Assembly: GCA_018830525.1 (NCBI GenBank)
Contig: JAHJSH010000035.1
Span: forward strand, 5,582-69,581
DNA length: 64,000 bases
From: Nanobdellota archaeon
Lineage (GTDB): Archaea; Nanobdellota; Nanobdellia; Pacearchaeales; GW2011-AR1
Reading direction: 5' to 3'
The notes below the pieces were generated by a model. It did not search any database. It worked only from the letters and a program-made list of their open reading frames with translations, and was not told the origin of the DNA. How positions within the stretch are numbered: position 1 is the stretch's first letter; each line of letters starts with the position of its first letter. The translations under genes were made by a program, and so were the position numbers. Shown one piece after another: positions 1 through 64,000 of the stretch.

Positions 1-1004
1 CCATTCCCATGTTTCCTAATCTCCTCTTTTCTAAGATGCTCAACTATCTTCAGAAAATCAATTCCTGGTTGCAATCTTTTACCATCAATATCATTAGAAA
101 TAAACCCAAATGCTTTTTTTCCTTGTCTTGATTTAGGTCGCATTTCTAAATTAAATGAAAATCCATTGTTTGAAACATCATTTAGACTAGAAACAGGTTC
201 AGAAACTGATTGAGAATTACTGCAAATTCCAGGAACTAACCAAGGTGTAATAAAACCATCATCAAACCCAATATCAAAATTTCTTTTCATTCTAATACCA
301 GGATAAATTCCAGCAAACCACTTGTCTTTAATTTTATCTGTTGCTTGTCTTGCTATTTCTGCTGGCTGAACTCTTAATTCTTTAAGTTTCATAGGAATAA
401 GTTTAGTCATTTGCTTTTCAAAATCTTCTCCACTTTTCAATGCTTGTGCAGCAAGATTTGAACCAACTAAATCAGAATACAAATCTTCCCAAGAAAAAGC
501 ACTAGGTCTTTCAGAAAACATAAAAGAAGAATAACCAAGACGAGTAATTATTTCATGCCAAACAGTAGAACAATAAGCAACACGCTCCCCTAAATTAGCA
601 GAAACTATCCTTGCAATCTTTTGCTTATCATTTTTCTTCATAGATTCCCAATTAGAAGGATAGTATATATTAACAAAATAAACAGCACTATCAATTATTT
701 TAAATGAAAATTCTTTTTTATTGTCATTCATAAGATTTTCATAAATAATATCATAAGCATATTTTGTTCTATCAGTACATTCTTTTAAATGCCCTAAATC
801 AATATATCCTCCCTTGCAAGTATAAAGCATTCCTACCTTATCCCCTCTTCCTCCACCATATTTGTATACCCCAATATCTTCAATTCCAAAATGATGAAAG
901 TTACTCCCAAACCAAGGACTATATCTCCAATGCAATGCAAAACATTGAGAAGAAAAACCAGTTAGAACAACTACTAAACTCAATACAACAATTAATTTTT
1001 TCAT
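1..1004 (-). CDS. hypothetical secreted protein, C-terminus cut by window edge
   Basis: Absent from the ORF track because it runs off the window. ATG at 1004-1002 opens an unbroken minus-strand frame to nt 1. N-terminus MKKLIVVLSLVVVLTGFSSQCFA is signal-peptide-like. The 764..1006 + ORF is its antisense shadow. Confidence 0.55.
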   Translation of the reverse strand, partial: MKKLIVVLSLVVVLTGFSSQCFALHWRYSPWFGSNFHHFGIEDIGVYKYGGGRGDKVGMLYTCKGGYIDLGHLKECTDRTKYAYDIIYENLMNDNKKEFSFKIIDSAVYFVNIYYPSNWESMKKNDKQKIARIVSANLGERVAYCSTVWHEIITRLGYSSFMFSERPSAFSWEDLYSDLVGSNLAAQALKSGEDFEKQMTKLIPMKLKELRVQPAEIARQATDKIKDKWFAGIYPGIRMKRNFDIGFDDGFITPWLVPGICSNSQSVSEPVSSLNDVSNNGFSFNLEMRPKSRQGKKAFGFISNDIDGKRLQPGIDFLKIVEHLRKEEIRKHGN

Positions 1005-1195
1005 AATCTCATCTTACCTTTCTTTTTAAAAATATTAAATTATTTTTCATTAATCTCTATTTACTAAATTTATATCAAAAACTACTCATCAACTAATCAT
1101 CAAGGTAGTTTTAATTTTCAATTCAAAAAAATTAGGCTGAGTCTAAATACTCTCTAAGTATAGAAAAATATCAAGAACCCAGCTCAACAACCAGA

Positions 1196-1627
1196 TCATC
1201 TTTTAAGATCTTTTAAACTCATGGAAAAATTTTCTTTCTTTTGTCTAAGCGCTTTTTCATAACTTTCTTTAGCTGAAATTATTCTTTCATAATCAACTAA
1301 ATCCATAGTTAAAGGAATAGACCCAAGATTAAGAGAATTATATTCATTAATTAAAATTTGAACATCAATGCCTTTCTCTTTTTTCTCAGCTAATCTTCCT
1401 AAAATCATTTGTTGAGTTATGCTCAATCTAAAATAAACCGCTTTGCAAGACTCGTATTTTTCAGGATTTACTGGCTCATTAATAATAATCTCTAGATTTT
1501 TAATCTTATTTTGTAATTTCTGAACCTGAGATTTACTTATTCTAGATTTACAACCAGTAAAACTAAAAATTCCAAAAACAAGAAAACAAACAGCTAAAAC
1601 AAAACACATATTACTTAAACTAACCAT
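1196..1627 (-). CDS. small lipoprotein-like protein (lipobox FTGC)
   Basis: AAGGAG 7 nt upstream of the ATG. Hydrophobic N-terminus ends in FSFTG-C. Confidence 0.6.
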   Translation of the reverse strand: MVSLSNMCFVLAVCFLVFGIFSFTGCKSRISKSQVQKLQNKIKNLEIIINEPVNPEKYESCKAVYFRLSITQQMILGRLAEKKEKGIDVQILINEYNSLNLGSIPLTMDLVDYERIISAKESYEKALRQKKENFSMSLKDLKR

Positions 1628-1758
1628 TTTTAAAACTCCTTAAAAAATTAAACTTACTTAACCATCCTTGACCCCCAATGAATCAAAGATGAAACAATAA
1701 CCTCAATCTCCTGACAATTAAAACCTCCTTTCTATAAGGTTAATATTTAAATTAAAAT

Positions 1759-1800
1759 GGCCCAGACGTTTTATCTTTAGAGCAAGATTACATCTGGGCC
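1759..1800 (-). terminator. hairpin plus T-run downstream of the PEP-CTERM gene
   Basis: ggcccaga (1759-1766) pairs with tctgggcc (1793-1800). On the minus strand it is followed by ATTTTAATTT. Confidence 0.4.
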
Positions 1801-1822
1801 TCCATCACTTTTCTACGATTAG

Positions 1823-2611
1823 TTATTTGCGATTTTTTCTGCGGAGCAAGCTTATGGCGCCGAGAGCGAGAAGTGTAATTGTTGTGGGTTCTGGAACGAT
1901 GTTGAGTTGTGTTGCGAGATTGCTTGGAAGAACTTCTAATCCAGAGGTGTATGCACCAATCATTCCAATCGGGCCGTTGAATGTGACTTCGACTATACTT
2001 CCAGCGATTAGCTTTCGAGTTTCTTGGGTCGGATAAAGTCCGATTCTGCTGAATTCGCCATCTTCAATCCAGCCGTTATTGGTGACGATGTAGTCATTGG
2101 TTAACCAGATAGTTCCATCTTCCAAACTTATTGCGTGGTTTTTTACATAACTAGTGAAGCTGAATTTTATTCCGGGAAAGTTGACATTCATGCTTATCGC
2201 TTGTTGAGTTTGCTTGTCGGTGCGGTTTAGGTGGGATGGGTTGTAGGGCGTTGCGTAGAATGTCGTTTCGAGATAGAAATAGACTTTGCGAGGGTCGTGG
2301 GAATTTCGGTAAGCATGTTGTGTCATTTGTTCGAAGTTCCAAGTGTAGCTGAATGCTCCGTGATCTACTTCGGTTACGCCGTAGTAATTTCCGTAACTGT
2401 TGTCTCCATTCCATGTCGCGTTTCCGGTCATTGAAAATTTATCGAAGGATATTGTCTGGGAGAGATATAATTGGTCTCCAGGGATGCCAGGACCAGAACC
2501 GCAACCGCTACCAGAACTTGGTTCAGGGATGCTTGAGATGATTGTCGCGTTTGCTGTTGTGATTGTCAGTAATACTGTTACGATAATTAGGATGATTGTT
2601 TTTTTGTACAT
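1823..2611 (-). CDS. secreted protein with PEP-CTERM-type sorting tail
   Basis: AAGGAG SD and an N-terminal signal peptide. C-terminus VPEPTTITLLALGAISLLRRKNRK has a PEP motif, a TM helix and a basic cluster. Visibly more GC-rich than its neighbours. Confidence 0.7.
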   Translation of the reverse strand: MYKKTIILIIVTVLLTITTANATIISSIPEPSSGSGCGSGPGIPGDQLYLSQTISFDKFSMTGNATWNGDNSYGNYYGVTEVDHGAFSYTWNFEQMTQHAYRNSHDPRKVYFYLETTFYATPYNPSHLNRTDKQTQQAISMNVNFPGIKFSFTSYVKNHAISLEDGTIWLTNDYIVTNNGWIEDGEFSRIGLYPTQETRKLIAGSIVEVTFNGPIGMIGAYTSGLEVLPSNLATQLNIVPEPTTITLLALGAISLLRRKNRK

Positions 2612-2679
2612 TTCTGTACTCCTTTCTTTGCTCTTGTGAGCGTTTGTTAAATTGTTTGATACGCTGTTGTGTTGAGTTG

Positions 2680-3093
2680 TTAAGACTTAGTTAATTCTTC
2701 TTTGCTGTTGCAAATACATTCTATTGTAAATATCATTTGCCAGACAAAAACTCCGATGAAGGCACCTTTTGTTATTCGGCTGATTATTGTTACGTTCGTT
2801 TCTTCGTTGAGAATTCCTGTAAAGAATCCAATGAAACTTCCAATGAACATTAAGGCTGCAAGGTAGACCCATGCTTCTTGATTAAGAATAGTGTCTCGGA
2901 TTCCCCCATAGTCTTTGCTAAGCAGATTTCCTTTTTTTATCCATGAGTAGAGGAAAAAGAAAGCTGAGCAGAGGCTGTATTGGAGAATGATGAGCCATGG
3001 GACGACGACTAAGTCTTCTAATGTGAGTATTTTGTTGAATAAGTATCCCATGTCTTCTTTTATCCAGAAGAATCTTAGTGCCATGAAAGCCAC
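2680..3093 (-). CDS. polytopic membrane protein (possibly longer, see in-frame TGA finding)
   Basis: 137-aa ORF with several hydrophobic helices. The same frame stays open upstream to ATG 3222 except for one TGA at 3162-3160. Confidence 0.5.
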   Translation of the reverse strand: MAFMALRFFWIKEDMGYLFNKILTLEDLVVVPWLIILQYSLCSAFFFLYSWIKKGNLLSKDYGGIRDTILNQEAWVYLAALMFIGSFIGFFTGILNEETNVTIISRITKGAFIGVFVWQMIFTIECICNSKEELTKS

Positions 3094-3332
3094 TGCAGTG
3101 TAAGCTATGCTGAACAGGAATGTTATTAATCTTCTTGCGTCTGCTTTTGTTTTGCATCTTCAGTAAAAGAAACAGATTACTGCTATGATGATTAAGATGA
3201 GAATCGTTAGTGATGTTTTCATTTTACATCTCCTTATTTTAAGGTTACATTAAATTATTCTTTTCAAACAACCAAATCAAAAAGAGCCCCCAACTCAAGC
3301 AAAAGAGGAAGGGGCTAAAACATAATAACTAA

Positions 3333-3881
3333 TCACTTAAACTCTTCAGTCAGCCCACCAATCAGCCCACCAATCAGCCCAGCAATCAGCCCAGCAATCA
3401 GCCCACCAATCAGCCCACCAATCAGCCCAGCAATCAGCCCAGCAATCAGCCCACCAATCAGCCCAGCAATCAGCCCAACAGTCAGCCCAATAATCAGCCC
3501 AACAGTCAGCCCAATAATCAGCCCAAAAATCAGCCCAATAATCAGCCCAGCAATCAGCCCTTCTTCTTTAAAAGATTTTAAATTCTTAAAACCTTTCTTA
3601 ATCCAAGCACAAAGGCAGACAAATATCAAACCGATTAGGATGTATTCAACCACAAACCAAGGAAGGATTTGTATCTGAGTAATAGAAGTTAAACTTTCTT
3701 TGCTCAAACTTCCTAAACCATCCACTATCCAAAACATCTTAATCAAGAACACATTTCCTATCGCTAAACCTATTGCAACAAGTATCAAGAAAAACCTCAA
3801 CCAATGCGAATAGTGAGGGAATTTAATCTTGTCTTTTTGTGCCTCTTTTACTTTTACATTTTCCAGATTTTCATTTTCCAT
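3333..3881 (-). CDS. membrane protein with (GLIx)n glycine-zipper repeat tail
   Basis: AAGGAG SD and two N-terminal TM helices. C-terminal roughly 70 aa are [18 protein letters not shown] repeats. Confidence 0.65.
3351..3560. repeat. 12-nt tandem repeat (about 17.5 units) inside CDS 3333..3881
   Basis: Unit cagccc-NNN-a-R-t repeats head to tail with a 48-nt higher-order unit. It encodes the GLIx repeat. Confidence 0.9.
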
Positions 3882-3919
3882 TTTTACATCTCCTTATTTT
3901 AAGGTTACATTAATTTGTT

Positions 3920-4294
3920 TTAATTTGTGCAAAGATTTTCTACTTTCATAATAACGTAGTTATTCGGGGCGTTGATTCCGAGTCTTACTTGAGTTTTTGA
4001 AAAGACTTGTATCACATACATGACATTTCTGGCCTGTTCCCGATTATTTTTCTTCAGGATGATTATTTCTTGGCCATTGTTTCTGGAAATGTCACAGGTC
4101 CCTAAATCTTTTCCACCCTTCAGAAGAGTCGCGCTTTCTAGGTCTTTTTTGGTTCCTAGTTCTGAGAATTGCGAATGCCCAGACCATACACGAATATTTA
4201 CCCCCCCCTCGGCTTCGATTATGTGAATCAGCAAGTCATTGTTAATTTTGATGACATCATCTTTTTGAAAGGTTCCTTTTGTTTCTGTTAACAT
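3920..4294 (-). CDS. CsrA-signature protein, apparently two fused CsrA-like halves
   Basis: C-terminal half IIILKK...VIQVFSKTQVRLGINAPNNYVIMKVE matches the CsrA pattern (ML.L.R ... V.VL...G..VR[IL]GI.AP). N-terminal half MLTETKG...LIHIIEAEGGVNIRVW is a weaker copy. CAGGAGG SD. Confidence 0.5.
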   Translation of the reverse strand: MLTETKGTFQKDDVIKINNDLLIHIIEAEGGVNIRVWSGHSQFSELGTKKDLESATLLKGGKDLGTCDISRNNGQEIIILKKNNREQARNVMYVIQVFSKTQVRLGINAPNNYVIMKVENLCTN

Positions 4295-4576
4295 GTTAAC
4301 CTCCTGTGTTTATCTAAGATTATTTGGTTTGACCGGATTCCTTTGTAAACTTCTTCTCCGCATTTTATATGACATGTTTGTTCTTTTGGGCTGATGTGGA
4401 TAACGATGCCGTATTCGGTACATGCACGAGTCGTTATCCAAACCGGGCTCTTCCTCTTTTCAAATTTTTGTTATCGCCGTCTTTCATTGGTAATCTCCTT
4501 ATTATTAATAAAATGGAGTCTGAGTTACTTGACTTTTCGCTTAGACTCTTGTAAGTATTGACGCGAGCCGACGTGA

Positions 4577-5392
4577 TTAATCTTTTTTGATTTCTTCGAG
4601 GGCTTTTTCTTCTTCGGAAGGCAAGAGTGCATCTCGGTTTGAGATTATCTGTTGGTAACTCTTCGGGAGAAGGTCGAAGCAACGGGCGCCGTTAGCATTC
4701 ATTTTTCCTAAATTTGCGCCTTCTTCTTTAAGCCAGTTTAAAATCTGTTCGTGTATTCTAATGCTCGGCATTTTTGGATTAGGATTAGAATGGGCGAAAC
4801 TTAGACTCTCGGCAACAATATGTGCAGCTGTTGTCAGAGTTTCCTTTTTTGGAAGGTTTAGGAGATTCTCTTTTTTACCATCTTCTGCTTCGTAGAGCTT
4901 CAAGATAATTTTCATATTGTCGATGTTTAATCCTTTTGCTGCCTTGAACCAACCTTTTTCCAGTTCCTTAAGAGAATATTTGATATTTTCTCCGAGGAGT
5001 GAAAGAACGCTGAGGTTTTTTCCAGAAGCTTTGTGAAATGATTGTATCTTTAGGAAGCCTAATATTCTCGTATGGCACATCGAAGAATAATTGTTTCTTT
5101 CTGCTTCTTCAAGAAGATATTTTTCTGCTCGATGAAATGTTTCGATGGGACTTGATTGAAGCATGTAAATGAAAGAGTAACCAAAACATACTATGCTAAG
5201 AAGAATACAAATACAGAGATCCCATCTAAATGGTTTTTCAACCTCCGGAGTGGCTACCTCAACTTCAGGAGTTGTTGCTTCTACTTTAACAGCAGATGAT
5301 TCGGCGATATTTACTTCAATATTTCGATAGAGGACCAGCATGGTTGCGAACAATGCTAATACTACGACAAACATAAGCAATGAATTTCTCAT
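4577..5392 (-). CDS. membrane-anchored hypothetical protein
   Basis: Start moved to Met15 (ATG 5392), which has GAAAGGAGAAACGAAA upstream. N-terminal TM helix. Confidence 0.55.
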   Translation of the reverse strand: MRNSLLMFVVVLALFATMLVLYRNIEVNIAESSAVKVEATTPEVEVATPEVEKPFRWDLCICILLSIVCFGYSFIYMLQSSPIETFHRAEKYLLEEAERNNYSSMCHTRILGFLKIQSFHKASGKNLSVLSLLGENIKYSLKELEKGWFKAAKGLNIDNMKIILKLYEAEDGKKENLLNLPKKETLTTAAHIVAESLSFAHSNPNPKMPSIRIHEQILNWLKEEGANLGKMNANGARCFDLLPKSYQQIISNRDALLPSEEEKALEEIKKD

Positions 5393-5524
5393 TTTCGTTT
5401 CTCCTTTCAAGAGAATTTGCTCACTATTGAACATGAATGTTTTTTTGTTTGTTTAGAAAAAATGAGTGCCCAAGAGCAAGAAGGGGATTCTTGTGGGCAC
5501 CTGTTTTTGGGAGGGAGGAGAGAT

Positions 5525-5755
5525 TTAATCAGATTCAACTGTGATTGTAAATTGTTGGTCGTACTCCATGAGGGTTGTTTCAATCATTATCTTTGCCAGC
5601 ATTTTCGCTGTTTCGAATGCGATTGGGACATTTCCCGTATTGGTTTCGTTTTCGATAGTTGCGAGATAATTTATACCTCCCACGCGAAAAAATCTTGGCG
5701 ATTTGTCCGTTGTTCCGTGAAAACGTCTTATATTCATTACATATTTTTTCTTCAT
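5525..5755 (-). CDS. hypothetical protein
   Basis: 76-aa ORF co-directional with its neighbours. Weak SD. Confidence 0.4.
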   Translation of the reverse strand: MKKKYVMNIRRFHGTTDKSPRFFRVGGINYLATIENETNTGNVPIAFETAKMLAKIMIETTLMEYDQQFTITVESD

Positions 5756-5827
5756 GATATCATCTTTTAATTTTTTTAAACTGGTTGTTATTTAGAATTG
5801 GAAGGTGCCTGGCGCGATTCAAAATAT

Positions 5828-6325
5828 TTAATCTTTGGCACCGTTCCCGGGGGGAGGAGGACGTTTTTGTATTCTTGAAGAAGGAAGACGACTCTTTGAA
5901 AAGTCTATGGGTTCTTCGACAAATTTTCCATTGAACAGAACGAAGATATTTGTCCAAGGATTGCGGATGCGAAGGTGGTTAAATTCTCCGAAATATTCTG
6001 CCTTGGAACGGATTATACTTTTCCTTAAATAATAAATCTCATCTCCATTCTTCTCTTGTTGTTTATATTCTTCATAAGTTGTGGGATTTTTTAGGAGGTC
6101 TCTTTCCAGGGCGAGTAACTCTGTCTCCTGTAGTGGAATTTCTTTTTCAGAATATTTGATGCTCTTAAGTTCATGACCGTATGCCCAAGAAGTTAGCATC
6201 ACCATTAATAATAGAAATACTATTGAAATCCCCGTCGCAATAACAAGGGGTTCCCAATCCTCTTCCTTAATCGAGATGTAAATTCCCAAACCGATTAATA
6301 CTAATGCGATAATAATCCATAACAT
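5828..6325 (-). CDS. membrane protein
   Basis: Start moved to Met25 (ATG 6325), preceded by AAGGAG. The track start is a TTG. Two TM helices. Confidence 0.5.
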   Translation of the reverse strand: MLWIIIALVLIGLGIYISIKEEDWEPLVIATGISIVFLLLMVMLTSWAYGHELKSIKYSEKEIPLQETELLALERDLLKNPTTYEEYKQQEKNGDEIYYLRKSIIRSKAEYFGEFNHLRIRNPWTNIFVLFNGKFVEEPIDFSKSRLPSSRIQKRPPPPGNGAKD

Positions 6326-6381
6326 AATAGACTCCTTGTTTTGAGGTGATTGTTTTGATTCAGTCACAATGACTAAATCTT

Positions 6382-6645
6382 TTAACTTCCTAAACAACTT
6401 GTGAGTAAGATTTTTTTGGCGGTGGCGAATCTTTGGGATTCTATTTTTTGTTCGACTTTTGCGATTGCTTTATCGAATTCTGCGATTTCATTTACTATTT
6501 GGATTCCGAGTGCCGTTTTATACCTGGCTTTTTCCTTCAGACCTTTTATGTTGATTATTATATCTCGTGCTTTTCTCTCCGTCATCCTCTTAGAGATTAA
6601 TGTAAAGTAATCTATTGCCATTTGAGGATAATTTCTTTTGATCAT
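6382..6645 (-). CDS. hypothetical protein
   Basis: Start moved to Met20 (ATG 6645), preceded by AAAGGAGATCATT. The longer ORF would overlap the tRNA-like element. Confidence 0.5.
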   Translation of the reverse strand: MIKRNYPQMAIDYFTLISKRMTERKARDIIINIKGLKEKARYKTALGIQIVNEIAEFDKAIAKVEQKIESQRFATAKKILLTSCLGS

Positions 6646-6697
6646 AATGATCTCCTTTAAAAAATATTCCAATTTTAGTAAATTAGTTTTACGATAA

Positions 6698-6809
6698 GAC
6701 ATCAGATAGGTTTCGAACCTACAAATCTTCCGGGTTCTTTTCCGGTGGCTTTACCAAGATTGATTCTGATGGATAACCATTGAGATACCAATCTTTAAGC
6801 TACTGATAT
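6698..6809 (-). ncRNA. 111-nt tRNA-like element (acceptor stem and T-arm, no recognisable anticodon arm)
   Basis: Minus-sense 5' ATATCAG pairs with 3' CTGATGT. T-arm is GTAGG-TTCGAAA-CCTAT. Between them lie a long bulged helix (AAGATTG...CAATCTT) and a CCGG...CCGG hairpin. Confidence 0.35.
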
Positions 6810-6817
6810 TTATGTTG

Positions 6818-7621
6818 CTAACTTGTCGCTGGATTGTTCCAGTGTTTGTACAGACTGACTCCAAAAGCTATGACTGCCAGGAATGTTAGTGAACCTACAA
6901 GATACATTGCAAGTCCGGGAGTTCTTGGAACATGTTTTATCCAAGTAACTATTAAGAACGGCAGGGCAATTGAAGAGCCGAGGAACCAGTAACTGTACGA
7001 CCGCATGACCTTGAGGAAATTCCATATCATGTGGATGAGCAAGAAGAAATGTGGGAATGGCATGACACCGTTTACTTTGACAGGGTTTCCCTTGAAGATG
7101 TTGATAACGATGCCTATCATTGTGTCCATTACTCCAAATTCTTGCTGAGGTAAGTTTAACATTTGATCCGCGATATCTGCTTGGAATATTTCTATGGGGG
7201 CGTTTGCGCCGCTTAGAGCTATCCAAGTGATTGCGATGAAGAGAATTGGATCAAGGGCTAGTGTAACTAAACTGCTACTTCTTTGGCTGGCTGGATATAT
7301 CCCATGACCTATTGCGCTGATTGCTGAAAGTGCACAGATTCCTGCGAAGGTTAATGCAGCGCTTCCGCAATTTTCTATACCTTTGAGGTAATAGGCAAGG
7401 ATTCCAAAACCTACTGCCGAGACTACCCAAGCTACTCCGATTTTATGGAGGTTCTTGAAGAAGCTGGGATTGGCTAGAAGTAGAATCGAGAATACACCAG
7501 TTATTGCTCCGAGAGTATAGGCTATTCCTGAAAATCTGGGATTTCCAGTTACCTGAAGAATTACTCCCAAGGTTAAACACATTACTGCTGTTCCGAGAAA
7601 ACACATGAATGACTTACTCAT
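6818..7621 (-). CDS. polytopic integral membrane protein
   Basis: AAGGAGATTAAA before the ATG. 267 aa, hydrophobic throughout. Confidence 0.6.
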   Translation of the reverse strand: MSKSFMCFLGTAVMCLTLGVILQVTGNPRFSGIAYTLGAITGVFSILLLANPSFFKNLHKIGVAWVVSAVGFGILAYYLKGIENCGSAALTFAGICALSAISAIGHGIYPASQRSSSLVTLALDPILFIAITWIALSGANAPIEIFQADIADQMLNLPQQEFGVMDTMIGIVINIFKGNPVKVNGVMPFPHFFLLIHMIWNFLKVMRSYSYWFLGSSIALPFLIVTWIKHVPRTPGLAMYLVGSLTFLAVIAFGVSLYKHWNNPATS

Positions 7622-7723
7622 TTTAATCTCCTTATTTTAAGGAATATTTAGTTAGAAAAATTGGGACCGAATAGCCACTGTTGTTATCCGGCCCCATTAC
7701 TGAGCTAGATACCGTGAGCTATA

Positions 7724-8095
7724 CTAATTGGTAGCGTTAGGTCCATAAGCATTACTTATGAGACTCGTTGCTGTTGGAGTCTGTAAAACCAGGGTTATAT
7801 CTTCCGAGGTTTTCAGTGGAGAGTTTTTCCCACATGTAAGACGTTCAACCAACCGGGTTTTTTGTTTTGCCTGTGCGGTTTGGTTAAACTGCGCGGAAGT
7901 TTCTACAACAGTGTTATGACTTCCAGCTACGACATGGAGTCCATCTTGTTCGAGGACACCGATACTGAGGCCTTGGTCATTCATTTCCAAGAGGGAAACT
8001 TTTGTCGCCCCGAGTTGAGCATCTGCACAACCTGTTGCTATTACAGTTAATGCTACCAATACTACTACTGCTAGAATGTTTCTTGTTAACTTCAT
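7724..8095 (-). CDS. lipoprotein-like protein (lipobox ATGC)
   Basis: Signal peptide ...LTVIATG-C. AAAGGAAC upstream. A hairpin plus T-run lies at about 7660-7695. Confidence 0.6.
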   Translation of the reverse strand: MKLTRNILAVVVLVALTVIATGCADAQLGATKVSLLEMNDQGLSIGVLEQDGLHVVAGSHNTVVETSAQFNQTAQAKQKTRLVERLTCGKNSPLKTSEDITLVLQTPTATSLISNAYGPNATN

Positions 8096-8227
8096 TTTGT
8101 GTTCCTTTCAATTGAATTTGTGAATCCATTCTTTCGTTAGGAACGTACATCCGTTTACGTTCAGACAGTTCTTCCTCCGTCCAAATAAATACTTACCTGT
8201 GGAGAAGTCACCTCCTTTCTTTGAAAA

Positions 8228-8256
8228 GGAAAGGCTCCTTAACGAGCGAGCCTTTT
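8228..8256 (-). terminator. hairpin terminator, member of a repeated hairpin family
   Basis: ggaaaggctc / gagcctttt stem with loop cttaacgagc, then a T-run on the minus strand. A 28-nt near-identical copy lies at 11236-11263. Confidence 0.5.
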
Positions 8257-8272
8257 CAGTTAATTGTTATTG

Positions 8273-8608
8273 TTAAAATGGAAATCTTCCTGCTGCTCGC
8301 ATCATAGCCATCGCTTCTTTTTGAGCTTGCCACATCGTATGCGCCATTTTAGATTTAAAGATGAGGCCTGCAATATCAAGGACTATTGCGAATAACCAAA
8401 GGATAATTAATCCTCCAGAGTTACTGTCTGATGCTGCAGCGAGAAGCAAACAAATCATTATCCTTGGTGCGAAACTGAAACCGAGAATTGCCTGGACTGA
8501 TCCGGGTTGTACTGCTCCGAGCCAAAGCATCATAATCCTCGGCATAAATAGTACTCCAAGAAAGAACATGAACGAGACTTCTGGTGAATAGATACTTGTT
8601 AATAACAT
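8273..8608 (-). CDS. small membrane protein
   Basis: AAGGAGAAAAATT before the ATG. Three hydrophobic helices. Confidence 0.55.
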   Translation of the reverse strand: MLLTSIYSPEVSFMFFLGVLFMPRIMMLWLGAVQPGSVQAILGFSFAPRIMICLLLAAASDSNSGGLIILWLFAIVLDIAGLIFKSKMAHTMWQAQKEAMAMMRAAGRFPF

Positions 8609-8667
8609 AATTTTTCTCCTTGTGTAAAAATTAATATTTTATTTGTAATTCAATCACGGCGATTGAA

Positions 8668-9126
8668 TTATTCTAATTCTTTTAATCCAAATTCCTTGTT
8701 ATTGAGGTCTTCATCTTCTTCAATCTTTAGAAGGTTTTCTACGATTTCCGCCTCTGTGAGGGGGCCGTCTGGTGTGATTTTCTTCTTGTCGGAATCTGTC
8801 GTGAGTTTAACTTCTTCATTCGGGTCAAGGATTATGACTTCGAGGATGTAGTTACCGAGATGGATTATGTCGCCGTTTGAGAGTGAAGCACATTCATCTT
8901 TCGAGAGAGACTTTCCTCGGACTCTTGTTCTGTTTTTACTCCCATTGTCTCGTATGCTTACACCTTTTTCATCTTGGATGATGGTGCCATGGTGTCTTGA
9001 TACGCTTGTGAATTTTTGTGGAATTTGGATGTCACAATTTTTTTCTCTGCCGATGGGAACTTCTTTTTTCTCGGGTAATTCGTAGCGCGTGTTTGTTGCT
9101 TTGTGTACTAATATAGTGGTTTTCAT
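8668..9126 (-). CDS. FHA domain protein
   Basis: PIGREKNCDIQI...VSRHHGTII...IRDNGSKNRTRV...GDIIHLG matches the FHA pattern (G-R ... S-x-x-H ... N-G). AAGGAGATAAAAA SD. Confidence 0.7.
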   Translation of the reverse strand: MKTTILVHKATNTRYELPEKKEVPIGREKNCDIQIPQKFTSVSRHHGTIIQDEKGVSIRDNGSKNRTRVRGKSLSKDECASLSNGDIIHLGNYILEVIILDPNEEVKLTTDSDKKKITPDGPLTEAEIVENLLKIEEDEDLNNKEFGLKELE

Positions 9127-9172
9127 TTTTTATCTCCTTATTAAAATGTCAAATTGGGGAATTAATCTTTAA

Positions 9173-9247
9173 TCAGGGAGGACGGGAATCGAACCTGCGA
9201 CTTTTTAGCCCGTTGCTAAACGCTCTACCAAACTGAGCTACTCCCTG
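9173..9247 (-). tRNA. tRNA-Arg(ACG)?: aberrant tRNA, Arg(ACG)-like, possibly a pseudogene
   Basis: Acceptor CAGGGAG/CTCCCTG and a canonical D-arm TA-GCTC-AGTTTGGTA-GAGC. Anticodon loop CAACGGG has A instead of U at position 33. The T-stem has an A-C mismatch and one extra nucleotide before the acceptor 3' strand. Confidence 0.45.
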
Positions 9248-9288
9248 TGCCAACTAATCTTCAAACTCAATCAAACCATAATCAACAA

Positions 9289-10359
9289 TCACTCAATACT
9301 CTCCTTCAAATTCTTAGCTATTGGAAAAATAAACTCATTCTCTTGCTTAAAAATTGCAAGACCAAAATTAAGCATTGTCTCATTTCCCAATTTGTCTATC
9401 TCTAATGGGTCAATAAAAAGATTGGCGATGGTTCCTTTAATTTTATCTGTCCAACTTTCTTCTTTATTCTCCTTATAAACAGATGCTATCTTTATACTCA
9501 TTAAAGGAGTTCCTTCACTTTTCTTAAAACTAAGTGTATTAACCCTGGCAACAGTTTCATTAAACCTATTTTCATAATTATATTCTCCATCCTTAGGATT
9601 AACACTATAAATCCCAATACTTACTGGACTTGAGGTACCTTCCTCATTAAAATGAACATCAACAGAATTAACAACTCCCCCATCAGGATTTATTTTCCCA
9701 TTTACCTCAATACTACCGAATCCTCCATCATTAAATACAAGGTAACTAAGAATGTTTTTTATTGGTTTCTTATTTGAATTGCCAACATTTCTTCTTATTA
9801 TCTCCGAAGAATCAAAAACATTTTTGTGGAATCCTGATCCAGTTATCTTAAACTTACATTTAACATAGAATTTATCGGATGAAATTTTCTTTCCATAAGA
9901 GACGATACTTACCTTTTGGTTGTTATTAACACTAGTCTCACGATCAACAAGAGTTGGAGAAATCAGAGGAATAAAATACATAAAAGAGGAAAGTATGTTT
10001 TCCTGAATATTCACCTCATCATAACTTAACCTAATGGTGGGACCGGCAATTGATTTAATTATAACTGGCTCATCAATAACTGGTTCAGCTATAACTGGCT
10101 CATCAATAACCGGCTCACTAATAATCAACTCATCAATAATCAACTCATCAATAACCGGCTCACTAATAATCAACTCATCAACAATAAGATTATCAATAGG
10201 CTCCTTAACAGAATTATCTATACTATCAACCATCATCTTAGGAGTATTAATATTATTAGCCTCATCATAAGGGCTCTTATTACTCTGATAAATAAGAATA
10301 AGAATAAGTAAGATAATTATCAGAATAAAAGCCAGAATTATCAAAATTCTTTTTTTCAT
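9289..10359 (-). CDS. membrane-anchored protein with acidic (D/E-L/P-V/I-I) repeats
   Basis: Start at ATG 10359 (CGGAG 7 nt upstream). The track start is a TTG. N-terminal TM helix. Confidence 0.55.
   Translation of the reverse strand: MKKRILIILAFILIIILLILILIYQSNKSPYDEANNINTPKMMVDSIDNSVKEPIDNLIVDELIISEPVIDELIIDELIISEPVIDEPVIAEPVIDEPVIIKSIAGPTIRLSYDEVNIQENILSSFMYFIPLISPTLVDRETSVNNNQKVSIVSYGKKISSDKFYVKCKFKITGSGFHKNVFDSSEIIRRNVGNSNKKPIKNILSYLVFNDGGFGSIEVNGKINPDGGVVNSVDVHFNEEGTSSPVSIGIYSVNPKDGEYNYENRFNETVARVNTLSFKKSEGTPLMSIKIASVYKENKEESWTDKIKGTIANLFIDPLEIDKLGNETMLNFGLAIFKQENEFIFPIAKNLKESIE
10061..10190. repeat. imperfect tandem repeats inside CDS 9289..10359
   Basis: ataactggctcatcaataac occurs twice and cggctcactaataatcaactcatcaa twice. 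They encode DELIISEPVIDE-type repeats. Confidence 0.8.
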
Positions 10360-10495
10360 AATCAAACTCCGTCTTTTCTAAAAAATTAGATTAATATTAA
10401 TTAAACAATTCAACACAACAATTAACCTTTTCATAACAAACACTCCTTTTCTCTAAATTATTATTTTTATTTTTTATTAATACTTCGAGCGGGAA

Positions 10496-11169
10496 ATCCA
10501 CTTCTTTAAAGTTGTGGATGAGAGCGATTAGTTGAACAAGTCATTTAGTTGTCTTCGGCAAATATTTATTCTTTGATGATTATAAAAATAATGAGCTTGG
10601 TGTAGCTCACTGTATATTTCAGTTGTAGCTATGTTTCTCACAAAATAAATCTTTCGGTCGCTTGATTGCCGCCGAAAAAGGAGAAAATATGAAAAACCAA
10701 ACACAACTTAGCGAGGGCTATGAAACTAAATACGAGCACTATGCTCACAGCGTCGGAACATTGATGTTTCACCTTGAGTGGTGTACAAAATATCGTTATA
10801 AGATGGCACGAAAAGAGGAGAATGAAAGACTTCTCGATGCGTGTATAAGAAGAATAGCGTCGAAAAACGGAATAAAAATAATTGAACTTAATGTTCAACC
10901 AGAACATATTCATTGCATTGTTTTGGTAAAATTCGATATGTCAGTGTCGAAAGTATTCCAATTTCTAAAGGGAGGTTCTTCGTATTTGTTTTTCAAACAT
11001 CAAGAAAAAGCAAGGCTTCGTTATCCTCGAGGACATTTTTGGAGCAAGGGAAAGTTTGCATCTTCTGTTGGATTTGTACAATTAGATGTTGTGCAAAATT
11101 ATGTCAGAAACCAAGACGAACATCACTAGGAAACCACGCTCGCCCTCAGGCGATTCGAGTCGGGGCGAG
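10496..11169 (+). mobile_element. IS200-like element (tnpA only), approximate ends
   Basis: Subterminal hairpins flank tnpA: atccac/gtggat at 10496-10519 and ctcgccc/gggcgag at 11139-11169. It is the only plus-strand gene in block A. Confidence 0.5.
10689..11129 (+). CDS. tnpA: IS200/IS605-family Y1 (HUH) transposase TnpA
   Basis: HUH motif in PEHIHCIVL, catalytic-Tyr region VVQNYVRNQ and a typical W..KYRY N-terminal region. AAAGGAGAAAAT before ATG 10689. Confidence 0.85.
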   Translation: MKNQTQLSEGYETKYEHYAHSVGTLMFHLEWCTKYRYKMARKEENERLLDACIRRIASKNGIKIIELNVQPEHIHCIVLVKFDMSVSKVFQFLKGGSSYLFFKHQEKARLRYPRGHFWSKGKFASSVGFVQLDVVQNYVRNQDEHH

Positions 11170-11235
11170 AACCTTTAGGGTGTTGGAGGATGTCATTAAT
11201 AATTTAATCTCATTTTAACCCTTTTCGTTAGAAAT

Positions 11236-11265
11236 GGAAAGGCTCCTGAACGAGCGAGCCTTTCC
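11236..11265 (-). terminator. perfect 10-bp hairpin terminator (repeat family)
   Basis: ggaaaggctc - ctgaacgagc - gagcctttcc, downstream of the small ORF 11318..11473. Confidence 0.5.
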
Positions 11266-11317
11266 GATGACAATTTTGTTTAAATTTACATTTGATTGAA
11301 CTGTTTGTTACTTGTTT

Positions 11318-11473
11318 CTATATTGGTTGATGGCGACGTTTACTTTCTTCCGAAGAGATTCTTGCCATCCTATTTACCATCTCAATGAAGATATCTGTTC
11401 TCTCTTCTTCAGAGCTGGCTTCTTGGAGGGCTTTTCGGAACGAGTCTAAACATTCTTCCCTGTTGTTACTCAT
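11318..11473 (-). CDS. small hypothetical protein (51 aa, below the ORF-track cutoff)
   Basis: GGAGATATGAA before ATG 11473. MSNNREECLDSFRKALQEASSEEERTDIFIEMVNRMARISSEESKRRHQPI. Confidence 0.4.
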   Translation of the reverse strand: MSNNREECLDSFRKALQEASSEEERTDIFIEMVNRMARISSEESKRRHQPI

Positions 11474-11538
11474 TTCATATCTCCATATATTTGAGTTAAT
11501 GTTTGTGTTAAGGTTTATTGAATATTTTTTGTTAAAAT

Positions 11539-11618
11539 GGTAAGGGGGTCGCTGTGCCTAGGACTTGCGGAGTTCTGGCCATCAACAGAACTATTCGCCT
11601 CGAATCGAACCCCTTACC
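11539..11618. ncRNA. GC-rich structured element of unknown class
   Basis: ggtaagggg (11539-11547) pairs with ccccttacc (11610-11618). Internal 7-bp hairpin agttctg/cagaact. It sits in an otherwise AT-rich, ORF-free gap. Strand undetermined. Confidence 0.3.
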
Positions 11619-11669
11619 TCGCCAAAAACGTATCTCTTTAAATTTCTCATTAGAAACAATCTTTTTTTA

Positions 11670-11833
11670 TTAGAATTTTGTTTCTAGTCCTAACCCGATT
11701 AATGAAGTTGTCTCATCGTGTGGGCCTCCAGTTTTCTTCCGCTCGGCAATTGGTTTGGCTTTCCAACCTTCGAAGCATCCGGAGAGGGTTAGGGTTATGA
11801 TGATAAACAAATTGTGAGTAATACTTTTTTCAT
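11670..11833 (-). pseudogene. lipoprotein gene interrupted by a 1-nt frameshift in an A6 run
   Basis: AAGGAG plus ATG 11833 gives MKKVLLTICLSS-stop. One extra A in ATGAAAAAAG gives MKKSITHNLFIIITLTLSGCFEGWKAK... (lipobox LSGC), running to the stop at 11672-11670. Confidence 0.4.
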
Positions 11834-11864
11834 TTTAGTTACTCCTTATCGCTTAACATTATTG

Positions 11865-12191
11865 TTAATTATTTGCTAAAATCTTTTCGAGGCCTCCCAT
11901 TTCCACAGGTTTAGGGGGAGCGAGAATCTCTTTGAGGTCTTCTGCTTTTATTGGTTTAAAGCGAGAGATTATTTTTTTGAGGCCCCCTTCTTTTTCAGAG
12001 TCTACTTTTTTGACTTCTTGTTTGGGGTCCCAGTTTTCTTCGGCTTGAGTTATCCCCATGATTTTGTCGGTTCGGCAATCGTAGAGGACGCGGCCTTTTT
12101 CTCTTCCGAGTATCAGGTGCGTTTCATCGATTTCTCTTACATTGCACCAATTTACGCGGATAAGTTGTAATCCTACATATAATCTTTTCAT
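11865..12191 (-). CDS. hypothetical protein
   Basis: Start moved to Met57 (ATG 12191), preceded by AAGGAGAAATGAA. Confidence 0.5.
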   Translation of the reverse strand: MKRLYVGLQLIRVNWCNVREIDETHLILGREKGRVLYDCRTDKIMGITQAEENWDPKQEVKKVDSEKEGGLKKIISRFKPIKAEDLKEILAPPKPVEMGGLEKILANN

Positions 12192-12600
12192 TTCATTTCT
12201 CCTTATTTTCGATAAAAAGACCCCTAACCCCCACAAAACCCAGACGGTATGAGTTAAGCGAGAAACTAGGGGGTAATGGTTTGTTAATATTGAAGTATGG
12301 TTTGTAACTCTCTCACTAAATTTCTTTAAGGGAAGTTGGTTTCGGGCCGACGTTTTCAATATAAAGAGCTAAGATCCTGATTCCAACTTCGTCATTGAAA
12401 TTATTTTCTCTTTGAAGTCGTTTCATTACATAATATGGTTTGAGAGTACTTGGGCCCTTGGTTATATGATTCTTTTCATTTTGTTAACAAGTTTTTTCAT
12501 TTTACTTTTTTTCACTTTGAATCTCCTTATCAAAAGGACTAGCCCTCACAAATCGCTTTAGATTGGCGAGTGAGCGAGGACTGGTTGGTTAATATTTTTG

Positions 12601-12849
12601 TTATTTTTCTAACATTTTTCTCAAGTAAGCGTTTTCTCGGTTGCTTGATTCAATATCGAGAACGAGATATTTTACTAGGATTCTCAAGAGGTCAATGGAA
12701 TCCTGGAGAGTGTCCTGATTTCTTTGAATATTTCCCTTGGCCTGGATAGCCATTTGTAAAGGTTCTCTCTTCCCTTCGTCCGGGGATTGAATAGAGCCGA
12801 ATATCTTGAGAATTACCCATATTTGTTTTTTCATTTCTTCGTTTGACAT
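12601..12849 (-). CDS. hypothetical protein (82 aa)
   Basis: Internal ATG 12849 preceded by AAGGAGATTAACC. The upstream part of the 200-aa ORF overlaps a better membrane ORF in another frame. Confidence 0.45.
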   Translation of the reverse strand: MSNEEMKKQIWVILKIFGSIQSPDEGKREPLQMAIQAKGNIQRNQDTLQDSIDLLRILVKYLVLDIESSNRENAYLRKMLEK

Positions 12850-12896
12850 GGTTAATCTCCTTATCTTTGTAATTGGGGTTAGTATCTCATTACTCC

Positions 12897-13226
12897 CTAT
12901 CCGGCCAATCGGATTAGGAGCAGTAGAATTATGATTATCAAAACTATGATAATCGCCGTTGCGATAAGATGTGCCATCATGAATGTTCCTGCTAATGTGA
13001 GTAGCCATCCGATTCCAAAAACAATTCCTCCACAGAGCCATAATAGGCATTGGAGAATAATCAATGCGATTGCTAATACGAAGCAGAGGATGCAGATGAC
13101 CAAACATACTACGATGACGACTGCGCAGACCTTGACAATGAACATGACTATTTTTGTTATCCATTGAAGCGTGATTGCGATTACGGCTAGGACAAAGTCC
13201 CAAATTTTGTTGAGAAGTCTTTTCAT
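12897..13226 (-). CDS. small Cys-rich membrane protein
   Basis: AAGGAGACAAACAA before the ATG. Three to four hydrophobic helices. Confidence 0.55.
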   Translation of the reverse strand: MKRLLNKIWDFVLAVIAITLQWITKIVMFIVKVCAVVIVVCLVICILCFVLAIALIILQCLLWLCGGIVFGIGWLLTLAGTFMMAHLIATAIIIVLIIIILLLLIRLAG

Positions 13227-13258
13227 TTGTTTGTCTCCTTATTCTAAATTATTGTTTG

Positions 13259-13702
13259 TTATTTTATGCTGCCTTTTGCGACGAGTAAAACTGATAATGC
13301 TGCGAGGATGTAACCTGCGATGCAATACATGTTAGGCATTTCTTTGACCCAAAAGTTTCTGACAAGAACTGTTGCGACTGGCATTAGAATCATCAGGGAG
13401 GTAATTACAATCGCGTTGCCTCCGCTTGTCAATGATGAGTTGAACAGATAGTTTGCTGCGAATACGATTAGTCCTAAGATTAGTAGAGATATCCAGGTTG
13501 CCTTGTCTGTGGGGAATGCCAGGTTTTCAGATGCTGTAGTTGCTTGTATGACTTGGCGGACAATTAAAGCAAGGAGGAGAGTTATTGCAAACTCTATGAT
13601 TAACAAGTTTAGGGCGTGGAGTTTTACAAGTTTTTGTTCGATGACTACGCTTGCGGTTCCGTAAAATGCTACTGCGATTACTGCGAATATTATCGACTTC
13701 AT
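13259..13702 (-). CDS. EamA-like (DMT superfamily) half-size transporter
   Basis: 147 aa with 4-5 TM helices. N-terminal pattern AV.AV.FYG...V..K resembles an EamA domain. Confidence 0.55.
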   Translation of the reverse strand: MKSIIFAVIAVAFYGTASVVIEQKLVKLHALNLLIIEFAITLLLALIVRQVIQATTASENLAFPTDKATWISLLILGLIVFAANYLFNSSLTSGGNAIVITSLMILMPVATVLVRNFWVKEMPNMYCIAGYILAALSVLLVAKGSIK

Positions 13703-13712
13703 GATTATTTCC

Positions 13713-13835
13713 TTATCTGATAATTAATTTGAGAATTGATTTTAGAATGCTCCAGACTATCCAGTAGGTTATCCCGAATATTTCTAGGAGCACGATAGCA
13801 AAAAGGACTACAACTAAATATTGTAATGGTGTCAT
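13713..13835 (-). CDS. 40-aa membrane peptide (below the ORF-track cutoff)
   Basis: AAGGAGATATC before ATG 13835. MTPLQYLVVVLFAIVLLEIFGITYWIVWSILKSILKLIIR. Confidence 0.35.
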   Translation of the reverse strand: MTPLQYLVVVLFAIVLLEIFGITYWIVWSILKSILKLIIR

Positions 13836-13844
13836 GATATCTCC

Positions 13845-14024
13845 TTATTTTTTGAACCATTTTTCGTAAATTGTTTTTGTGGTTAATGTTAAAATTGTTG
13901 ACGCGAGGATTACTCTGACGAACCAGGGGATGTTGAATTCAAAATATTTTTCTGCAATGGTTAATCCGAGGGTGATGATTGCTATGACTGCGAGGATATA
14001 TATTGTTTTTCTATATTGTTGCAT
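13845..14024 (-). CDS. 59-aa membrane protein
   Basis: Start moved to ATG 14024 (AAGGAGATAACC upstream). The longer ORF would overlap tRNA-Thr. Confidence 0.45.
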   Translation of the reverse strand: MQQYRKTIYILAVIAIITLGLTIAEKYFEFNIPWFVRVILASTILTLTTKTIYEKWFKK

Positions 14025-14060
14025 GGTTATCTCCTTATTAGTTAGATTATTTTTATTTAA

Positions 14061-14133
14061 GTGAGGAGACAGGATTCGAACCTGCAACCTTCTGATTACA
14101 AATCAGGTGCTCTGCCAATTGAGCTACTCCTCA
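14061..14133 (-). tRNA. tRNA-Thr(UGU): tRNA-Thr (anticodon UGU)
   Basis: Hand-folded cloverleaf: TGAGGAG-TA-GCTC-AATTGGCA-GAGC-A-CCTGA-TTTGTAA-TCAGA-AGGTT-GCAGG-TTCGAAT-CCTGT-CTCCTCA-C. U1-A72 pair. No encoded CCA. Confidence 0.85.
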
Positions 14134-14160
14134 TGCCAACTAGATACCCATGTAGCTGGC

Positions 14161-14763
14161 TTATTTCTCCGAAGAAAAAGTTTCTTCGGTTGTTATTGTG
14201 CTGTTCGGCGATTTGATTGTAACTTTGCGGATGAGGGTAGGCCTCTTTAAACTTAACTCTTCTATCTCACGAAGGTTTTCCTTTATCAGATCAAAGCCTT
14301 CGCGATAGATTCTATTCATGCTCACTAAATCTCTAGAGAGAATCATTTGTGATTCAGTAACTTTGCACAAATCTTTTTGAAGAGCATACTGTGGTTCTGG
14401 TGCCTTTAAAGATTTGGTCGATTCTTCCGGAGGTGTAGTATCGACAAAGGTTTCGGGGGCTTGTTCGCGGAGCTCTGGATTTAGGAGAATTCGTGCAGTG
14501 AGAATCTTTACGAGTTCGTCTTGAGCTTGTTCTCGTTCTTTACGAGGATTACCTCGCCGTATTCTCATTTGAGCATCCGTGACTTTTTCATGGTATGCCG
14601 CTTCAATTTCTGCCCAATGAGCCGAATTAGAAACTCCGAGAACTTTCCGAGCTTGTGGCTTCGTCATTTTTTCGTCATTTTTCTTTGCTTCTTTCTTCAT
14701 TGGTGTTTTTTTCTTAGGTGCCTTTTTCTTTGCTTCTTTCTTCATTGCTTTTTTAGCCATCAT
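14161..14763 (-). CDS. hypothetical protein with Lys/Ala-rich N-terminus
   Basis: AAGGAGCC before the ATG. MMAKKAMKKEAKKKAPKKK... basic tail, then a helical region. Confidence 0.55.
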   Translation of the reverse strand: MMAKKAMKKEAKKKAPKKKTPMKKEAKKNDEKMTKPQARKVLGVSNSAHWAEIEAAYHEKVTDAQMRIRRGNPRKEREQAQDELVKILTARILLNPELREQAPETFVDTTPPEESTKSLKAPEPQYALQKDLCKVTESQMILSRDLVSMNRIYREGFDLIKENLREIEELSLKRPTLIRKVTIKSPNSTITTEETFSSEK

Positions 14764-14855
14764 GGCTCCTTTCTTTTGGTCGACTATTCGGTGATTAATA
14801 ATTTGTCGTTAAAGCATATTAACGATACACCCTCTCCCCTTCTTCCTCGGTGAGA

Positions 14856-15053
14856 TTAGTGACTACATTGTGCGAGTTTATCTTCCCATGTTTTCTTCAA
14901 GTCTTCGAAGAAGTCAAGGTCACTTTTGAACTGGCGAATTCTCGTGGTGTTGTCTCCGGGTTGTTTCTCCAGTCCGCCAATGCTTGCTTGAATGCGGGCC
15001 ATCCATTTGTCGATTCTTTCAATTTTATCCATACATGTTTTTTTGTCAATCAT
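14856..15053 (-). CDS. hypothetical protein
   Basis: AAGGAGAGGTATT before the ATG. 65 aa. Confidence 0.5.
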   Translation of the reverse strand: MIDKKTCMDKIERIDKWMARIQASIGGLEKQPGDNTTRIRQFKSDLDFFEDLKKTWEDKLAQCSH

Positions 15054-15079
15054 AATACCTCTCCTTATCTAAGTTAACA

Positions 15080-15235
15080 TTATTTTTTATTCCATTTTTT
15101 CTTTTTAGGATTACTTCTGATTTCCTTCCATCGTTTTTTGAATGTCCATTGCCCATTGAAATCTTTGAATATCATTGAAGCAATGAAAAGGATAAGCAGT
15201 AAGACTCCTCCAATGATTGTTAGCCATTTCCACAT
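15080..15235 (-). CDS. 51-aa membrane peptide (below the ORF-track cutoff)
   Basis: AAGGAGATTCCT before ATG 15235. MWKWLTIIGGVLLLILFIASMIF... with a basic tail. Confidence 0.4.
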   Translation of the reverse strand: MWKWLTIIGGVLLLILFIASMIFKDFNGQWTFKKRWKEIRSNPKKKKWNKK

Positions 15236-15279
15236 AGGAATCTCCTTATACTTGAACATAATTGTTTTTCATTTAACCT

Positions 15280-15353
15280 AGCGCGTGGTTGGACTCGAAC
15301 CAACAATCTCCTGATTTGCAGTCAGGTGTCTTAGCCATTTTGACCACACGCGC
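15280..15353 (-). tRNA. tRNA-Cys(GCA): tRNA-Cys (anticodon GCA)
   Basis: GCGCGTG-TG-GTCA-AAATGGCTA-AGAC-A-CCTGA-CTGCAAA-TCAGG-AGATT-GTTGG-TTCGAGT-CCAAC-CACGCGC-T. U73 discriminator is typical of tRNA-Cys. Confidence 0.9.
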
Positions 15354-15364
15354 TTACTCTGGTT

Positions 15365-15646
15365 TTAGCTATTTTTTGAATTTCTGGAGGCGGAAACTGA
15401 AGAGCTACCCCCTAGGTCAAAAAGAACTCCAACAATTAGGAGAACTATCCATCCCCCGCTAACACTTCCTTCGTTGTTGAGCATTGTAGCCATGTAAGCC
15501 AAAGTTATGAAAGGCATGAATAAGAATCCTAAAAAAGGCCAAATCCTCGTTTCAAATGTTCTACTGAACCAGTCACTCATAAGCCAAGCGAAGAACATGA
15601 AAACTCTTGGACAAAACACAGATAAGATTACATATAAATATCCCAT
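15365..15646 (-). CDS. small membrane protein
   Basis: AAAGGAGTTTATC before the ATG. Three TM helices. Confidence 0.55.
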   Translation of the reverse strand: MGYLYVILSVFCPRVFMFFAWLMSDWFSRTFETRIWPFLGFLFMPFITLAYMATMLNNEGSVSGGWIVLLIVGVLFDLGGSSSVSASRNSKNS

Positions 15647-15673
15647 GATAAACTCCTTTCAAATTAGATTAAA

Positions 15674-15892
15674 TTAATACTCTGCTTTTTTCAGTCTTTC
15701 ATTCGGGTTGCGTTGTTGTCTTCGTTCATAGGTCCTCCCGTTTTTTCGTAAACTGTTTAAATGTGTGCAAGAGGGGCAAATCCTATTTCCCCATCCCCCA
15801 GACTGAAACTGTTTTTCGCATTTTAAACATTTTCTGGAAGCTATTTTCGTTTCTTCAATTATTGTATCAATATCAATCATTTTAATCTCCAA
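15674..15892 (-). CDS. zinc-ribbon protein
   Basis: CLKC...CPSC four-Cys pattern. TGGAGATTAAA before the ATG. Confidence 0.55.
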   Translation of the reverse strand: MEIKMIDIDTIIEETKIASRKCLKCEKQFQSGGWGNRICPSCTHLNSLRKNGRTYERRQQRNPNERLKKAEY

Positions 15893-15931
15893 TCTTCTTC
15901 TTAAGTAAATGTTAATTATTTATTACGATAA

Positions 15932-15981
15932 GCAGCACAAAAGGATTCGAACCTTTTTGAACTCCATGTAAGTATGTGCTA
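15932..15981 (-). ncRNA. 50-nt mini tRNA-like fragment (acceptor stem and T-arm only)
   Basis: TAGCACA pairs with TGTGCTG. T-arm is AAAGG-TTCGAAT-CCTTT. Only 18 nt lie between, with no D-arm and no canonical anticodon arm. Confidence 0.3.
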
Positions 15982-15996
15982 CACAACAACGAAAGG

Positions 15997-16155
15997 CTAA
16001 TCGTCGTTTTCGCATGCATGATTCATTCCGAAACCAAGGGCGTACATATCTCCGATTTCTTCAGGTTCTGACCTCAGGTCGATTGTTTCGGGTCCTCTTT
16101 CGTTCTCTTGAATTTCTTGATTAATTTCTTCTGCTGTTTTTCTTTTGTTACTCAT
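15997..16155 (-). CDS. 52-aa acidic protein (below the ORF-track cutoff)
   Basis: AAGGAGATTTACT before ATG 16155. MSNKRKTAEEINQEIQENERGPETIDLRSEPEEIGDMYALGFGMNHACENDD. Confidence 0.35.
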   Translation of the reverse strand: MSNKRKTAEEINQEIQENERGPETIDLRSEPEEIGDMYALGFGMNHACENDD

Positions 16156-16272
16156 AGTAAATCTCCTTATACTTGCTCGTTTGAGCGGTTGTTAATGTAA
16201 TGTGGTCAACACACGTTAACGGCACATCAAAGCCTCCACTCGGTGAGTTGAATGGAGGTTGTTGGCGAGTCG

Positions 16273-16581
16273 TTAGAGGGTGGAGCGTTCACTTAGGTCT
16301 CTGAAGAACATTCCAATTTCTTCTGCGGTGGCTTGGGAGCTAATCATTGAGTCGAGTTCTTTTCTTAGGTAAGGACGTATAATCATTGTCGCCCATAACT
16401 CCCTGATTTCGAATCTTTCCACTTCATCGGCATGTATACTGATTCTGGCTCCGTCGAAGATTCTTCCGCAATCATTGAATCTCCCGATCTGGATGGTAAT
16501 GTTTTCCCCTTCTGTAGAGAGATAAGATGTTTCGAAATCTTTTTCAGTACATCGGATGTTGCGTTTTAGTTTCTTACTCAT
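16273..16581 (-). CDS. hypothetical protein
   Basis: AAGGAGATTACC before the ATG. 102 aa. Confidence 0.5.
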   Translation of the reverse strand: MSKKLKRNIRCTEKDFETSYLSTEGENITIQIGRFNDCGRIFDGARISIHADEVERFEIRELWATMIIRPYLRKELDSMISSQATAEEIGMFFRDLSERSTL

Positions 16582-16748
16582 GGTAATCTCCTTATCTAAA
16601 TGTTATGAATGTTTTTGAAAATGAGTCCGACTTACCAACCTTAAGAGAATAGAACAGAAAGGAAATCCAAAGTTCTATCTCGTATTAGCAGGAATTCGGT
16701 CGGACTCTCCAAGTATAGGCGCATGTGCTGTAGCGCATGGTCAGATGA

Positions 16749-16871
16749 TTATTCTTTGGTGTTTTCTTTAGCGGGTGGTTCTGGCTGTTCGTCATAAGAT
16801 TCGATTGGGTCTTTGAATTCTTCCGATTCGTGTTCCTGTTCCTCGATTGTTTCTTTTTTGTTCTTTGACAT
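16749..16871 (-). CDS. 40-aa acidic protein (below the ORF-track cutoff)
   Basis: AAGGAGATTTACA before ATG 16871. Preferred over the overlapping 16792..16983 ORF, which lacks an SD. Confidence 0.4.
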   Translation of the reverse strand: MSKNKKETIEEQEHESEEFKDPIESYDEQPEPPAKENTKE

Positions 16872-16892
16872 TGTAAATCTCCTTATCTTTTG

Positions 16893-17003
16893 TTAACATA
16901 AACTGATGTAGGCTGCGATAACGATTATCACGAAGCCTGTTGGATTGTTTGCGACTCGTTCTTCGAAGGCACATTTTAACCAATTGTAAATTAAATTCTT
17001 CAT
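16893..17003 (-). CDS. 36-aa membrane peptide
   Basis: AAGGGGGGAAAAACT before ATG 17003. MKNLIYNWLKCAFEERVANNPTGFVIIVIAAYISLC. Confidence 0.3.
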   Translation of the reverse strand: MKNLIYNWLKCAFEERVANNPTGFVIIVIAAYISLC

Positions 17004-17023
17004 AGTTTTTCCCCCCTTGTTGT

Positions 17024-17251
17024 TTAGGATTGAAGAAGTTTCTTTAGTTTGTGAACCATGTTCCAAATAGGTTCTGATTCATCACTCCTATCGCCAAGTC
17101 CATTTTCTCGGTTAGAGATGATTTGGTCCCAGAGTTTTAACAGAATGTATTTTAGTTCTCCCATGCAATAAGGCGTGCCTTTCACTAACTTTCGATTGGG
17201 AGGTAAAATCTCTTTCATCGTTTTAAGTTCTCGTTCGTTGAAAATATACAT
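17024..17251 (-). CDS. hypothetical protein (first gene of the SD-type array)
   Basis: AAGGAGATTTACC before the ATG. 75 aa. Confidence 0.5.
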   Translation of the reverse strand: MYIFNERELKTMKEILPPNRKLVKGTPYCMGELKYILLKLWDQIISNRENGLGDRSDESEPIWNMVHKLKKLLQS

Positions 17252-17270
17252 GGTAAATCTCCTTATTATA

Positions 17271-17437
17271 CGTATTCCGTTAGAAATACTGGTTAAAATT
17301 GTTTAGAATTTATGTGGAAAACCTTATATTAGGTATTCCGGTTGATTTTAGTAAATTTGACAGAAAGTTCACTTAGATAGAATTCTTTGGTCGTACCTTA
17401 TTCCGTAGCTATTTCCTAGCTTTTGGAGGTATTTCCT
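17271..17437 (+). promoter_or_regulatory. iteron cluster 1 (GTATTCCG-type motif, five copies)
   Basis: cgtattccg 17271, ggtattccg 17332, cttattccg 17397, ctatttcct 17409, ggtatttcct 17428, all in one orientation. An AT-rich stretch follows to 17587. Confidence 0.5.
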
Positions 17438-17587
17438 TGCCTAAATTTTTATTTTAGGTCTTTGTTTCCACGAGGTTTCTGGTGTGTTAATGAATTTAAT
17501 ATTTTTGAGGTATTAAATTGTTGTCTATGGATCTCTATTGAGATGATGTGTGGAAGTGTTTAAATTTTTGATATTTGTAAATGTGAT

Positions 17588-19543
17588 TTAATGATTGGAT
17601 AGTCGTATTAATTTCTTCCAACCTTTTTGATATTTAATCTCTTCGATTTTGATTAATCCTTTATCTTGCAAAGCAGTTTTTGTTTGAGTTCCTTTCCTTG
17701 CAGAAAGTCCGACTTGTTGGTATACTTCAACTGTGCTTAGCATATGATCTGGATTTGTTCGCAAGAATTCCATGAAGACTTGCTCGTTAGCGTTTAAGCT
17801 ATCATTTTCAGAGTCATTTTCCTTTTTAAATGTTACTACTAGCCGGTTCTCAAAAACTTTGTTGACTACCTTAATGATGTCGTTACTAGTGTAGTTTCCT
17901 TGAGTCTTACTTTGTTCTAGGATCTTTTCGATGTCTTCTAATTCGATTCCTTGTGCTAAGTATCCTTTAACAAACTTATAAAGAGTTCGCTGAACTTCGG
18001 TGAAGCCTTCAATCATTTCTGGTTGTTCTACAACTGGCACCCTCACAGATTTACGGTTTGTATTGGTTGGGGCAGACCCTTTGTCCTCGACAATTTTAAC
18101 TTTAGTAATAGGTGCAGGATTTTCAATAGCCTTGTTAAATTTTGAGTCTATGTTTTCAGCATATTCTTTTTCCATTATCATTGCTTGCATTCTTCCCTTG
18201 ATATCTTCATCAGTTACGTTGTAATTTCGTATTTCTGCATAAGGAACTTCGATTAAGAAAGGTGCATTAAAACGTTCTGAAAGCTTTACAATTGCGCTTC
18301 CTACAGGTAAACTTGAAAAGTAGTGTCTCTGGTCTCTTAATTGCATTATGTCGCTTACATCTTGAATATCTTGGGGTAATTGCTGTTGGAATGCGATGTG
18401 ACATGCGCTGTTTCCCTTAACCGTGTCTGAAATTTTTGAGATATGCTGGTCAAGACAGATAAGACTTGTTCCATACTCTCGCATTTCTCGGTAAATCATA
18501 TCAGTTACAGATTCGTTAGAGAAGTTTGTAGGTTTCTTTAAGAAAATATTATGTGCTTCGTCAACAATGATTGCGTGATCGAAACCATTTCTTACATGAT
18601 TTTGTTCTGCTTTCTTTAGTTTGTAGATATAGGTTAATACGAATTCACAAAAGAATTTCTTTTCGATGTTACCTAAAGAGTTAAGCTCGAAAATGACCTT
18701 TTTGTCTAGTAATTCTTCAACTGTGAAAGAGTTTTTACCTTTGTAATTTACCGTCTTTCCGAATTCTCCAAAAGTCATAACTGTTGCGATTCTAAGGGCT
18801 GATTCTAACCAACCTGCTTCTCGGCCGTTGATTTTTTCTAACTTTTCCTCTAATCGCCATTTAAGGTGGTTCCATGTGGGGTAGTTTTCGGAACCGTTAT
18901 AAATTCCCCATTCCTTGAAAGCCTCGTCGAGAGTTTCTAAAAGAACTTTATGTACACCGAATGATGTAGAGAAACTTTCTGTTAAAAGGTCGCATAAAAC
19001 GTTGATCCATTCCTTTGGCGCTACGCCTTTTGGCGGTCTGTTAATATTTGTCTTGAATAAATTGCTCACTTGATCATCACCGATTGTGAAAAGCATTACT
19101 TCTGCGTTTGATTTTATTAAAGGTCTGAATGATTTTTTCCAATCGAAGATTAAGAATTTTTTGTCTTGAGTGTTTAGAGCTTCAATTACTTTGAATGCGA
19201 AAGTTGTTTTACCTGAACCTGACATACCTGTAATACACATGTGTCGTGGCCAGTCTTGTTCTCGTAATTTGAATGGGAAAAGTTTCTTTTGTGCATAACT
19301 TACTGTTGCAAGTTCGTAATTTCCGTCAATTAATTCTTCTCTTGGAGGTTCTAAAAGTACTCCTTTGTCTAAAAGTTTATTCAAATTTTTCTGATAAAGT
19401 GCGTTAAGAATATGAACGATTTCATCTCGTTCTTCTCGACTTTCTGCAACGGTATACTGGAAGTATATTTCGTCAACTTTCTTACCGAAGACAGGTCTAA
19501 GCTTGTTACAAATGTCTTCTACAGTTAATGGTCTCTGCATCAT
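17588..19543 (-). CDS. HerA/FtsK-superfamily (DUF87-like) P-loop ATPase with C-terminal winged-helix-like domain
   Basis: Walker A GMSGSGKTT and Walker B AIIVDEAH. 651 aa. Its ATG abuts the stop of the upstream gene. Confidence 0.7.
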   Translation of the reverse strand: MMQRPLTVEDICNKLRPVFGKKVDEIYFQYTVAESREERDEIVHILNALYQKNLNKLLDKGVLLEPPREELIDGNYELATVSYAQKKLFPFKLREQDWPRHMCITGMSGSGKTTFAFKVIEALNTQDKKFLIFDWKKSFRPLIKSNAEVMLFTIGDDQVSNLFKTNINRPPKGVAPKEWINVLCDLLTESFSTSFGVHKVLLETLDEAFKEWGIYNGSENYPTWNHLKWRLEEKLEKINGREAGWLESALRIATVMTFGEFGKTVNYKGKNSFTVEELLDKKVIFELNSLGNIEKKFFCEFVLTYIYKLKKAEQNHVRNGFDHAIIVDEAHNIFLKKPTNFSNESVTDMIYREMREYGTSLICLDQHISKISDTVKGNSACHIAFQQQLPQDIQDVSDIMQLRDQRHYFSSLPVGSAIVKLSERFNAPFLIEVPYAEIRNYNVTDEDIKGRMQAMIMEKEYAENIDSKFNKAIENPAPITKVKIVEDKGSAPTNTNRKSVRVPVVEQPEMIEGFTEVQRTLYKFVKGYLAQGIELEDIEKILEQSKTQGNYTSNDIIKVVNKVFENRLVVTFKKENDSENDSLNANEQVFMEFLRTNPDHMLSTVEVYQQVGLSARKGTQTKTALQDKGLIKIEEIKYQKGWKKLIRLSNH

Positions 19544-19544
19544 T

Positions 19545-19979
19545 TTATTCTTCTAGGATTCCCTTAAGCATATCTGCTCGGGATTCCTTTTGATTTAGTT
19601 CTCTTTCTTGTTCTCGAAGTTCTTTCTTCAATAGTGCAATATCTCTCCAACAACCCACCTTCTCGTTAAGTTGGATTTCAGAAATGTCAATTTGTTTTTT
19701 TCTAAGTTCAGATCTTTCTCGTGCGAACTCAGAATCGTCTTCACCTTTTGGTGCGTTTTCCATTAAAAAATTATTAATATTAGATTTCATCTTTTCACCC
19801 TCTTTGATAAAAGTGTTACTAAGAACTGTTCTTTCTTTAATGAGGTATTCGATTTCTTCGACGGTCTCTTTCAAGGAATCTACTTTCGCTTTTCCTACAG
19901 AATTAAATCCTTCAGACGTATTCCAGGTATTTCCTGAAACGTATTCCGGAGATATTCCGCTTGTAATTGGGTTTTCCAT
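19545..19979 (-). CDS. coiled-coil protein coupled to the ATPase
   Basis: AAAGATTTATAAACC (BRE/TATA) lies about 24 nt upstream of the ATG, so likely leaderless. Heptad-rich E/K sequence. Confidence 0.55.
   Translation of the reverse strand: MENPITSGISPEYVSGNTWNTSEGFNSVGKAKVDSLKETVEEIEYLIKERTVLSNTFIKEGEKMKSNINNFLMENAPKGEDDSEFARERSELRKKQIDISEIQLNEKVGCWRDIALLKKELREQERELNQKESRADMLKGILEE
19917..19959 (+). promoter_or_regulatory. iteron cluster 2 (same motif, four copies in 43 nt) inside the 5' end of CDS 19545..19979
   Basis: cgtattcca 19917, ggtatttcc 19926, cgtattccg 19940, gatattccg 19951. The copies fall in different codon phases. Confidence 0.5.
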
Positions 19980-20149
19980 AATAAATAGACTAAAAAAGGG
20001 TTTATAAATCTTTCTATTTGTTGTATCTTTGAAGGGGTAACAATTGTCTTACGGCAAAGCCGTACGTGAAAATCAGTTGCGCTTAATTCGCAATTTGCAT
20101 TTGCAAATCGTTATTTTTGGCAAAAGCGAATTGCTCACGCTTGCTGCGA

Positions 20150-21271
20150 TTATTGGAAAACAATGATGTCTCTAGAAATAAATTGATCTTCACGTGATTC
20201 AAGAATAGGTTTCATAACGACTTCTAAGCCAGTTTTTTGAGCAATTTTGGGCGTATCTACGTGTAAATTGTTAACTACAGGGAAGGTTATAGCTATTTTT
20301 GCCTTGGACTTTTTAACGTTTTTAAGCTTTGAAAGAATGGGTATGATATATGCTTCAAAATTTTGAATGATTTGTTTGGCCTCATTATTGTTTGGTTTTT
20401 TTCTTAAAATTCTTCCAAGAGGAGTTTCGGTAGCGATTGCAACGAATTGTAGGTCTGGAGCTTTTCGTGAGTCTAGGTTTTCTATCTTAAAATTGTTTTT
20501 TATGGCATATTTTTCTTTTATCCAATCTAAATTTTTCTCAGCATCGATTGTTGCTTGTTTATCTTTATCAATTCCATATACATTTATACCTTTTATGAGT
20601 GCTTCCTGAAGTATACCTCCGATTCCGCAGAAAGGATCTAGGAGTAAATCTCGTGGTTTTGCTTCGGAAAGATTAATTAGGATTTTTGATAATCTTGGGG
20701 AAATTGCTAGTTGTTCTCGACGGACGGGTTTGTTCATATCACGTTCTTTAATCTTATGATAATCATAATCTTGTGTTGCTAGGCCGAAATAGATTTTATC
20801 TTTAACTGCGTGGAAAAATAGGTAGAAATCCGCGTTTGGAAGTTCAAGTTTTTTGCCTTCTTGCATCATCATTCTTTGTCTCCCGTGTTTTAGTATCGCT
20901 TTTTTCTTTTCTTTTCTGAATTTTTCTTTTAGGATTTCAGAGTCTAAATTTCCGAATATTCCGTATGTAAACTTATCCGCCGGAACTAGTTCATTATTTT
21001 TCATGAATTCTCTTAACTCTTTTTCTTCGCCTTCGCAGAGTATTTGTCCTAATTTTAAAACTCCTCCAAATTCCTGGATGTCGAACTTTTCTCCCTCGTT
21101 TGTTTCTAGGATGAATAGGTTTTCTTCGAATAGAATTTCTTTATGTTCTCGATTTCTCGCCCGCATATAAGCTAGAATCTCTTCTCGAGATAGTTTGGGG
21201 TTACGTCCTAGGATAAAAAATACCCTCATAGATTTAGGGTTATTATTGATTGGGGCACGTTGTGTTTTCAT
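20150..21271 (-). CDS. SAM-dependent RNA methyltransferase, Trm11/Trm-G10 (UPF0020)-like
   Basis: Motif I DPFCGIGGILQEA. The N-terminal domain resembles THUMP-like modules. The position of the usual DPPYG reads ETPLG. Confidence 0.5.
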   Translation of the reverse strand: MKTQRAPINNNPKSMRVFFILGRNPKLSREEILAYMRARNREHKEILFEENLFILETNEGEKFDIQEFGGVLKLGQILCEGEEKELREFMKNNELVPADKFTYGIFGNLDSEILKEKFRKEKKKAILKHGRQRMMMQEGKKLELPNADFYLFFHAVKDKIYFGLATQDYDYHKIKERDMNKPVRREQLAISPRLSKILINLSEAKPRDLLLDPFCGIGGILQEALIKGINVYGIDKDKQATIDAEKNLDWIKEKYAIKNNFKIENLDSRKAPDLQFVAIATETPLGRILRKKPNNNEAKQIIQNFEAYIIPILSKLKNVKKSKAKIAITFPVVNNLHVDTPKIAQKTGLEVVMKPILESREDQFISRDIIVFQ

Positions 21272-21295
21272 AAAGATAGAATGATTTTAGGGTTT

Positions 21296-21841
21296 TTAAG
21301 CCTTAACTGGGGCTTTGATTGTTTCAGTTCGGACCTTGCAAGGTAATCTTGCTTTGACTGCTCTAATTAGCTTTCGCGCTTCGACTTCGGCTTTTGGAGT
21401 TTTGATTCCTAAGATGAAAAGAACTTGATTTGGTTTTACTAATGCTGCTCGACCCATTGTCTTTCCGAAAGATCGGCTCATACCAGTCTGCATACGATCG
21501 GCTCCTGCACCAGTAAGCATTTTATTTTCTCGTTGAATGTGATGAGGATAAATTTGTACACCTAAATAGAATTCCTTTCCCATTTTTGTCTGAAGAAATC
21601 GGTTGAAATACTGTCTAACAGCTTCGATAGAATTGTCTCTAACTTGGCAGTTTTCCTTAGAAATTACATGAATCTGAATCTTATATTCTCCTTTGTCAAA
21701 TCCCTTTATGTCGCCCATTTTGAACTTGACGATTTTTGAATTTGGGACTGTTTTGATGTAAGAAGTTGCGCTCTTTTTGGACTTACGAGTGTAAGGTCTT
21801 GCATATCTCTTGCTGTATGCTGATGCTTTTCTAAGCGCCAT
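21296..21841 (-). CDS. rpl10e: 50S ribosomal protein L10e (uL16)
   Basis: MALRKASAYSKRYARPYTRKSK... and ...GADRMQTGM... are typical of archaeal/eukaryal L10e. GAGGT SD inside the operon. Confidence 0.9.
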   Translation of the reverse strand: MALRKASAYSKRYARPYTRKSKKSATSYIKTVPNSKIVKFKMGDIKGFDKGEYKIQIHVISKENCQVRDNSIEAVRQYFNRFLQTKMGKEFYLGVQIYPHHIQRENKMLTGAGADRMQTGMSRSFGKTMGRAALVKPNQVLFILGIKTPKAEVEARKLIRAVKARLPCKVRTETIKAPVKA

Positions 21842-21842
21842 T

Positions 21843-22109
21843 TTAGTTTACCTCTACCCCTGTTCCAATTGCTTGGCCTGGCAAACCTTTTTCGAAGATT
21901 GCTCGAACGACGCCGTTTCCACCGTGTGCTGAAGAAATTTTACCTGAGATGATTGTTGGTTCCTTACCTGTGGATTTCCATGCCACGTTTTTACCTACAA
22001 ACTTTGTTGCTTTTTCTCGAGAATCTACGCCCGGAATTTCTATAAGGAAGTGTCTAGCTTTTTGAGTCTTTCGTCCTTGTCTAAATTGTATAACAGTTGC
22101 AGTAACCAT
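21843..22109 (-). CDS. rpl35ae: 50S ribosomal protein L35Ae (eL33)
   Basis: 88 aa. ...SREKATKFVGKNVAWKS...GKISSAHGGNGVVRAIFEKGLPGQAIG is the characteristic L35Ae pattern, a family found in archaea and eukaryotes. Confidence 0.85.
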   Translation of the reverse strand: MVTATVIQFRQGRKTQKARHFLIEIPGVDSREKATKFVGKNVAWKSTGKEPTIISGKISSAHGGNGVVRAIFEKGLPGQAIGTGVEVN

Positions 22110-22210
22110 AGTAAGTTAAGTGAAAAATTGGTTTATAAAACTTACTGCGCAAGTTTCTAAACGTATATGATTTTGGTTTATCTAGTTCTGGTGAAGCATA
22201 AATTTATTCT

Positions 22211-24067
22211 TTAATAGATTAGTTCGAATTCGCCGAATATCTTCTTTAAAGTTTCTAGCGATTTGAAATCGATCTTTGTTTCTTTGTTTCTATTTTCTGT
22301 GAGTTGTTCTTGGATTTCATTAGGGTCTGCTTTTACAAGTTTATTTCCCGATAATTTTTGGATTTTTTGTTCTTGAACTACGAAAGTGTTTTTCAAGAAA
22401 AATATCTCGGCGTTCATGTCTTTACCCTTGAGAATAAATCGCGATCGTTCTATTGAAGCTAATTCGCATCTTTGGGTATATTCTATTAGTGCGCTTGTTA
22501 TTTCGGCTGCAATTTTTCTTGCGTTGTCAACATCCCTTGACTGTTCTTGAGTAAGATTATCTTTCTTCTTACCCTTTCCTTGTTTTACTTTTGCTACTTC
22601 TCTTTTTGTCTTAGCAATTATCTTTAAATTTTCTAAGAATCTTGGGGGGAATTTTCCTTCCTTGATTAGGGTTTCATCAAATTCTTTTATGATTGCCCCT
22701 TCAGATTTCTTCTTTAGAAGCGAGCCGAGCATTCCAAAAACATCATTGTAAATTTCTTCGATTGATTTTTCTTGGACTCGTTTCTCAATTTGTTCTCTTA
22801 ACTCTTTTAATCTTTTAATGTAGTCTACCGCATTTTTAGATAATCTATCCAGCTCTTTACCATCGACGTCCCCGGGTTTTAGTTTTCCGTGTTCGTAGGC
22901 CTTCCACACCTTAATTACAATTTCATCGAGGATGTCTGCATATTTTGATTCTACCATTTTTTCTTTTTCAACAAAGATTTCTCTGAATAATTTTACTGTT
23001 TCGTAAACGTTTGGTGGTGATTGTCCGTAAAGCATTAGTAAACCTTGCGTTGGAGTTGAAATTCCCCAGAAAAGATCTAATGTTGCAACATCAAAAATTC
23101 TTTTTTGTACCGTTTCTTTAAGTTTGTTTCCGGAAGACATGAACATATCGATAGCTTCGGGGCTTGGTTTGATTTTTCCCATTCGAAGAAGAGATTTCCA
23201 GGGGAGGAAAGTTCCTCGGTCATATAATGGAATTCCGTCTCTGATGAATGTGAAGAAAACGGGGTGTGCGTCTTTTACTCCATCCCAGAACTCAGTCATT
23301 AGCCAAATCTGGACGTTTAATGTGTTTTTGTTTACTCCAGAAATTGCTTCAGCTTCGGAGATATATGAATAGATTATTCCCCGTAATTTTTCTTTGAGCT
23401 CCATTCTCGGCATTCTTTTTACGTCGGTGTCGTCGATAATTATCGCTACATCAACATCAGAATCTTTTTTTGTCGTCCCGGTTGTAAGTGATCCACCCAT
23501 TACGTAAGAGGTTACATATTTCTCGAATTTCTTTAGGACTAATGATTTGTGGATTTGTGCAACTCGGAGATGGCTTAGAATTCCTTTGTCTATAATTGGA
23601 AACGACATAGATAATGCCTCGAAGACTTCGAATTTTGAATCAAGTCCAAGGTTCCATAAGTCTACTGGAGTCATTACATGAACCCAAAATTTTTCATTGA
23701 TCTTTCTTGCTGCACTGATTGCATCTAATCGAATTTTTCCGATGTTTTTGAATTGTGTTTCGGGGATAACTGTTAAGATATGAATCAATCCTCGCTTTGC
23801 GTCTTCCTCGGAAATTTCATATTCCTCTTCAATTCTTTTCGCTGCTTGTGCCGGAATGATTCCAATAGCCTCGATACTTTTAACCTTTTTAGAAATTTCT
23901 TCCTTAAACTTTCCAATCTCTTTCTGAGTTTTATCCATCTTTTTCTTTAGGGCTTCGTCTACCTGATTAGTCATGGGTAGATCTCCCACTTTTCCTTTTG
24001 GGACGTAGTCTTTTGCCAAATTCTGTTCTACGGATTCTTCGTCAGAAGAAGATTTGTGTTCTTCCAT
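22211..24067 (-). CDS. Pol-beta-superfamily nucleotidyltransferase domain protein
   Basis: GGSLTTGTTKKDSDVDVAIIIDD (GS ... D.D motif) in the middle of a 618-aa K/E-rich protein. TATA about 25 nt upstream. Confidence 0.5.
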   Translation of the reverse strand: MEEHKSSSDEESVEQNLAKDYVPKGKVGDLPMTNQVDEALKKKMDKTQKEIGKFKEEISKKVKSIEAIGIIPAQAAKRIEEEYEISEEDAKRGLIHILTVIPETQFKNIGKIRLDAISAARKINEKFWVHVMTPVDLWNLGLDSKFEVFEALSMSFPIIDKGILSHLRVAQIHKSLVLKKFEKYVTSYVMGGSLTTGTTKKDSDVDVAIIIDDTDVKRMPRMELKEKLRGIIYSYISEAEAISGVNKNTLNVQIWLMTEFWDGVKDAHPVFFTFIRDGIPLYDRGTFLPWKSLLRMGKIKPSPEAIDMFMSSGNKLKETVQKRIFDVATLDLFWGISTPTQGLLMLYGQSPPNVYETVKLFREIFVEKEKMVESKYADILDEIVIKVWKAYEHGKLKPGDVDGKELDRLSKNAVDYIKRLKELREQIEKRVQEKSIEEIYNDVFGMLGSLLKKKSEGAIIKEFDETLIKEGKFPPRFLENLKIIAKTKREVAKVKQGKGKKKDNLTQEQSRDVDNARKIAAEITSALIEYTQRCELASIERSRFILKGKDMNAEIFFLKNTFVVQEQKIQKLSGNKLVKADPNEIQEQLTENRNKETKIDFKSLETLKKIFGEFELIY

Positions 24068-24215
24068 AATTTAATGTTGGAAATTTCATATATAAATGTA
24101 ACTACTATTAATTAATAAGAAATATGGCCCCTATTCGCAATCATGTCTTCAGAAGATAATCAGTTGTTGAAGACCTAATTGCTCACCAAGAAAGAACTAC
24201 GTTCGATTCGGAAGT

Positions 24216-24259
24216 ATGGCCCCACCAAGAATCGAACTTGGGTCTGCTCGGTGTAAACG
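24216..24259 (-). repeat. orphan copy of the 3' 43 nt of tRNA-Val plus 1 flanking nt (att-like)
   Basis: Exact 44-bp match to 31916-31959 (atggccccaccaagaatcgaacttgggtctgctcggtgtaaacg). Sequences diverge on both sides. Confidence 0.9.
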
Positions 24260-24398
24260 TAGATTATGGATAGACTACATCGGTATTTGTCGTCGATAAA
24301 ACCAGTTCAAAGTTTAAATACCCGTCGATGAAAGTTAATAAATGTTTCGTGTGGTTGGAATTGTAATACTCTCAAAAAGTACGCCACAACTGAACGAA

Positions 24399-25007
24399 TT
24401 ATTGTTTTGCCAAGATTTTCAGTTCTTTATAAGTTATGCCCAAACTACTCAATTCTTTTCTTCTATCATTTCTATCCATCCAGCTAATCTTTTCGAGAAA
24501 AATTGGAGCAAACCTTCTTAGGAAAAAACTTTTTATTTTGGGAGTAATTTTAATCCATAAAAGTATTGGAATACCATAGACTAAGATAAGTAAGGATAAG
24601 TAAGCCCCCCAACTAAGAGGGTACATTCTCGGAGAGATTTGCTCTAACAAATATGGGAGTAATATAAGTAATATCAAAAACACTAAAAAAGATATAGTAA
24701 CTGCAATCACAAAGATTTTATTACTAAATCTCCGCTTTTCAAAGAAAATAGAATTTATAAAATTTAAAATCAATTGTGAGATTACCCATAATAACATTAA
24801 TGATACAAAAGCTACAATCAGAAAAGCGGGAGAAGCCAGGGAAGTAGAGATTCCCAAAAGGATCATCGCAACAGATATAGAAACTATCATAAGAAGAAGG
24901 GCAAGAATCGCATTATCTATTGTTCCCAGGGTAACCTCCCCCCTAATGATGTTCAATTTAAAATTAATCTTTTTCAGTTCCTTCAGTATTAAAGTTCTTT
25001 CAGCCAT
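24399..25007 (-). CDS. polytopic membrane protein
   Basis: 202 aa with 4-5 TM helices. The island promoter motif lies upstream. Confidence 0.5.
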   Translation of the reverse strand: MAERTLILKELKKINFKLNIIRGEVTLGTIDNAILALLLMIVSISVAMILLGISTSLASPAFLIVAFVSLMLLWVISQLILNFINSIFFEKRRFSNKIFVIAVTISFLVFLILLILLPYLLEQISPRMYPLSWGAYLSLLILVYGIPILLWIKITPKIKSFFLRRFAPIFLEKISWMDRNDRRKELSSLGITYKELKILAKQ

Positions 25008-25045
25008 TTTATCTTCTTATCCCTAGCAGGAAATAGAGAATCAAA

Positions 25046-25062
25046 CCTTAAAAATCTTTAGA
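25046..25062 (-). promoter_or_regulatory. island-type BRE/TATA 17-mer
   Basis: Minus strand TCTAAAGATTTTTAAGG, about 39 nt upstream of ATG 25007. Confidence 0.5.
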
Positions 25063-25067
25063 AATAA

Positions 25068-25964
25068 TCACATTATAGTCACCCTTTTTCGGTCTGGATC
25101 TTTTAGGGATGGATCCTCTTTTAACATAGTTTTCGCAAAATCAAATTTATTTTCATTGGAAAAGATAAATCTTGTTGAATATCTGACTTGCAAATCTCTC
25201 TCCCGAATAATATTACGATAATCTCTGGTATTCTTTTTACTAGATTCTTTCTTAAATAAAATAGGATCACAGATAGTTAGGCATAAATTTGGAGTCAATG
25301 GGAAATGTACCTCAATACCTGTCGATGTTAAACCTAAATTTCCATAAGGAAAATGATCTATTGAGTTATGTTTAGCTACGGGATCATCTGAACTCCAGAA
25401 CGGCGTTTTTAGTTTATTGGAAATAAGAATCCATTTCATTTCCTTTATTATTCTTTTAAACATCTCTTTATTTTCAAGTATCATTCTCTTGTGGCCTTTC
25501 CGGAGGCTTGATTTCTCCATTGACTTTTCAGCTTCTAACCTCAGTTTTTCTGATAAGTGGCCTTCAAATTTTTCTAAAAATTGTTTAGAAGTTTGTTTGA
25601 CTGATATGCGCGTTTCCTTCGTCCTTATCATCTGCACAGCAATAAATTCGGCGATAGAATCCAAGTCTTCAGAACTTATTTTGGCTAAATCCTTGCTATT
25701 GATTAAATTAGTTATGGCTCCGCCGAATCTAGATTCAATATTGCATAATGTTTTCTCTGCAATTTGTTCTTCATCAACAGTATCATAGAATTCTTCTTCA
25801 AAAGCTATGTTCTCTATGTTTGTCTGAAATATTTCTTCAGTTTCTTTGTCAAAAACCCAAATATAATATTTCTTCCCATTATAATTTGAAAAATTTCTCA
25901 AATAAACTCTTGGGACATAATGCTGTAATCTAACCTTTTGTTCTATTTTGACCATAAAATACAT
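25068..25964 (-). CDS. DUF4238-like protein
   Basis: N-terminal QHYVPRVYLRNFS matches the recalled DUF4238 hallmark (HY.P.FYL..F). The true start may be Met4. Confidence 0.6.
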   Translation of the reverse strand: MYFMVKIEQKVRLQHYVPRVYLRNFSNYNGKKYYIWVFDKETEEIFQTNIENIAFEEEFYDTVDEEQIAEKTLCNIESRFGGAITNLINSKDLAKISSEDLDSIAEFIAVQMIRTKETRISVKQTSKQFLEKFEGHLSEKLRLEAEKSMEKSSLRKGHKRMILENKEMFKRIIKEMKWILISNKLKTPFWSSDDPVAKHNSIDHFPYGNLGLTSTGIEVHFPLTPNLCLTICDPILFKKESSKKNTRDYRNIIRERDLQVRYSTRFIFSNENKFDFAKTMLKEDPSLKDPDRKRVTIM

Positions 25965-25975
25965 TAAAAATCAGA

Positions 25976-25992
25976 CATTAAAAATCTTTAGA
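25976..25992 (-). promoter_or_regulatory. island-type BRE/TATA 17-mer
   Basis: Minus strand TCTAAAGATTTTTAATG, upstream of CDS 25068..25964. Preceded by a half-copy acattaaaaatc. Confidence 0.45.
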
Positions 25993-26091
25993 CTCAATCC
26001 CATTAACCTCTGCCAACCTCTTAACAATCTCCACAAGCTCATTCCATTCCCTTAAAGACATGCAAGCCATCATCCCTTCATCCTCTTCCAT
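25978..26091 (-). CDS. 37-aa hypothetical protein (below the ORF-track cutoff)
   Basis: MEEDEGMMACMSLREWNELVEIVKRLAEVNGIESKDF. TATA-like GTATATAAAG about 25 nt upstream of ATG 26091. Confidence 0.3.
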   Translation of the reverse strand: MEEDEGMMACMSLREWNELVEIVKRLAEVNGIESKDF

Positions 26092-26204
26092 GAAAATAAA
26101 TTGCGCAGCACTTTATATACGCGCGCCATAACTTTTCAGGGGCGCAACTTTTTGAAAATTGTATTCGGAGTTAACTTTTTATATCCCATTTCTATAGTTA
26201 TTTT

Positions 26205-27404
26205 ATGAAGACTAAATCTATTATTACAACACTATTTTTATTTATGCTAATTTCTTCTACAATTGTTTCTGCAGAAAATAATGATTTTGAGATAGGGACT
26301 ATAAGTGTAAAGACTCCTGCAAGTTATCAAGATAGTTATGCAGTTATGAAGGTAAGGATAACCTCACTTAATAGCGTTTGTGATCAAAGTTGTAGTTGGT
26401 CCGCTACAGGGGGAGATGCAGGTACATTTGATTTAGTTGATGATGATTTTTATTCTTTAGAATTTAACTCAAATGCAAAATCAGGACAAGGAAGTGTTAA
26501 TGGGGTTCTAGATGTGAGTTGTTCTGAAGAGTGGTATTGTGGGGGATCGGATTCGGGTACCCAGTCTTTTTCCCATAGTTATCCATTTTTAGGAGATGGT
26601 CAATGTGAAACGACCAATAATCGGGAAGATTGTACAAATGCTAAATCTGATTGTACTTGTTCTTCTGGGAAAAGTTGCATAGATGATAAGGGAGATTCAT
26701 CAAGAAGTGATTTAGATTCAAGGAAATGTGCAACATATTGCGGGAATGGTATTAAAGAGTCTCCCATCGAAACTTGCTTAACCTGTCAATCAGATGTGGG
26801 AAAATGTGATGGAATTCCTTGTAACTCCGGGGGTGAATGTGAAGGCAGTTATTGTGTTCACGGAAAATGTTGGAATGAACCCTACAAGGTGGGGGACGGA
26901 TCATGTGATTTGAATGAAGGAGAGGATTGTAAAAACTCTGTAGCAGATTGTGCTTGTGGAAATAATGAGCGTTGTGGTTCCCAAAGGGTATGTGAGACTT
27001 GGTGTGGTAATAATGTATGTGAATCATTTGAAGCGGGGAAATGTGAAGCAGATTGTCAATGGTGTGGCGATGGTGAATGTGATTCCAGTAAGGGAGAAAA
27101 CTGTAATTCTTGTGATTCAGATTGTGGGGTTTGTGAGGATGAAGAGTATAACCAGGAACTCCAGACACAGACACAGGATGTAATAAGCGAGGGACTAAAA
27201 AGCTCATCACAAAAACAGAAGATAATCAGCTATTCTGCAATCGGATTAATTTTATTAGTAATCTTAGGATACATTGGATTCAAGTTTATTCTAAGTAAGA
27301 AGGCTCAGTCTAAGATTATCGATAAGGTCGAAAAGGACTTGAATATTAAGAAAACAAAATCAAAAAGAAAGACAAAGAAGAAAAAGTCCAAAAAGAAAAA
27401 ATGA
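26205..27404 (+). CDS. secreted Cys-rich repeat protein with C-terminal TM anchor and poly-Lys tail
   Basis: Signal peptide. Repeated CGNG/CGDG.C...C..DCG.C modules. TM helix plus KKTKSKRKTKKKKSKKKK. Confidence 0.65.
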   Translation: MKTKSIITTLFLFMLISSTIVSAENNDFEIGTISVKTPASYQDSYAVMKVRITSLNSVCDQSCSWSATGGDAGTFDLVDDDFYSLEFNSNAKSGQGSVNGVLDVSCSEEWYCGGSDSGTQSFSHSYPFLGDGQCETTNNREDCTNAKSDCTCSSGKSCIDDKGDSSRSDLDSRKCATYCGNGIKESPIETCLTCQSDVGKCDGIPCNSGGECEGSYCVHGKCWNEPYKVGDGSCDLNEGEDCKNSVADCACGNNERCGSQRVCETWCGNNVCESFEAGKCEADCQWCGDGECDSSKGENCNSCDSDCGVCEDEEYNQELQTQTQDVISEGLKSSSQKQKIISYSAIGLILLVILGYIGFKFILSKKAQSKIIDKVEKDLNIKKTKSKRKTKKKKSKKKK

Positions 27405-28747
27405 AATTCTCTGAAAAGGAAATTATTATAGGAATAATCTTAATAATTATGGTAGTTGCATTCTCTATCAATATTTTCTGGGCAGACCCCGTGAACGTTA
27501 ATTTTTGTGGCGATGGAAAATGTACTGGGTCAGAAGTAGGAGAGTGCAAAATTGACTGTGATTGGTGTGGCGATGGTTATTGTCAATCTAACGAGGACTG
27601 CTCTTCTTGTTCAAATGATTGTGGCGTATGTGGTTCTGGCTCATTTTGTGGCGATGGAGTTTGTAATCTGGGGGAATGTAATTCGGCTTGTTGGAATGAT
27701 TGTAGTTATCTTGAATGTGAGGATGGAATTTGTGATGAAGAAAAAGGAGAAAATTGCGTCAATTCTCCCAATGATTGTAGTTGCTCTGAGGGATACTGTG
27801 ATTCGGATTCTCAACAATGCGTCTATCAGAGTTGCGGAAATAATAACTGTGAAAGTCACGAATCCTATTTGAATTGTCCAAATGATTGTAGCGGAGTTGC
27901 ATATTCTGCAGAGGATAATTCTGGATCAAATTATCCAATTATTTTTGTGCATGGGCATTCTGTTGGTGGGGGAGATAGTTCTTTCAGTTTACATACCTTT
28001 ACGGATTTTCAGGATAAATTGGCAAGTGATGGGTTATATGAGGATCGTGGATATATTTTAGCAAGTGAAGAAAAAAATGATTTTACTGAAGGACAATGGT
28101 CTAATACCCTAAAACCTCTTTCCTTCAGAACAACATATTACTTGGGGGAATACAGTTCAATTACAGATTCAATTTTACAGGATGATAATCATCCAATATC
28201 TGAATATTCCACAAGACTTTCGAAGGTTGTAGCCAATGTTCTTTATGCTACTGGGAAAGATAAGGTAATTATTATTGCCCATTCTATGGGGGGATTAGTT
28301 TCTAGAGATTATATAAAAAATCGTGGTGGGGAGAACAAAGTTGATAAATTGATTACAATTGGAACTCCAAATCATGGGACTTACGGTTATTCTTCATTCG
28401 CCTGTGAAAGCCCCCTCTCAAGATCTTCTCCATCTCCTGAATGTGACGACATGAATAGTGAAAGTGAATTTATAGTAAACTTAAATTCTGGAGACGAAAC
28501 TCCAGGGAATATAGATTATTTAGCTATAATTGGAAAGGGGGAATCTGGACTAGATGATTGGGGGTTATTTTGCCCAGGGGATGAAGATAGCGATGGAGTG
28601 GTCTGCGAGTCTAGTGCTCATCTTTCCGGAGCCACAATCTATGAGTATGAGAAGAAATCTTCAGTAGATAGGAGATTACATAGCGCACTAGTACATCCCT
28701 CTGAAGTTCCAGAAGTTTACAATAAGATCGTAGAATTTTTAGGATAA
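27401..28747 (+). CDS. Cys-rich repeat protein fused to an alpha/beta-hydrolase (lipase/esterase) domain
   Basis: ATGA overlap with the upstream gene. CGDG.C modules, then IIFVHGH and nucleophile elbow AHSMGG. Confidence 0.7.
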   Translation: MKFSEKEIIIGIILIIMVVAFSINIFWADPVNVNFCGDGKCTGSEVGECKIDCDWCGDGYCQSNEDCSSCSNDCGVCGSGSFCGDGVCNLGECNSACWNDCSYLECEDGICDEEKGENCVNSPNDCSCSEGYCDSDSQQCVYQSCGNNNCESHESYLNCPNDCSGVAYSAEDNSGSNYPIIFVHGHSVGGGDSSFSLHTFTDFQDKLASDGLYEDRGYILASEEKNDFTEGQWSNTLKPLSFRTTYYLGEYSSITDSILQDDNHPISEYSTRLSKVVANVLYATGKDKVIIIAHSMGGLVSRDYIKNRGGENKVDKLITIGTPNHGTYGYSSFACESPLSRSSPSPECDDMNSESEFIVNLNSGDETPGNIDYLAIIGKGESGLDDWGLFCPGDEDSDGVVCESSAHLSGATIYEYEKKSSVDRRLHSALVHPSEVPEVYNKIVEFLG

Positions 28748-29136
28748 TTCTTCATCTTCAGATATTTCATAATCAACCTTTCAGTTCTTTTAGAAATGTT
28801 TACCTTGCTTCCCGGCTTCCAGTGAGCCACAGATTTTATCTCATGTCTCGGTCTCAATCTCCCACTTGCCTTAATTAAGAACACTTTTGCATGATTAACA
28901 ACTCTTCGGCCTTTATTGTCATGCCATTGGTATCCTTTGTAGCTAAAAAGATATTTTGTTTTCTTAGTCCAAAGACCAGTTTCTTCCCTAAGTTCTCTCA
29001 TCGCCGCCTTCTTACGAGATTCTCCCTTATCTGCTCCACCCCCGGGAAGAGCAAATACCTTTCTTCTTCCAGCAACCACCAAGATTCCTTTTTCAGATTC
29101 AACAATTGCCACGCCTTTTTTTCTTATTCTTGTCAT
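28717..29136 (-). CDS. NUDIX hydrolase
   Basis: NUDIX box GGGADKGESRKKAAMRELREETGL (G.5E.7REU.EE.GU). Confidence 0.8.
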   Translation of the reverse strand: MTRIRKKGVAIVESEKGILVVAGRRKVFALPGGGADKGESRKKAAMRELREETGLWTKKTKYLFSYKGYQWHDNKGRRVVNHAKVFLIKASGRLRPRHEIKSVAHWKPGSKVNISKRTERLIMKYLKMKNYPKNSTILL

Positions 29137-29140
29137 TTTA

Positions 29141-29860
29141 TCAATAAATTCCGATCAAATATTCTTTATCTTTATCAGAGGTTCTCGCGTCACACTCCCT
29201 AACCATTGGAGCCATCACATCCCACCTATACTCATCTAAATAGATTGTTTTATTGTTATAGTTGCACCATTTTTTACCTCCACACGCATCCCAAAAATCC
29301 TCCCCCATTGGATGTTCCAACCCCAATAAGTGTAATACCTCATGAATTAATGGCCCTGGCAATGCATTCTCACAGACAGTGGGATCATAAAGAACGACTT
29401 CTCCTGGAGCGTATATGTTAGAACCTTCATAATACGAAATAAATGCCTCCGCAATTGTTTCATAACCATCCCCCCTAAAAGGTTGCAGTTCTGTATCACA
29501 TACAAAAAATATATCTGGTGTTGAAGAACTATTCTTTTCAAAAGTTACTGCCCCCAATGTTTCGTTTGTGATAAAATCCAAAGCCTCATTTATTTTTCTA
29601 TTAAACCAATCCTGGTTACAGGGAGAGTCATACTTTCTATCTGTTGTCTCATATGCCCATGTCAATGGCATATGGTCCCAATGCATCTCGGAAGTGTCTG
29701 AGAAGGGATCTTCATCAGATATATTATTTTCATAAATTACATTTCCGGTAATTGAGCCATCAATCCTTGAAGAATTCCCTAACGTAGAAAGCCAAAAGAG
29801 ACCCCCAAAAACCAAAACTACTAACCAAACTGTATCGCTAGTTTTCCATCGATCTACCAT
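29141..29860 (-). CDS. secreted zinc metalloprotease, metzincin-type
   Basis: HEVLHLLGLEH matches HExxHxxGxxH. N-terminal TM/signal segment. Confidence 0.7.
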   Translation of the reverse strand: MVDRWKTSDTVWLVVLVFGGLFWLSTLGNSSRIDGSITGNVIYENNISDEDPFSDTSEMHWDHMPLTWAYETTDRKYDSPCNQDWFNRKINEALDFITNETLGAVTFEKNSSSTPDIFFVCDTELQPFRGDGYETIAEAFISYYEGSNIYAPGEVVLYDPTVCENALPGPLIHEVLHLLGLEHPMGEDFWDACGGKKWCNYNNKTIYLDEYRWDVMAPMVRECDARTSDKDKEYLIGIY

Positions 29861-29880
29861 AAGATTTCCACAAAAACAAT

Positions 29881-29897
29881 CCTTAAAAATCTTCCCA
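29881..29897 (-). promoter_or_regulatory. island-type BRE/TATA motif
   Basis: Minus strand TGGGAAGATTTTTAAGG, 21 nt upstream of ATG 29860. Confidence 0.5.
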
Positions 29898-29902
29898 ATA
29901 AT

Positions 29903-31090
29903 CTAATACTTTATCCTAATCTGTTTCCCGTCTTTTGAATCATAAACATAGTAGTTAGTTACGCCTTTCTCAACAGTTACTTTCTGCCCATTTTCACAAT
30001 TGAATCCATTTAAAACATAGGAATTAGTACTTTCCACACCTGCCGGCTTCCATTCAGAACTAACTGCAGTATACCAACGATAGTTGATAGTCCCCGAACT
30101 ACCAGTTTCCCAACGAGAAACTATCAGATCATCACAATAAATCCAATTTGGAAATTGATTTTTATATTTCCCAACATAACAAGACCCTACATTATTCTCT
30201 ATTGTCCAGACATCTAGGTTTATTAGGGCCTGGGTACTCAGTTGCATCCCAGATAGAGAATCAAATTTTTCTTTTGTTAAAAGGGTTTCACCAGTATAGA
30301 TCATTGTAGGACATAAAAGTTTATCCTCAGACAATCCCGAAGTATTTTGAGGAGAATCACTAATTATGTCAGTGAAGGAACCCGTGAGGGAACTAAGGTA
30401 CCCAAGATTTCCAACAACTAGTATCAAAATAAGAATAAGTGTGGCCCACGGTCGTGAACTAGATTTCAATCTTATTTTTTTAAGTATGATAATTGCACTT
30501 GCTAGAAAAAAACCAATAATCAGGGATGTGAAAAATCCTCCAGGAGAAGCTTTATTTTTAAGTATTAACTCATTTACTATCCATACAACATTTGAATAAA
30601 CCAAAAAATAAAAAATAAACCAGTCCATCCTAAAGGAGTATTTATGATCATGGCTCCGAACAAGTTCCACCACTATAGAGATAATAATTGCCGTGAGTAA
30701 AGTTATTAGAAGGTTGTTTGCGATGGACAGTTTGCCAATTGCAAAATTACTTATTAAAACCCCGATAGTACAAATAATGACCCACTTAGCTATATCTATC
30801 GCTTGGCTTACAGTCCCATTAAAGTCCATTTTATTTTTCCCCATATCTGAATTATTATTAACACTCTTGACTTCTTTAAAATCCTTTCTGTGCCTATAAT
30901 TTATTGCAGTTGTCTTTTTATGTTTAGTTTTCGATAAAGAATTCCTTTTCAGCCCAGAACAATTATGATCTTCCGGAAGGATATGCTTGTCACAATGTCT
31001 TTCCCCACAAAATTTACAAGAATGGGGCATCCCAGTTATTCTCCCACCACAATAATTACATCGGCTAGGACCTTTCTTTCTATGGGCCAT
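29903..31090 (-). CDS. AN1-type zinc-finger membrane protein
   Basis: CNYCGGRITGMPHSCKFCGERHCDKHILPEDHNC fits the AN1 C/H spacing. It is followed by several TM helices and an extracellular domain. Confidence 0.65.
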   Translation of the reverse strand: MAHRKKGPSRCNYCGGRITGMPHSCKFCGERHCDKHILPEDHNCSGLKRNSLSKTKHKKTTAINYRHRKDFKEVKSVNNNSDMGKNKMDFNGTVSQAIDIAKWVIICTIGVLISNFAIGKLSIANNLLITLLTAIIISIVVELVRSHDHKYSFRMDWFIFYFLVYSNVVWIVNELILKNKASPGGFFTSLIIGFFLASAIIILKKIRLKSSSRPWATLILILILVVGNLGYLSSLTGSFTDIISDSPQNTSGLSEDKLLCPTMIYTGETLLTKEKFDSLSGMQLSTQALINLDVWTIENNVGSCYVGKYKNQFPNWIYCDDLIVSRWETGSSGTINYRWYTAVSSEWKPAGVESTNSYVLNGFNCENGQKVTVEKGVTNYYVYDSKDGKQIRIKY

Positions 31091-31110
31091 AGAATACCCA
31101 ACAATTCCAA

Positions 31111-31127
31111 CCTTAAAAATGTTTAGA
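31111..31127 (-). promoter_or_regulatory. island-type BRE/TATA motif
   Basis: Minus strand TCTAAACATTTTTAAGG, 21 nt upstream of ATG 31090. Confidence 0.5.
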
Positions 31128-31130
31128 AAT

Positions 31131-31598
31131 TCACTTTCTCTTTGGTTTCAAAATAGAATAGCCTTTTTTTATTAAATGGTCTTCATGGGTGCGATTTGCT
31201 GTTGCCCCAATAATTATACAAAAAAGGATACTTCCAATCCATCCAAAGAATGAAGCTATCAATAAATTTCCTATAAACACCAATAACATCATCCCAATCA
31301 TTCCCTTTACTAAAAACCATAAGGGGCCGAAGAAAAATGCCCAGCCATTAAAACCAATCCCCACTTCTTCGATATAACCAGATGCTTTTTGTTTATAGAT
31401 TCTTTTCCCCAATTTATCATTTCTTTCTTCTTCTTTGAGCTTTTTTTCAATTCTCTTTTTTTCTTCCTTTTCTGTAATTTCTTTTAATTTTAAAATTGAT
31501 TTTCTCTTAGGAAAACAATTTTTACAATATTCTCCATCAGAATCAGTATACCCTTCAAAAACTCCTAGCTTTTTCTTACATCCCAAACATTCTCCCAT
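31131..31598 (-). CDS. zinc-ribbon membrane protein
   Basis: Start moved to Met52 (ATG 31598), about 25 nt downstream of the promoter motif at 31619-31635. MGECLGCKKK...CKNC, then TM helices. Confidence 0.5.
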   Translation of the reverse strand: MGECLGCKKKLGVFEGYTDSDGEYCKNCFPKRKSILKLKEITEKEEKKRIEKKLKEEERNDKLGKRIYKQKASGYIEEVGIGFNGWAFFFGPLWFLVKGMIGMMLLVFIGNLLIASFFGWIGSILFCIIIGATANRTHEDHLIKKGYSILKPKRK

Positions 31599-31618
31599 AA
31601 AACATCCACACATTCGAA

Positions 31619-31635
31619 CCTTAAAAATCTCTCCT
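31619..31635 (-). promoter_or_regulatory. island-type BRE/TATA motif
   Basis: Minus strand AGGAGAGATTTTTAAGG. Confidence 0.45.
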
Positions 31636-31915
31636 TTTTGGCGCCCCTGCCAAGTTATTGCGCTATTATATAAATTCAGGCGCAGTTTCTCCTTATGGAT
31701 GACGAATGGGAACCTGTGATATGTTTTCCTTATTCTAAATGGATTGAGCATGTCAAAATAATTGAAGAGCTCATTGCGTTTTCACAAGAAAGAAAGAAAG
31801 AAATTGCGTAAGAAACGGTCAATAACGAGTCGACCTTCGAGGGTATCTCGTTAGCGGCGTGTATAATTTTGAAGAAATTTGAATGAAGAAAAAGAAGTTT
31901 TGTCGAAGAGAAAAC

Positions 31916-31959
31916 ATGGCCCCACCAAGAATCGAACTTGGGTCTGCTCGGTGTAAACG
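31916..31959 (-). repeat. 44-bp direct repeat copy inside or abutting tRNA-Val (att-like)
   Basis: Identical to 24216-24259. Confidence 0.9.
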
Positions 31960-31987
31960 AGATGGTCTGCCATTAGCCTATGGGGCC
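31917..31987 (-). tRNA. tRNA-Val(UAC): tRNA-Val (anticodon UAC)
   Basis: GGCCCCA-TA-GGCT-AATGGCA-GACC-A-TCTCG-TTTACAC-CGAGC-AGAC-CCAAG-TTCGATT-CTTGG-TGGGGCC-A. One mismatch each in the D and anticodon stems. No encoded CCA. Confidence 0.8.
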
Positions 31988-32135
31988 GCCATAATAGAAC
32001 AATAAAAATCTCACTTTTAAATCTAACTAATTCTATCAACGAAATTTTTATAAAGGAGATGTTCTATCTGATTTGATGAAAAAGTAGCTTCGAAGAAGCT
32101 TCATGTTTCATTTTATTAAAAATGGATATTAAAAA

Positions 32136-33020
32136 ATGAAAAAGGTGTTTGTTGTTTTGATGTTTTTGATGTTGGTTGGCGGAGCCTTGGCTATGACTTC
32201 ACCGATTAGGATTCAGGTTGGGGCAGGGAATGATGTTAGGTTGAATGCTCGAGATTCTACAACAGGTGTTACAATTGGAAATTATAAGGATGTGGGAATC
32301 GCAGATGAAAATGGATTATTTGAGACTAGAATATATTCCTTATTGGATCTAAATGGCGCAGTATTTCATGTTAAGGTTTATTCTGGATTGACATTGCTTC
32401 AAGATAAACAGTTTGATGCTTCAGAGGTTAGTGAGCCTTTGTTGTTTGATTGTACTAGTGAGTGTTTTAGTTCTACTTATGAATATATTGTTGAGGGAGT
32501 TGAGCCCGTTGTGGGGGTTGAGGAAGAATTGGAGACTGTTGATGGGATAATTGAGGAGAGTACCGATGAAACGATAGAAGGGGAAATTGTTGTTGATGAC
32601 GGAGAAGTTATTGAAACAGGTTTTAGTGGGATGGCTATATTTGTTAAAGAGGATGGTTCGATTAATTGGGTTTATTCTGTTGGGGCTGGAGTTGTTGTTT
32701 TGCTATTATTGATTGTTTTAATTGCTCTTGCCGTTCGTCATTCTAAAAAAGGGGAGGGAAAAGAAGTAGCTTTAGATGATGAAGAGAAAGAGTTAGAGGA
32801 TATGGAAGAGAAGGTTAAAGAGACGGAGAACAAGATTAAGAAAGTTAAGGAGAAAAAGGATAGAAGGATAAAAATTTATAATGCTAAGATTAAGTTGGCT
32901 GAAGAAGAGAGAGAGTTAAAGGAGCTTGAAGAAGATGGAGATAAGGCTGAAGTTGAGAAACAAGAAGAAGTTGTTGAGAAAGCTGAGGACAAAGTTGACG
33001 ACGCTATTGAGCAGAATTAG
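32136..33020 (+). CDS. secreted/TM-anchored protein with K/E-rich coiled-coil tail
   Basis: Signal peptide, one TM helix, then a charged heptad region. Confidence 0.55.
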   Translation: MKKVFVVLMFLMLVGGALAMTSPIRIQVGAGNDVRLNARDSTTGVTIGNYKDVGIADENGLFETRIYSLLDLNGAVFHVKVYSGLTLLQDKQFDASEVSEPLLFDCTSECFSSTYEYIVEGVEPVVGVEEELETVDGIIEESTDETIEGEIVVDDGEVIETGFSGMAIFVKEDGSINWVYSVGAGVVVLLLLIVLIALAVRHSKKGEGKEVALDDEEKELEDMEEKVKETENKIKKVKEKKDRRIKIYNAKIKLAEEERELKELEEDGDKAEVEKQEEVVEKAEDKVDDAIEQN

Positions 33021-33138
33021 TTTCTAGATCTTTGTTGAGATTTTCTGTTGATTTATTGACATAACCGCATCGTGCGCATTTGAAGTCGCTGTCGATTTTT
33101 TCGTATCGTGTTGAGTTGCATGCCGGACATTTTTTCAT
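33004..33138 (-). CDS. 44-aa zinc-ribbon protein (below the ORF-track cutoff)
   Basis: MKKCPACNS...CARCG. GGTTTATAAG about 25 nt upstream of ATG 33138. Confidence 0.4.
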   Translation of the reverse strand: MKKCPACNSTRYEKIDSDFKCARCGYVNKSTENLNKDLETNSAQ

Positions 33139-33380
33139 TATAGTTATTGGAAGGATAAACTTATAAACCAATCTTTTGATTAATCATTGTAAAACATAGT
33201 TTGGAGCGGTTAAAACCGTTCGTTTAAGCTCTTGGACTCCGGTCGCAAAGGGCTGAAGAGTTCAAGATTAATTCTTGACAAATTACAAATACGAAAATGA
33301 TACTCAAAGGGCATAACCTTTTAGGTTACAAGAATCTGCAAGCAGGCGAGAACCCTTGTCGTATCGATAAAAATAATACA

Positions 33381-34826
33381 ATGGAACAATTTGAAAAATT
33401 GGGTCTATGTGAACATGTACTGAAAGTAATTTCAGCTAAGAAGTTTACTGAGCCCTCAGAGATTCAGAAGAAAACGATACCGTTAATTCTTGAAGGAAAG
33501 GATGTTATAGCTGGCTCAGCGACGGGTTCTGGAAAGACTTTGGCTTTTGGTTCTGGGATGATTAAGAATATTGTGAAAGGAAAAGGTGTTCAGGGTTTGA
33601 TTTTGACTCCGACTCGAGAATTGGCTGAACAAGTTTCTTGTGCCTTAGGAGAGTTTGCTTATCATAGGGGATTGGAGATTACAGCAGTATATGGTGGGGT
33701 TGCTATGGGGAACCAAGTTAAGAAATTGACTTATGCCGATATTGTTGTTGCGACTCCTGGTCGTTTGCTTGATCATATGCAACATAATTCTATTGATTTG
33801 TCTAAGGTTGATTATTTGGTTTTGGATGAGGCTGATCGAATGTGGGATATGGGATTCAAAGAAGATGTAGGGAAAATTGTTCAGGCATGTCCGAAAAATC
33901 GACAGACACTTTTATTCTCGGCTACAATTACCAGAGATTTGGCAGATTTTGCTGGGAAATATATGAAGTCTCCTGTGGAAGTTCAAGTAGAGAATTATGT
34001 TGATGCGTCTAAGTTGAAACAAATTTATTATGATGTTCGGGACGATGGGAAATTTTCTTTGCTCGTTCATTTGTTGAAATATGAGGATGCGCATTTGGTT
34101 ATGATTTTTTGTAATACTCGAAGGAATGTAGACTTTGTTGTGAAGAATTTGGAACTTAATGGTGTTAATGCTCAGGCGATTCATGGGGGGATGGAGCAGA
34201 ATAAACGGACTCGAGTTTTGAAGGGTTTTGATACCTTTTCAGGGCACAAGAACCTCTCACGAGGTAATGCGAAGGTTAATACCCTCGCAGATAAAAGTAA
34301 ATTGGCTGGGGCATGCTATGTTTTGGTTTGTACAGATGTTGCGGCGCGAGGTTTGGATATTCAGGGTGTTTCTCATGTTTACAATTATGATTTGCCTAAA
34401 GACCATAAGGATTATATCCATAGAATTGGGCGGACTGCTAGGGCGGGTGCTGAAGGGATTGCGGTGAATATTTTGGCGAGTCGGGATTATGATGCTTTTG
34501 GTAATATTCAGAGGCATAATACTTCATTAGTTATTAGGCGAATTGATACTCCGCGATTTGAAAATATTTTTGTTAAGTTTGATTCTCCAAGGGGTGGAGG
34601 ATTTCATGGCCGTGCTGCACGAGGTGGAAGGGATAGTCGAGGTCCAAGAAGGGATGATTTTAGAGGTCCTAGAAGAAGCTTAGGTAGTTCTGGTCCTAGG
34701 AGAAGTTCTCCAGATGGTCGGGGAAGAGAGCAAGGGGGCGATAGAAATAAGCGTTCAAGTTCAAGTTCTAGAAGTGGGTTTAGGGGTGGTGGTCGTGGGA
34801 TCAGACAGAGAAGGGACAGACATTAG
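33381..34826 (+). CDS. DEAD-box ATP-dependent RNA helicase with RGG/RS-rich tail
   Basis: Q-motif region, AGSATGSGKT, PTRELA, DEAD, SAT, HRIGRTARAG. Start set at Met29 (ATG 33381). Confidence 0.9.
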   Translation: MEQFEKLGLCEHVLKVISAKKFTEPSEIQKKTIPLILEGKDVIAGSATGSGKTLAFGSGMIKNIVKGKGVQGLILTPTRELAEQVSCALGEFAYHRGLEITAVYGGVAMGNQVKKLTYADIVVATPGRLLDHMQHNSIDLSKVDYLVLDEADRMWDMGFKEDVGKIVQACPKNRQTLLFSATITRDLADFAGKYMKSPVEVQVENYVDASKLKQIYYDVRDDGKFSLLVHLLKYEDAHLVMIFCNTRRNVDFVVKNLELNGVNAQAIHGGMEQNKRTRVLKGFDTFSGHKNLSRGNAKVNTLADKSKLAGACYVLVCTDVAARGLDIQGVSHVYNYDLPKDHKDYIHRIGRTARAGAEGIAVNILASRDYDAFGNIQRHNTSLVIRRIDTPRFENIFVKFDSPRGGGFHGRAARGGRDSRGPRRDDFRGPRRSLGSSGPRRSSPDGRGREQGGDRNKRSSSSSRSGFRGGGRGIRQRRDRH

Positions 34827-35242
34827 ATTTTTTCTTCAAGTTTTGTGATTAGCTTGGAGTAGTTGATTCCGGACAATACACCATAATAATTGAAGAATTC
34901 TTTACCATCATCTGTGACTCCATTAAGTCGGATAGTGTAATTTTGAATGTTTGGGAGTTTTTCTAGTTCTTTTAATGCATAATGTAGAAATGAACTTCCG
35001 AAATCTTTTCTTTGTTCTAATACTTTGTCATTAACTTCGATCTCATGAATCCAAAGGGCTTTTGCAGATTCTACAACTTGGATTGCGATGAATCCGGCTT
35101 CTCCGGAGGGTATTGAGAAGTGATAAGTTTCGTAATGTTCGTGAGGATGTTGTTTGTTGAATTTGGTCATGTCACGTCCGAGAAAGGGGATAGTTGCATC
35201 TTGGGTCACCTCGAATTCGAGTCCATTGTGGGTGCATCCCAT
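34823..35242 (-). CDS. possible GNAT-family acetyltransferase
   Basis: 139 aa. ...IHEIEVNDKVLEQRKDFGSSFLHYAL... resembles GNAT motif A. Weak call. Confidence 0.4.
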   Translation of the reverse strand: MGCTHNGLEFEVTQDATIPFLGRDMTKFNKQHPHEHYETYHFSIPSGEAGFIAIQVVESAKALWIHEIEVNDKVLEQRKDFGSSFLHYALKELEKLPNIQNYTIRLNGVTDDGKEFFNYYGVLSGINYSKLITKLEEKI

Positions 35243-35284
35243 GAGAATTTATTCTTACTCGGAGTTATAAGGTTTTCTGTAGAA

Positions 35285-35560
35285 TTAATTTATTAATCTG
35301 TTGTACAATAATGCGAAGACCCAAGTTAGAATGAAGATGTCGATGAAGATGTAGATTGCGCCGAGAGCGGATCCGAGATATGTTGTTGTGTAACCCATTC
35401 TTCCATAGATCTCTGAGATTAAGGAAACTAAAATTGGGAATCCGCCGAAGATGTTTGTGATTGTAGCGAGGCTTGCTAAAAGAACAATCGCTGCAAAAAT
35501 TGTCGCCGCGGCTAGCGCGAACTTAACTGCATTGATTCTAGAATATCCCTCTTTTACCAT
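35285..35560 (-). CDS. small membrane protein
   Basis: 91 aa with three TM helices. Confidence 0.5.
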   Translation of the reverse strand: MVKEGYSRINAVKFALAAATIFAAIVLLASLATITNIFGGFPILVSLISEIYGRMGYTTTYLGSALGAIYIFIDIFILTWVFALLYNRLIN

Positions 35561-35620
35561 GACTTAGTAAGGTGAGGAGGGTTTTTATAAGTTTTTAAAG
35601 TGTTTTTGCTTAATTGTTTT

Positions 35621-36124
35621 ATGGAATTTAATATTGATTGGAAAGGTCAGAAGTATTTGATGGAATGGTTAGATGATGTTGATTTTGAGAGCTTAGAGAA
35701 TGTTGTTCAAGCATATGGATTCATTTTTGACAAAAATGGAAAGCTATGTATAATTAATTGTACGGGAAATTGGTGTTTACCTGGGGGAACTATTGAGGAT
35801 TATGACAATAATTTTGAAGATACCTTAATTCGAGAGGTTAATGAGGAAGCAGATTTAGATATTGAGAATATTAAGCGAGTTGGTTGTTTCAAATGCACAT
35901 CGTTGAGTGATAATTGTGAGAGAAAGGGTGTTCACCATATTCTTAGGTATGTTGCGGATGTGGATAATATAAAAGAACAAACTGAAGATCCCGCTATTGG
36001 GAAGATCCCAGAGAGGAAATTTATTGATACTGAAGATTTTTTGAAATTTGTTCCTTGGGGAGATAGTGGGGCGTTTCAATTGAAGAAAGCTTTGGAGGTT
36101 TTGAATGGGAAAGAAAGAATTTGA
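35621..36124 (+). CDS. NUDIX hydrolase
   Basis: NUDIX box LPGGTIEDYDNNFEDTLIREVNEEADL. ATG 35621 lies about 28 nt downstream of TTTTTATAAG. The track start is a GTG. Confidence 0.75.
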   Translation: MEFNIDWKGQKYLMEWLDDVDFESLENVVQAYGFIFDKNGKLCIINCTGNWCLPGGTIEDYDNNFEDTLIREVNEEADLDIENIKRVGCFKCTSLSDNCERKGVHHILRYVADVDNIKEQTEDPAIGKIPERKFIDTEDFLKFVPWGDSGAFQLKKALEVLNGKERI

Positions 36125-36569
36125 TTATTATATCTTTATTGATTATTCTGATAACTTGATTGGATATATTATCTTAAGTAGGGAGCAGATTAAAGACTGC
36201 GTTCTTAAGACTTCTAAACTAAAGCACTATAAAGAATTAAAGCAGAAAAAATTGTATCTTAAGTCAATGAAAAATTTATTTAAAAGGAACAAGGTTTTAG
36301 AATGTCTTTGTAAACATAAGATTACTGAATTAAGACAAAATATAGAATTGTGTTCTGAAGTTTTTGAGTTCTGTAAGGATAAATCTGAGTCAAATATATT
36401 TATCTCTGTTGATGATAGGCAATATAAGGGATTTATAAAATTAATTGAGATTCTTGATGGAAAAAGATTTACAATTGTTAAAGAGGGTAAGTTAAAGAAG
36501 AATTCAGTAGAGCACAGGTTAAGCTTGATAGTTGATACCTTATTAAATCTAAAAAGGACAAGAAAATGA
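36105..36569 (+). CDS. hypothetical protein
   Basis: 154 aa, overlaps the NUDIX gene by 20 nt. Acidic motifs IFIDYS and ISVDD. No family recognised. Confidence 0.45.
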   Translation: MGKKEFDYYIFIDYSDNLIGYIILSREQIKDCVLKTSKLKHYKELKQKKLYLKSMKNLFKRNKVLECLCKHKITELRQNIELCSEVFEFCKDKSESNIFISVDDRQYKGFIKLIEILDGKRFTIVKEGKLKKNSVEHRLSLIVDTLLNLKRTRK

Positions 36570-36692
36570 ATAGGGTAAGTGCATCCGTCAAACCTACTAA
36601 CCACGTCAAGCGTGGGATTCGTCAGGTTGCGTTTCCCTATGATAATTATACCCAAACGCACAATTTAAATGTTTCGGTTACATGGGAGAGTT

Positions 36693-37730
36693 ATGGTAAG
36701 AGTTAGATATTCATTCGGGTCACGGCATACTGGGCACATTACTAATATTAAGAAGCAGCGGGGAAAGTATCCTGATGTTATGAAAGATGTTGTTCGTATT
36801 TCGGATATCATTCTTGAGATTTTAGATGCGAGGTATATTGAGGAAACGCGGAACATGGAAGTGGAGGAAGATATTTTGTCCTCAAAGGATGACCTTGGTA
36901 GGCCTAAAAAGGTATTAATATATGTTTTTAATAAGGTCGATTTGGTTGATAGGAAAGAGTTGGAGAAGCAGATTCCGAGTTGGATGAAGCCTTATGTTTT
37001 TATTTCGGCGACTGAGAAGATTGGATTGAGGGACATTACGGCTAGAATTAAGATGGAGGCTAAGAGGATTCTAAAACAAAGGCTAGGTGGTGAGATTGAG
37101 ATTAAGGAAGATAAGGGTAGATTCAATAAGATTGAGGATAAGAAGGCGCGGGATGCTAAGGCAAAGGCGACTTATGGGGATGTTGTTAAGGATATGGAAT
37201 CTAAGAAGCGGATTCATGTGGGGGTTATTGGTTATCCGAATGCGGGAAAGTCGTCGGTGATTAATTTTATTACGCATCGGGCTGCGGCTAAGACGGCGAA
37301 GCAGGCGGGTTTTACTAAAGGGATGCAGAAGATTCGGATGTCTGATGATATTTTGATTCTTGATACGCCAGGGGTTATTCCGGCGAGTAAGTATTCGACT
37401 GAGAGCAAGAGTTTTGCGCAGGATGTTAAGGTTGGTGGGCGGACTTATAGTAATGTTAAGGATCCTGAGGACGTTGTTTATTATTTGATGGTTGCGCCTG
37501 ATCCGAAGGACGCGGATAATGTTACTGATAAAGAGAAGAATGCGATTAAGGATGCAGAGGTTAATGCTAAGAAGATTGAGGATTTCTATGGGTTTGAAGG
37601 TTTGAATGTTGAGGAGTTTATTGAATCGTTGGGGAAGAAGAAAGGATTTTTGGGGAAGGGGGGCAAGGTTGATGTTGATAGGAGTGCTAGGGTGGTGTTG
37701 AGGGATTGGCAAGAAGGACGGATAAAATGA
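36693..37730 (+). CDS. circularly permuted GTPase (YlqF/YawG-type)
   Basis: G4 FNKVDL precedes G1 GYPNAGKSS and G3 DTPG. Start set at ATG 36693, about 25 nt after ATTTAAAT. Start uncertain. Confidence 0.7.
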   Translation: MVRVRYSFGSRHTGHITNIKKQRGKYPDVMKDVVRISDIILEILDARYIEETRNMEVEEDILSSKDDLGRPKKVLIYVFNKVDLVDRKELEKQIPSWMKPYVFISATEKIGLRDITARIKMEAKRILKQRLGGEIEIKEDKGRFNKIEDKKARDAKAKATYGDVVKDMESKKRIHVGVIGYPNAGKSSVINFITHRAAAKTAKQAGFTKGMQKIRMSDDILILDTPGVIPASKYSTESKSFAQDVKVGGRTYSNVKDPEDVVYYLMVAPDPKDADNVTDKEKNAIKDAEVNAKKIEDFYGFEGLNVEEFIESLGKKKGFLGKGGKVDVDRSARVVLRDWQEGRIK

Positions 37731-37764
37731 GAATATTTAAAAACCTATTACCCTTAAAGTAATT

Positions 37765-37941
37765 ATGAGTATTAATTCTTTGGATGATGGATTAGAAGGA
37801 AAGTGGGTTATACTTCTTAATGAACATATTATAGATTCAGGAGAGAATATAAAAGAATTAGTTGAGAGAGCAAAAAAATTGTATCCTGATAAAAAATTAA
37901 CTCTTGCAAAAGTTCCTACCAAAGAATCTATGATTTATTAA
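37765..37941 (+). CDS. DUF5678-like small protein (58 aa, below the ORF-track cutoff)
   Basis: MSINSLDDGLEGKWVILLNEHIIDSGENIKELVERAKKLYPDKKLTLAKVP... Stop TAA lies 1 nt before the next ATG. Paralog of 38876..39115. Confidence 0.5.
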   Translation: MSINSLDDGLEGKWVILLNEHIIDSGENIKELVERAKKLYPDKKLTLAKVPTKESMIY

Positions 37942-37942
37942 A

Positions 37943-38371
37943 ATGGTTCTCTCTTTTAGATATCATGTTATCCCCGATGTAACAAATGGGGAGAAAAAAC
38001 CCACAATTCCTGTTGAGTTTAAATTAGAATCGGGAGGATATATTGAAGTAATGTGCTTAGTCGATTCAGGATCTGATGTAGTAGTATTGCCAAAAGGAAT
38101 TGCAGAATTACTCAATCTTAATTTGGGAGAAGAATCAAATTCATTGGGGATTGGTGGAGAAGTTCCAGTAAGACTTAGCAGGGCATCTTTTAGGATAAAA
38201 AAAGAGCATGGATACCATACTCTAACAGTTCCTGTTGAAGTTTTTAATACAGATAACATTCCAGTCTTATTGGGCAGACAGGGTTTTTTTGATAAGTTTA
38301 AGGTTACTATTGATGAACGGGATAAAAAGGTAATACTAAAAGAACATAGTTCTCGAATTTCTAGCAGATAA
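37943..38371 (+). CDS. retropepsin-like aspartic protease
   Basis: Active-site context VMCLVDSGSDVVVLP and a later ILGR-type flap region (VLLGRQGFF). Confidence 0.65.
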   Translation: MVLSFRYHVIPDVTNGEKKPTIPVEFKLESGGYIEVMCLVDSGSDVVVLPKGIAELLNLNLGEESNSLGIGGEVPVRLSRASFRIKKEHGYHTLTVPVEVFNTDNIPVLLGRQGFFDKFKVTIDERDKKVILKEHSSRISSR

Positions 38372-38439
38372 AAGAATTAATTCTAAGTTACACGAGTGAA
38401 GCGATGATGGGGTGGGAAAAGGGTTATAGGGGGGAAGAA

Positions 38440-38873
38440 TTAGTCTTCTTTTTCAAGATATGCTTCTTTTTTGTCTGGGTCAAAAACAAATTTTAGTTTA
38501 TTATTGATTAAGAAGTCAACACCCAGAATACTGGGGCTTGGAGAACTACAGGTGCCACCTATTGGATCAGAGCAAATTATTACCTCTGTGTTTATTACGA
38601 GTCCACTAATTCTAATTTTTGCGTCTTTTAATATTTTGGCATTCATTTGTGAGCCTCCTATATGTAGCGGTTCTCTTGAGGGAAAGTCTGCTAACCTTAG
38701 CCTAGATATCCTCTTTGTAGCTATGTCGTCATAGCCGATTATAGTTGTAGGACTTCCACTGTCTACTATCGCTTTAACTATTCCATTAAGATTAATTTCA
38801 TCAGCCCTTATAAAAAATTAGCAACTGGCCTTAGTCCTTCCGCAAAATCGTGAACTTTAAGTGGAATCCTCAT
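38440..38873 (-). pseudogene. retropepsin-like aspartic protease interrupted by a -1 frameshift (or programmed frameshift)
   Basis: ATG 38873 gives MRIPLKVHDFAEGLRPVANFL-stop. The -1 frame continues IRADEINLNGIVKAIVDSGSPTTIIG... to the stop at 38440. The junction is AAT TTT TTA TAA (A-run 38812-38817 on the plus strand). Confidence 0.55.
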
Positions 38874-38875
38874 TG

Positions 38876-39115
38876 TCAGAATAATATTGTGGTTCCTTCA
38901 GGATAAACGAATTCTATAAACATGAATTGTGAATCTTCCCCCTTGCTTTCCAGTATCTCTACAACTTTATTGATATCTTTATCAAAAGCTATAGGCCTTT
39001 CATCCTTTATAGCAACGAATTTCCCAGTTAAACTTTCTTCCCTTAATTTATTAATATTACCATAGAACCATTCGCTATTTTTTTCAAATTCATCAAAAGC
39101 TTGAGAACTATCCAT
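38876..39115 (-). CDS. DUF5678-like small protein
   Basis: ...LTGKFVAIKDERPIAFDKDINKVVEILESKG... Stop TGA lies 2 nt before the protease ATG. Confidence 0.55.
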   Translation of the reverse strand: MDSSQAFDEFEKNSEWFYGNINKLREESLTGKFVAIKDERPIAFDKDINKVVEILESKGEDSQFMFIEFVYPEGTTILF

Positions 39116-39229
39116 GGTTTCTTTATACTAATATTATTTATAAATGTTTACTCTCACAAGTTACACAAGAACCCCCCCGGCAAGTCAACCCAAGAAACAT
39201 TTTATAAAGTTACAAAACTTATTAATTAT

Positions 39230-39700
39230 ATGAAGGTGAATTGGCTTTTGCTGATTGGTTTTATTGTTGCGTGTAACTTGATTGGTGCTCTTGGTGCCAT
39301 ATGGACTTCTTCTGACAGTTCTTGGTATAAGGGAATTAATAAGCCGAGTTTTAATCCGCCGAGTTGGATTTTTGGGCCGGTTTGGACTTTGTTATTTACG
39401 TTGATGGGGATTGCGTTGTATCTTGTTTGGGTTGCACCTTCGTCTAAGATAAGAACTATTGCATTGGTTATATTCGGAATTCATTTTGTCTTGAATGTTC
39501 TATGGAGTTATTTATTTTTTGGTGCGAATAATCCTTTAGCCTCACTTATAGAAATATTTGTTTTGTTGGTGTTTATCGTTGCTACTGGAATTTATTTTTA
39601 CATGATTAATCGTTTTGCAGGATATTTATTCATTCCTTATTTTCTCTGGGTTGCTTTTGCTAGTTTTTTGAATTATTCTATTTGGAATTTGAATAAGTAG
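39230..39700 (+). CDS. tspO: TspO/MBR tryptophan-rich sensory protein
   Basis: WY..L.KPSFNPPSWIFGPVWT.LY..MG signature and 5 TM helices. ATG 39230 lies about 25 nt after TTTTATAAAG. Confidence 0.85.
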   Translation: MKVNWLLLIGFIVACNLIGALGAIWTSSDSSWYKGINKPSFNPPSWIFGPVWTLLFTLMGIALYLVWVAPSSKIRTIALVIFGIHFVLNVLWSYLFFGANNPLASLIEIFVLLVFIVATGIYFYMINRFAGYLFIPYFLWVAFASFLNYSIWNLNK

Positions 39701-39701
39701 G

Positions 39702-40727
39702 TTATAATGATGGTTGGGGGCCAAATTCTCTCCATTCAACCTTGAAATCCATGAAGTCTATTTCTGCAAATCGGTTGTAATTTCTTTTTCCTTTATCTAT
39801 TAAATGTTTGAAAATTTCCATTACTTGAATATTCGCGACTGCTCCTGCAATTGGCCCAAGACTCCCAGTTTGTTCTATGTCTTTAATCATTTCAAATCCC
39901 TTTAGAGGATCGTTTTCTTTTTGGAATCTTAGGAAATCTTCAAACTTTGCAGTTTTCCCTGGCATGATTATTGGACCCACCATCCCAAGATGCATATTGT
40001 ATCCCCCAGCAACACAATAAGGAACATTATATTTTGTCGCAAAAGTATCTATGATTTTAGTGGTTTCATGAATTGAAGGGTTATCTGCACAATTCACTAA
40101 GAAATCCACTCCTTTTACTAAGGGAGTTAAATCTTGGCTTTCTGAGACCCAATTCTTATAAGAGTTTATATTTGCATTAGGAAGTTTTTCTTTCATGACA
40201 TCCACCTTATATTTTCCAATATCTCCTTCGTTAAAGAAAAGTTGTCTATTCAAATTGGATTCTTGGACTACATCTAGATCAGCTATATTTATTGTTCCAA
40301 TACCTATTTGATAAAGGCCGTTAACCATCCAAGTTCCAATTCCCCCAACCCCGAAAACACTGACTTTTGATGTTTGTAATTTTTTCTGAAGTTTTAGGGT
40401 TTCATCCCAGCTATCAGTTAATTCATCTATAAATGATATTTGTCTTGCAAATCTTTGATTGGTATATTCGTTGTAAGTTCTCACAATTCCTTCTTTTTCT
40501 AGGGCACTGAGACAAACCGAAATATTTTTTGAGTCAAACTTTGATTCGAGATTTTTAATAACTTGGCTTCTATTCGATTCATCTTTTAATTCGTCAATTA
40601 ATCCTTTTACTAAACCATCCACATTATATGTTTTAATCTTACGAGTGTTCGTAAAAACCACATGGTATTTATCTTCAGTTTCTTTTAGAATATATGCAGA
40701 TTCTCTTAGCCTTAATTTTTCTTGCAT
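39702..40727 (-). CDS. ThiF/MoeB/E1-like adenylyltransferase with about 100-aa N-terminal extension
   Basis: VFGVGGIGTWMV (GxGxxG), DLDVVQESNLNRQ, NCADN. No CxxC zinc motifs. Overlaps the upstream gene by 16 nt. Confidence 0.8.
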   Translation of the reverse strand: MQEKLRLRESAYILKETEDKYHVVFTNTRKIKTYNVDGLVKGLIDELKDESNRSQVIKNLESKFDSKNISVCLSALEKEGIVRTYNEYTNQRFARQISFIDELTDSWDETLKLQKKLQTSKVSVFGVGGIGTWMVNGLYQIGIGTINIADLDVVQESNLNRQLFFNEGDIGKYKVDVMKEKLPNANINSYKNWVSESQDLTPLVKGVDFLVNCADNPSIHETTKIIDTFATKYNVPYCVAGGYNMHLGMVGPIIMPGKTAKFEDFLRFQKENDPLKGFEMIKDIEQTGSLGPIAGAVANIQVMEIFKHLIDKGKRNYNRFAEIDFMDFKVEWREFGPQPSL

Positions 40728-41308
40728 ACAGAAACCTCGGAAAATTTAATGAATCCGTCTTCTGGAGGGCCCAGAATAAGATCACCACTTTTATCCGTAG
40801 GAATTATAAGTAAATATTCTGGAAAATCTCTCAAAGGGCTTTCTTTTCTCAAGTGCCATGAACCAGTAATTACTAAAATAGGTTTTTTGGAAATATTAAA
40901 ATATTTTTGAATTTTATTTTTTTGAGTTTGTTCTCTTTTTTCTTGGAGAGATGCTATTTCTTGAATTTCTTTTTCAGAAGGTTCTTTTTCACCCTTAACA
41001 ATTTTTTGAAGATCTTCCCCTAGTCCAAAATTTTTTAAGTCTATTCCAATAAGTTTGATATTCTTTGATTTACATAAATGAATAATATTTTCTACTTCTT
41101 CAAAAGAGGTCATATTAGAAACTAATTTAGAATTTAATAGTGATTCAAAATCTTCTTTATCTAATAGTTCTAGGTCGTTTAATTGTTCATATAAAACATA
41201 CTCTGGACTAAATCTTTCTATTAGTTCTTTCTGTTTTTCAAAGTCGTTTATGAAGCCGTGGGTGTCACCTAAGAAAATTAGCTTCAATTCATTAGAATTT
41301 GTTGCCAT
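40712..41308 (-). CDS. Tiki/TraB/ChaN-superfamily-like protein (putative metalloprotease)
   Basis: LIFLGDTHG ... EYVLYEQL ... VITGSWHL fits the GxxH...E...GxxH pattern recalled for this superfamily. The gene call is solid; the function is tentative. Confidence 0.45.
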   Translation of the reverse strand: MATNSNELKLIFLGDTHGFINDFEKQKELIERFSPEYVLYEQLNDLELLDKEDFESLLNSKLVSNMTSFEEVENIIHLCKSKNIKLIGIDLKNFGLGEDLQKIVKGEKEPSEKEIQEIASLQEKREQTQKNKIQKYFNISKKPILVITGSWHLRKESPLRDFPEYLLIIPTDKSGDLILGPPEDGFIKFSEVSVCKKN

Positions 41309-41443
41309 TTACATCCAATACATTATACTTGTTCCGCCTTGATAGTCTTGGGAAGAAACGAGTTGTAAACCTTCATAAGAAGATTCTTGCGTTCCAACCT
41401 TAGATATCTTGCTTTCGCCTACGGAGGATTCTAAAGATTCCAT
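41309..41443 (-). CDS. 44-aa Gly-Gly peptide, candidate precursor/substrate (below the ORF-track cutoff)
   Basis: MESLESSVGESKISKVGTQESSYEGLQLVSSQDYQGGTSIMYWM. Its TAA directly abuts the next ATG (TAAATG). CTTATATAT lies about 25 nt upstream of ATG 41443. Confidence 0.45.
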   Translation of the reverse strand: MESLESSVGESKISKVGTQESSYEGLQLVSSQDYQGGTSIMYWM

Positions 41444-41583
41444 GATTTTTAAGGGAATCTTAGATATATAAGGATTTCGTAGATAGTATAGATAATTTAT
41501 CTTAATCCAACACCTAAATATATCATTACTATCAAGTAGTGCAAAACACGAAGTCTTATATAGGCACTTTTCGAATTTTTATT

Positions 41584-43008
41584 ATGGGATTTAAATCACT
41601 GAAGATTATTGAGCCGATTTTGCGTTCTCTTGAGAAAGAAGGATATACGAAACCGACGCCAATACAAGAGAAAACTATACCTTTATTGTTAGATAATAGG
41701 GATGTAATTGGGATTGCGCAGACTGGAACTGGGAAGACTGCGGCATTTGTTGTGCCTATTTTACAGAAATTGCAAGAGAGGACGAAGGGTTTGAAAAGTA
41801 AAGACCCACGAGTTTTAGTTTTAGCACCGACGAGAGAATTGGTGGCGCAGATATCTGAGAGTTTTGAGAATTATGGAAGATTTCTTAATTTTAGACATTT
41901 AGCAGTTTATGGTGGGGTTGGAATTGTCCCCCAGATTAGAACCTTACAACGAGGAGTTGATATTTTGATTGCTACTCCCGGTCGTTTGATGGATTTGATG
42001 AATCAGGGGAAGGTAAGTTTGAGAAATGTTGAATTTTTTGTTTTAGATGAGGCAGATAGAATGCTTGATATGGGATTTTTGCGGGATGTTAAGAAAATTG
42101 CTTCGGCATTGAAAGTTGAGAAACAATCTTTGTTTTTTTCGGCTACTATGTCTAATGAGATTGCGGACTTGACTAGAGATTTTTTGAGGAATCCTGTTCG
42201 TGTCGATATTACTCCCGAATCTAAGGTGGTAGATAAAATTGAGCAATGTGTTTTCTTTATTGACCAGAATGATAAGAATGAGTTGTTGTTGGATTTGATT
42301 AAGCAACAGAATATGAATCGTGTTTTGGTTTTTGTTGGAATGAAATATCGAGCTGACAAGGTTGTTAGAGTTTTGGAGCAAAATGGTGTGAGTGCTGATG
42401 CTATTCATGGGAACAAGTCTCAGATTCAGAGGACACGAGCATTGAATAATTTTAAGGATGGGAAGGTTAGGGTTTTGGTTGCGACAGATATTGCGGCTCG
42501 AGGAATTGATATTAAAAATATTGGGCATGTGATTAACTATGATTTGCCGAATGAACCTGAAAATTATATTCATAGAATTGGGCGGACTGCTAGGGCGGGG
42601 AAGGATGGGACTGCATATTCTTTTTGTGAAGCTCAGGATAGAAATTTTTTGAATCAGATTGAGAGAATTACTAAACGGAAAATTGAACATGCAGATCATA
42701 AGTATCATTCTATTGCAGCAAAAAATGCTGAAGGTGATGACGCTAAACCGGCTCCACGAAATGGTCGGGGCGGAAGAAGTTTTGGTAAAAGACAAAGAGG
42801 TCGGGGCGGAAGTGATGGCACCTTCACAAATAGAAGAAGAAAATTGGTTGGGGCAGGCCCTCGGGGAAATGTTCGAAGCAGGGGACGGGGAAATGCTCGG
42901 GGAAATGGCGGTCATGGAAGGTCTTCAAGAAGTGGTGGTAGTTCATCTAGAAGTATGAGAAGTGGAAGAAGTAGGTCTGGAAATAGTTCTGGGCGAAGCA
43001 GACGATAA
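41584..43008 (+). CDS. DEAD-box ATP-dependent RNA helicase with RG-rich tail
   Basis: AQTGTGKT, PTRELV, DEAD, SAT, HRIGRTARAG. Start set at Met16. Confidence 0.9.
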   Translation: MGFKSLKIIEPILRSLEKEGYTKPTPIQEKTIPLLLDNRDVIGIAQTGTGKTAAFVVPILQKLQERTKGLKSKDPRVLVLAPTRELVAQISESFENYGRFLNFRHLAVYGGVGIVPQIRTLQRGVDILIATPGRLMDLMNQGKVSLRNVEFFVLDEADRMLDMGFLRDVKKIASALKVEKQSLFFSATMSNEIADLTRDFLRNPVRVDITPESKVVDKIEQCVFFIDQNDKNELLLDLIKQQNMNRVLVFVGMKYRADKVVRVLEQNGVSADAIHGNKSQIQRTRALNNFKDGKVRVLVATDIAARGIDIKNIGHVINYDLPNEPENYIHRIGRTARAGKDGTAYSFCEAQDRNFLNQIERITKRKIEHADHKYHSIAAKNAEGDDAKPAPRNGRGGRSFGKRQRGRGGSDGTFTNRRRKLVGAGPRGNVRSRGRGNARGNGGHGRSSRSGGSSSRSMRSGRSRSGNSSGRSRR

Positions 43009-43059
43009 TTAATTCTATTATAAATTTTACAGGGTAGTGGTTTGGGAAACTAAATAGAA

Positions 43060-43296
43060 TTATTTTCTTTTCTTTTTTATTCTCTCGAATGCGTTTCTCG
43101 TAACTAGATAGGTTATGAAAATAATTGCGAAGAGGATAAGGATGGTGCTTTGTATGAATACGATATTGGCAATAGGGTTATCTACGTTAATGACATATTT
43201 TCCAGAGAGAAGTAAAAAATGCGTAACGATTGCAATACCCGCAAGGGCTATGATACAGATATGATGTTTTATAAAAAACTTTTTTGCGTCACCCAT
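43060..43296 (-). CDS. small membrane protein
   Basis: 78 aa with two TM helices. TATA upstream. Confidence 0.45.
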   Translation of the reverse strand: MGDAKKFFIKHHICIIALAGIAIVTHFLLLSGKYVINVDNPIANIVFIQSTILILFAIIFITYLVTRNAFERIKKKRK

Positions 43297-43330
43297 GTTT
43301 TCTTTTAATGTTTTAAGTATTTAAATATAT

Positions 43331-43873
43331 TTAATTTATTGATTCGGGGATATCGTAAGGTCCGTAAAGTTTTGTGTTGTAGTCATTGATGTCTTGGATT
43401 AGGTATCCGTCACCACAGACTATTGCTCTTCGTTCATCTCCACAACCGCCGAGTCCGTTGGATCTTCCACAAAACTCGGTAAAGTACTCTACAACTTCAG
43501 GTTTTTCTTCAGTTGATTTGCATCTGTAACTTGAAATGTCCCAAGGATTAATGTAGGGTTCTACGGTTTTTGGAAGTACTATACGTTCGGGATATTCGGG
43601 ATTATATTCTCCACGAGTTTCATAAAGGTTATATGCATAATCGTCTATGTTTCCGGTAAATTCGTGGACTCCCTTCATAGATTCGTCGGTTCTTGAATAC
43701 ATCATTCCCGTGGGAACGCCATCGAAGATACAATATTTTTCTTCTCGTTTACATTCTTGTTCAGATAAACGTGAATCATATGTCCTTGTATTCCAACCGA
43801 TTATTGAAACGATTATTGAAATTAGAATGATTGAGATGATTGTTGTAGTTACAAGTTTTGTTGAGTTTTCCAT
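43331..43873 (-). CDS. membrane-anchored Cys-containing extracellular protein
   Basis: N-terminal TM helix, 180 aa. Confidence 0.5.
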   Translation of the reverse strand: MENSTKLVTTTIISIILISIIVSIIGWNTRTYDSRLSEQECKREEKYCIFDGVPTGMMYSRTDESMKGVHEFTGNIDDYAYNLYETRGEYNPEYPERIVLPKTVEPYINPWDISSYRCKSTEEKPEVVEYFTEFCGRSNGLGGCGDERRAIVCGDGYLIQDINDYNTKLYGPYDIPESIN

Positions 43874-43878
43874 TGTAT

Positions 43879-44199
43879 TTATTTTTTCTTCTTCTTACCT
43901 CGTTTATTGAAGTTTCTGAAGAATTTGAATTCTTCTAGAAGCTCTGGAATTGTCCAGAGGACTGCGACGAATCCGATTATGAAAATGTAGATGTTGTAAT
44001 TGTCTGCGGATGAACCTGGGAATGGTTTTCCGGTTAGGGCAAAGTATATTAGGGAAACTCCTGCGAAGAGAAGGATTACTGAAAGGAATTTTCCGATAAT
44101 TTCTTGAGGGTCTCGTACTACTCTCTTTTCGAAGATTAGGATTGCGAGATAGTAGACTATGAAGATTGAGATGATGACTAGATATTCGGAGGTTATCAT
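43879..44199 (-). CDS. small membrane protein
   Basis: Three TM helices and a poly-Lys tail. CTTATATAC about 24 nt upstream. Confidence 0.5.
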   Translation of the reverse strand: MITSEYLVIISIFIVYYLAILIFEKRVVRDPQEIIGKFLSVILLFAGVSLIYFALTGKPFPGSSADNYNIYIFIIGFVAVLWTIPELLEEFKFFRNFNKRGKKKKK

Positions 44200-44316
44200 T
44201 GAATATCTAAATCCTGAAAGTATATAAGTTTAATTAAAATAAATTGTTTTGATTTGCGTTCTAAAAGCGTTGTCCGCAAGCATAGACAGATAATGAGTTC
44301 TCATGGTGTTGGGCGA

Positions 44317-44460
44317 TTATCTTCTAGCTATCCAACCGTTGCCACTGGCTTCCCATGTGGCTCCATTCATCGCTCTATCGATCGCACGAATCACTTCGTC
44401 ACGGCTTCGTCCGCCGTGAATGTTCATGTCGTCGTATAAAACTTCGAGTTTAACTATCAC
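44317..44460 (-). CDS. 47-aa protein with bacterial-style SD and GTG start (below the ORF-track cutoff)
   Basis: AAAGGAGGATAAA-GTG. IVKLEVLYDDMNIHGGRSRDEVIRAIDRAMNGATWEASGNGWIARR. Locally GC-rich. Confidence 0.35.
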   Translation of the reverse strand: MIVKLEVLYDDMNIHGGRSRDEVIRAIDRAMNGATWEASGNGWIARR

Positions 44461-44593
44461 TTTATCCTCCTTTTTTAATTAGCTTTCTTATGATCTAAGC
44501 TGATTGTTTATCGCGATTTTTCTTTATATAGAATTATGGGTTCCGATGTATATTTTGTGGGATGATTTGATTTATAAGCTGTTTGACTTAGGA

Positions 44594-44624
44594 GTGGTGG
44601 TAGTTGATTTGAGAGTAGTAGTGG
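44594..44624. repeat. 31-bp direct repeat, copy 1
   Basis: gtggtggtagttgatttgagagtagtagtgg, identical to 44683-44713. Confidence 0.9.
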
Positions 44625-44682
44625 ACCAGATTCGATTAAAATCTCATATACTTTCGGTCGCCTTTCAGTTGCTACGAAAGTG

Positions 44683-44713
44683 GTGGTGGTAGTTGATTTG
44701 AGAGTAGTAGTGG
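44683..44713. repeat. 31-bp direct repeat, copy 2
   Basis: Identical to 44594-44624. The 58-bp spacer contains the hairpin ctttcg...cgaaag. Confidence 0.9.
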
Positions 44714-44766
44714 GGGGTTTTGGTGTTTATGAGAATGTTTATTAATCTAAATTATATTGTATAATT

Positions 44767-46683
44767 ATGAAAAAGAGAGGTATATCTGCGGTTGTTGCGA
44801 CGATTTTGATAATTTTGATTGTCGTCGTGGGGGTTGGAATTGTTTGGAAGATTATTTTGCCACTTTTTGCGGAGTTGGAATTATTGAGTTACTCGGATGT
44901 TCGGATGAATATTGTTATGCAGGGTTATACGATTTATGATAAGGATGGGCATTTTGCTTTTGTTCAGATTGGGCGGGGCGCTGATGAGGTTAATGTGACC
45001 GGGCTTGAGATTGGATTTCGTTTTGATGGGACGACGAAGACTTATCAGACGAAAGTGGTTCCTGCTCCGGGCGGAAAACATGTTTACAAATTTAATTTTA
45101 CAAATGATTCTGATATGGGGATTCCTCAAGATGTGGCTCCTGATAAGGTGACTGTTGCGCCTGTTTTTATTTTTAATAATAAGGTTAGATTGGGACAGAT
45201 TTTAGATGAGAAGCCTTTGCCCTCGGGGAAGATTTATTTGTCTGCGGGAGATTGGATTAATGCTAATCTCGAGGCTGCGGAGAATATTGTTGTGATTCAC
45301 CTTGGTCCGAGTAATGTGCCTGGGGTTCCGGTGAATGATACTGGGGATGGAGAAGGATGTATTGTTTCTGGGGAAGAGATTTGTGGAAATGATGTCGATG
45401 AAGATTGTGAAAATGGCGTCGATGATGGTTGTGATGTTTTGGGTTATTTCTTTGAAGGAACGGGGGTTGAAGGAGATGCTTATGTTATTGAGAATTGTTA
45501 TCAGTTGCAAAATATGAGTTATAATCTGGATGGATATTATGAGCTTAAGGGAAATATTGATTGTTCTATGACTAATTTATGGGGTGAGGGGAAGGGGTTT
45601 AAGCCTGTTGGAGACCTTTCATCTAAGTTTACTGGAAGGTTTGATGGAAATGACTTTGAGATTAGTGAATTGTTTATTAATCGTGGTGATGAGAATTATG
45701 TTGGGTTGTTTGGTTATATTCGGAGTGGTGAGATAAAGAATGTTGGGATGGTTGATTCTGAAATTTACGGTAACAGTTATGTTGGGGGCATCACCGGCTC
45801 TTCTTCTCCTGATTCTACAATTACCAACTCCTACAACACTGGCTCTGTTAATGGTCGTTCTGGTGTGGGAGGGATAGTCGGAATTTCTTATTCTTCAATC
45901 ACAGATTCCTACAACACTGGCTCAGTCCAAGGTTATTCAAATTATATCGGGGGAATAGCCGGAGATTCTTATTCTCCGATCACCAATTCCTACAACACTG
46001 GCTCCATTTCAAGTTCTTCAGGAAATGCTGGAGGCATAGCAGGTAGTTCTCATGATTCCACAGTCACTAACTCCTACAACACCGGCTCCGTCGTAAGTTA
46101 TTTAAGAACTGCCGGGGGGATAATTGGTTTTTCTCTTTCATCTCCAGTCACTAACTCCTACAACACCGGCTCCATTTCAGGGTTAGAATATGTTGGGGGG
46201 GTAATCGGTGTTTCTTTTGATTCTTCTCCAGTCACTAACTCCTACAACACCGGCTCAGTCACAGGTTCTTTACGTGTCGGAGGTATAATTGGTGCTTCTC
46301 ATTATGATTCCACAGTCACTAACTCCTACAACACCGGCTCAGTCACAGGTTCTTCTCATATTGGAGGGATAATTGGTGCTTCTCATTATGATTCCACAGT
46401 CACTAACTCCTACAACACCGGCTCAGTCACAGGTTCTTCTCATATTGGAGGGATAATCGGTTCTATTGAGGCTGGGGGTTATTCTCCAGTTATGAACTCC
46501 TATTATCTTGATTCGAGTTGTGGGGAGTTTTGTGGTTATTGGGGGAAGAGTTTAACTAGTCTGCAGATGAAGGCGGGTAAGGGTTACAATGGTTGGGATT
46601 TTGATACTATATGGGATATTGATGAAGGAACGAGTTATCCTTGGTTGGGGGAAATTGAACAAGTGCCTCATCCCGGATTGTAA
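44767..46683 (+). CDS. surface protein with archaeal class-III (type IV pilin-like) signal peptide and GLUG-motif repeats
   Basis: MKKRGISAVVATILIILIVVVGVGIVW matches the archaeal prepilin/flagellin-type N-terminus. The C-terminal half is VGGI.G.....I.NSYNTGSV repeats. Confidence 0.7.
   Translation: MKKRGISAVVATILIILIVVVGVGIVWKIILPLFAELELLSYSDVRMNIVMQGYTIYDKDGHFAFVQIGRGADEVNVTGLEIGFRFDGTTKTYQTKVVPAPGGKHVYKFNFTNDSDMGIPQDVAPDKVTVAPVFIFNNKVRLGQILDEKPLPSGKIYLSAGDWINANLEAAENIVVIHLGPSNVPGVPVNDTGDGEGCIVSGEEICGNDVDEDCENGVDDGCDVLGYFFEGTGVEGDAYVIENCYQLQNMSYNLDGYYELKGNIDCSMTNLWGEGKGFKPVGDLSSKFTGRFDGNDFEISELFINRGDENYVGLFGYIRSGEIKNVGMVDSEIYGNSYVGGITGSSSPDSTITNSYNTGSVNGRSGVGGIVGISYSSITDSYNTGSVQGYSNYIGGIAGDSYSPITNSYNTGSISSSSGNAGGIAGSSHDSTVTNSYNTGSVVSYLRTAGGIIGFSLSSPVTNSYNTGSISGLEYVGGVIGVSFDSSPVTNSYNTGSVTGSLRVGGIIGASHYDSTVTNSYNTGSVTGSSHIGGIIGASHYDSTVTNSYNTGSVTGSSHIGGIIGSIEAGGYSPVMNSYYLDSSCGEFCGYWGKSLTSLQMKAGKGYNGWDFDTIWDIDEGTSYPWLGEIEQVPHPGL
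46291..46458. repeat. near-perfect 2 x 84-bp tandem duplication inside the GLUG repeats
   Basis: ggtgcttctcattatgattccacag...ggagggataat occurs at 46291 and 46375, with 1 mismatch. Confidence 0.85.
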
Positions 46684-46896
46684 GATTTTTAGATGATAAT
46701 TATAGAGATTATTTTCTTTTTTTTTGTTATGCCATTTGATGTGATTGTTAGGGTTTAGATAGGTAAATATAATCTCCCTAATAATCAAATACTTCTAATG
46801 TGATTTGTGTGGTAGAAGGACGTCTTTAATCTGTTTAACTCCAATCTGAATTGAAGTTATCGCGCGGTTTAAATAGTATTTTTTAGTGTATATTTT

Positions 46897-46992
46897 ATGG
46901 AGACAATTAGAACGAGATTATGCAATGACAACCCAGTAGGTAATCTGGTGATTGAAGTCCTTGCGGATCAAAAATCTATAGATTTTTGCTAA
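46897..46992 (+). CDS. 31-aa upstream ORF coupled to the HTH gene
   Basis: GGTTTAAATAG about 25 nt upstream. METIRTRLCNDNPVGNLVIEVLADQKSIDFC. TAATG overlap with the next start. Confidence 0.3.
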   Translation: METIRTRLCNDNPVGNLVIEVLADQKSIDFC

Positions 46993-47606
46993 TGGCAAAA
47001 GACGAGACCAGCATTATGATTAATCTCGGGGATGAGAAAGCGAAGCAGATTTCGGAAGTTATTGGGAGCAAGTCTTGTAATAGGATTTTGAATTTGCTTG
47101 CTGAAAAAGATTTGACAGTTAGTGAGATTTCTCGGGAGTTGAAGATGCCGATTAATACGGTTGATTATAATGTTAAGAAATTGGTTCGGGCGGGTTTGAT
47201 TGAGAAAGCGTCGCATTGGTGGAGTGTTAAGGGGAAAAAGATGCTAACTTACAAAGTTTCTAATAAGAAGATAATTATTTCTCCAAGAAAATCTGTTGCG
47301 AAGGTTTTTGCTTGGACACTTGGATTGACTGGACTTACTGCTTTGACAATTAGGGAATTACTTGGACGGGCACAATATGCTGCGGCTCCAGTTATGGATA
47401 TGGCTAAGGGTAATGCTTTGATGGCTGAAGCAACTACAAGTTCTGCACCGATAATCTTGGAGGGAGCCGAGAGCGGTGGTGCAGGATTTTTGTCTTTCCT
47501 TGCAGGGATAAGTCCGTGGTCGTGGTTCTTAATCGGGGCATGGTTTGCAGTTTTTTTGTTCTTCGCGATAACATTAATAAATGATGGGAGACATAAATTA
47601 TTATGA
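46992..47606 (+). CDS. ArsR-like winged-helix protein with C-terminal TM segments
   Basis: CNRILNLLAEKDLTVSEISRELKMPINTVDYNVKKLVRAGLIE. The track start is a TTG two codons upstream. Confidence 0.65.
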   Translation: MAKDETSIMINLGDEKAKQISEVIGSKSCNRILNLLAEKDLTVSEISRELKMPINTVDYNVKKLVRAGLIEKASHWWSVKGKKMLTYKVSNKKIIISPRKSVAKVFAWTLGLTGLTALTIRELLGRAQYAAAPVMDMAKGNALMAEATTSSAPIILEGAESGGAGFLSFLAGISPWSWFLIGAWFAVFLFFAITLINDGRHKLL

Positions 47607-49744
47607 AACAGGTGATGGGTGTGACTCTTATGATTCTTGCACTTGCAGCGATAACTAGTTTAGTTGTGTTTTCAGTTCAGCAAAATATGCCTAATGGGAC
47701 TACTGAAATTGATTTGAAGAAGTTTGCATCGGATGAAGAATTTAGAACGTTTGTGAATGAAAGTTCAGAGGGAAATTATAATTATATGTTTGGTGGTGAT
47801 ATGATGATGGCTGAAACGATGGCCATAGATTCTGGCGCGGTTCTAACGGCTGATTCTAATCAAAAATCTTCCGCAGATGATTACTCTACGACAAATATCC
47901 AAGTTGAAGGTGTTGATGAAGCAGATATTGTAAAGAATGATGGGAAATATATTTATGTTGCTACTGGAAAGAAAGTTGTGATTTTGGATGCTTATCCTGC
48001 AGATGAAATGAAAGTATTGGCAGAAATTAATTTTAGTGCTAGTGTTAGTGAGATTTTTATTAATGATGATAAGTTAGTTGTATTTGGTCGGGGGATTGTA
48101 GATAGTCCTCAAGAGGAAGAGAGGGAAGAAGTAGGAGATTTGGAAATTTTGGACAATTATTATTATTATTATCCTAGAAATTATGACCCTGCGGTTTTGA
48201 CTTATGATATTAGTGATAGAGAAAATCCAGTTCTTGAGAACACTGTTATTCTTGAAGGAAATTACATTGATTCTAGAATGATTGGAGATTATGTTTATGT
48301 TGTGAGCTATAAGTATGTTTATACTGGTGTTGAGTCGCCGATTTATTATATTAACGGTGTTGAGCGAGCTGTTGATGTAGAAGATATTTATTACCCGACA
48401 TTTAGAGATAATAGTTATCAATTTACTTCTATCTCTTCGATAAACCTTAAGTCGGGAGATTTTGAAACGGAGACTTACCTTCTTGGGACTTCGTATACGA
48501 TGTATGTTTCGGAGAATAATATTTATCTTACCCAGTTTAAGAGTACAAGTTATGAGGATTATATAGATATTATTATTGAAGATGTATATTTAGAGATTCT
48601 TCCGAAAGAGTACAAGGAACGAGTTGAAGAAATTCTAGGTATGGATGAATATTATGATAAGAGCAAGGCTATGGGAGATTTGATGGAGGAATGGGGAGAT
48701 AGTATGGAAGGACAAGAAGTTAGTGAGCTTGAGGAACAGATGGAAGAGTTGATGACTGCAGCTTCTATAAAAATTTCTAAGATGCAAGGAACTGCGATTT
48801 ACAAGATTGGGTTAGATAAGATGGATATTGATTATATCGCGAGTGGGTTTGTTCCAGGGAGATTGTTGGATCAGTTTTCTATGGATGAGCATGAAGGGAA
48901 TTTGAGAGTTGCTACGACTAGTGGGAGTACTTGGTGGGGTGCGGGCTCTGATAGTTTGAGTCATATGTTTGTTTTAGATGAAGATTTGGAGATTGTTGGA
49001 AGTGTTGAAAATTTGGCTGAAGGCGAGAGAATTTACTCTTCGAGATTCATGGGAGACCGAGCTTACATGGTAACGTTTAGACAAGTTGATCCGTTGTTTG
49101 TTATTGATTTATCTGACCCGGAGAATCCTAAAGTTATGGGGGAGTTGAAGATTACTGGTGTTTCAGAATATTTGCATCCTTATGATGAGGACCATATTAT
49201 TGGAATTGGTAAGGCAGCGACGGAGGAAGGGCTCTTTCAGGGATTGAAGGTTTCATTGTTCGATGTCAGTGATGTTGAGAATCCAATTGAAGTTGCAAAG
49301 ATTGAGATTGGAGATAGGGGTACGAATAGCGATGCGTTTAATGACCACAAGGCGGTTTTATTTGACAAGGAAAAGAACTTGTTAGTTCTTCCAGTTGATT
49401 TGTATGAGATTACTCAAAGTTCGAGTAGAACTTATGGAGAATTTGTATGGCAAGGGGCTATGGTTTTAGATATTAGCCCGCAAGGGATTAGTGAGCGGGG
49501 GAGGATAACTCATCGAACTTATGAAACAGAAGATGATGGATATTATTGGAAGCAGTACCAAAGTTCGATTAAGAGAAGTTTGTATATGGATGATGTGCTT
49601 TACACGATATCGCAGACTAAGGTAAAAGCTAATTACTTGGAGAGTCTTGATGAGATTAAGGAAGTTGTAATTTCTGAAGGTTCGGATTATAATTATTATC
49701 CGATGACTGGTGGCGGTCTTCTTGAAGAAACGATTGCATTTTAA
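47603..49744 (+). CDS. secreted beta-propeller domain protein (COG4880-like)
   Basis: Signal/TM N-terminus. TNIQVEGVDEADIVKNDGKYIYV is the hallmark recalled for this family. ATGA overlap with the HTH gene. Confidence 0.6.
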   Translation: MKQVMGVTLMILALAAITSLVVFSVQQNMPNGTTEIDLKKFASDEEFRTFVNESSEGNYNYMFGGDMMMAETMAIDSGAVLTADSNQKSSADDYSTTNIQVEGVDEADIVKNDGKYIYVATGKKVVILDAYPADEMKVLAEINFSASVSEIFINDDKLVVFGRGIVDSPQEEEREEVGDLEILDNYYYYYPRNYDPAVLTYDISDRENPVLENTVILEGNYIDSRMIGDYVYVVSYKYVYTGVESPIYYINGVERAVDVEDIYYPTFRDNSYQFTSISSINLKSGDFETETYLLGTSYTMYVSENNIYLTQFKSTSYEDYIDIIIEDVYLEILPKEYKERVEEILGMDEYYDKSKAMGDLMEEWGDSMEGQEVSELEEQMEELMTAASIKISKMQGTAIYKIGLDKMDIDYIASGFVPGRLLDQFSMDEHEGNLRVATTSGSTWWGAGSDSLSHMFVLDEDLEIVGSVENLAEGERIYSSRFMGDRAYMVTFRQVDPLFVIDLSDPENPKVMGELKITGVSEYLHPYDEDHIIGIGKAATEEGLFQGLKVSLFDVSDVENPIEVAKIEIGDRGTNSDAFNDHKAVLFDKEKNLLVLPVDLYEITQSSSRTYGEFVWQGAMVLDISPQGISERGRITHRTYETEDDGYYWKQYQSSIKRSLYMDDVLYTISQTKVKANYLESLDEIKEVVISEGSDYNYYPMTGGGLLEETIAF

Positions 49745-49778
49745 TTAGTTTTATAAGTCTTCTAAGCTATATTTAAAC

Positions 49779-50528
49779 ATGGGATTTTGGCCGGTCGTTA
49801 TGAATGTTCTCCGGAACTCGGATGTTGTGCTTTTGTTAGTGGATGCGCGAATGCCAGAGATTACGAAGAATTCTGAAATTGTTTCGAAGGTTGAGAATAT
49901 GAAGGGCAAGCGTCTTGTGATTGTTTTTAATAAGTCGGATTTGATTGGTCGGAAGGATATTGAAAAATTAAAGAAAGAATATCCTAATGCATTTTTTATT
50001 TCAGCGACGAAGAAAATTGGAATTGGTAAATTGAAATCCACATTAGAAAATATGGCGGAGCATTGGAATCGACCGAGTTTAAGGGTTGGGCTTGTCGGTT
50101 ATCCTAATATTGGGAAATCGACTTTGATTAATTTGCTTGCTCCTGCGGCCCATGCTAAAGTGTCTCCAGTTTCTGGGACGACTAGGAAGACTTTATGGGT
50201 TCGAAATGGTCGATTGAGAATTATGGATTCTCCAGGAATTATTCCGTATGGGGATAAAAAAGTTCAGGTTGGAATGACAGCTTCTAAGGATCCGCATAAG
50301 ATAAAAAATCCGGAGAAGGTTGCGATTAGTATAATTGAGCTTTTGATGGGGAAGGATCCGAAGTTGTTAGAGAAGTATTACAAGGCTTCTGGGGCAACAG
50401 CTTATGAGATTTTTGAGGATATTGGGCATAAGATGGGGTATTTGGTTAAGGGTGGAGAGGTTGATGAGAATAGGATTGCGATTAAAGTAATTGACGATTG
50501 GCAGAGGGGTAGGATAATGTTGAAGTGA
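49779..50528 (+). CDS. circularly permuted GTPase (YlqF/RbgA-like)
   Basis: G4 FNKSDL precedes G1 GYPNIGKST and G3 DSPG. Confidence 0.8.
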   Translation: MGFWPVVMNVLRNSDVVLLLVDARMPEITKNSEIVSKVENMKGKRLVIVFNKSDLIGRKDIEKLKKEYPNAFFISATKKIGIGKLKSTLENMAEHWNRPSLRVGLVGYPNIGKSTLINLLAPAAHAKVSPVSGTTRKTLWVRNGRLRIMDSPGIIPYGDKKVQVGMTASKDPHKIKNPEKVAISIIELLMGKDPKLLEKYYKASGATAYEIFEDIGHKMGYLVKGGEVDENRIAIKVIDDWQRGRIMLK

Positions 50529-50542
50529 TTAATTTTTAAAGA

Positions 50543-52363
50543 TTATTTTTTCTTCGCGTAGATGATTCCAACAATTACTAATATAATAATAACTATTCCG
50601 CCGATATACCACCAAACATTTGATTCTTCTGTAGTTACTGCTTCGTCTTCTCCCGTAGCAGCTTCACCAGCATCTTGTAATTCTCCTTCGCCTGCAACAG
50701 TGTCTTCTGTGATTAATTCATGAATAGATTTAACCGTAATGTTTGCCCTGTTATTCTCAATTGAGTTTAACTTTACTAAGATATCATAATAGTCATCATC
50801 TGAAACTTCAAATCTTCTTTCATCGCCGACTATTAATGTTGCTTGTTGGGGGTCTGAGGACACGTTTATCGTTGCTGTTGTAGCAGTTAATCCGACAACT
50901 CCGATATAATGATTTAAAGTTTCTACTTTTACTTTAACTCTTTGCCTTACCTGAAGTTCTTTTGTATAAGATTCTGCAAATTGTTCATCAGTAACTGTCT
51001 GTGTTCCTTTGGTCCAAAAGTTTGTGGTTGTTGTGCTTCCAGAGGATCCGCTACTACCACCACTTACATCATAAGATGCGGTACTGCTTGCCGTGTTGCT
51101 TGCGTAGTCTGTAACGCTACAAGTATAATAATAGGTTCCGGTAGAGGATGTTGAGGGTGTTGTTGTGGCAGAAGAGGATGCTACTCCAGAAGTTGCGTCT
51201 GCGGCAGTACAAGTACAGGTTACTACATCATTTAAATTTGCTGATGCAGGTGTACATGCGGCTGTAGCGGTAGGTGCAGTCGTATCTAGGGTAATCATCA
51301 TTGACTGAGTATAATTTTCATTTGTTGCACTATCGTTTACTGTAACATTGAAAGTATAATCTCCGTTTATTAATCCAGTCCAAGTAATGTTTCTTGATCC
51401 ATCAGTATATTGGGTGCTGTTAACTGATCCAGAACCATTATATAAGTTAAAGACAATCGTATCGTTGTATAATTCTGTAACTGATACATTTACGAAGATT
51501 GATGTAGCTGAAATATTTGAATTATTGACATACATTCCTCCGAGATAACTTATTGCTGGTGCAGTCGTATCTAATGTGATTGTCCTAGTTCCAGTTCCAG
51601 TTGTATTTACATTCCCTGCTGTATCATTTACAGTTGCGTTGATGTAATAGATACCGTCGACCAACCCAGTAAAGTTAATTTCAGCTAAATTTGTACTAAC
51701 CGTACTATTCAAAGGGCCTGATGAATTAAATAAGGAATATGTAACATTAGCTAAGGCTCCCCCGTAAGCCCCATCGGTGTCGTTTGCGGTAACATTAACA
51801 ATGATGTAATTTTGTGAAAGGTTTGCATATGCCCCTGAAGTATCTCCAGTGAACGAAATGTTGAAAGGTGCGGTTGTATCATTTATTTCTACTGAAATAT
51901 ATTGTGTTGTTACCGTCGTATTTGCCATTGTGACGTTAACTGTAAGATTATAAGTTCCGGGTGTTGTTGCTGAAGCGTTGAACCAAAATTGGGTTCCATC
52001 CCCGCCAATAGCTGTTTCGGTTCCGTTGATAAGGAACCAACCTGCTGTTTCATTTGCCCAACTTAATGTGGTCGTTGTATTTGTAAAGACTGCTACAGTT
52101 TCATTTTCTCCGACGCCTTGGGTTAAATCAATATATGTAAATGTTTCAGGGAGGGTGATGTTAACCATTGTGATGTTTGCGATTGCTCCTAGTTGAGTAT
52201 TGTTTACTGTGATGTTATATGTATTATTTATTGTTGTTTCGTTGAATGAAAATCCTAATCCATTTTCGTATGTTGATGGTGTTAGAACCTGAGCGAGGAC
52301 AAAAGATAGAGTTAAAACCAAAACTAATACTAATGATGACGAGATTACTTTTTTGTTTTCCAT
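50543..52363 (-). CDS. surface (S-layer-like) protein rich in N-x-S/T sequons with C-terminal TM anchor
   Basis: Signal peptide, dozens of N-x-T/S sites, Thr/Ser-rich linker. C-terminus WWYIGGIVIIILVIVGIIYAKKK. Confidence 0.6.
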   Translation of the reverse strand: MENKKVISSSLVLVLVLTLSFVLAQVLTPSTYENGLGFSFNETTINNTYNITVNNTQLGAIANITMVNITLPETFTYIDLTQGVGENETVAVFTNTTTTLSWANETAGWFLINGTETAIGGDGTQFWFNASATTPGTYNLTVNVTMANTTVTTQYISVEINDTTAPFNISFTGDTSGAYANLSQNYIIVNVTANDTDGAYGGALANVTYSLFNSSGPLNSTVSTNLAEINFTGLVDGIYYINATVNDTAGNVNTTGTGTRTITLDTTAPAISYLGGMYVNNSNISATSIFVNVSVTELYNDTIVFNLYNGSGSVNSTQYTDGSRNITWTGLINGDYTFNVTVNDSATNENYTQSMMITLDTTAPTATAACTPASANLNDVVTCTCTAADATSGVASSSATTTPSTSSTGTYYYTCSVTDYASNTASSTASYDVSGGSSGSSGSTTTTNFWTKGTQTVTDEQFAESYTKELQVRQRVKVKVETLNHYIGVVGLTATTATINVSSDPQQATLIVGDERRFEVSDDDYYDILVKLNSIENNRANITVKSIHELITEDTVAGEGELQDAGEAATGEDEAVTTEESNVWWYIGGIVIIILVIVGIIYAKKK

Positions 52364-52522
52364 ATCACTTCTTTGTTTTATGAGGAAGTTTTAGTTTATA
52401 AATGTTTATTTTTTGAATAGAAATCCCTCTAGCCAGTTTTTCACTTTATTTTATTTTTAAGAATTGTGTGGCGAAGTTAGGTTTATAATAAACTTTTTAT
52501 ACCTAGTTATCTATAAATTTAA

Positions 52523-54070
52523 ATGAAGGATAGAGGTTTTAGTAAAGTTTCGATTATTTTTCTAATAATAATCATTTCAATTGTTAGTGTTTCTGCAACA
52601 CAACAAGGGGCAAAGGTGGGAGATGCCTGTAGAGCCACTTTAGGAAAATTTGAGGGAGAAATAGGTGTTGTCGATAATATGTGGAATGGTGGTTTTAGAT
52701 GCATTAATTTAGGGGAGTGGAGCATATATGGTGGAACTGATGTATGGGTATTAGTGAATCCAGAAAGTATATGTTATGAAGGATATTACTTAAAAGATGA
52801 TTTGTGTTATTTAATAGATAATGAAGAAGACGATTGTGAAAATAATAAACTAGATTCGGGTGAAGAAGATGTAGATTGTGGAGGGGGTTGTCTTCCTTGT
52901 GATGATACCTGCTTTAATAAAAAACAAGATGATGACGAAGAAGGAATAGATTGTGGCGGGCCTTGCATGCAAAAATGTTCTTTTGATACCTCAATTAATC
53001 CCAGCTCTTCAATGTTAATTGCCAACGGAATAGACTCCCAAGAATTTATTTTAACTGCTAAAAGTGGTGGTTCTCCATTAAAAAATGAAAAATTTACAGT
53101 TTCTTTTTGGTTTCCGTTTAATAGTAAATTAATGGAAGATTACGGGAAAATTTCTCCCACAACTATTACAACTGATGAATCTGGGAAAGCACAATTTACT
53201 TATTATTCGCCAAGGGCTCCAGACGGAACATATTTGAAAAATCTCAATTTTGAACTTAGAGCTACCGGGAAGTCTGGAACAAAAACAACAATTAAGTTAT
53301 TGGATCCTAAACCCCAAATAAAAATAACCTTGAGTCAAGGAAGTATGCTTGAAGGTAATGAAATGAATTATGCCGATGTAGAAATAATTGATGAAGACAG
53401 TAGTGAATGGAGCATTAAAGTTACCACCAGTATAGGAACACTTATTCGTGGAGGGGGTGGAGAACACAAGACACTCCTTGATAAAACTAACACAAAAGCG
53501 TATAAGTTTAATTGGAATCCGCCAGCAAGTGCCGTTGAATTAATCGATGGAAATATGGAATATATAAAAGACCATAAAAATGATTGGAGTAGCTACACCT
53601 CTGGGTTGAAAAGTGATGCAGTCAATACGCTATCTGGGGAACTAACCGGTGATAAAATTGGTGGAGAAATAGAAAGTTATAAATCCCAATACAATACTTG
53701 GAATGGAAATGTTGAACAAATGCAAAGAGACGTAAATAGAATACGAACCTCTACATCTTCATATGAAACATTTCTAAGGAGTATAAGTTTTGGATTAGAA
53801 GGATTACAAGCATATTATGGGACAAAGGGATTCATGGATGACAAATTGGGGGGAGAGGATAGTTCATATCTTGAAAGCGTAAGAGACAAAACGATTGATT
53901 ACGGTGTCGATTCACTTCAGGCAGGATTAAGATATTGGGCTAATTTAGTGAGGGAAGGAAGCTTAGATACTGTTAGAATTCCAGTTCAAATAATTGTCGA
54001 AGTTACTGATGATGACGGGTTTACAACAAAAAGGAGCAAGGTGTTTCAATACACTTACCACATAGAATGA
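52523..54070 (+). CDS. secreted protein with two D.DCGG.C Cys modules
   Basis: Signal peptide. EEDVDCGGGCLPC and EEGIDCGGPCMQKC modules. Confidence 0.55.
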   Translation: MKDRGFSKVSIIFLIIIISIVSVSATQQGAKVGDACRATLGKFEGEIGVVDNMWNGGFRCINLGEWSIYGGTDVWVLVNPESICYEGYYLKDDLCYLIDNEEDDCENNKLDSGEEDVDCGGGCLPCDDTCFNKKQDDDEEGIDCGGPCMQKCSFDTSINPSSSMLIANGIDSQEFILTAKSGGSPLKNEKFTVSFWFPFNSKLMEDYGKISPTTITTDESGKAQFTYYSPRAPDGTYLKNLNFELRATGKSGTKTTIKLLDPKPQIKITLSQGSMLEGNEMNYADVEIIDEDSSEWSIKVTTSIGTLIRGGGGEHKTLLDKTNTKAYKFNWNPPASAVELIDGNMEYIKDHKNDWSSYTSGLKSDAVNTLSGELTGDKIGGEIESYKSQYNTWNGNVEQMQRDVNRIRTSTSSYETFLRSISFGLEGLQAYYGTKGFMDDKLGGEDSSYLESVRDKTIDYGVDSLQAGLRYWANLVREGSLDTVRIPVQIIVEVTDDDGFTTKRSKVFQYTYHIE

Positions 54071-54792
54071 AAAAAATAATACTTGGGCTAATAGTTGCAT
54101 TGTTTGTAATTAATTTCGTAGCTGCAACACCAACCGAGTCACTGCAACAATATTATGAGGCAGATAAAAACGAAAATATAGAAGGAATGCTCGCACTAAC
54201 TGATTTTTCCAATGTTGATTTAGATTTTAAAGAAGAAACAAGAAAAAGTTTAGTTGCATTAGCTGAAATTTTTGATACTAAATATTATGAAATAACTGAT
54301 GAACAAGAATATATCAGCGGAACTGATGCCCTGGTTTATTACCACTTAGAAACAGAGCTTGAAGACAACTCCGGGAAAAGTGCAGTTATCGAAGAAGATT
54401 TTGTTGCAGTCATGGTAAATAATGGTGGTTGGAAACTTGTATATATGCAACTTAAAAATGCGTTTGAACAAAATATGATGTTAAGACAAGCTACAATCTC
54501 TATGGGTGATGATTATATCCCTGAAATTGATTTTTCTGGAACCGATGAAGGAACATCCGAAGGAAGTAGTAGTGATGAATCTCAAACACAAGATATGATT
54601 TTTGGATTAATAGCAATAGCATTTATGTTACTTTTTGTGTTTGCTATTTGGATGTTCTTTGATTGTATATTTAGAAAAAATATCAGCAAAAAATTTCTTT
54701 GGTTATTAGGTCTATTGATTTTTTGGGTTATTGTGCCAATAATATATTTCTTCACCGCAAGGAAAAATTCTAAAAACATGAATAAAAAATAA
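54067..54792 (+). CDS. secreted protein with C-terminal PLDc_N-like membrane domain
   Basis: ATGA overlap. The C-terminal two-helix segment FAIWMFFDCIFRK...WVIVPIIYFFTARK resembles the PLD-nuclease N-terminal domain. Confidence 0.5.
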   Translation: MKKIILGLIVALFVINFVAATPTESLQQYYEADKNENIEGMLALTDFSNVDLDFKEETRKSLVALAEIFDTKYYEITDEQEYISGTDALVYYHLETELEDNSGKSAVIEEDFVAVMVNNGGWKLVYMQLKNAFEQNMMLRQATISMGDDYIPEIDFSGTDEGTSEGSSSDESQTQDMIFGLIAIAFMLLFVFAIWMFFDCIFRKNISKKFLWLLGLLIFWVIVPIIYFFTARKNSKNMNKK

Positions 54793-54807
54793 ATCTTTAG
54801 AATAAAA

Positions 54808-54820
54808 ATCCCCCCACCCG
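54808..54820 (-). repeat. copy of the tRNA-Tyr 3' end (att-like 13-mer)
   Basis: atccccccacccg. The first 12 nt are identical to 56589-56600 at the tRNA-Tyr 3' end. Confidence 0.6.
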
Positions 54821-55141
54821 CTAATGGGCCAGTGTGGTCCTTTCAATGAGTATCTTTTTTAATTGAGCCAGTTTATTTTATCGTTGCTGTTCTAAGACTG
54901 CCAGACTTTTTAAGTATTGTCGAGGTTGAGTATATCCTTTCTTCTTTTCCTCTTGCGGGTACACCTTCAGGTGCCGTTCTTCCAAAAATCATTTCATAAG
55001 TAAAATTAGCTCGTTTCTCCTTTAGTTGTTGAAACTTATTCGCTCCACGGGAGTACCCCGAAAAATATTTTTTGAAATATTTTTACTAGGGGCAAGAATT
55101 CGGTTTTTAACTTAATAAGATTCCATACCTGATTGCCTTCG

Positions 55142-55687
55142 CTATAACTTCACATCTTCTATAAACTTTTCATCTATCTTTAATGTTTTGGAGGCTACTT
55201 TCTTGAGATGATAAGAAATAGATTTCTCATTTCCAATCGCTACGTAAATAACCGTTTTATTAAATCTTTCAATTGAAGCCGTTACTGCTCCAGAGAAATC
55301 TCCATCATTTGAAATCAGATAAGCTTTATCATAAATATCTGCTTGAGCATCTAAAACTATATCTAGGGCCAAATTAACATCTGTGGCTTTTTCTACATAA
55401 TACGTTTCTCCATCTCTTTTCCTTTTTTCTAATCTTCCAAAGATAATATTTAAATTCTTAATCTCTCTCAATTTATCAAAGAAACTTTGTTGTTGTGCAT
55501 ACATTTCTGGGTTGCTAAACTGTTCGACAGGAGCAATATAATAATTTATTTTTATCAGATTGTCTTTATTAACCATCTTTTTACAAAACTTTTCGATGTC
55601 TATTTTACAGTTGAATCGATTTTTAATTGAGAAATAAAAGTTACTTCCATCAATATAAACGGCAATTTTTCTCTTTTCAGAATTCAT
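55142..55687 (-). CDS. NYN (LabA/DUF88-like) domain protein
   Basis: IAVYIDGSNFY ... KATDVNLALDIV ... LISNDGDFSGAV matches the NYN acidic motifs. Confidence 0.8.
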   Translation of the reverse strand: MNSEKRKIAVYIDGSNFYFSIKNRFNCKIDIEKFCKKMVNKDNLIKINYYIAPVEQFSNPEMYAQQQSFFDKLREIKNLNIIFGRLEKRKRDGETYYVEKATDVNLALDIVLDAQADIYDKAYLISNDGDFSGAVTASIERFNKTVIYVAIGNEKSISYHLKKVASKTLKIDEKFIEDVKL

Positions 55688-55701
55688 GTTAAAATAAAAA
55701 T

Positions 55702-55725
55702 CATAGGATCCTTGCAGATCCTATG
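55702..55725. promoter_or_regulatory. perfect 9-bp palindrome in the NYN gene leader
   Basis: cataggatc-cttgca-gatcctatg, between the TATA (about 55760) and ATG 55687. Confidence 0.4.
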
Positions 55726-55827
55726 GACTTAATTAATAGTAATAGCAATTAAAGGTTTATAAGTTTTGTCATCAAATAGTTCAATCCCGGGATTTTAGAA
55801 AAAGTAGTTTTATCGACCGTAAAATTT

Positions 55828-55840
55828 ATCCCCCCACCCG
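55828..55840 (-). repeat. copy of the tRNA-Tyr 3' end (att-like 13-mer)
   Basis: atccccccacccg, identical to 54808-54820. Confidence 0.6.
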
Positions 55841-55971
55841 TAATATAGTAAAAGTATTACCTTTTAGAAAATTTCCTATTTTTACACTAATTTAGAACTA
55901 CGAGACATTTATTTATAAGATAAAATTTTGTGCGACCAAACTCTTAAATAATCTCTTAACAAAAAAGTTAT

Positions 55972-56283
55972 ATGGTTTACGCTGTTTATGGAACAGAAAC
56001 ATTTGAAAAAGAGTTTGAGAAACTGGGAAAAGACTATCAAGACTCTATCAAAAAAATATTTTTGCAATTAAAAGAAAATTCTTATGTGGGGGACCCTATA
56101 AGATATAAATTCTTTAGAGAAAAGCGAGTAAAAGAAAAACGAATTTATTATATTGTTTATGAAGAATTTTCTTCTATTCTTGTTGTTGCAGTTGAAGGTA
56201 AAAAAGCACAACAAGATACAATCAATGAAATAATAAAACTGCTTCCCGAATTTAAAATCTATATGAAAGAATTATTAAGCTAA
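55972..56283 (+). CDS. RelE/ParE-like toxin
   Basis: 103 aa. ...FEKEFEKL.KDYQDSIKKIFLQLKENSYVGDPI...KRIYYIVYEE..ILVVAV fits the RelE-fold pattern. Confidence 0.55.
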   Translation: MVYAVYGTETFEKEFEKLGKDYQDSIKKIFLQLKENSYVGDPIRYKFFREKRVKEKRIYYIVYEEFSSILVVAVEGKKAQQDTINEIIKLLPEFKIYMKELLS

Positions 56284-56481
56284 TCTTCTTACTTTTTTGG
56301 ATTTTAAGTCAAGTAAACTTTTTTTAAATTGTCCAATTAAATCTGTATCTATTTTCTTTATTACAATCATTCCGTTTAAACTTTCCATTCCAACAATCGA
56401 ACCTTCATTTAAATCTAGTTCTTGTCTAATTGCCTGAGGTATTACAAGCTGTCCTCTTGAACTTATTTTTGACATTTCCAT
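56275..56481 (-). CDS. AbrB/SpoVT(MazE)-type antitoxin-like DNA-binding protein
   Basis: SSRGQLVIPQAIRQELDLNEGSIV is the swapped-hairpin signature. Confidence 0.7.
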   Translation of the reverse strand: MEMSKISSRGQLVIPQAIRQELDLNEGSIVGMESLNGMIVIKKIDTDLIGQFKKSLLDLKSKKVRRLA

Positions 56482-56589
56482 GTAAGAAAGTAAGATTATC
56501 TTATTTATAAGGTTTTTGGTTTTCTTAGATAAATCTTTCTACTGTATTCAATACAAATAATACTCATTAGATATGCCAAGAAGGGGTCA

Positions 56590-56660
56590 TCCCCCCACCC
56601 AGAATCGAACTGGGCCACAGCGGGCTACAACCGCCTGCTCTACCAATGAGCTATGGGAGG
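56590..56660 (-). tRNA. tRNA-Tyr(GUA): tRNA-Tyr (anticodon GUA), archaeal type
   Basis: CCTCCCA-TA-GCTC-ATTGGTA-GAGC-A-GGCGG-TTGTAGC-CCGCT-GTGG-CCCAG-TTCGATT-CTGGG-TGGGGGG-A. C1-G72 pair and short variable loop are archaeal/eukaryal Tyr features. Confidence 0.9.
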
Positions 56661-56707
56661 ACAAAATATCAGAGAGAAATTTGTTTATAAAGTTTTAGAT
56701 GGGGATT

Positions 56708-57229
56708 TTATTCTAACTCTTTCCCAGCGATATCTTGGTGGCCTTTTTCTGCGTGGATTAATGCAGTGTAGAAATTTTTGAGGTTTTTGCTTATGGCGTT
56801 CTTGAGAAATCCTTGATACTTTTTGATTGCTTCAGTTTCTAATTCCTTTGTTCTTTCGAGGTCTTTTTCGAATGAGCCTTTAGATGTTTCTCCCTTAAAT
56901 TCAGGTAATTCTATTCCGAGGAATTTCACAGCCATTTCTGCATGTTCTTGTTCAACTCTCGCTAGTTGTTTGAATAATCTGTTTGGCTTGGAATATTTTT
57001 CGTTTGTTTTGACTACATCGAGATAATATGCTGTGGCGTTAATTTCTAAATCTAGCGTTTCTTGCATGTCGCTTTTTTCTTGTTCGCTAAGTTCGGTTTT
57101 CCATAATTCGGTGAATTCTTCTACAGATTTGATGTAATTTTTTGGTGCTCCACAGAAAGGGCAATCGTCTGGAGCTTTGCCACCCAGATAAGGTTCTCCG
57201 CATATTTTACAAACAAATAATTCTACCAT
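56708..57229 (-). CDS. rubrerythrin-family protein (N-terminal rubredoxin-like CxxC pairs plus ferritin-like domain)
   Basis: CKICG...CPFCG, then the E..H diiron motifs EQEHAEMA and HAEKGH. Start moved to Met26. Confidence 0.8.
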   Translation of the reverse strand: MVELFVCKICGEPYLGGKAPDDCPFCGAPKNYIKSVEEFTELWKTELSEQEKSDMQETLDLEINATAYYLDVVKTNEKYSKPNRLFKQLARVEQEHAEMAVKFLGIELPEFKGETSKGSFEKDLERTKELETEAIKKYQGFLKNAISKNLKNFYTALIHAEKGHQDIAGKELE

Positions 57230-57302
57230 GATATTGATTGGAAAACGGGCTTTAATAATTTTTGGATAGATATTTATAATTGTTCTATCTGGGAATTGTG
57301 TC

Positions 57303-57626
57303 ATGGGACGATTAAGGGATAAGGTGTTTATCGCGTTGGGTTTGGGTTCTGTTTATCTGGGGGTGGATGGTTTGGTCTATGCTTGTGGAAATAATCTGGA
57401 TTTAAGGGGGGCGTGCGGTATAGTTAAGACGGCTTTTGATGGGTATATAGATATATTGACCAACCCACATAATGGGGACATCTTAAATTCTGTCAGGGAT
57501 AACATTACCTCTATTCCGGAATTATGGTCTTCGATAAATTATCTGACCGCGGTTCCGAACATCGTGACAGGTCTTGGGCTTGTGACATTGGGGGGCTATC
57601 ATATATATAAGAGTAGGAAAGGTTAA
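57303..57626 (+). CDS. hypothetical membrane protein
   Basis: 107 aa. TATTTATAAT about 28 nt upstream. Confidence 0.4.
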   Translation: MGRLRDKVFIALGLGSVYLGVDGLVYACGNNLDLRGACGIVKTAFDGYIDILTNPHNGDILNSVRDNITSIPELWSSINYLTAVPNIVTGLGLVTLGGYHIYKSRKG

Positions 57627-57661
57627 GAAAGATATTTATAACGATTTTATTTTGGTTGTTT

Positions 57662-58396
57662 ATGAGAGTTGCAATTTATAATCAAATGTTTGCCTTGAAT
57701 GGGAATAGTTTTTGGGCTACGGTGATGGGACATTGGGCGGTTCATTATCAGGCGAATCCAAAAGAGGTTTGGGCGAGGACGGATATATCTAAGACTGCAG
57801 AGACTATTGCGGAATCGAAAGCAGATATTATCGGAGTTATTGAAGTTTTGGAAGGTCAGGAAAAAGAGTTGATAAAAAAGTTGAGAAAAATAGGATATAA
57901 ATATTTTTATTTTGGGAAGGGCCATAAAACAAAATACAATAAACTTTATGTTCAGGAATTGGTGGCTTCGAAGATTAAGGGGGAGCAAAAAGAAACGGGG
58001 GAATGGCCGGTTGAGCATAGGTTGGGAGGTGGCGGAGGTTTTGTCCATATTTATTATCCTGAAAAGAAATTTCATTTGACACTAGTTCATTTAGGTTTAG
58101 CTTCTAGGAAATATCATTCAGATCAGATCAAATTTTTAAAAGATTATTTAAGCAAATTAAAGGGTAAGAAAATTATCTTGGGCGACTTTAATATTTCTTA
58201 TAAGAAGTTGGAACCATTTCTTCCAGATTTTAATCTTGTTCCCCAAGAAATCAAAAGTTGTAGTACTACACCGATTATGAAATGGTTTTACAATAGGGAT
58301 GTCGATCATATTTTGGTTCGAGGCTTTGATTCTGTAGGGTGTGAAAGTTTATATGGAGTTTCTGATCATAAGTTAATTTATGCTGATTTGAAATAA
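57662..58396 (+). CDS. endonuclease/exonuclease/phosphatase (EEP) family protein
   Basis: ADIIGVIEV, LGDFNIS and SDHKLIYADL motifs. ATG 57662 lies about 25 nt after ATTTATAA. Confidence 0.7.
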   Translation: MRVAIYNQMFALNGNSFWATVMGHWAVHYQANPKEVWARTDISKTAETIAESKADIIGVIEVLEGQEKELIKKLRKIGYKYFYFGKGHKTKYNKLYVQELVASKIKGEQKETGEWPVEHRLGGGGGFVHIYYPEKKFHLTLVHLGLASRKYHSDQIKFLKDYLSKLKGKKIILGDFNISYKKLEPFLPDFNLVPQEIKSCSTTPIMKWFYNRDVDHILVRGFDSVGCESLYGVSDHKLIYADLK

Positions 58397-58438
58397 GGAT
58401 AGGCTTAAAAAGTCATTTTGATAAGTTATTTTATCAGG

Positions 58439-58458
58439 CCCTCAACTTCGGTTGAGGG
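58439..58458 (+). terminator. 8-bp hairpin with UUCG tetraloop downstream of the EEP gene
   Basis: ccctcaac-ttcg-gttgaggg. Confidence 0.4.
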
Positions 58459-58721
58459 TTCGATCCCTATTTATAAAAAGAAGAGATAAAGCATATCTTG
58501 GAAAATTTGCTGAATCTGTTGTCAAAAGCTTTAGCCGAAAACTTATTGTCACGCCCCATATTATTCAGAGGGGAATGGGCATTACAAGCTCCCAAACTGC
58601 AAGAGAGGTTTTGACAGGATTATACGATAAAAAGATTTTGTTGAAGACCGGAAGAGGAACTGTTTATTATATTAATCCTAATCCACCGAGTGCGTTGTCG
58701 CCTTATTTTTCGCAATTTTAG
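58452..58721 (+). CDS. possible winged-helix protein, start unresolved
   Basis: The ORF-track start is a TTG inside the hairpin. A TATA at 58469 suggests a later start, but the first in-frame ATG is at 58575. Confidence 0.3.
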   Translation: MRVRSLFIKRRDKAYLGKFAESVVKSFSRKLIVTPHIIQRGMGITSSQTAREVLTGLYDKKILLKTGRGTVYYINPNPPSALSPYFSQF

Positions 58722-58849
58722 AATATCCAAATCCATCCGGCGACTACTGCTATGATTATCGCTAAGCTCCACAAAACCCATTTTGCTATTTTTAAGCCTA
58801 CGATGAAAAGAATTACTGCGAGGATTATTGCCCAAATGCTCCATTCCAT
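58718..58849 (-). CDS. 43-aa membrane peptide (below the ORF-track cutoff)
   Basis: MEWSIWAIILAVILFIVGLKIAKWVLWSLAIIIAVVAGWIWIF. Preferred over the overlapping 58620..58844 frame. Confidence 0.3.
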   Translation of the reverse strand: MEWSIWAIILAVILFIVGLKIAKWVLWSLAIIIAVVAGWIWIF

Positions 58850-58864
58850 TATTTTTTAAAATTT

Positions 58865-59125
58865 CTACTTCAAAACTTTTTTTGTTATGTTTTGTGCAGA
58901 ACTTACAACTATTTTATTAGTATTGCTAACTCCTTTGACAACTGCTTTTTCAAAATTTGTTGCAGAAATTACTCCAGCTTTTGTAAGTTTTTTTGCCTCT
59001 TTTAAAACATTTGAAGTTCCTTTTACTAATGTTTTACCAGTAAATCCAACAGTCTTAAGAATAGACTTAACCTTTGAAGCAGAATACTCCACCATCTTAC
59101 CACTTTTTTTCTTAACTTTTACCAT
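58865..59125 (-). CDS. small basic protein, weak ATP-cone-like N-terminus
   Basis: GGGAGGTTAAAA before the ATG. MVKVKKKSGKMVEYSASKVKSIL... Confidence 0.4.
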   Translation of the reverse strand: MVKVKKKSGKMVEYSASKVKSILKTVGFTGKTLVKGTSNVLKEAKKLTKAGVISATNFEKAVVKGVSNTNKIVVSSAQNITKKVLK

Positions 59126-59242
59126 TTTTAACCTCCCTTGTAAATTTATCTCTAAATATTTCCTTCCCGATTGTAGATTACTTGGGATTGGGTTCCCCTT
59201 TCATTAAGATTTAATGGTAATTAAGGTTTAAGTAATTTTCTG

Positions 59243-59719
59243 TTAGATGAAATTGGTTGCAATGAATCTTCCGACGAAATACGTTATCACGATTACGACT
59301 ACGGCGATTAGGAGATGTTCTCCGATGACTAGCCAAGGATTTTCTTTCTTTGATTTTGCCAGATAATAATTAAAAATTATTAGCAAGAAGAATCCCCAAA
59401 TGATATTTATTGTTACTGCTAGAGATAAATTGAAAATTATCAATGGTATTAGGAACGACGATGCGATTATTAATTTTGTAAAGAATGTCGCGAGGGTTGC
59501 TTCCCAAACTGCCTTATGTCCGTTTCGATGGCTTGTTTCTTCGGAGATGTGGATTCCTAAAGCGTCGGAGAAAGCGTCGGCGATTGCGATTGTTAGAATT
59601 CCCCCGATAACCACAAGTTTTATCCCGGTCCCAGTATTTAATCCGACCATCAAACCTAAGGTTGTAATTATTCCAGAGGTTAATCCAAATGATATCCCTG
59701 TTTTTATCGATTCTCTCAT
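59243..59719 (-). CDS. VIT1/CCC1-family membrane domain protein
   Basis: GISFGLTSGIITTLGLMVGL ... AIADAFSDALG pattern and 5 TM helices. Confidence 0.6.
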   Translation of the reverse strand: MRESIKTGISFGLTSGIITTLGLMVGLNTGTGIKLVVIGGILTIAIADAFSDALGIHISEETSHRNGHKAVWEATLATFFTKLIIASSFLIPLIIFNLSLAVTINIIWGFFLLIIFNYYLAKSKKENPWLVIGEHLLIAVVVIVITYFVGRFIATNFI

Positions 59720-59749
59720 AGGGGTTTTAGGTTTATGATATTTATAAGT

Positions 59750-60868
59750 TTAATTAAAAACGAAGAAATTTTCTAGGAAAGTTGTTGCGTAAACTCCGCT
59801 TGGAAGTGTAAATTCTAGGATTATCTTTTTCGAACCTTCGAACTCTTCATCATCTTCAACTTCTATTTGTAAATCTTTTATTTCGGTGATTGCTTTTCGG
59901 AACGAGCCCTTGATTCTTAGGTAAGGAATTTCTTTTATATCAAAATCTTCTAAGGTTAAATTGTGGCTTGCTAAAACTTGTTGTTCTATTTCTCCGAGTC
60001 TCCCGTTGAAGAATCTTGTTTTGTATCCGATGAGAAGACATGAAGTTTGTCCTTGTTTTGTAAATGTAAGTCCTTCTTCAAGTGCTTCTTCTAAAATCTC
60101 ATTGAATATTTTTGATTGAACTGCATTGACATACATCAACATACTTTTTCTTTCAGCCCTTCTGAGAGTTCCTATGAAATCTTCTGGGTTCTTCGATAAA
60201 TAATATTGAAATATTTCTTTTTGTCTTAGATTGTCGTCGGAAATTTCTTGAATAGCTTCTTCGAATTTTCTTTTGAGAATTAGCTTTCCAATTTTTACAT
60301 TGTTTCCATTTATGCCAAATCTTTGTGGTCCGAAATAATTTGGAAACCAATCTTTGCTTCGGATATGTTTTGTGATTTTCATCGCGCCTTTTTTATCAAT
60401 ATCTCTTAGGGTTATTTTGAAATGATTGCCTTCGAGATATCCCATTTTTATTTTTCGTTTATTCCAGTTAAAATTTTTTAAAATGATATTTGGATGTTGG
60501 AAATTTTTTATCTTTTCTAAATCTGGTTGGAAGATTGAGATTCGTTGGGATGTCCAAGCTCGCTTATCTTTTGATCCGGCATAGCCTATGTCAAATGGTT
60601 TTTTGTTTAGACGAATTGATAATTCTTTGATTGCGCTGAAGTGATCTATGTCTTGTTTTTCCATTTCGCACCAGAGAAATTCTTTTGAATTCTCTGAGTC
60701 TAGGACTAGCTCTGGTTGTTTGTCCCAAAGGGATGACTCCCAAAGGGATGACTCTGGTGAGCCTAATTCTTCAGAAACTTTAGCACTCCATCCGTCCCCG
60801 ATTTCTTCTACGATAAAATCTTCGACCTTGTGTTTCAATTTTGCCTGTACGATTTCTGTTTCTTTCAT
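59750..60868 (-). CDS. truD: tRNA pseudouridine synthase TruD/Pus7 family
   Basis: GYAGSKDKRAWTSQRISI (catalytic Asp motif G.KD..A.T.Q) and NYFGPQRFG. Confidence 0.85.
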   Translation of the reverse strand: MKETEIVQAKLKHKVEDFIVEEIGDGWSAKVSEELGSPESSLWESSLWDKQPELVLDSENSKEFLWCEMEKQDIDHFSAIKELSIRLNKKPFDIGYAGSKDKRAWTSQRISIFQPDLEKIKNFQHPNIILKNFNWNKRKIKMGYLEGNHFKITLRDIDKKGAMKITKHIRSKDWFPNYFGPQRFGINGNNVKIGKLILKRKFEEAIQEISDDNLRQKEIFQYYLSKNPEDFIGTLRRAERKSMLMYVNAVQSKIFNEILEEALEEGLTFTKQGQTSCLLIGYKTRFFNGRLGEIEQQVLASHNLTLEDFDIKEIPYLRIKGSFRKAITEIKDLQIEVEDDEEFEGSKKIILEFTLPSGVYATTFLENFFVFN

Positions 60869-60897
60869 GAATTGTTGAGAGAATTAGGGTATAAAAA

Positions 60898-62259
60898 CTA
60901 GTTGCCTTTGATTTGGTCGCTCATAAAGAAAACTTTATTAGATTCCACTTCGAATATTTTTTCATTTTTTTCAAAAACTGTGAGAGCTTCGGGGAGTGAG
61001 AACTTTCCTACAACTCCTACCTTGGAATAAACCACATAATTGAAAACTCTTTCTTCTCCGGCCTGCAGATCTCCAATATTCCAATGGATTCTTCGACTTG
61101 TAGCATCTATTTTGTCTGGCTTGATTAATCCGAATTTTTTGTAAATTTTTACGATTGCCGGAACCCGGTCTATAAGAGTTACATTTTCAACACTTTTTTT
61201 CGCTTTTAGGGTTAGAGTTATTTTTAATGCAAATTCTCCATTCTTTGTTTTAACGTGATGTACGGATTTTTTAACTTCGATTTTTGTTTGAGTAAATCTT
61301 TTGAAACCTAGAAGTGCGATGATTGCGAATAAAATCGTAAAAAATGGAAAGACATAATTTGTTTTTGATTTCACAATATAGGCTTCTGTAGGGTTTAACC
61401 TTTCCTTTATCCAAGTGTATTCTATCATCAAACCTTTCCTTTCAGTAATTGTAGGTTCAATATTAAAACTTGTAAACAGCCTCGAGAAAATATTCCTTTT
61501 TAATTTAACCTCGACCCCTTCAACAATATTCCCGACATTTATTTTTGTAACTATTTGTGTCCGGATGAGTAATCCAGAACTATCTTCTGTTGAAGTGATT
61601 CCTTTTTTTTCTCCAAGATACAAATTTCCTTCAATCTTTTCTATCCCCTTATCTGTTTGAAAATTTGCTTCGATGATATAAACTCCAGCTTTTGTTCTTT
61701 TGAGTTTTCCGACATCGACTACAACTGGAATTTCTACTTTTTCGTGGGGGCCAATATCGAATGTTTTTTCAAAGTCAAATAAAATTGAAGAGAATTGTGC
61801 AAAGAGATTTTCTAATCGTACGTTTTCTTTATTTTCTACATAAAAACTTACTTTCCCTGATTCTGGATCTATTGAGTCCGAGCTTACTTCTAAAATATCT
61901 CCCAAGCTTAATATTTGGATTGTGAATTTGTTGTTGATTTTTTCTACATCTCGGTGGTTTAGGGTATAGGTGAAAGTATAATATCCCTCTACATCCAGAT
62001 TTTCATTTGCAGATATTACAAAATCTTTTTCGATAGACCCTTCAGGGATGATGAACATTGCGGAAGGATTCATTGTCAACTCTGCTAGAGTATAAACATT
62101 ATATGTCCCGCCCGAAGCATTTGTGATAGAAAGAGTTAAAGTTATAGAACTATCTACACCGCTTACGAGGATGTCTGTGTCGTGTTGTTCGGAAACTTCA
62201 AGGGCGGAAACTAGACTTAGGCATAAAATTCCGATTAAAAAGAAGGCTAATTTTCCCAT
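60898..62259 (-). CDS. secreted/TM protein of unknown function
   Basis: Start moved to Met24 (signal peptide MGKLAFFLIGILCLSLVSA), about 25 nt after ATTTATAAG. One internal TM helix. Confidence 0.5.
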   Translation of the reverse strand: MGKLAFFLIGILCLSLVSALEVSEQHDTDILVSGVDSSITLTLSITNASGGTYNVYTLAELTMNPSAMFIIPEGSIEKDFVISANENLDVEGYYTFTYTLNHRDVEKINNKFTIQILSLGDILEVSSDSIDPESGKVSFYVENKENVRLENLFAQFSSILFDFEKTFDIGPHEKVEIPVVVDVGKLKRTKAGVYIIEANFQTDKGIEKIEGNLYLGEKKGITSTEDSSGLLIRTQIVTKINVGNIVEGVEVKLKRNIFSRLFTSFNIEPTITERKGLMIEYTWIKERLNPTEAYIVKSKTNYVFPFFTILFAIIALLGFKRFTQTKIEVKKSVHHVKTKNGEFALKITLTLKAKKSVENVTLIDRVPAIVKIYKKFGLIKPDKIDATSRRIHWNIGDLQAGEERVFNYVVYSKVGVVGKFSLPEALTVFEKNEKIFEVESNKVFFMSDQIKGN

Positions 62260-62317
62260 ATAAAAAATAGTCTTAATTATCTTATAAATATTGTTGTGAT
62301 TAAATGGTGGTGTTAGA

Positions 62318-62815
62318 TTAACGGCCACCGAGGTTCAGAAATGCCTTGATTTCCTTAAGGTATTCTTTTGCCTTATCCTCCAGATTGTTTTCATATTCTT
62401 CCCTTGTTGTACGTATGATATACTTTTCATAAATACCCCTTAAAAATTTGTAGAAAGGTCGGTCTTCCCACCTTTCTTCGTAATCCCGCACTAATATTGC
62501 TTTGAGAGTAATCCCTACTTCACCTTTATTCGTGCTGACCTTTTTTCCATCCCGTTCGACTTCGGCATCTTTCATTCCAAGAATATGCCATTCTACTTCG
62601 ATTACTTGTTTAAAGTAGTCAGTTATTTTTTTGGAGGCCTCCCACTTTAATATTATCTCTTTTCCAAAGCTAGAAATTTTTTCTACATATTCTTTTTCTT
62701 TTAACTTATAGCCTTCGTCTTTCAACCAGTTGAAACAAAAATTGTAGAGCTCTTTGTAATCCCAGTACCCGGTTTGCTTAATTTTTTGCTTGTACACTTC
62801 TTTCTTTTCTGCCAT
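62318..62815 (-). CDS. hypothetical protein
   Basis: 165 aa, charged. TATA-like ATATTTAAAT upstream. Confidence 0.5.
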   Translation of the reverse strand: MAEKKEVYKQKIKQTGYWDYKELYNFCFNWLKDEGYKLKEKEYVEKISSFGKEIILKWEASKKITDYFKQVIEVEWHILGMKDAEVERDGKKVSTNKGEVGITLKAILVRDYEERWEDRPFYKFLRGIYEKYIIRTTREEYENNLEDKAKEYLKEIKAFLNLGGR

Positions 62816-62855
62816 CTTAATGTAAGAGTATAGAAGGATATTTAAATGTTTTTGG

Positions 62856-64000
62856 TTAGGTGCTGTGTTGCATGATTAGGTGATTCTTAGAGTTCTTAAG
62901 TTCATGATATTGCTTTTCCCATTTATCGGTTACCTTTTTTATAGAATATTCCTTGACCTCTCTTAATGAGGCTTTTTCAAATTTTTCTCTTAATTTTTTG
63001 TTGTTTAATAGTCGGATTATTTTTCTTGCAATATCTCGGATATCATCGGGTTTTGCAATTAGTCCGTTTTTATTATGTTGGATCAATTCTGGAACCCCCC
63101 TTGAATCCACACCCACAAGGCTCTTTTTGCAACTCATTACCTCGAGTATGGACATTGGTTGATTTTCGCTTTTTGAAGCGGTTACGAAAACATCTCCCGC
63201 GTAAATATAATCAATTAAATCTTGCCCCCTCTTTATTCCAGTGAATATAGGCTCTATTTTTAATTTCCTAGAAAGTCGTTTTAGTTTTTTTAAATCAGGT
63301 CCTTCTCCCACGATAAGTAATTTAGCTTCTGGTATTTTTTCTTGGACTTTTTTCATAGATTTTAAAACGACGTCTATGCTTTTTTCATAGGAAACCCGTC
63401 CCATATATAAAACCGTTTTTTTTAGACCATATTTACGTTTGATATCGGTCTTCATTTTTATTTTTCCAATATTGACCCCATTTGGAATTTTTATGATTCT
63501 TGTTTTGACCCCTATTTTTCTTAATTCTTCTAGAAGAGATTTTGAAGGGCTGGTTACCAAATCACATTTGTTGAAAAATGCTTTGATATATTTGTCAGAA
63601 AATTTTCTTGCTATTTTAAGGTCAATTAGGAATAAATGCTTGGTGTAATCTGAGAAGAATGTATGATGAGTACCCACAAGAGGGATTCCCATTTTTTTTG
63701 AATTTATTACCGCATCCCATCCCATCGTAAAAGGGGTCTGTACGTGAATCACGTCGGGTTTAAATTTTATCAGTTCTTTGTGCGTTTGTTGGTATTTTGG
63801 AATTCTGACTTGATAATCCTTGTATGTTGGAATTGTGACGCCCCGATATTTGACTACTCGAATATTTTTATCTAGATTATACCTTTCATTACTTTTTCCG
63901 AGAGTTAGTAAAAGTACTTTATGTCCTCTGCGAGATAATTCTTTTATATGATTCAAGATTGAGGTTACTACCCCATTTGTATTCGGTAGAAATGTGTCTG
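62856..64000 (-). CDS. GT4-family glycosyltransferase, N-terminus runs off the window
   Basis: Frame stays open to nt 64000 (..DTFLPNTNGVVTSILNHIKELSRRGHKVLLLT). The ORF-track start is only a TTG. C-terminal SKSENQPMSILEVMSC resembles the GT4 E..G...lEAM motif. Confidence 0.75.
   Translation of the reverse strand, partial: DTFLPNTNGVVTSILNHIKELSRRGHKVLLLTLGKSNERYNLDKNIRVVKYRGVTIPTYKDYQVRIPKYQQTHKELIKFKPDVIHVQTPFTMGWDAVINSKKMGIPLVGTHHTFFSDYTKHLFLIDLKIARKFSDKYIKAFFNKCDLVTSPSKSLLEELRKIGVKTRIIKIPNGVNIGKIKMKTDIKRKYGLKKTVLYMGRVSYEKSIDVVLKSMKKVQEKIPEAKLLIVGEGPDLKKLKRLSRKLKIEPIFTGIKRGQDLIDYIYAGDVFVTASKSENQPMSILEVMSCKKSLVGVDSRGVPELIQHNKNGLIAKPDDIRDIARKIIRLLNNKKLREKFEKASLREVKEYSIKKVTDKWEKQYHELKNSKNHLIMQHST

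Follow-up and report, generated by a model that had tools for sequence, protein, structure and literature searches.

A conserved three-gene unit of DPANN archaea that resembles a bacterial route to modified peptides

A conserved small gene and its two partners

The window, the whole 64,000-nucleotide stretch of a Nanobdellota contig that was analysed, carries on its minus strand three closely packed genes, read in the order peptide, Tiki/TraB/ChaN-like protein and ThiF-family (E1-like) protein. The features are:

39702..41472, minus strand: the whole unit, putative promoter and three coupled genes, defined by gene order and tight spacing that are kept in homologues
41464..41472, minus strand: TATA-like box CTTATATAT, read from the sequence, a putative promoter element
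41309..41443, minus strand: precursor peptide gene, an ORF of 44 amino acids plus stop (MESLESSVGESKISKVGTQESSYEGLQLVSSQDYQGGTSIMYWM), with conserved orthologues and codon-level purifying selection
41342..41377, minus strand: conserved leader motif Y23-E-G-L-Q-L-V-S-S-Q-D-Y34 (consensus Y-x-G-[LF]-x-[KL]-[VIL]-E-[DE]-x-x-[YF])
41312..41332, minus strand: C-terminal heptapeptide T38-S-I-M-Y-W-M44, followed by TAA (family TSI[KRM]YWM)
40712..41308, minus strand: Tiki/TraB/ChaN-like gene, 198 amino acids, from the ORF, alignment and AF2 model
39702..40727, minus strand: ThiF-family (E1-like) gene, 341 amino acids, from the ORF and Pfam ThiF
40413..40727, minus strand: predicted peptide-clamp/RRE-like winged-helix domain of the E1-like protein, residues 1 to about 105, from the predicted fold
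39723..40394, minus strand: ThiF-type adenylation domain, residues 112-335, from Pfam PF00899

An earlier note on this DNA had described the layout correctly: the three minus-strand ORFs are present, the stop codon of the peptide gene directly abuts the start of the 198-residue gene (...TGG ATG TAA ATG GCA..., giving TAAATG), and the latter overlaps the 341-residue gene by 16 nt (40712-40727). The neighbours on the plus strand are, as it had said, TspO (PF03073, E 7e-46) and a DEAD-box helicase (PF00270, E 1.4e-51), both identified by Pfam. The TATA box it had placed about 25 nt upstream of the peptide ATG is seen as TTATATAT at -28..-21, counted from the A of that ATG. A TATA-like box (tttatata / cttaaata) recurs at about -29..-22 in most of 38 homologous upstream regions, where it is preceded by A-rich positions at -33/-32; about eight of the 38 have instead GGAGG at -12..-7 and a TATA box near -50. 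The position of the box relative to the peptide ATG implies a leaderless or near-leaderless transcript.

The conserved small ORF for which homologous loci were searched is present, in the same order and in dozens of genomes; it lies directly upstream of the 198-residue homologue in about 40 loci, which come from different genomes of DPANN archaea. A profile search with the peptide gave 269 database matches at E<=10. The best 120 of these, all at E<=1.2e-12, share the pattern Y-x-G-L-x-x-[VIL]-E-[DE]-x-x-Y-x-G-[PG]-T-S-I-K-Y-W-M-stop, with codons that vary synonymously. Over the last 22 codons, the codon entropy is 1.14 bits at position 3 compared with 0.70 and 0.57 bits at positions 1 and 2, and synonymous codons occur at invariant residues (Gly-20: GGA/GGG/GGT/GGC; Ser-6: AGT/AGC/TCA; negative numbers count back from the C-terminal residue, -1). 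This pattern indicates that selection acts at the protein level. From these sequence comparisons, we conclude that the 44-residue ORF is a real gene, conserved across related DPANN loci. It was called unannotated, which holds at NCBI; the exact product is, however, on record, solely as nameless gene calls from JGI/IMG and ENA.

Members of the peptide family consist of an MExLE N-terminus, a linker of variable length, the conserved leader motif and a near-invariant tail, G-[P/G]-TSIKYWM-COOH. Within the leader motif, none of 39 locus-derived peptides departs from Y-22 or G-20, which are found in 109 and 108, respectively, of 110 database tails. By analogy with RRE-dependent RiPP enzymes, this motif is presumed to be the recognition sequence for the N-terminal domain of the E1-like protein. 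In the tail, T-7, W-2 and M-1 do not vary, Y-3 is replaced once by F, and S-6, I-5 and K-4 vary slightly. The aromatic ending to which attention had been drawn is well conserved, since 119 of the best 120 of the 269 database peptides end in [YF]WM, and thus in Met; a divergent variant from a rearranged locus (L055) ends in Lys (...YSGLRVLETSPYKGPTSRLYWK). The positions -15/-14, Glu-Asp in most relatives, are Ser-Ser in the window peptide, so no side-chain carboxylate is invariant.

Both mechanisms first proposed for the unit relied on the Gly-Gly that precedes the core: cleavage of a double-glycine leader to release the C-terminal heptapeptide, or cleavage that exposes a Gly-Gly C-terminus to the E1. 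Of 110 distinct tails, 54 have Pro at position -8, 50 have Gly and 5 have K/R/Y/S, and position -9 is not invariant; Gly-Gly at -9/-8 is found only in a minority of copies and Gly-Pro is commoner. Gly-Gly is a feature of the window copy and not of the family. Because it is not conserved, the double-glycine leader has to be abandoned and the exposed Gly-Gly terminus is excluded as a general mechanism.

Searching with the middle protein gave 46 distinct loci, of which 29 contain the intact triad in the same order and five more reach contig ends; two look-ups that started from the E1, one of them on a marine Tara contig, also show the triad. Spacing in homologues is tight: the next start follows the peptide stop after 0-22 nt, and the E1 begins 4-35 nt before the middle gene ends. 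No other gene family near the triad is common to more than 5 of the 46 loci, and no transporter, immunity, regulator, E2-like or MccC/D/E/F-like gene is consistently linked in them. In L055, the peptide gene is followed by an extra gene of 309 amino acids and the Tiki-like gene lies on the opposite strand; its product is 24% identical and aligns at the same motifs (GETHG...GAFH), and along its full length the E1 has 44% identity. As L055 keeps the peptide, the Tiki-like gene and the E1, the linkage survives rearrangement. Two loci (L030 and L039) have an intact middle gene without peptide or E1, and in another (L005) the middle gene sits beside a 17-residue mini-ORF that contains the core, the E1 having been lost. 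PADLOC defence models (e.g. CBASS Cap2 E1-E2) show only partial similarity in the nucleotide-binding region of the E1-like protein, at 49 bits or less, and do not match the peptide or the middle protein.

The two predicted enzymes

The 341-residue protein matches Pfam ThiF (PF00899) with 142 bits (E 1.8e-41) over residues 112-335. It has the E1 motifs GVGGIGT, DLDVVQESNLNRQ and NCADN and lacks CxxC, as had been noted; it contains only three cysteines (C72, C213 and C238). The ATP-binding residues G126-x-G128-G129-x-G131, N160-R161-Q162, K174 and D215 are invariant in 39 homologues, and the protein aligns to the NLTRQ, GKxK and ADxP motifs of MccB. The sole invariant cysteine, C213, lies within the NCAD nucleotide-binding motif; the alignment of 39 homologues contains no conserved catalytic or crossover-loop cysteine, and there is no rhodanese domain. 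Members of the family carry public names (NCBI, JGI) such as 'SAMP-activating enzyme E1' and 'molybdopterin/thiamine biosynthesis adenylyltransferase'.

In the AF2 model (pLDDT 91), the N-terminal domain has strands at residues 4-7, 11-17, 20-25 and 30-35, helices at 38-46, 53-60 and 66-78, and a further strand at 82-85. The 26 best Foldseek matches are all MccB or PaaA and extend over the full length (about 350 columns, TM about 0.74); the ThiF and MoeB structures cover only about 260 columns. The suggestion that the N-terminal extension resembles the peptide-binding domain of MccB or PaaA is thus borne out by a full-length alignment of the model (TM 0.74). MccB is also the best PDB sequence match (E 2e-19), with PaaA matching as well, and the phmmer alignment to MccB begins at residue 65. 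IndF is 26% identical over 230 amino acids of the adenylation domain, a match as good as that to MccB. By sequence, the N-terminal domain matches no RRE/PqqD model significantly and gives only weak winged-helix matches (LrpC, E 0.079), and its assignment as an RRE or peptide clamp is a prediction from the fold; S10, Y12, I13, L14, Y21, T26, R29, L39, K41 and I44 are invariant in it. The modelling supports the identification of the protein as a two-domain enzyme of the MccB/PaaA type.

In the 198-residue family, T16, H17, D22, E41, D90, R125, G149, H152, L153 and R154 are invariant, which gives the pattern GxTH...E...R...GxWH built on H17, E41, R125 and H152. The first Glu of the 2His/2Glu set of TIKI (GExH) is missing, position 15 being variable. 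The AF2 model (pLDDT 93) shows a compact alpha/beta domain to which no N-terminal segment is added, and its four best non-KaiC Foldseek matches are RRSP (6a7h), ChaN (2g5g), HopBA1 (5t09) and PMT (2ebf), with weak scores (E about 0.01, probability 0.9+, TM about 0.4). The protein itself does not reach the Pfam gathering threshold (ChaN, E 0.0013, 19.2 vs 27.7 bits). Distant relatives found by profile do pass the gathering scores of TraB_PrgY_gumN (PF01963) or ChaN (PF04187), namely P0346 (28.5 vs 26.8 bits), P0412 (33.9 vs 27.7 bits) and P0428 (29.8 vs 27.7 bits), so that membership of the superfamily is transitive. Together with the invariant pattern, these relatives uphold the original placing of the protein in the Tiki/TraB/ChaN superfamily, and alignment and model support its description as a minimal predicted hydrolase of that superfamily. 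RRSP, the first of these structural matches, is a proven TIKI-family endopeptidase that uses a His/Glu set (PMC6254334), and Tiki/TraB proteins have been predicted to be leader peptidases in graspetide loci (PMC8939145); we found no literature report of a Tiki-fold protein experimentally shown to be a RiPP peptidase.

A proposed maturation route and its alternatives

We suggest, with a probability of about 0.6, that the triad is a self-contained, DPANN-specific RiPP maturation module of the ThiF-like adenylyltransferase (TLAT) type, like the bacterial IndF and EnfB systems. This class is defined by its enzymes, MccB, PaaA, GrcB, EnfB and IndF among them. The TATA promoter would give a leaderless tricistronic mRNA from which the three ORFs are translated in a coupled manner. 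The leader motif would be bound by the N-terminal domain of the 341-residue enzyme, a function that its predicted fold suggests, and the ThiF domain with ATP-Mg would adenylate the alpha-carboxylate of the C-terminal Met; no other carboxyl group close to the core is invariant. The acyl-adenylate would then be captured by a nucleophile within the peptide to give a C-terminal macrocycle 18 Da lighter. Candidates for the nucleophile are the indole nitrogen of Trp-2 (an indolylamide, as IndF makes), the hydroxyl of Thr-7 (a seven-residue macrolactone) and a backbone amide (an imide, as proposed for EnfB); Lys-4 and Ser-6 vary and are therefore unlikely. The 198-residue protein would use His17, Glu41 and His152 to remove the leader or, less likely, to hydrolyse the product.

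Some observations sit uneasily with a maturation module. Trp-2 adjoins the C-terminal residue, and an indolylamide of the IndF kind would need a strained ring of nine members; the ring made by IndF spans four residues. There is no linked transporter, immunity or regulator gene, unlike in the bacterial TLAT clusters. The invariance of the core is atypical for RiPP natural products, the middle genes that stand without peptide or E1 in L030 and L039 fit a pure leader-peptidase role poorly, and the product and chemistry are wholly inferred.

The core is near-invariant in more than 100 variants, which argues for one conserved target or receptor. Such a target would suit a signal, an effector or a cofactor-like molecule, and a diversifying antibiotic should show more variation. 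More tentatively, the triad might represent the first archaeal ThiF-type RiPP class, spread across the Woese-/Pace-/Nanoarchaeota group of DPANN, in which a near-invariant TSIKYWM is cyclised at its C-terminus (the Met carboxylate joined to Trp, Thr or a backbone amide), released by the Tiki-fold protein and used as a conserved signal, effector or cofactor and not as an antibiotic. If so, the 198-residue protein would be the first of the Tiki-fold enzymes to have a peptide substrate assigned, and the role of the product would follow from a core that stays almost the same in more than 100 lineages of archaea with reduced genomes. These archaea are commonly regarded as symbionts of other microbes.

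An unlikely alternative, which nevertheless survives best, retains the same E1 biosynthesis and makes the Tiki-like protein an enzyme of immunity or turnover, by which the mature product is hydrolysed or sequestered. Analogies are offered by enterococcal PrgY/TraB, thought to limit endogenous pheromone, and by the erythromycin esterases, which open a macrolactone. The superfamily holds esterases as well as proteases (PMC6254334), and a part in self-resistance has been suggested for erythromycin-esterase homologues in graspetide loci (PMC8939145). In both L030 and L039 an intact middle gene stands on its own, and that of L005, with its mini-ORF and lost E1, resembles orphan immunity genes, although an E1 may lie elsewhere in genomes that appear to have none. 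The coupling of the middle gene between precursor and enzyme in nearly all loci argues against an immunity role, as does the cytoplasmic appearance of the protein, whose model has no additional N-terminal segment.

Less likely still is peptide tagging or C-terminal amidation, in which the Met-adenylated 44-mer would be passed to an external amine (a protein lysine, a lipid or a small molecule) as a minimal ubiquitin- or Pup-like modifier, with the Tiki-like protein as deconjugating or processing hydrolase; this is what survives, without Gly-Gly, of the conjugation system first envisaged. Activation of a C-terminus for transfer is the ancestral role of the E1 superfamily. An intracellular role would fit the invariant tail and the absence of a linked exporter, frequent loss of the module would fit an accessory regulator, and EnfB amidates the C-terminus of its peptide with primary amines in vitro (10.1101/2024.05.13.593846). 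Against tagging, the enzyme has no conserved catalytic cysteine for a thioester (C213 is the sole invariant one), no E2-like partner or target gene is linked in the 46 loci, the variable-length linker does not suggest a folded beta-grasp domain, and the tail is bulky and aromatic and not Gly-Gly; moreover, the closest structural relatives of the enzyme are RiPP enzymes with a leader-binding domain.

We give little credence to a microcin C-like peptidyl-nucleotide, a Trojan-horse mimic with AMP or another NMP on its C-terminus and aimed at Met-tRNA synthetase. MccB is the best match in sequence and structure, and a C-terminal residue that does not vary (Met; Lys in L055) would single out one aminoacyl-tRNA synthetase. 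However, the stable N-P bond made by MccB requires a C-terminal Asn carboxamide and proceeds through a succinimide (PMC12596934, PMC12250964), and Asn is absent from this position, which is Met in 119 of 120 peptides and Lys in L055. A plain acyl-adenylate would be hydrolytically labile, MccC/D/E/F-like genes are not linked in the 46 loci, and the 26% match to IndF equals that to MccB.

That the enzyme is an ordinary ThiF, MoeB or UbaA serving a sulfur carrier or Ubl, with the small ORF and middle gene incidental, is scarcely credible despite its Pfam ThiF domain and the names given to its family at NCBI and JGI, as it falls far short of the curated NCBIfam equivalog cut-offs (ThiF 101.7 vs 275, MoeB 79.7 vs 376.6, UbaA 81.4 vs 450 bits), has an extra MccB-like N-terminal domain of 105 residues but no rhodanese domain, CxxC pair or conserved crossover cysteine, is strictly tied to a conserved peptide that is not a beta-grasp protein and lacks Gly-Gly, and has no ThiS, MoaD, SAMP or sulfur-transfer partner, a point the earlier note had raised, linked in any of the 46 loci. 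This identity is contradicted by the missed cut-offs, the extra domain and the want of a beta-grasp partner. None of the four findings that the earlier note had named as refuting its reading was made.

Comparison with known systems

The earlier note knew of no characterised system of this architecture, which holds only in part. The years 2024-2025 brought the characterisation of bacterial ThiF-like RiPP clusters that combine a precursor, an RRE-ThiF enzyme and a peptidase and act on aromatic C-terminal tails (IndF, PMC12150305; EnfB, 10.1101/2024.05.13.593846). The kind is thus already known; what appears to be new is the occurrence in archaea, the sequence of the core and the Tiki-type putative hydrolase as partner, and the triad looks like the first archaeal example of this recently recognised bacterial modified-peptide route.

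The ind cluster of Streptococcus pneumoniae ('NWYFI type') encodes the precursor IndA, the RRE-ThiF enzyme IndF and the peptidase IndP, and IndF adenylates the C-terminal Ile of ...NWYFI to form a Trp-Ile indolylamide (PMC12150305). The archaeal triad has the same minimal composition, a short precursor, a two-domain RRE and ThiF enzyme and a (predicted) peptidase; the leader is likewise acidic, the C-terminus is Thr-rich, aromatic, hydrophobic and Trp-containing (EDTTNWYFI vs G[PG]TSIKYWM), and the chemistry would again start at the C-terminal alpha-carboxylate. The systems differ in host (a DPANN archaeon and not Streptococcus), in the place of the Trp (-2 compared with -4 in IndA, ...TTNWYFI) and in the C-terminal residue (Met, or Lys in one variant, compared with Ile/Val). 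The partner is a 198-residue protein of probable Tiki fold and not an M16 (insulinase-type) zinc peptidase, the 341-residue enzyme lacks the two CxxC pairs of IndF, and no transporter or regulator is linked to the triad.

EnfB, of the enterofaecin or 'WWIII type', cyclises or amidates a WWIVI C-terminus (10.1101/2024.05.13.593846; reviews PMC12250964, PMC12596934). The two systems share a ThiF-like enzyme, adenylation of the C-terminal carboxylate (probable here) and a short peptide with an aromatic/hydrophobic tail, and in both the adenylate could be captured within the peptide, as a backbone imide has been proposed, or by amines from outside. The EnfA precursor has only 21 amino acids, and its bacterial cluster has four transporters and quorum-sensing regulators but no peptidase.

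With MccB (microcin C7) and PaaA (pantocin A), the archaeal enzyme has in common the peptide clamp and adenylation domain over their full length and the ATP-binding residues. For PaaA, the site of adenylation is a Glu side chain within an EEN motif, which the archaeal peptides do not have; nor do they have the C-terminal Asn that goes with the phosphoramidate product of MccB, and no mcc or paa accessory genes are linked to the triad. The CxxC segment of MccB, PGKTGCYEC, is replaced by PGKTAKFEDF, which indicates that the 341-residue enzyme has no zinc site. Archaeal UbaA-SAMP, MoeB-MoaD and ThiF-ThiS share the ThiF adenylation fold and, probably, a first step of C-terminal carboxylate adenylation; the 341-residue enzyme differs from them in its presumed non-beta-grasp substrate without Gly-Gly, in its extra, predicted leader-binding domain and in lacking a catalytic Cys, rhodanese domain and zinc site.

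The 198-residue protein has the two GxxH motifs, Glu and Arg of the Tiki/TraB/PrgY/ChaN/EreA superfamily, to which the Wnt protease Tiki, the Ras endopeptidase RRSP and the erythromycin esterases belong. Unlike other members, it is the bare core with no appended domains, has GxTH in place of GExH, and has a putative dedicated peptide substrate encoded immediately upstream.

The three-gene unit and its precursor peptide

The three minus-strand ORFs described in the earlier note are present in the window and adjoin as it claimed: the TAA of the peptide gene directly abuts the next ATG, and the middle gene overlaps the E1 gene by 16 nt.

41309..41443, minus strand: ORF for the 44-aa peptide
40712..41308, minus strand: ORF for the 198-aa middle protein
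39702..40727, minus strand: ThiF-type ORF for the 341-aa enzyme (E1)

The unit is indeed placed between the plus-strand tspO and DEAD-box helicase genes. The stop codons of tspO (plus, 39698-39700) and E1 (minus, 39702-39704) are convergent with 1 nt between them, so that the facing transcripts must overlap or end inside each other's coding region. The helicase (41539..43008, plus) ends in a tail of some 90 residues in which Arg-Gly and Arg-Ser abound (...GRGGRSFGKRQRGRGG...RSSRSGGSSSRSMRSGRSRSGNSSGRSRR), an RGG/RS-like low-complexity region. Nearby, within 37765..38371 (plus), a 58-aa DUF5678 gene (PF18929, E 1.8e-13) is followed after 1 nt by a gene for a 142-aa retropepsin-like aspartyl protease (PF13650, E 6e-6), and a further DUF5678 gene lies about 0.5 kb from this pair (38876..39115, minus); the pair may be a two-gene module. 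No second copy of E1, the middle gene or a peptide ending in YWM is found elsewhere in the window.

The TATA box that had been proposed is CTTATATAT at 41472-41464, so TTATATAT covers -28 to -21 relative to the peptide ATG. A TATA-like box at about -29 to -22 from the ATG, with A-rich positions before it, is seen in most of 38 upstream regions, and the window is the same. Since this is the spacing expected of leaderless archaeal mRNA, it is reasonable to infer that the window copy is leaderless. The property is not universal, however, as about eight of the 38 regions have GGAGG at -12 to -7 and a TATA box near -50.

The peptide gene is absent from the NCBI annotation of the window genome, and identical records of its product occur only among JGI and ENA gene calls, with none from NCBI. 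Each of the genes for the first three distant relatives of the middle protein (41-49% identity) is preceded directly by a 46-47-aa gene, whose product ends ...YEGLxL[IV]E..Y.G[GP]TSIKYWM, and followed directly by a ThiF gene of about 335 aa. An ORF ending YWM-stop is found immediately 5' of the middle gene in all fetched loci except three. Among 39 distinct full-length peptides, Y-22, G-20, T-7, Y-3, W-2 and M-1 (counted from the C-terminus) are invariant, S-6 is kept in 38 and I-5 in 37; the N-terminus is M-E-x-L-E and the linker varies in both sequence and length. A profile search of a 5.8-billion-protein collection retrieved 269 proteins, and 119 of the best 120 of these (all E<=1.2e-12) end in [YF]WM, with Phe replacing Tyr-3 once. 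Third codon positions are about twice as variable as first and second positions and the invariant residues are encoded by several synonymous codons, which indicates that selection acts on the peptide as a protein. Together with its recurrence upstream of the middle gene and the profile matches, this bears out the small ORF as a real conserved gene.

The double glycine, which the earlier note took as the logic of cleavage, did not survive comparison. Of 110 distinct tails, 96 have Gly at -9; at -8, 54 have Pro, 50 have Gly and 5 have one of K/R/Y/S. Because Pro occurs at -8 as often as Gly, we reject both leader cleavage at Gly-Gly and an exposed Gly-Gly C-terminus; what the peptide family conserves is the extreme C-terminus.

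The ThiF-type enzyme and the predicted Tiki-fold protein

Pfam places a ThiF domain at residues 112-335 of E1, which scores far under the curated thresholds of ThiF, MoeB, MoeZ, TcdA and the archaeal SAMP-activating UbaA. Its closest solved relative by sequence is MccB (E 2e-19), with the alignment starting from residue 65, inside the N-terminal extension; the adenylation domains of Uba1 and then PaaA are next. The AF2 model is confident (pLDDT 91) and shows an N-terminal domain (residues 4-85) of four strands, three helices and one strand, followed by a Rossmann-like domain. Foldseek ranks 26 PDB chains of MccB or PaaA above all others, with alignments of about 350 columns at a TM of about 0.74; for ThiF, MoeB and Uba5 the alignment extends to only about 260-285 columns. 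The model thus supports the proposal that the extension is of MccB/PaaA type, and we predict that it is a peptide-clamp (RRE-like) domain. An N-terminal-domain profile built from 20 sequences gave no significant match to the PDB (the best real match was the winged-helix LrpC, E 0.079), and the Pfam search gave no RRE or PqqD match in E1.

None of the 39 E1 homologues compared (56-89% identity) departs from the Gly-rich loop, N160-R161-Q162, K174 or D215, and several residues of the N-terminal strands are likewise invariant. The sole invariant Cys sits in the NCAD motif; the CxxC pairs are missing, as had been claimed, and so is a zinc site. E1 shares 26% identity over 230 residues with IndF, a ThiF-like RiPP enzyme whose sequence was OCR-derived from the supplement of PMC12150305. 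Being about as close to IndF as to MccB, E1 belongs to a clade of its own within this enzyme class.

A database search with the middle protein (hypothetical protein KKF50_05630 at NCBI) brings up 80 relatives, every one from a MAG of Nano-/Pace-/Woesearchaeota type. When each species was represented by a single genome, 43 genomes proved to encode the protein; almost all carry labels of that kind, the exceptions being one 'bacterium' and three 'uncultured Methanosarcinales'. Across 39 homologues T16-H17 (GxTH), D22, E41, D90, R125 and G149-x-x-H152-L-R are invariant. Its Pfam match to ChaN/Tiki is sub-threshold only, and the best PDB matches of its confident AF2 model (pLDDT 93) are weak but coherent: RRSP (6a7h), ChaN (2g5g), HopBA1 (5t09) and the Pasteurella toxin (2ebf). 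All four belong to the TIKI/EreA/ChaN superfamily, RRSP being a Ras endopeptidase that requires a 2His/2Glu set (PMC6254334); the 198-aa protein retains two His and one Glu of this set. When a profile was run exhaustively against 1.84 billion representatives, it found only 200 relatives, the more distant of which bear canonical GE[TS]HG and GxxH motifs, and some exceed the Pfam thresholds for TraB_PrgY_gumN or ChaN. These matches and relatives support the Tiki/TraB/ChaN assignment made earlier, and we predict that the protein is a minimal member of the TIKI/EreA/ChaN hydrolase superfamily.

Integrity, loss and rearrangement of the module

All-against-all clustering of the ORFs in 46 loci was used to seek linked genes. 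The middle gene is present in 44 loci and E1 in 35; no additional conserved family occurs in more than five, and no linked transporter, immunity, regulator, ThiS/MoaD (sulfur carrier) or sulfur-transfer gene was found across the 46, the last two being partners by which the earlier note would have recognised an ordinary MoeB/ThiF. The same triad does recur in other archaeal genomes, fully intact in 29 loci and cut by contig ends in five more; it is complete, too, in two loci that were found by way of E1, of which one is marine.

Decay is visible in about a dozen loci. E1 is frameshifted in L016, L024 and L040, truncated in L027 and missing from L005, L019, L030, L036, L039, L042 and L043; in such E1-less loci the peptide is often degraded as well. 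L005 (3930-4570) keeps an intact Tiki-like gene and a 17-aa ORF, MINKRSYSDGTSIMYWM, with the core and no leader motif, L019 has a core relic without a start codon, and L030 (3995-4546) and L039 (3848-4423) keep intact Tiki-like genes with neither E1 nor peptide. Conversely, in L045 and L051 E1 is intact, the peptide truncated or absent and the middle gene disrupted. The module is self-contained and dispensable. The lone Tiki-like genes of L030, L039 and L005 recall, by analogy, orphan immunity genes, which would favour an immunity or turnover enzyme over a leader peptidase; we consider this unlikely, and prefer the leader peptidase.

Two kinds of neighbour deserve mention. Triads that lost E1 in L036 (4597-6846), L042 (187-1932) and L043 (1220-2899) adjoin a common cassette of a protein of about 360-390 aa (MLEPSLRD..., MEQVQTQ... 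or MTSLDSLL...) and two or three small proteins, which may be a mobile or replacing element. L001 (404-1678) has a radical SAM/SPASM gene next to a 48-aa ORF less than 3 kb from the triad, and a radical SAM gene lies about 4 kb downstream in L003 (8350-8579) and L004 (7643-7872). Such genes occur near only four of the 46 loci. The L001-type gene clusters in a family present in four loci; it is probably a separate peptide-modification locus outside the module.

Among the distant Tiki-like relatives examined, the association with peptide and ThiF is repeated only in L055 (1506-4312), a divergent module on a 48% GC contig. Its peptide ends ...RYSGLRVLETSPYKGPTSRLYWK (GPTSRLYWK), retaining T-7, Y-3 and W-2 with Lys, not Met, as the last residue. 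The peptide is followed by a 309-aa gene with no Pfam or family match, which separates it from the rest of the module; the Tiki-like gene (24% identity, GETHG...GAFH) runs on the other strand, and E1 is 44% identical over its full length with two CxxC pairs kept. That all three components persist despite these changes indicates that they stay together through rearrangement. A metagenome scan for GPTSxxYWK-stop gave 39 stretches, nine in frame and none with the leader motif. No ThiF gene is found near P0380 or at the P0409 locus, which has bacterial-type genes (SmpB, ribosomal proteins L20 and L35), and the contigs of P0346 and P0351 are too short to judge. P0361 is one of a tandem pair of Tiki-like paralogues (217 and 216 aa; L053:2845-4151, also L054) directly 3' of a subtilisin-type Peptidase_S8 gene, with no ThiF near the pair in L053.

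Proposed chemistry and comparison with known systems

The triad has the architecture of ThiF-like adenylyltransferase (TLAT) RiPP systems. In these, the substrate is a peptide with a leader; an RRE-ThiF enzyme activates a carboxylate of this peptide by adenylation, and AMP leaves when a nucleophile attacks (PMC12596934, PMC12250964). The nearest functional analogues, IndF and EnfB, both target aromatic tails at their C-terminal alpha-carboxylate. IndF forms a Trp-Ile indolylamide in ...NWYFI and is encoded with its precursor, an M16 peptidase and a transporter (PMC12150305); in contrast, no exporter is linked to the archaeal module. EnfB, whose substrate ends ...WWIVI, either closes what is proposed to be a macrocyclic imide or couples external amines to the peptide as amides (10.1101/2024.05.13.593846).

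The C-terminal carboxyl is the only invariant one near the core, because the window peptide has Ser-Ser at -15/-14. Adenylation of a side-chain carboxylate in the style of PaaA or GrcB is therefore unlikely, for no other positions have acidic pairs at all often, and even this pair is not invariant. Among possible nucleophiles, Trp-2, Thr-7, Tyr-3 (save for its single Phe) and backbone amides are invariant; Lys-4 (replaced by R/M/V/Q/S) and Ser-6 (by G/N/P) are unlikely to close a ring, and the ring of an indolylamide formed with the neighbouring Trp would be small and strained. Taken with the aromatic-tail precedents, these features lead us to suggest that E1 would bind the leader and adenylate the C-terminal Met, that an intramolecular nucleophile would close a ring on the activated Met, and that the Tiki-fold hydrolase would remove the leader, a role predicted, not demonstrated, for Tiki/TraB proteins in graspetides (PMC8939145).

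A peptide tagging or amidation system, as amidation by EnfB might suggest, seems to us quite improbable. Chemistry of the microcin C type shares the MccB-like enzyme and is unlikely, as the peptide has no C-terminal Asn. PADLOC shows generic E1 similarity only and lends no support to a known defence system. That E1 is an ordinary ThiF/MoeB/UbaA enzyme is contradicted on several counts: by the missed curated thresholds, by the full-length MccB/PaaA-like fold and by the lack of a linked ThiS/MoaD. Databases list family members variously as 'SAMP-activating enzyme E1', 'molybdopterin/thiamine biosynthesis adenylyltransferase', 'uncharacterized iron-regulated protein' or 'kynurenine formamidase'; these names mislead, and none agrees with the evidence gathered.

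DPANN archaea have very small genomes. That the module is dispensable yet widely kept, and its peptide almost unchanging, hints at an involvement in interactions between cells. Few members of the Tiki/TraB superfamily have, to our knowledge, a known biochemical function, and a minimal prokaryotic one here gains a concrete candidate substrate. The unit is also tractable, being three compact genes with a 44-residue substrate that is easily synthesised.

It was only in 2024-2025 that ThiF-like RiPP enzymes came to be seen as a broad class, through mining confined to bacterial RefSeq or to lactic acid bacteria (PMC12150305; 10.1101/2024.05.13.593846), and the archaeal family fills the gap left by these surveys. 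A survey of archaeal RiPPs makes no mention of ThiF, a 2026 preprint on archaeal bacteriocins mentions neither ThiF nor MccB, and a full-text search found no relevant literature on archaeal ThiF-like RiPPs. As the TSIKYWM tail is unlike every characterised type, new ring chemistry is plausible. What is known is the enzyme logic; what appears to be new is the archaeal domain, the TSIKYWM type of precursor, the hydrolase partner and an enzyme that dispenses with the zinc site.
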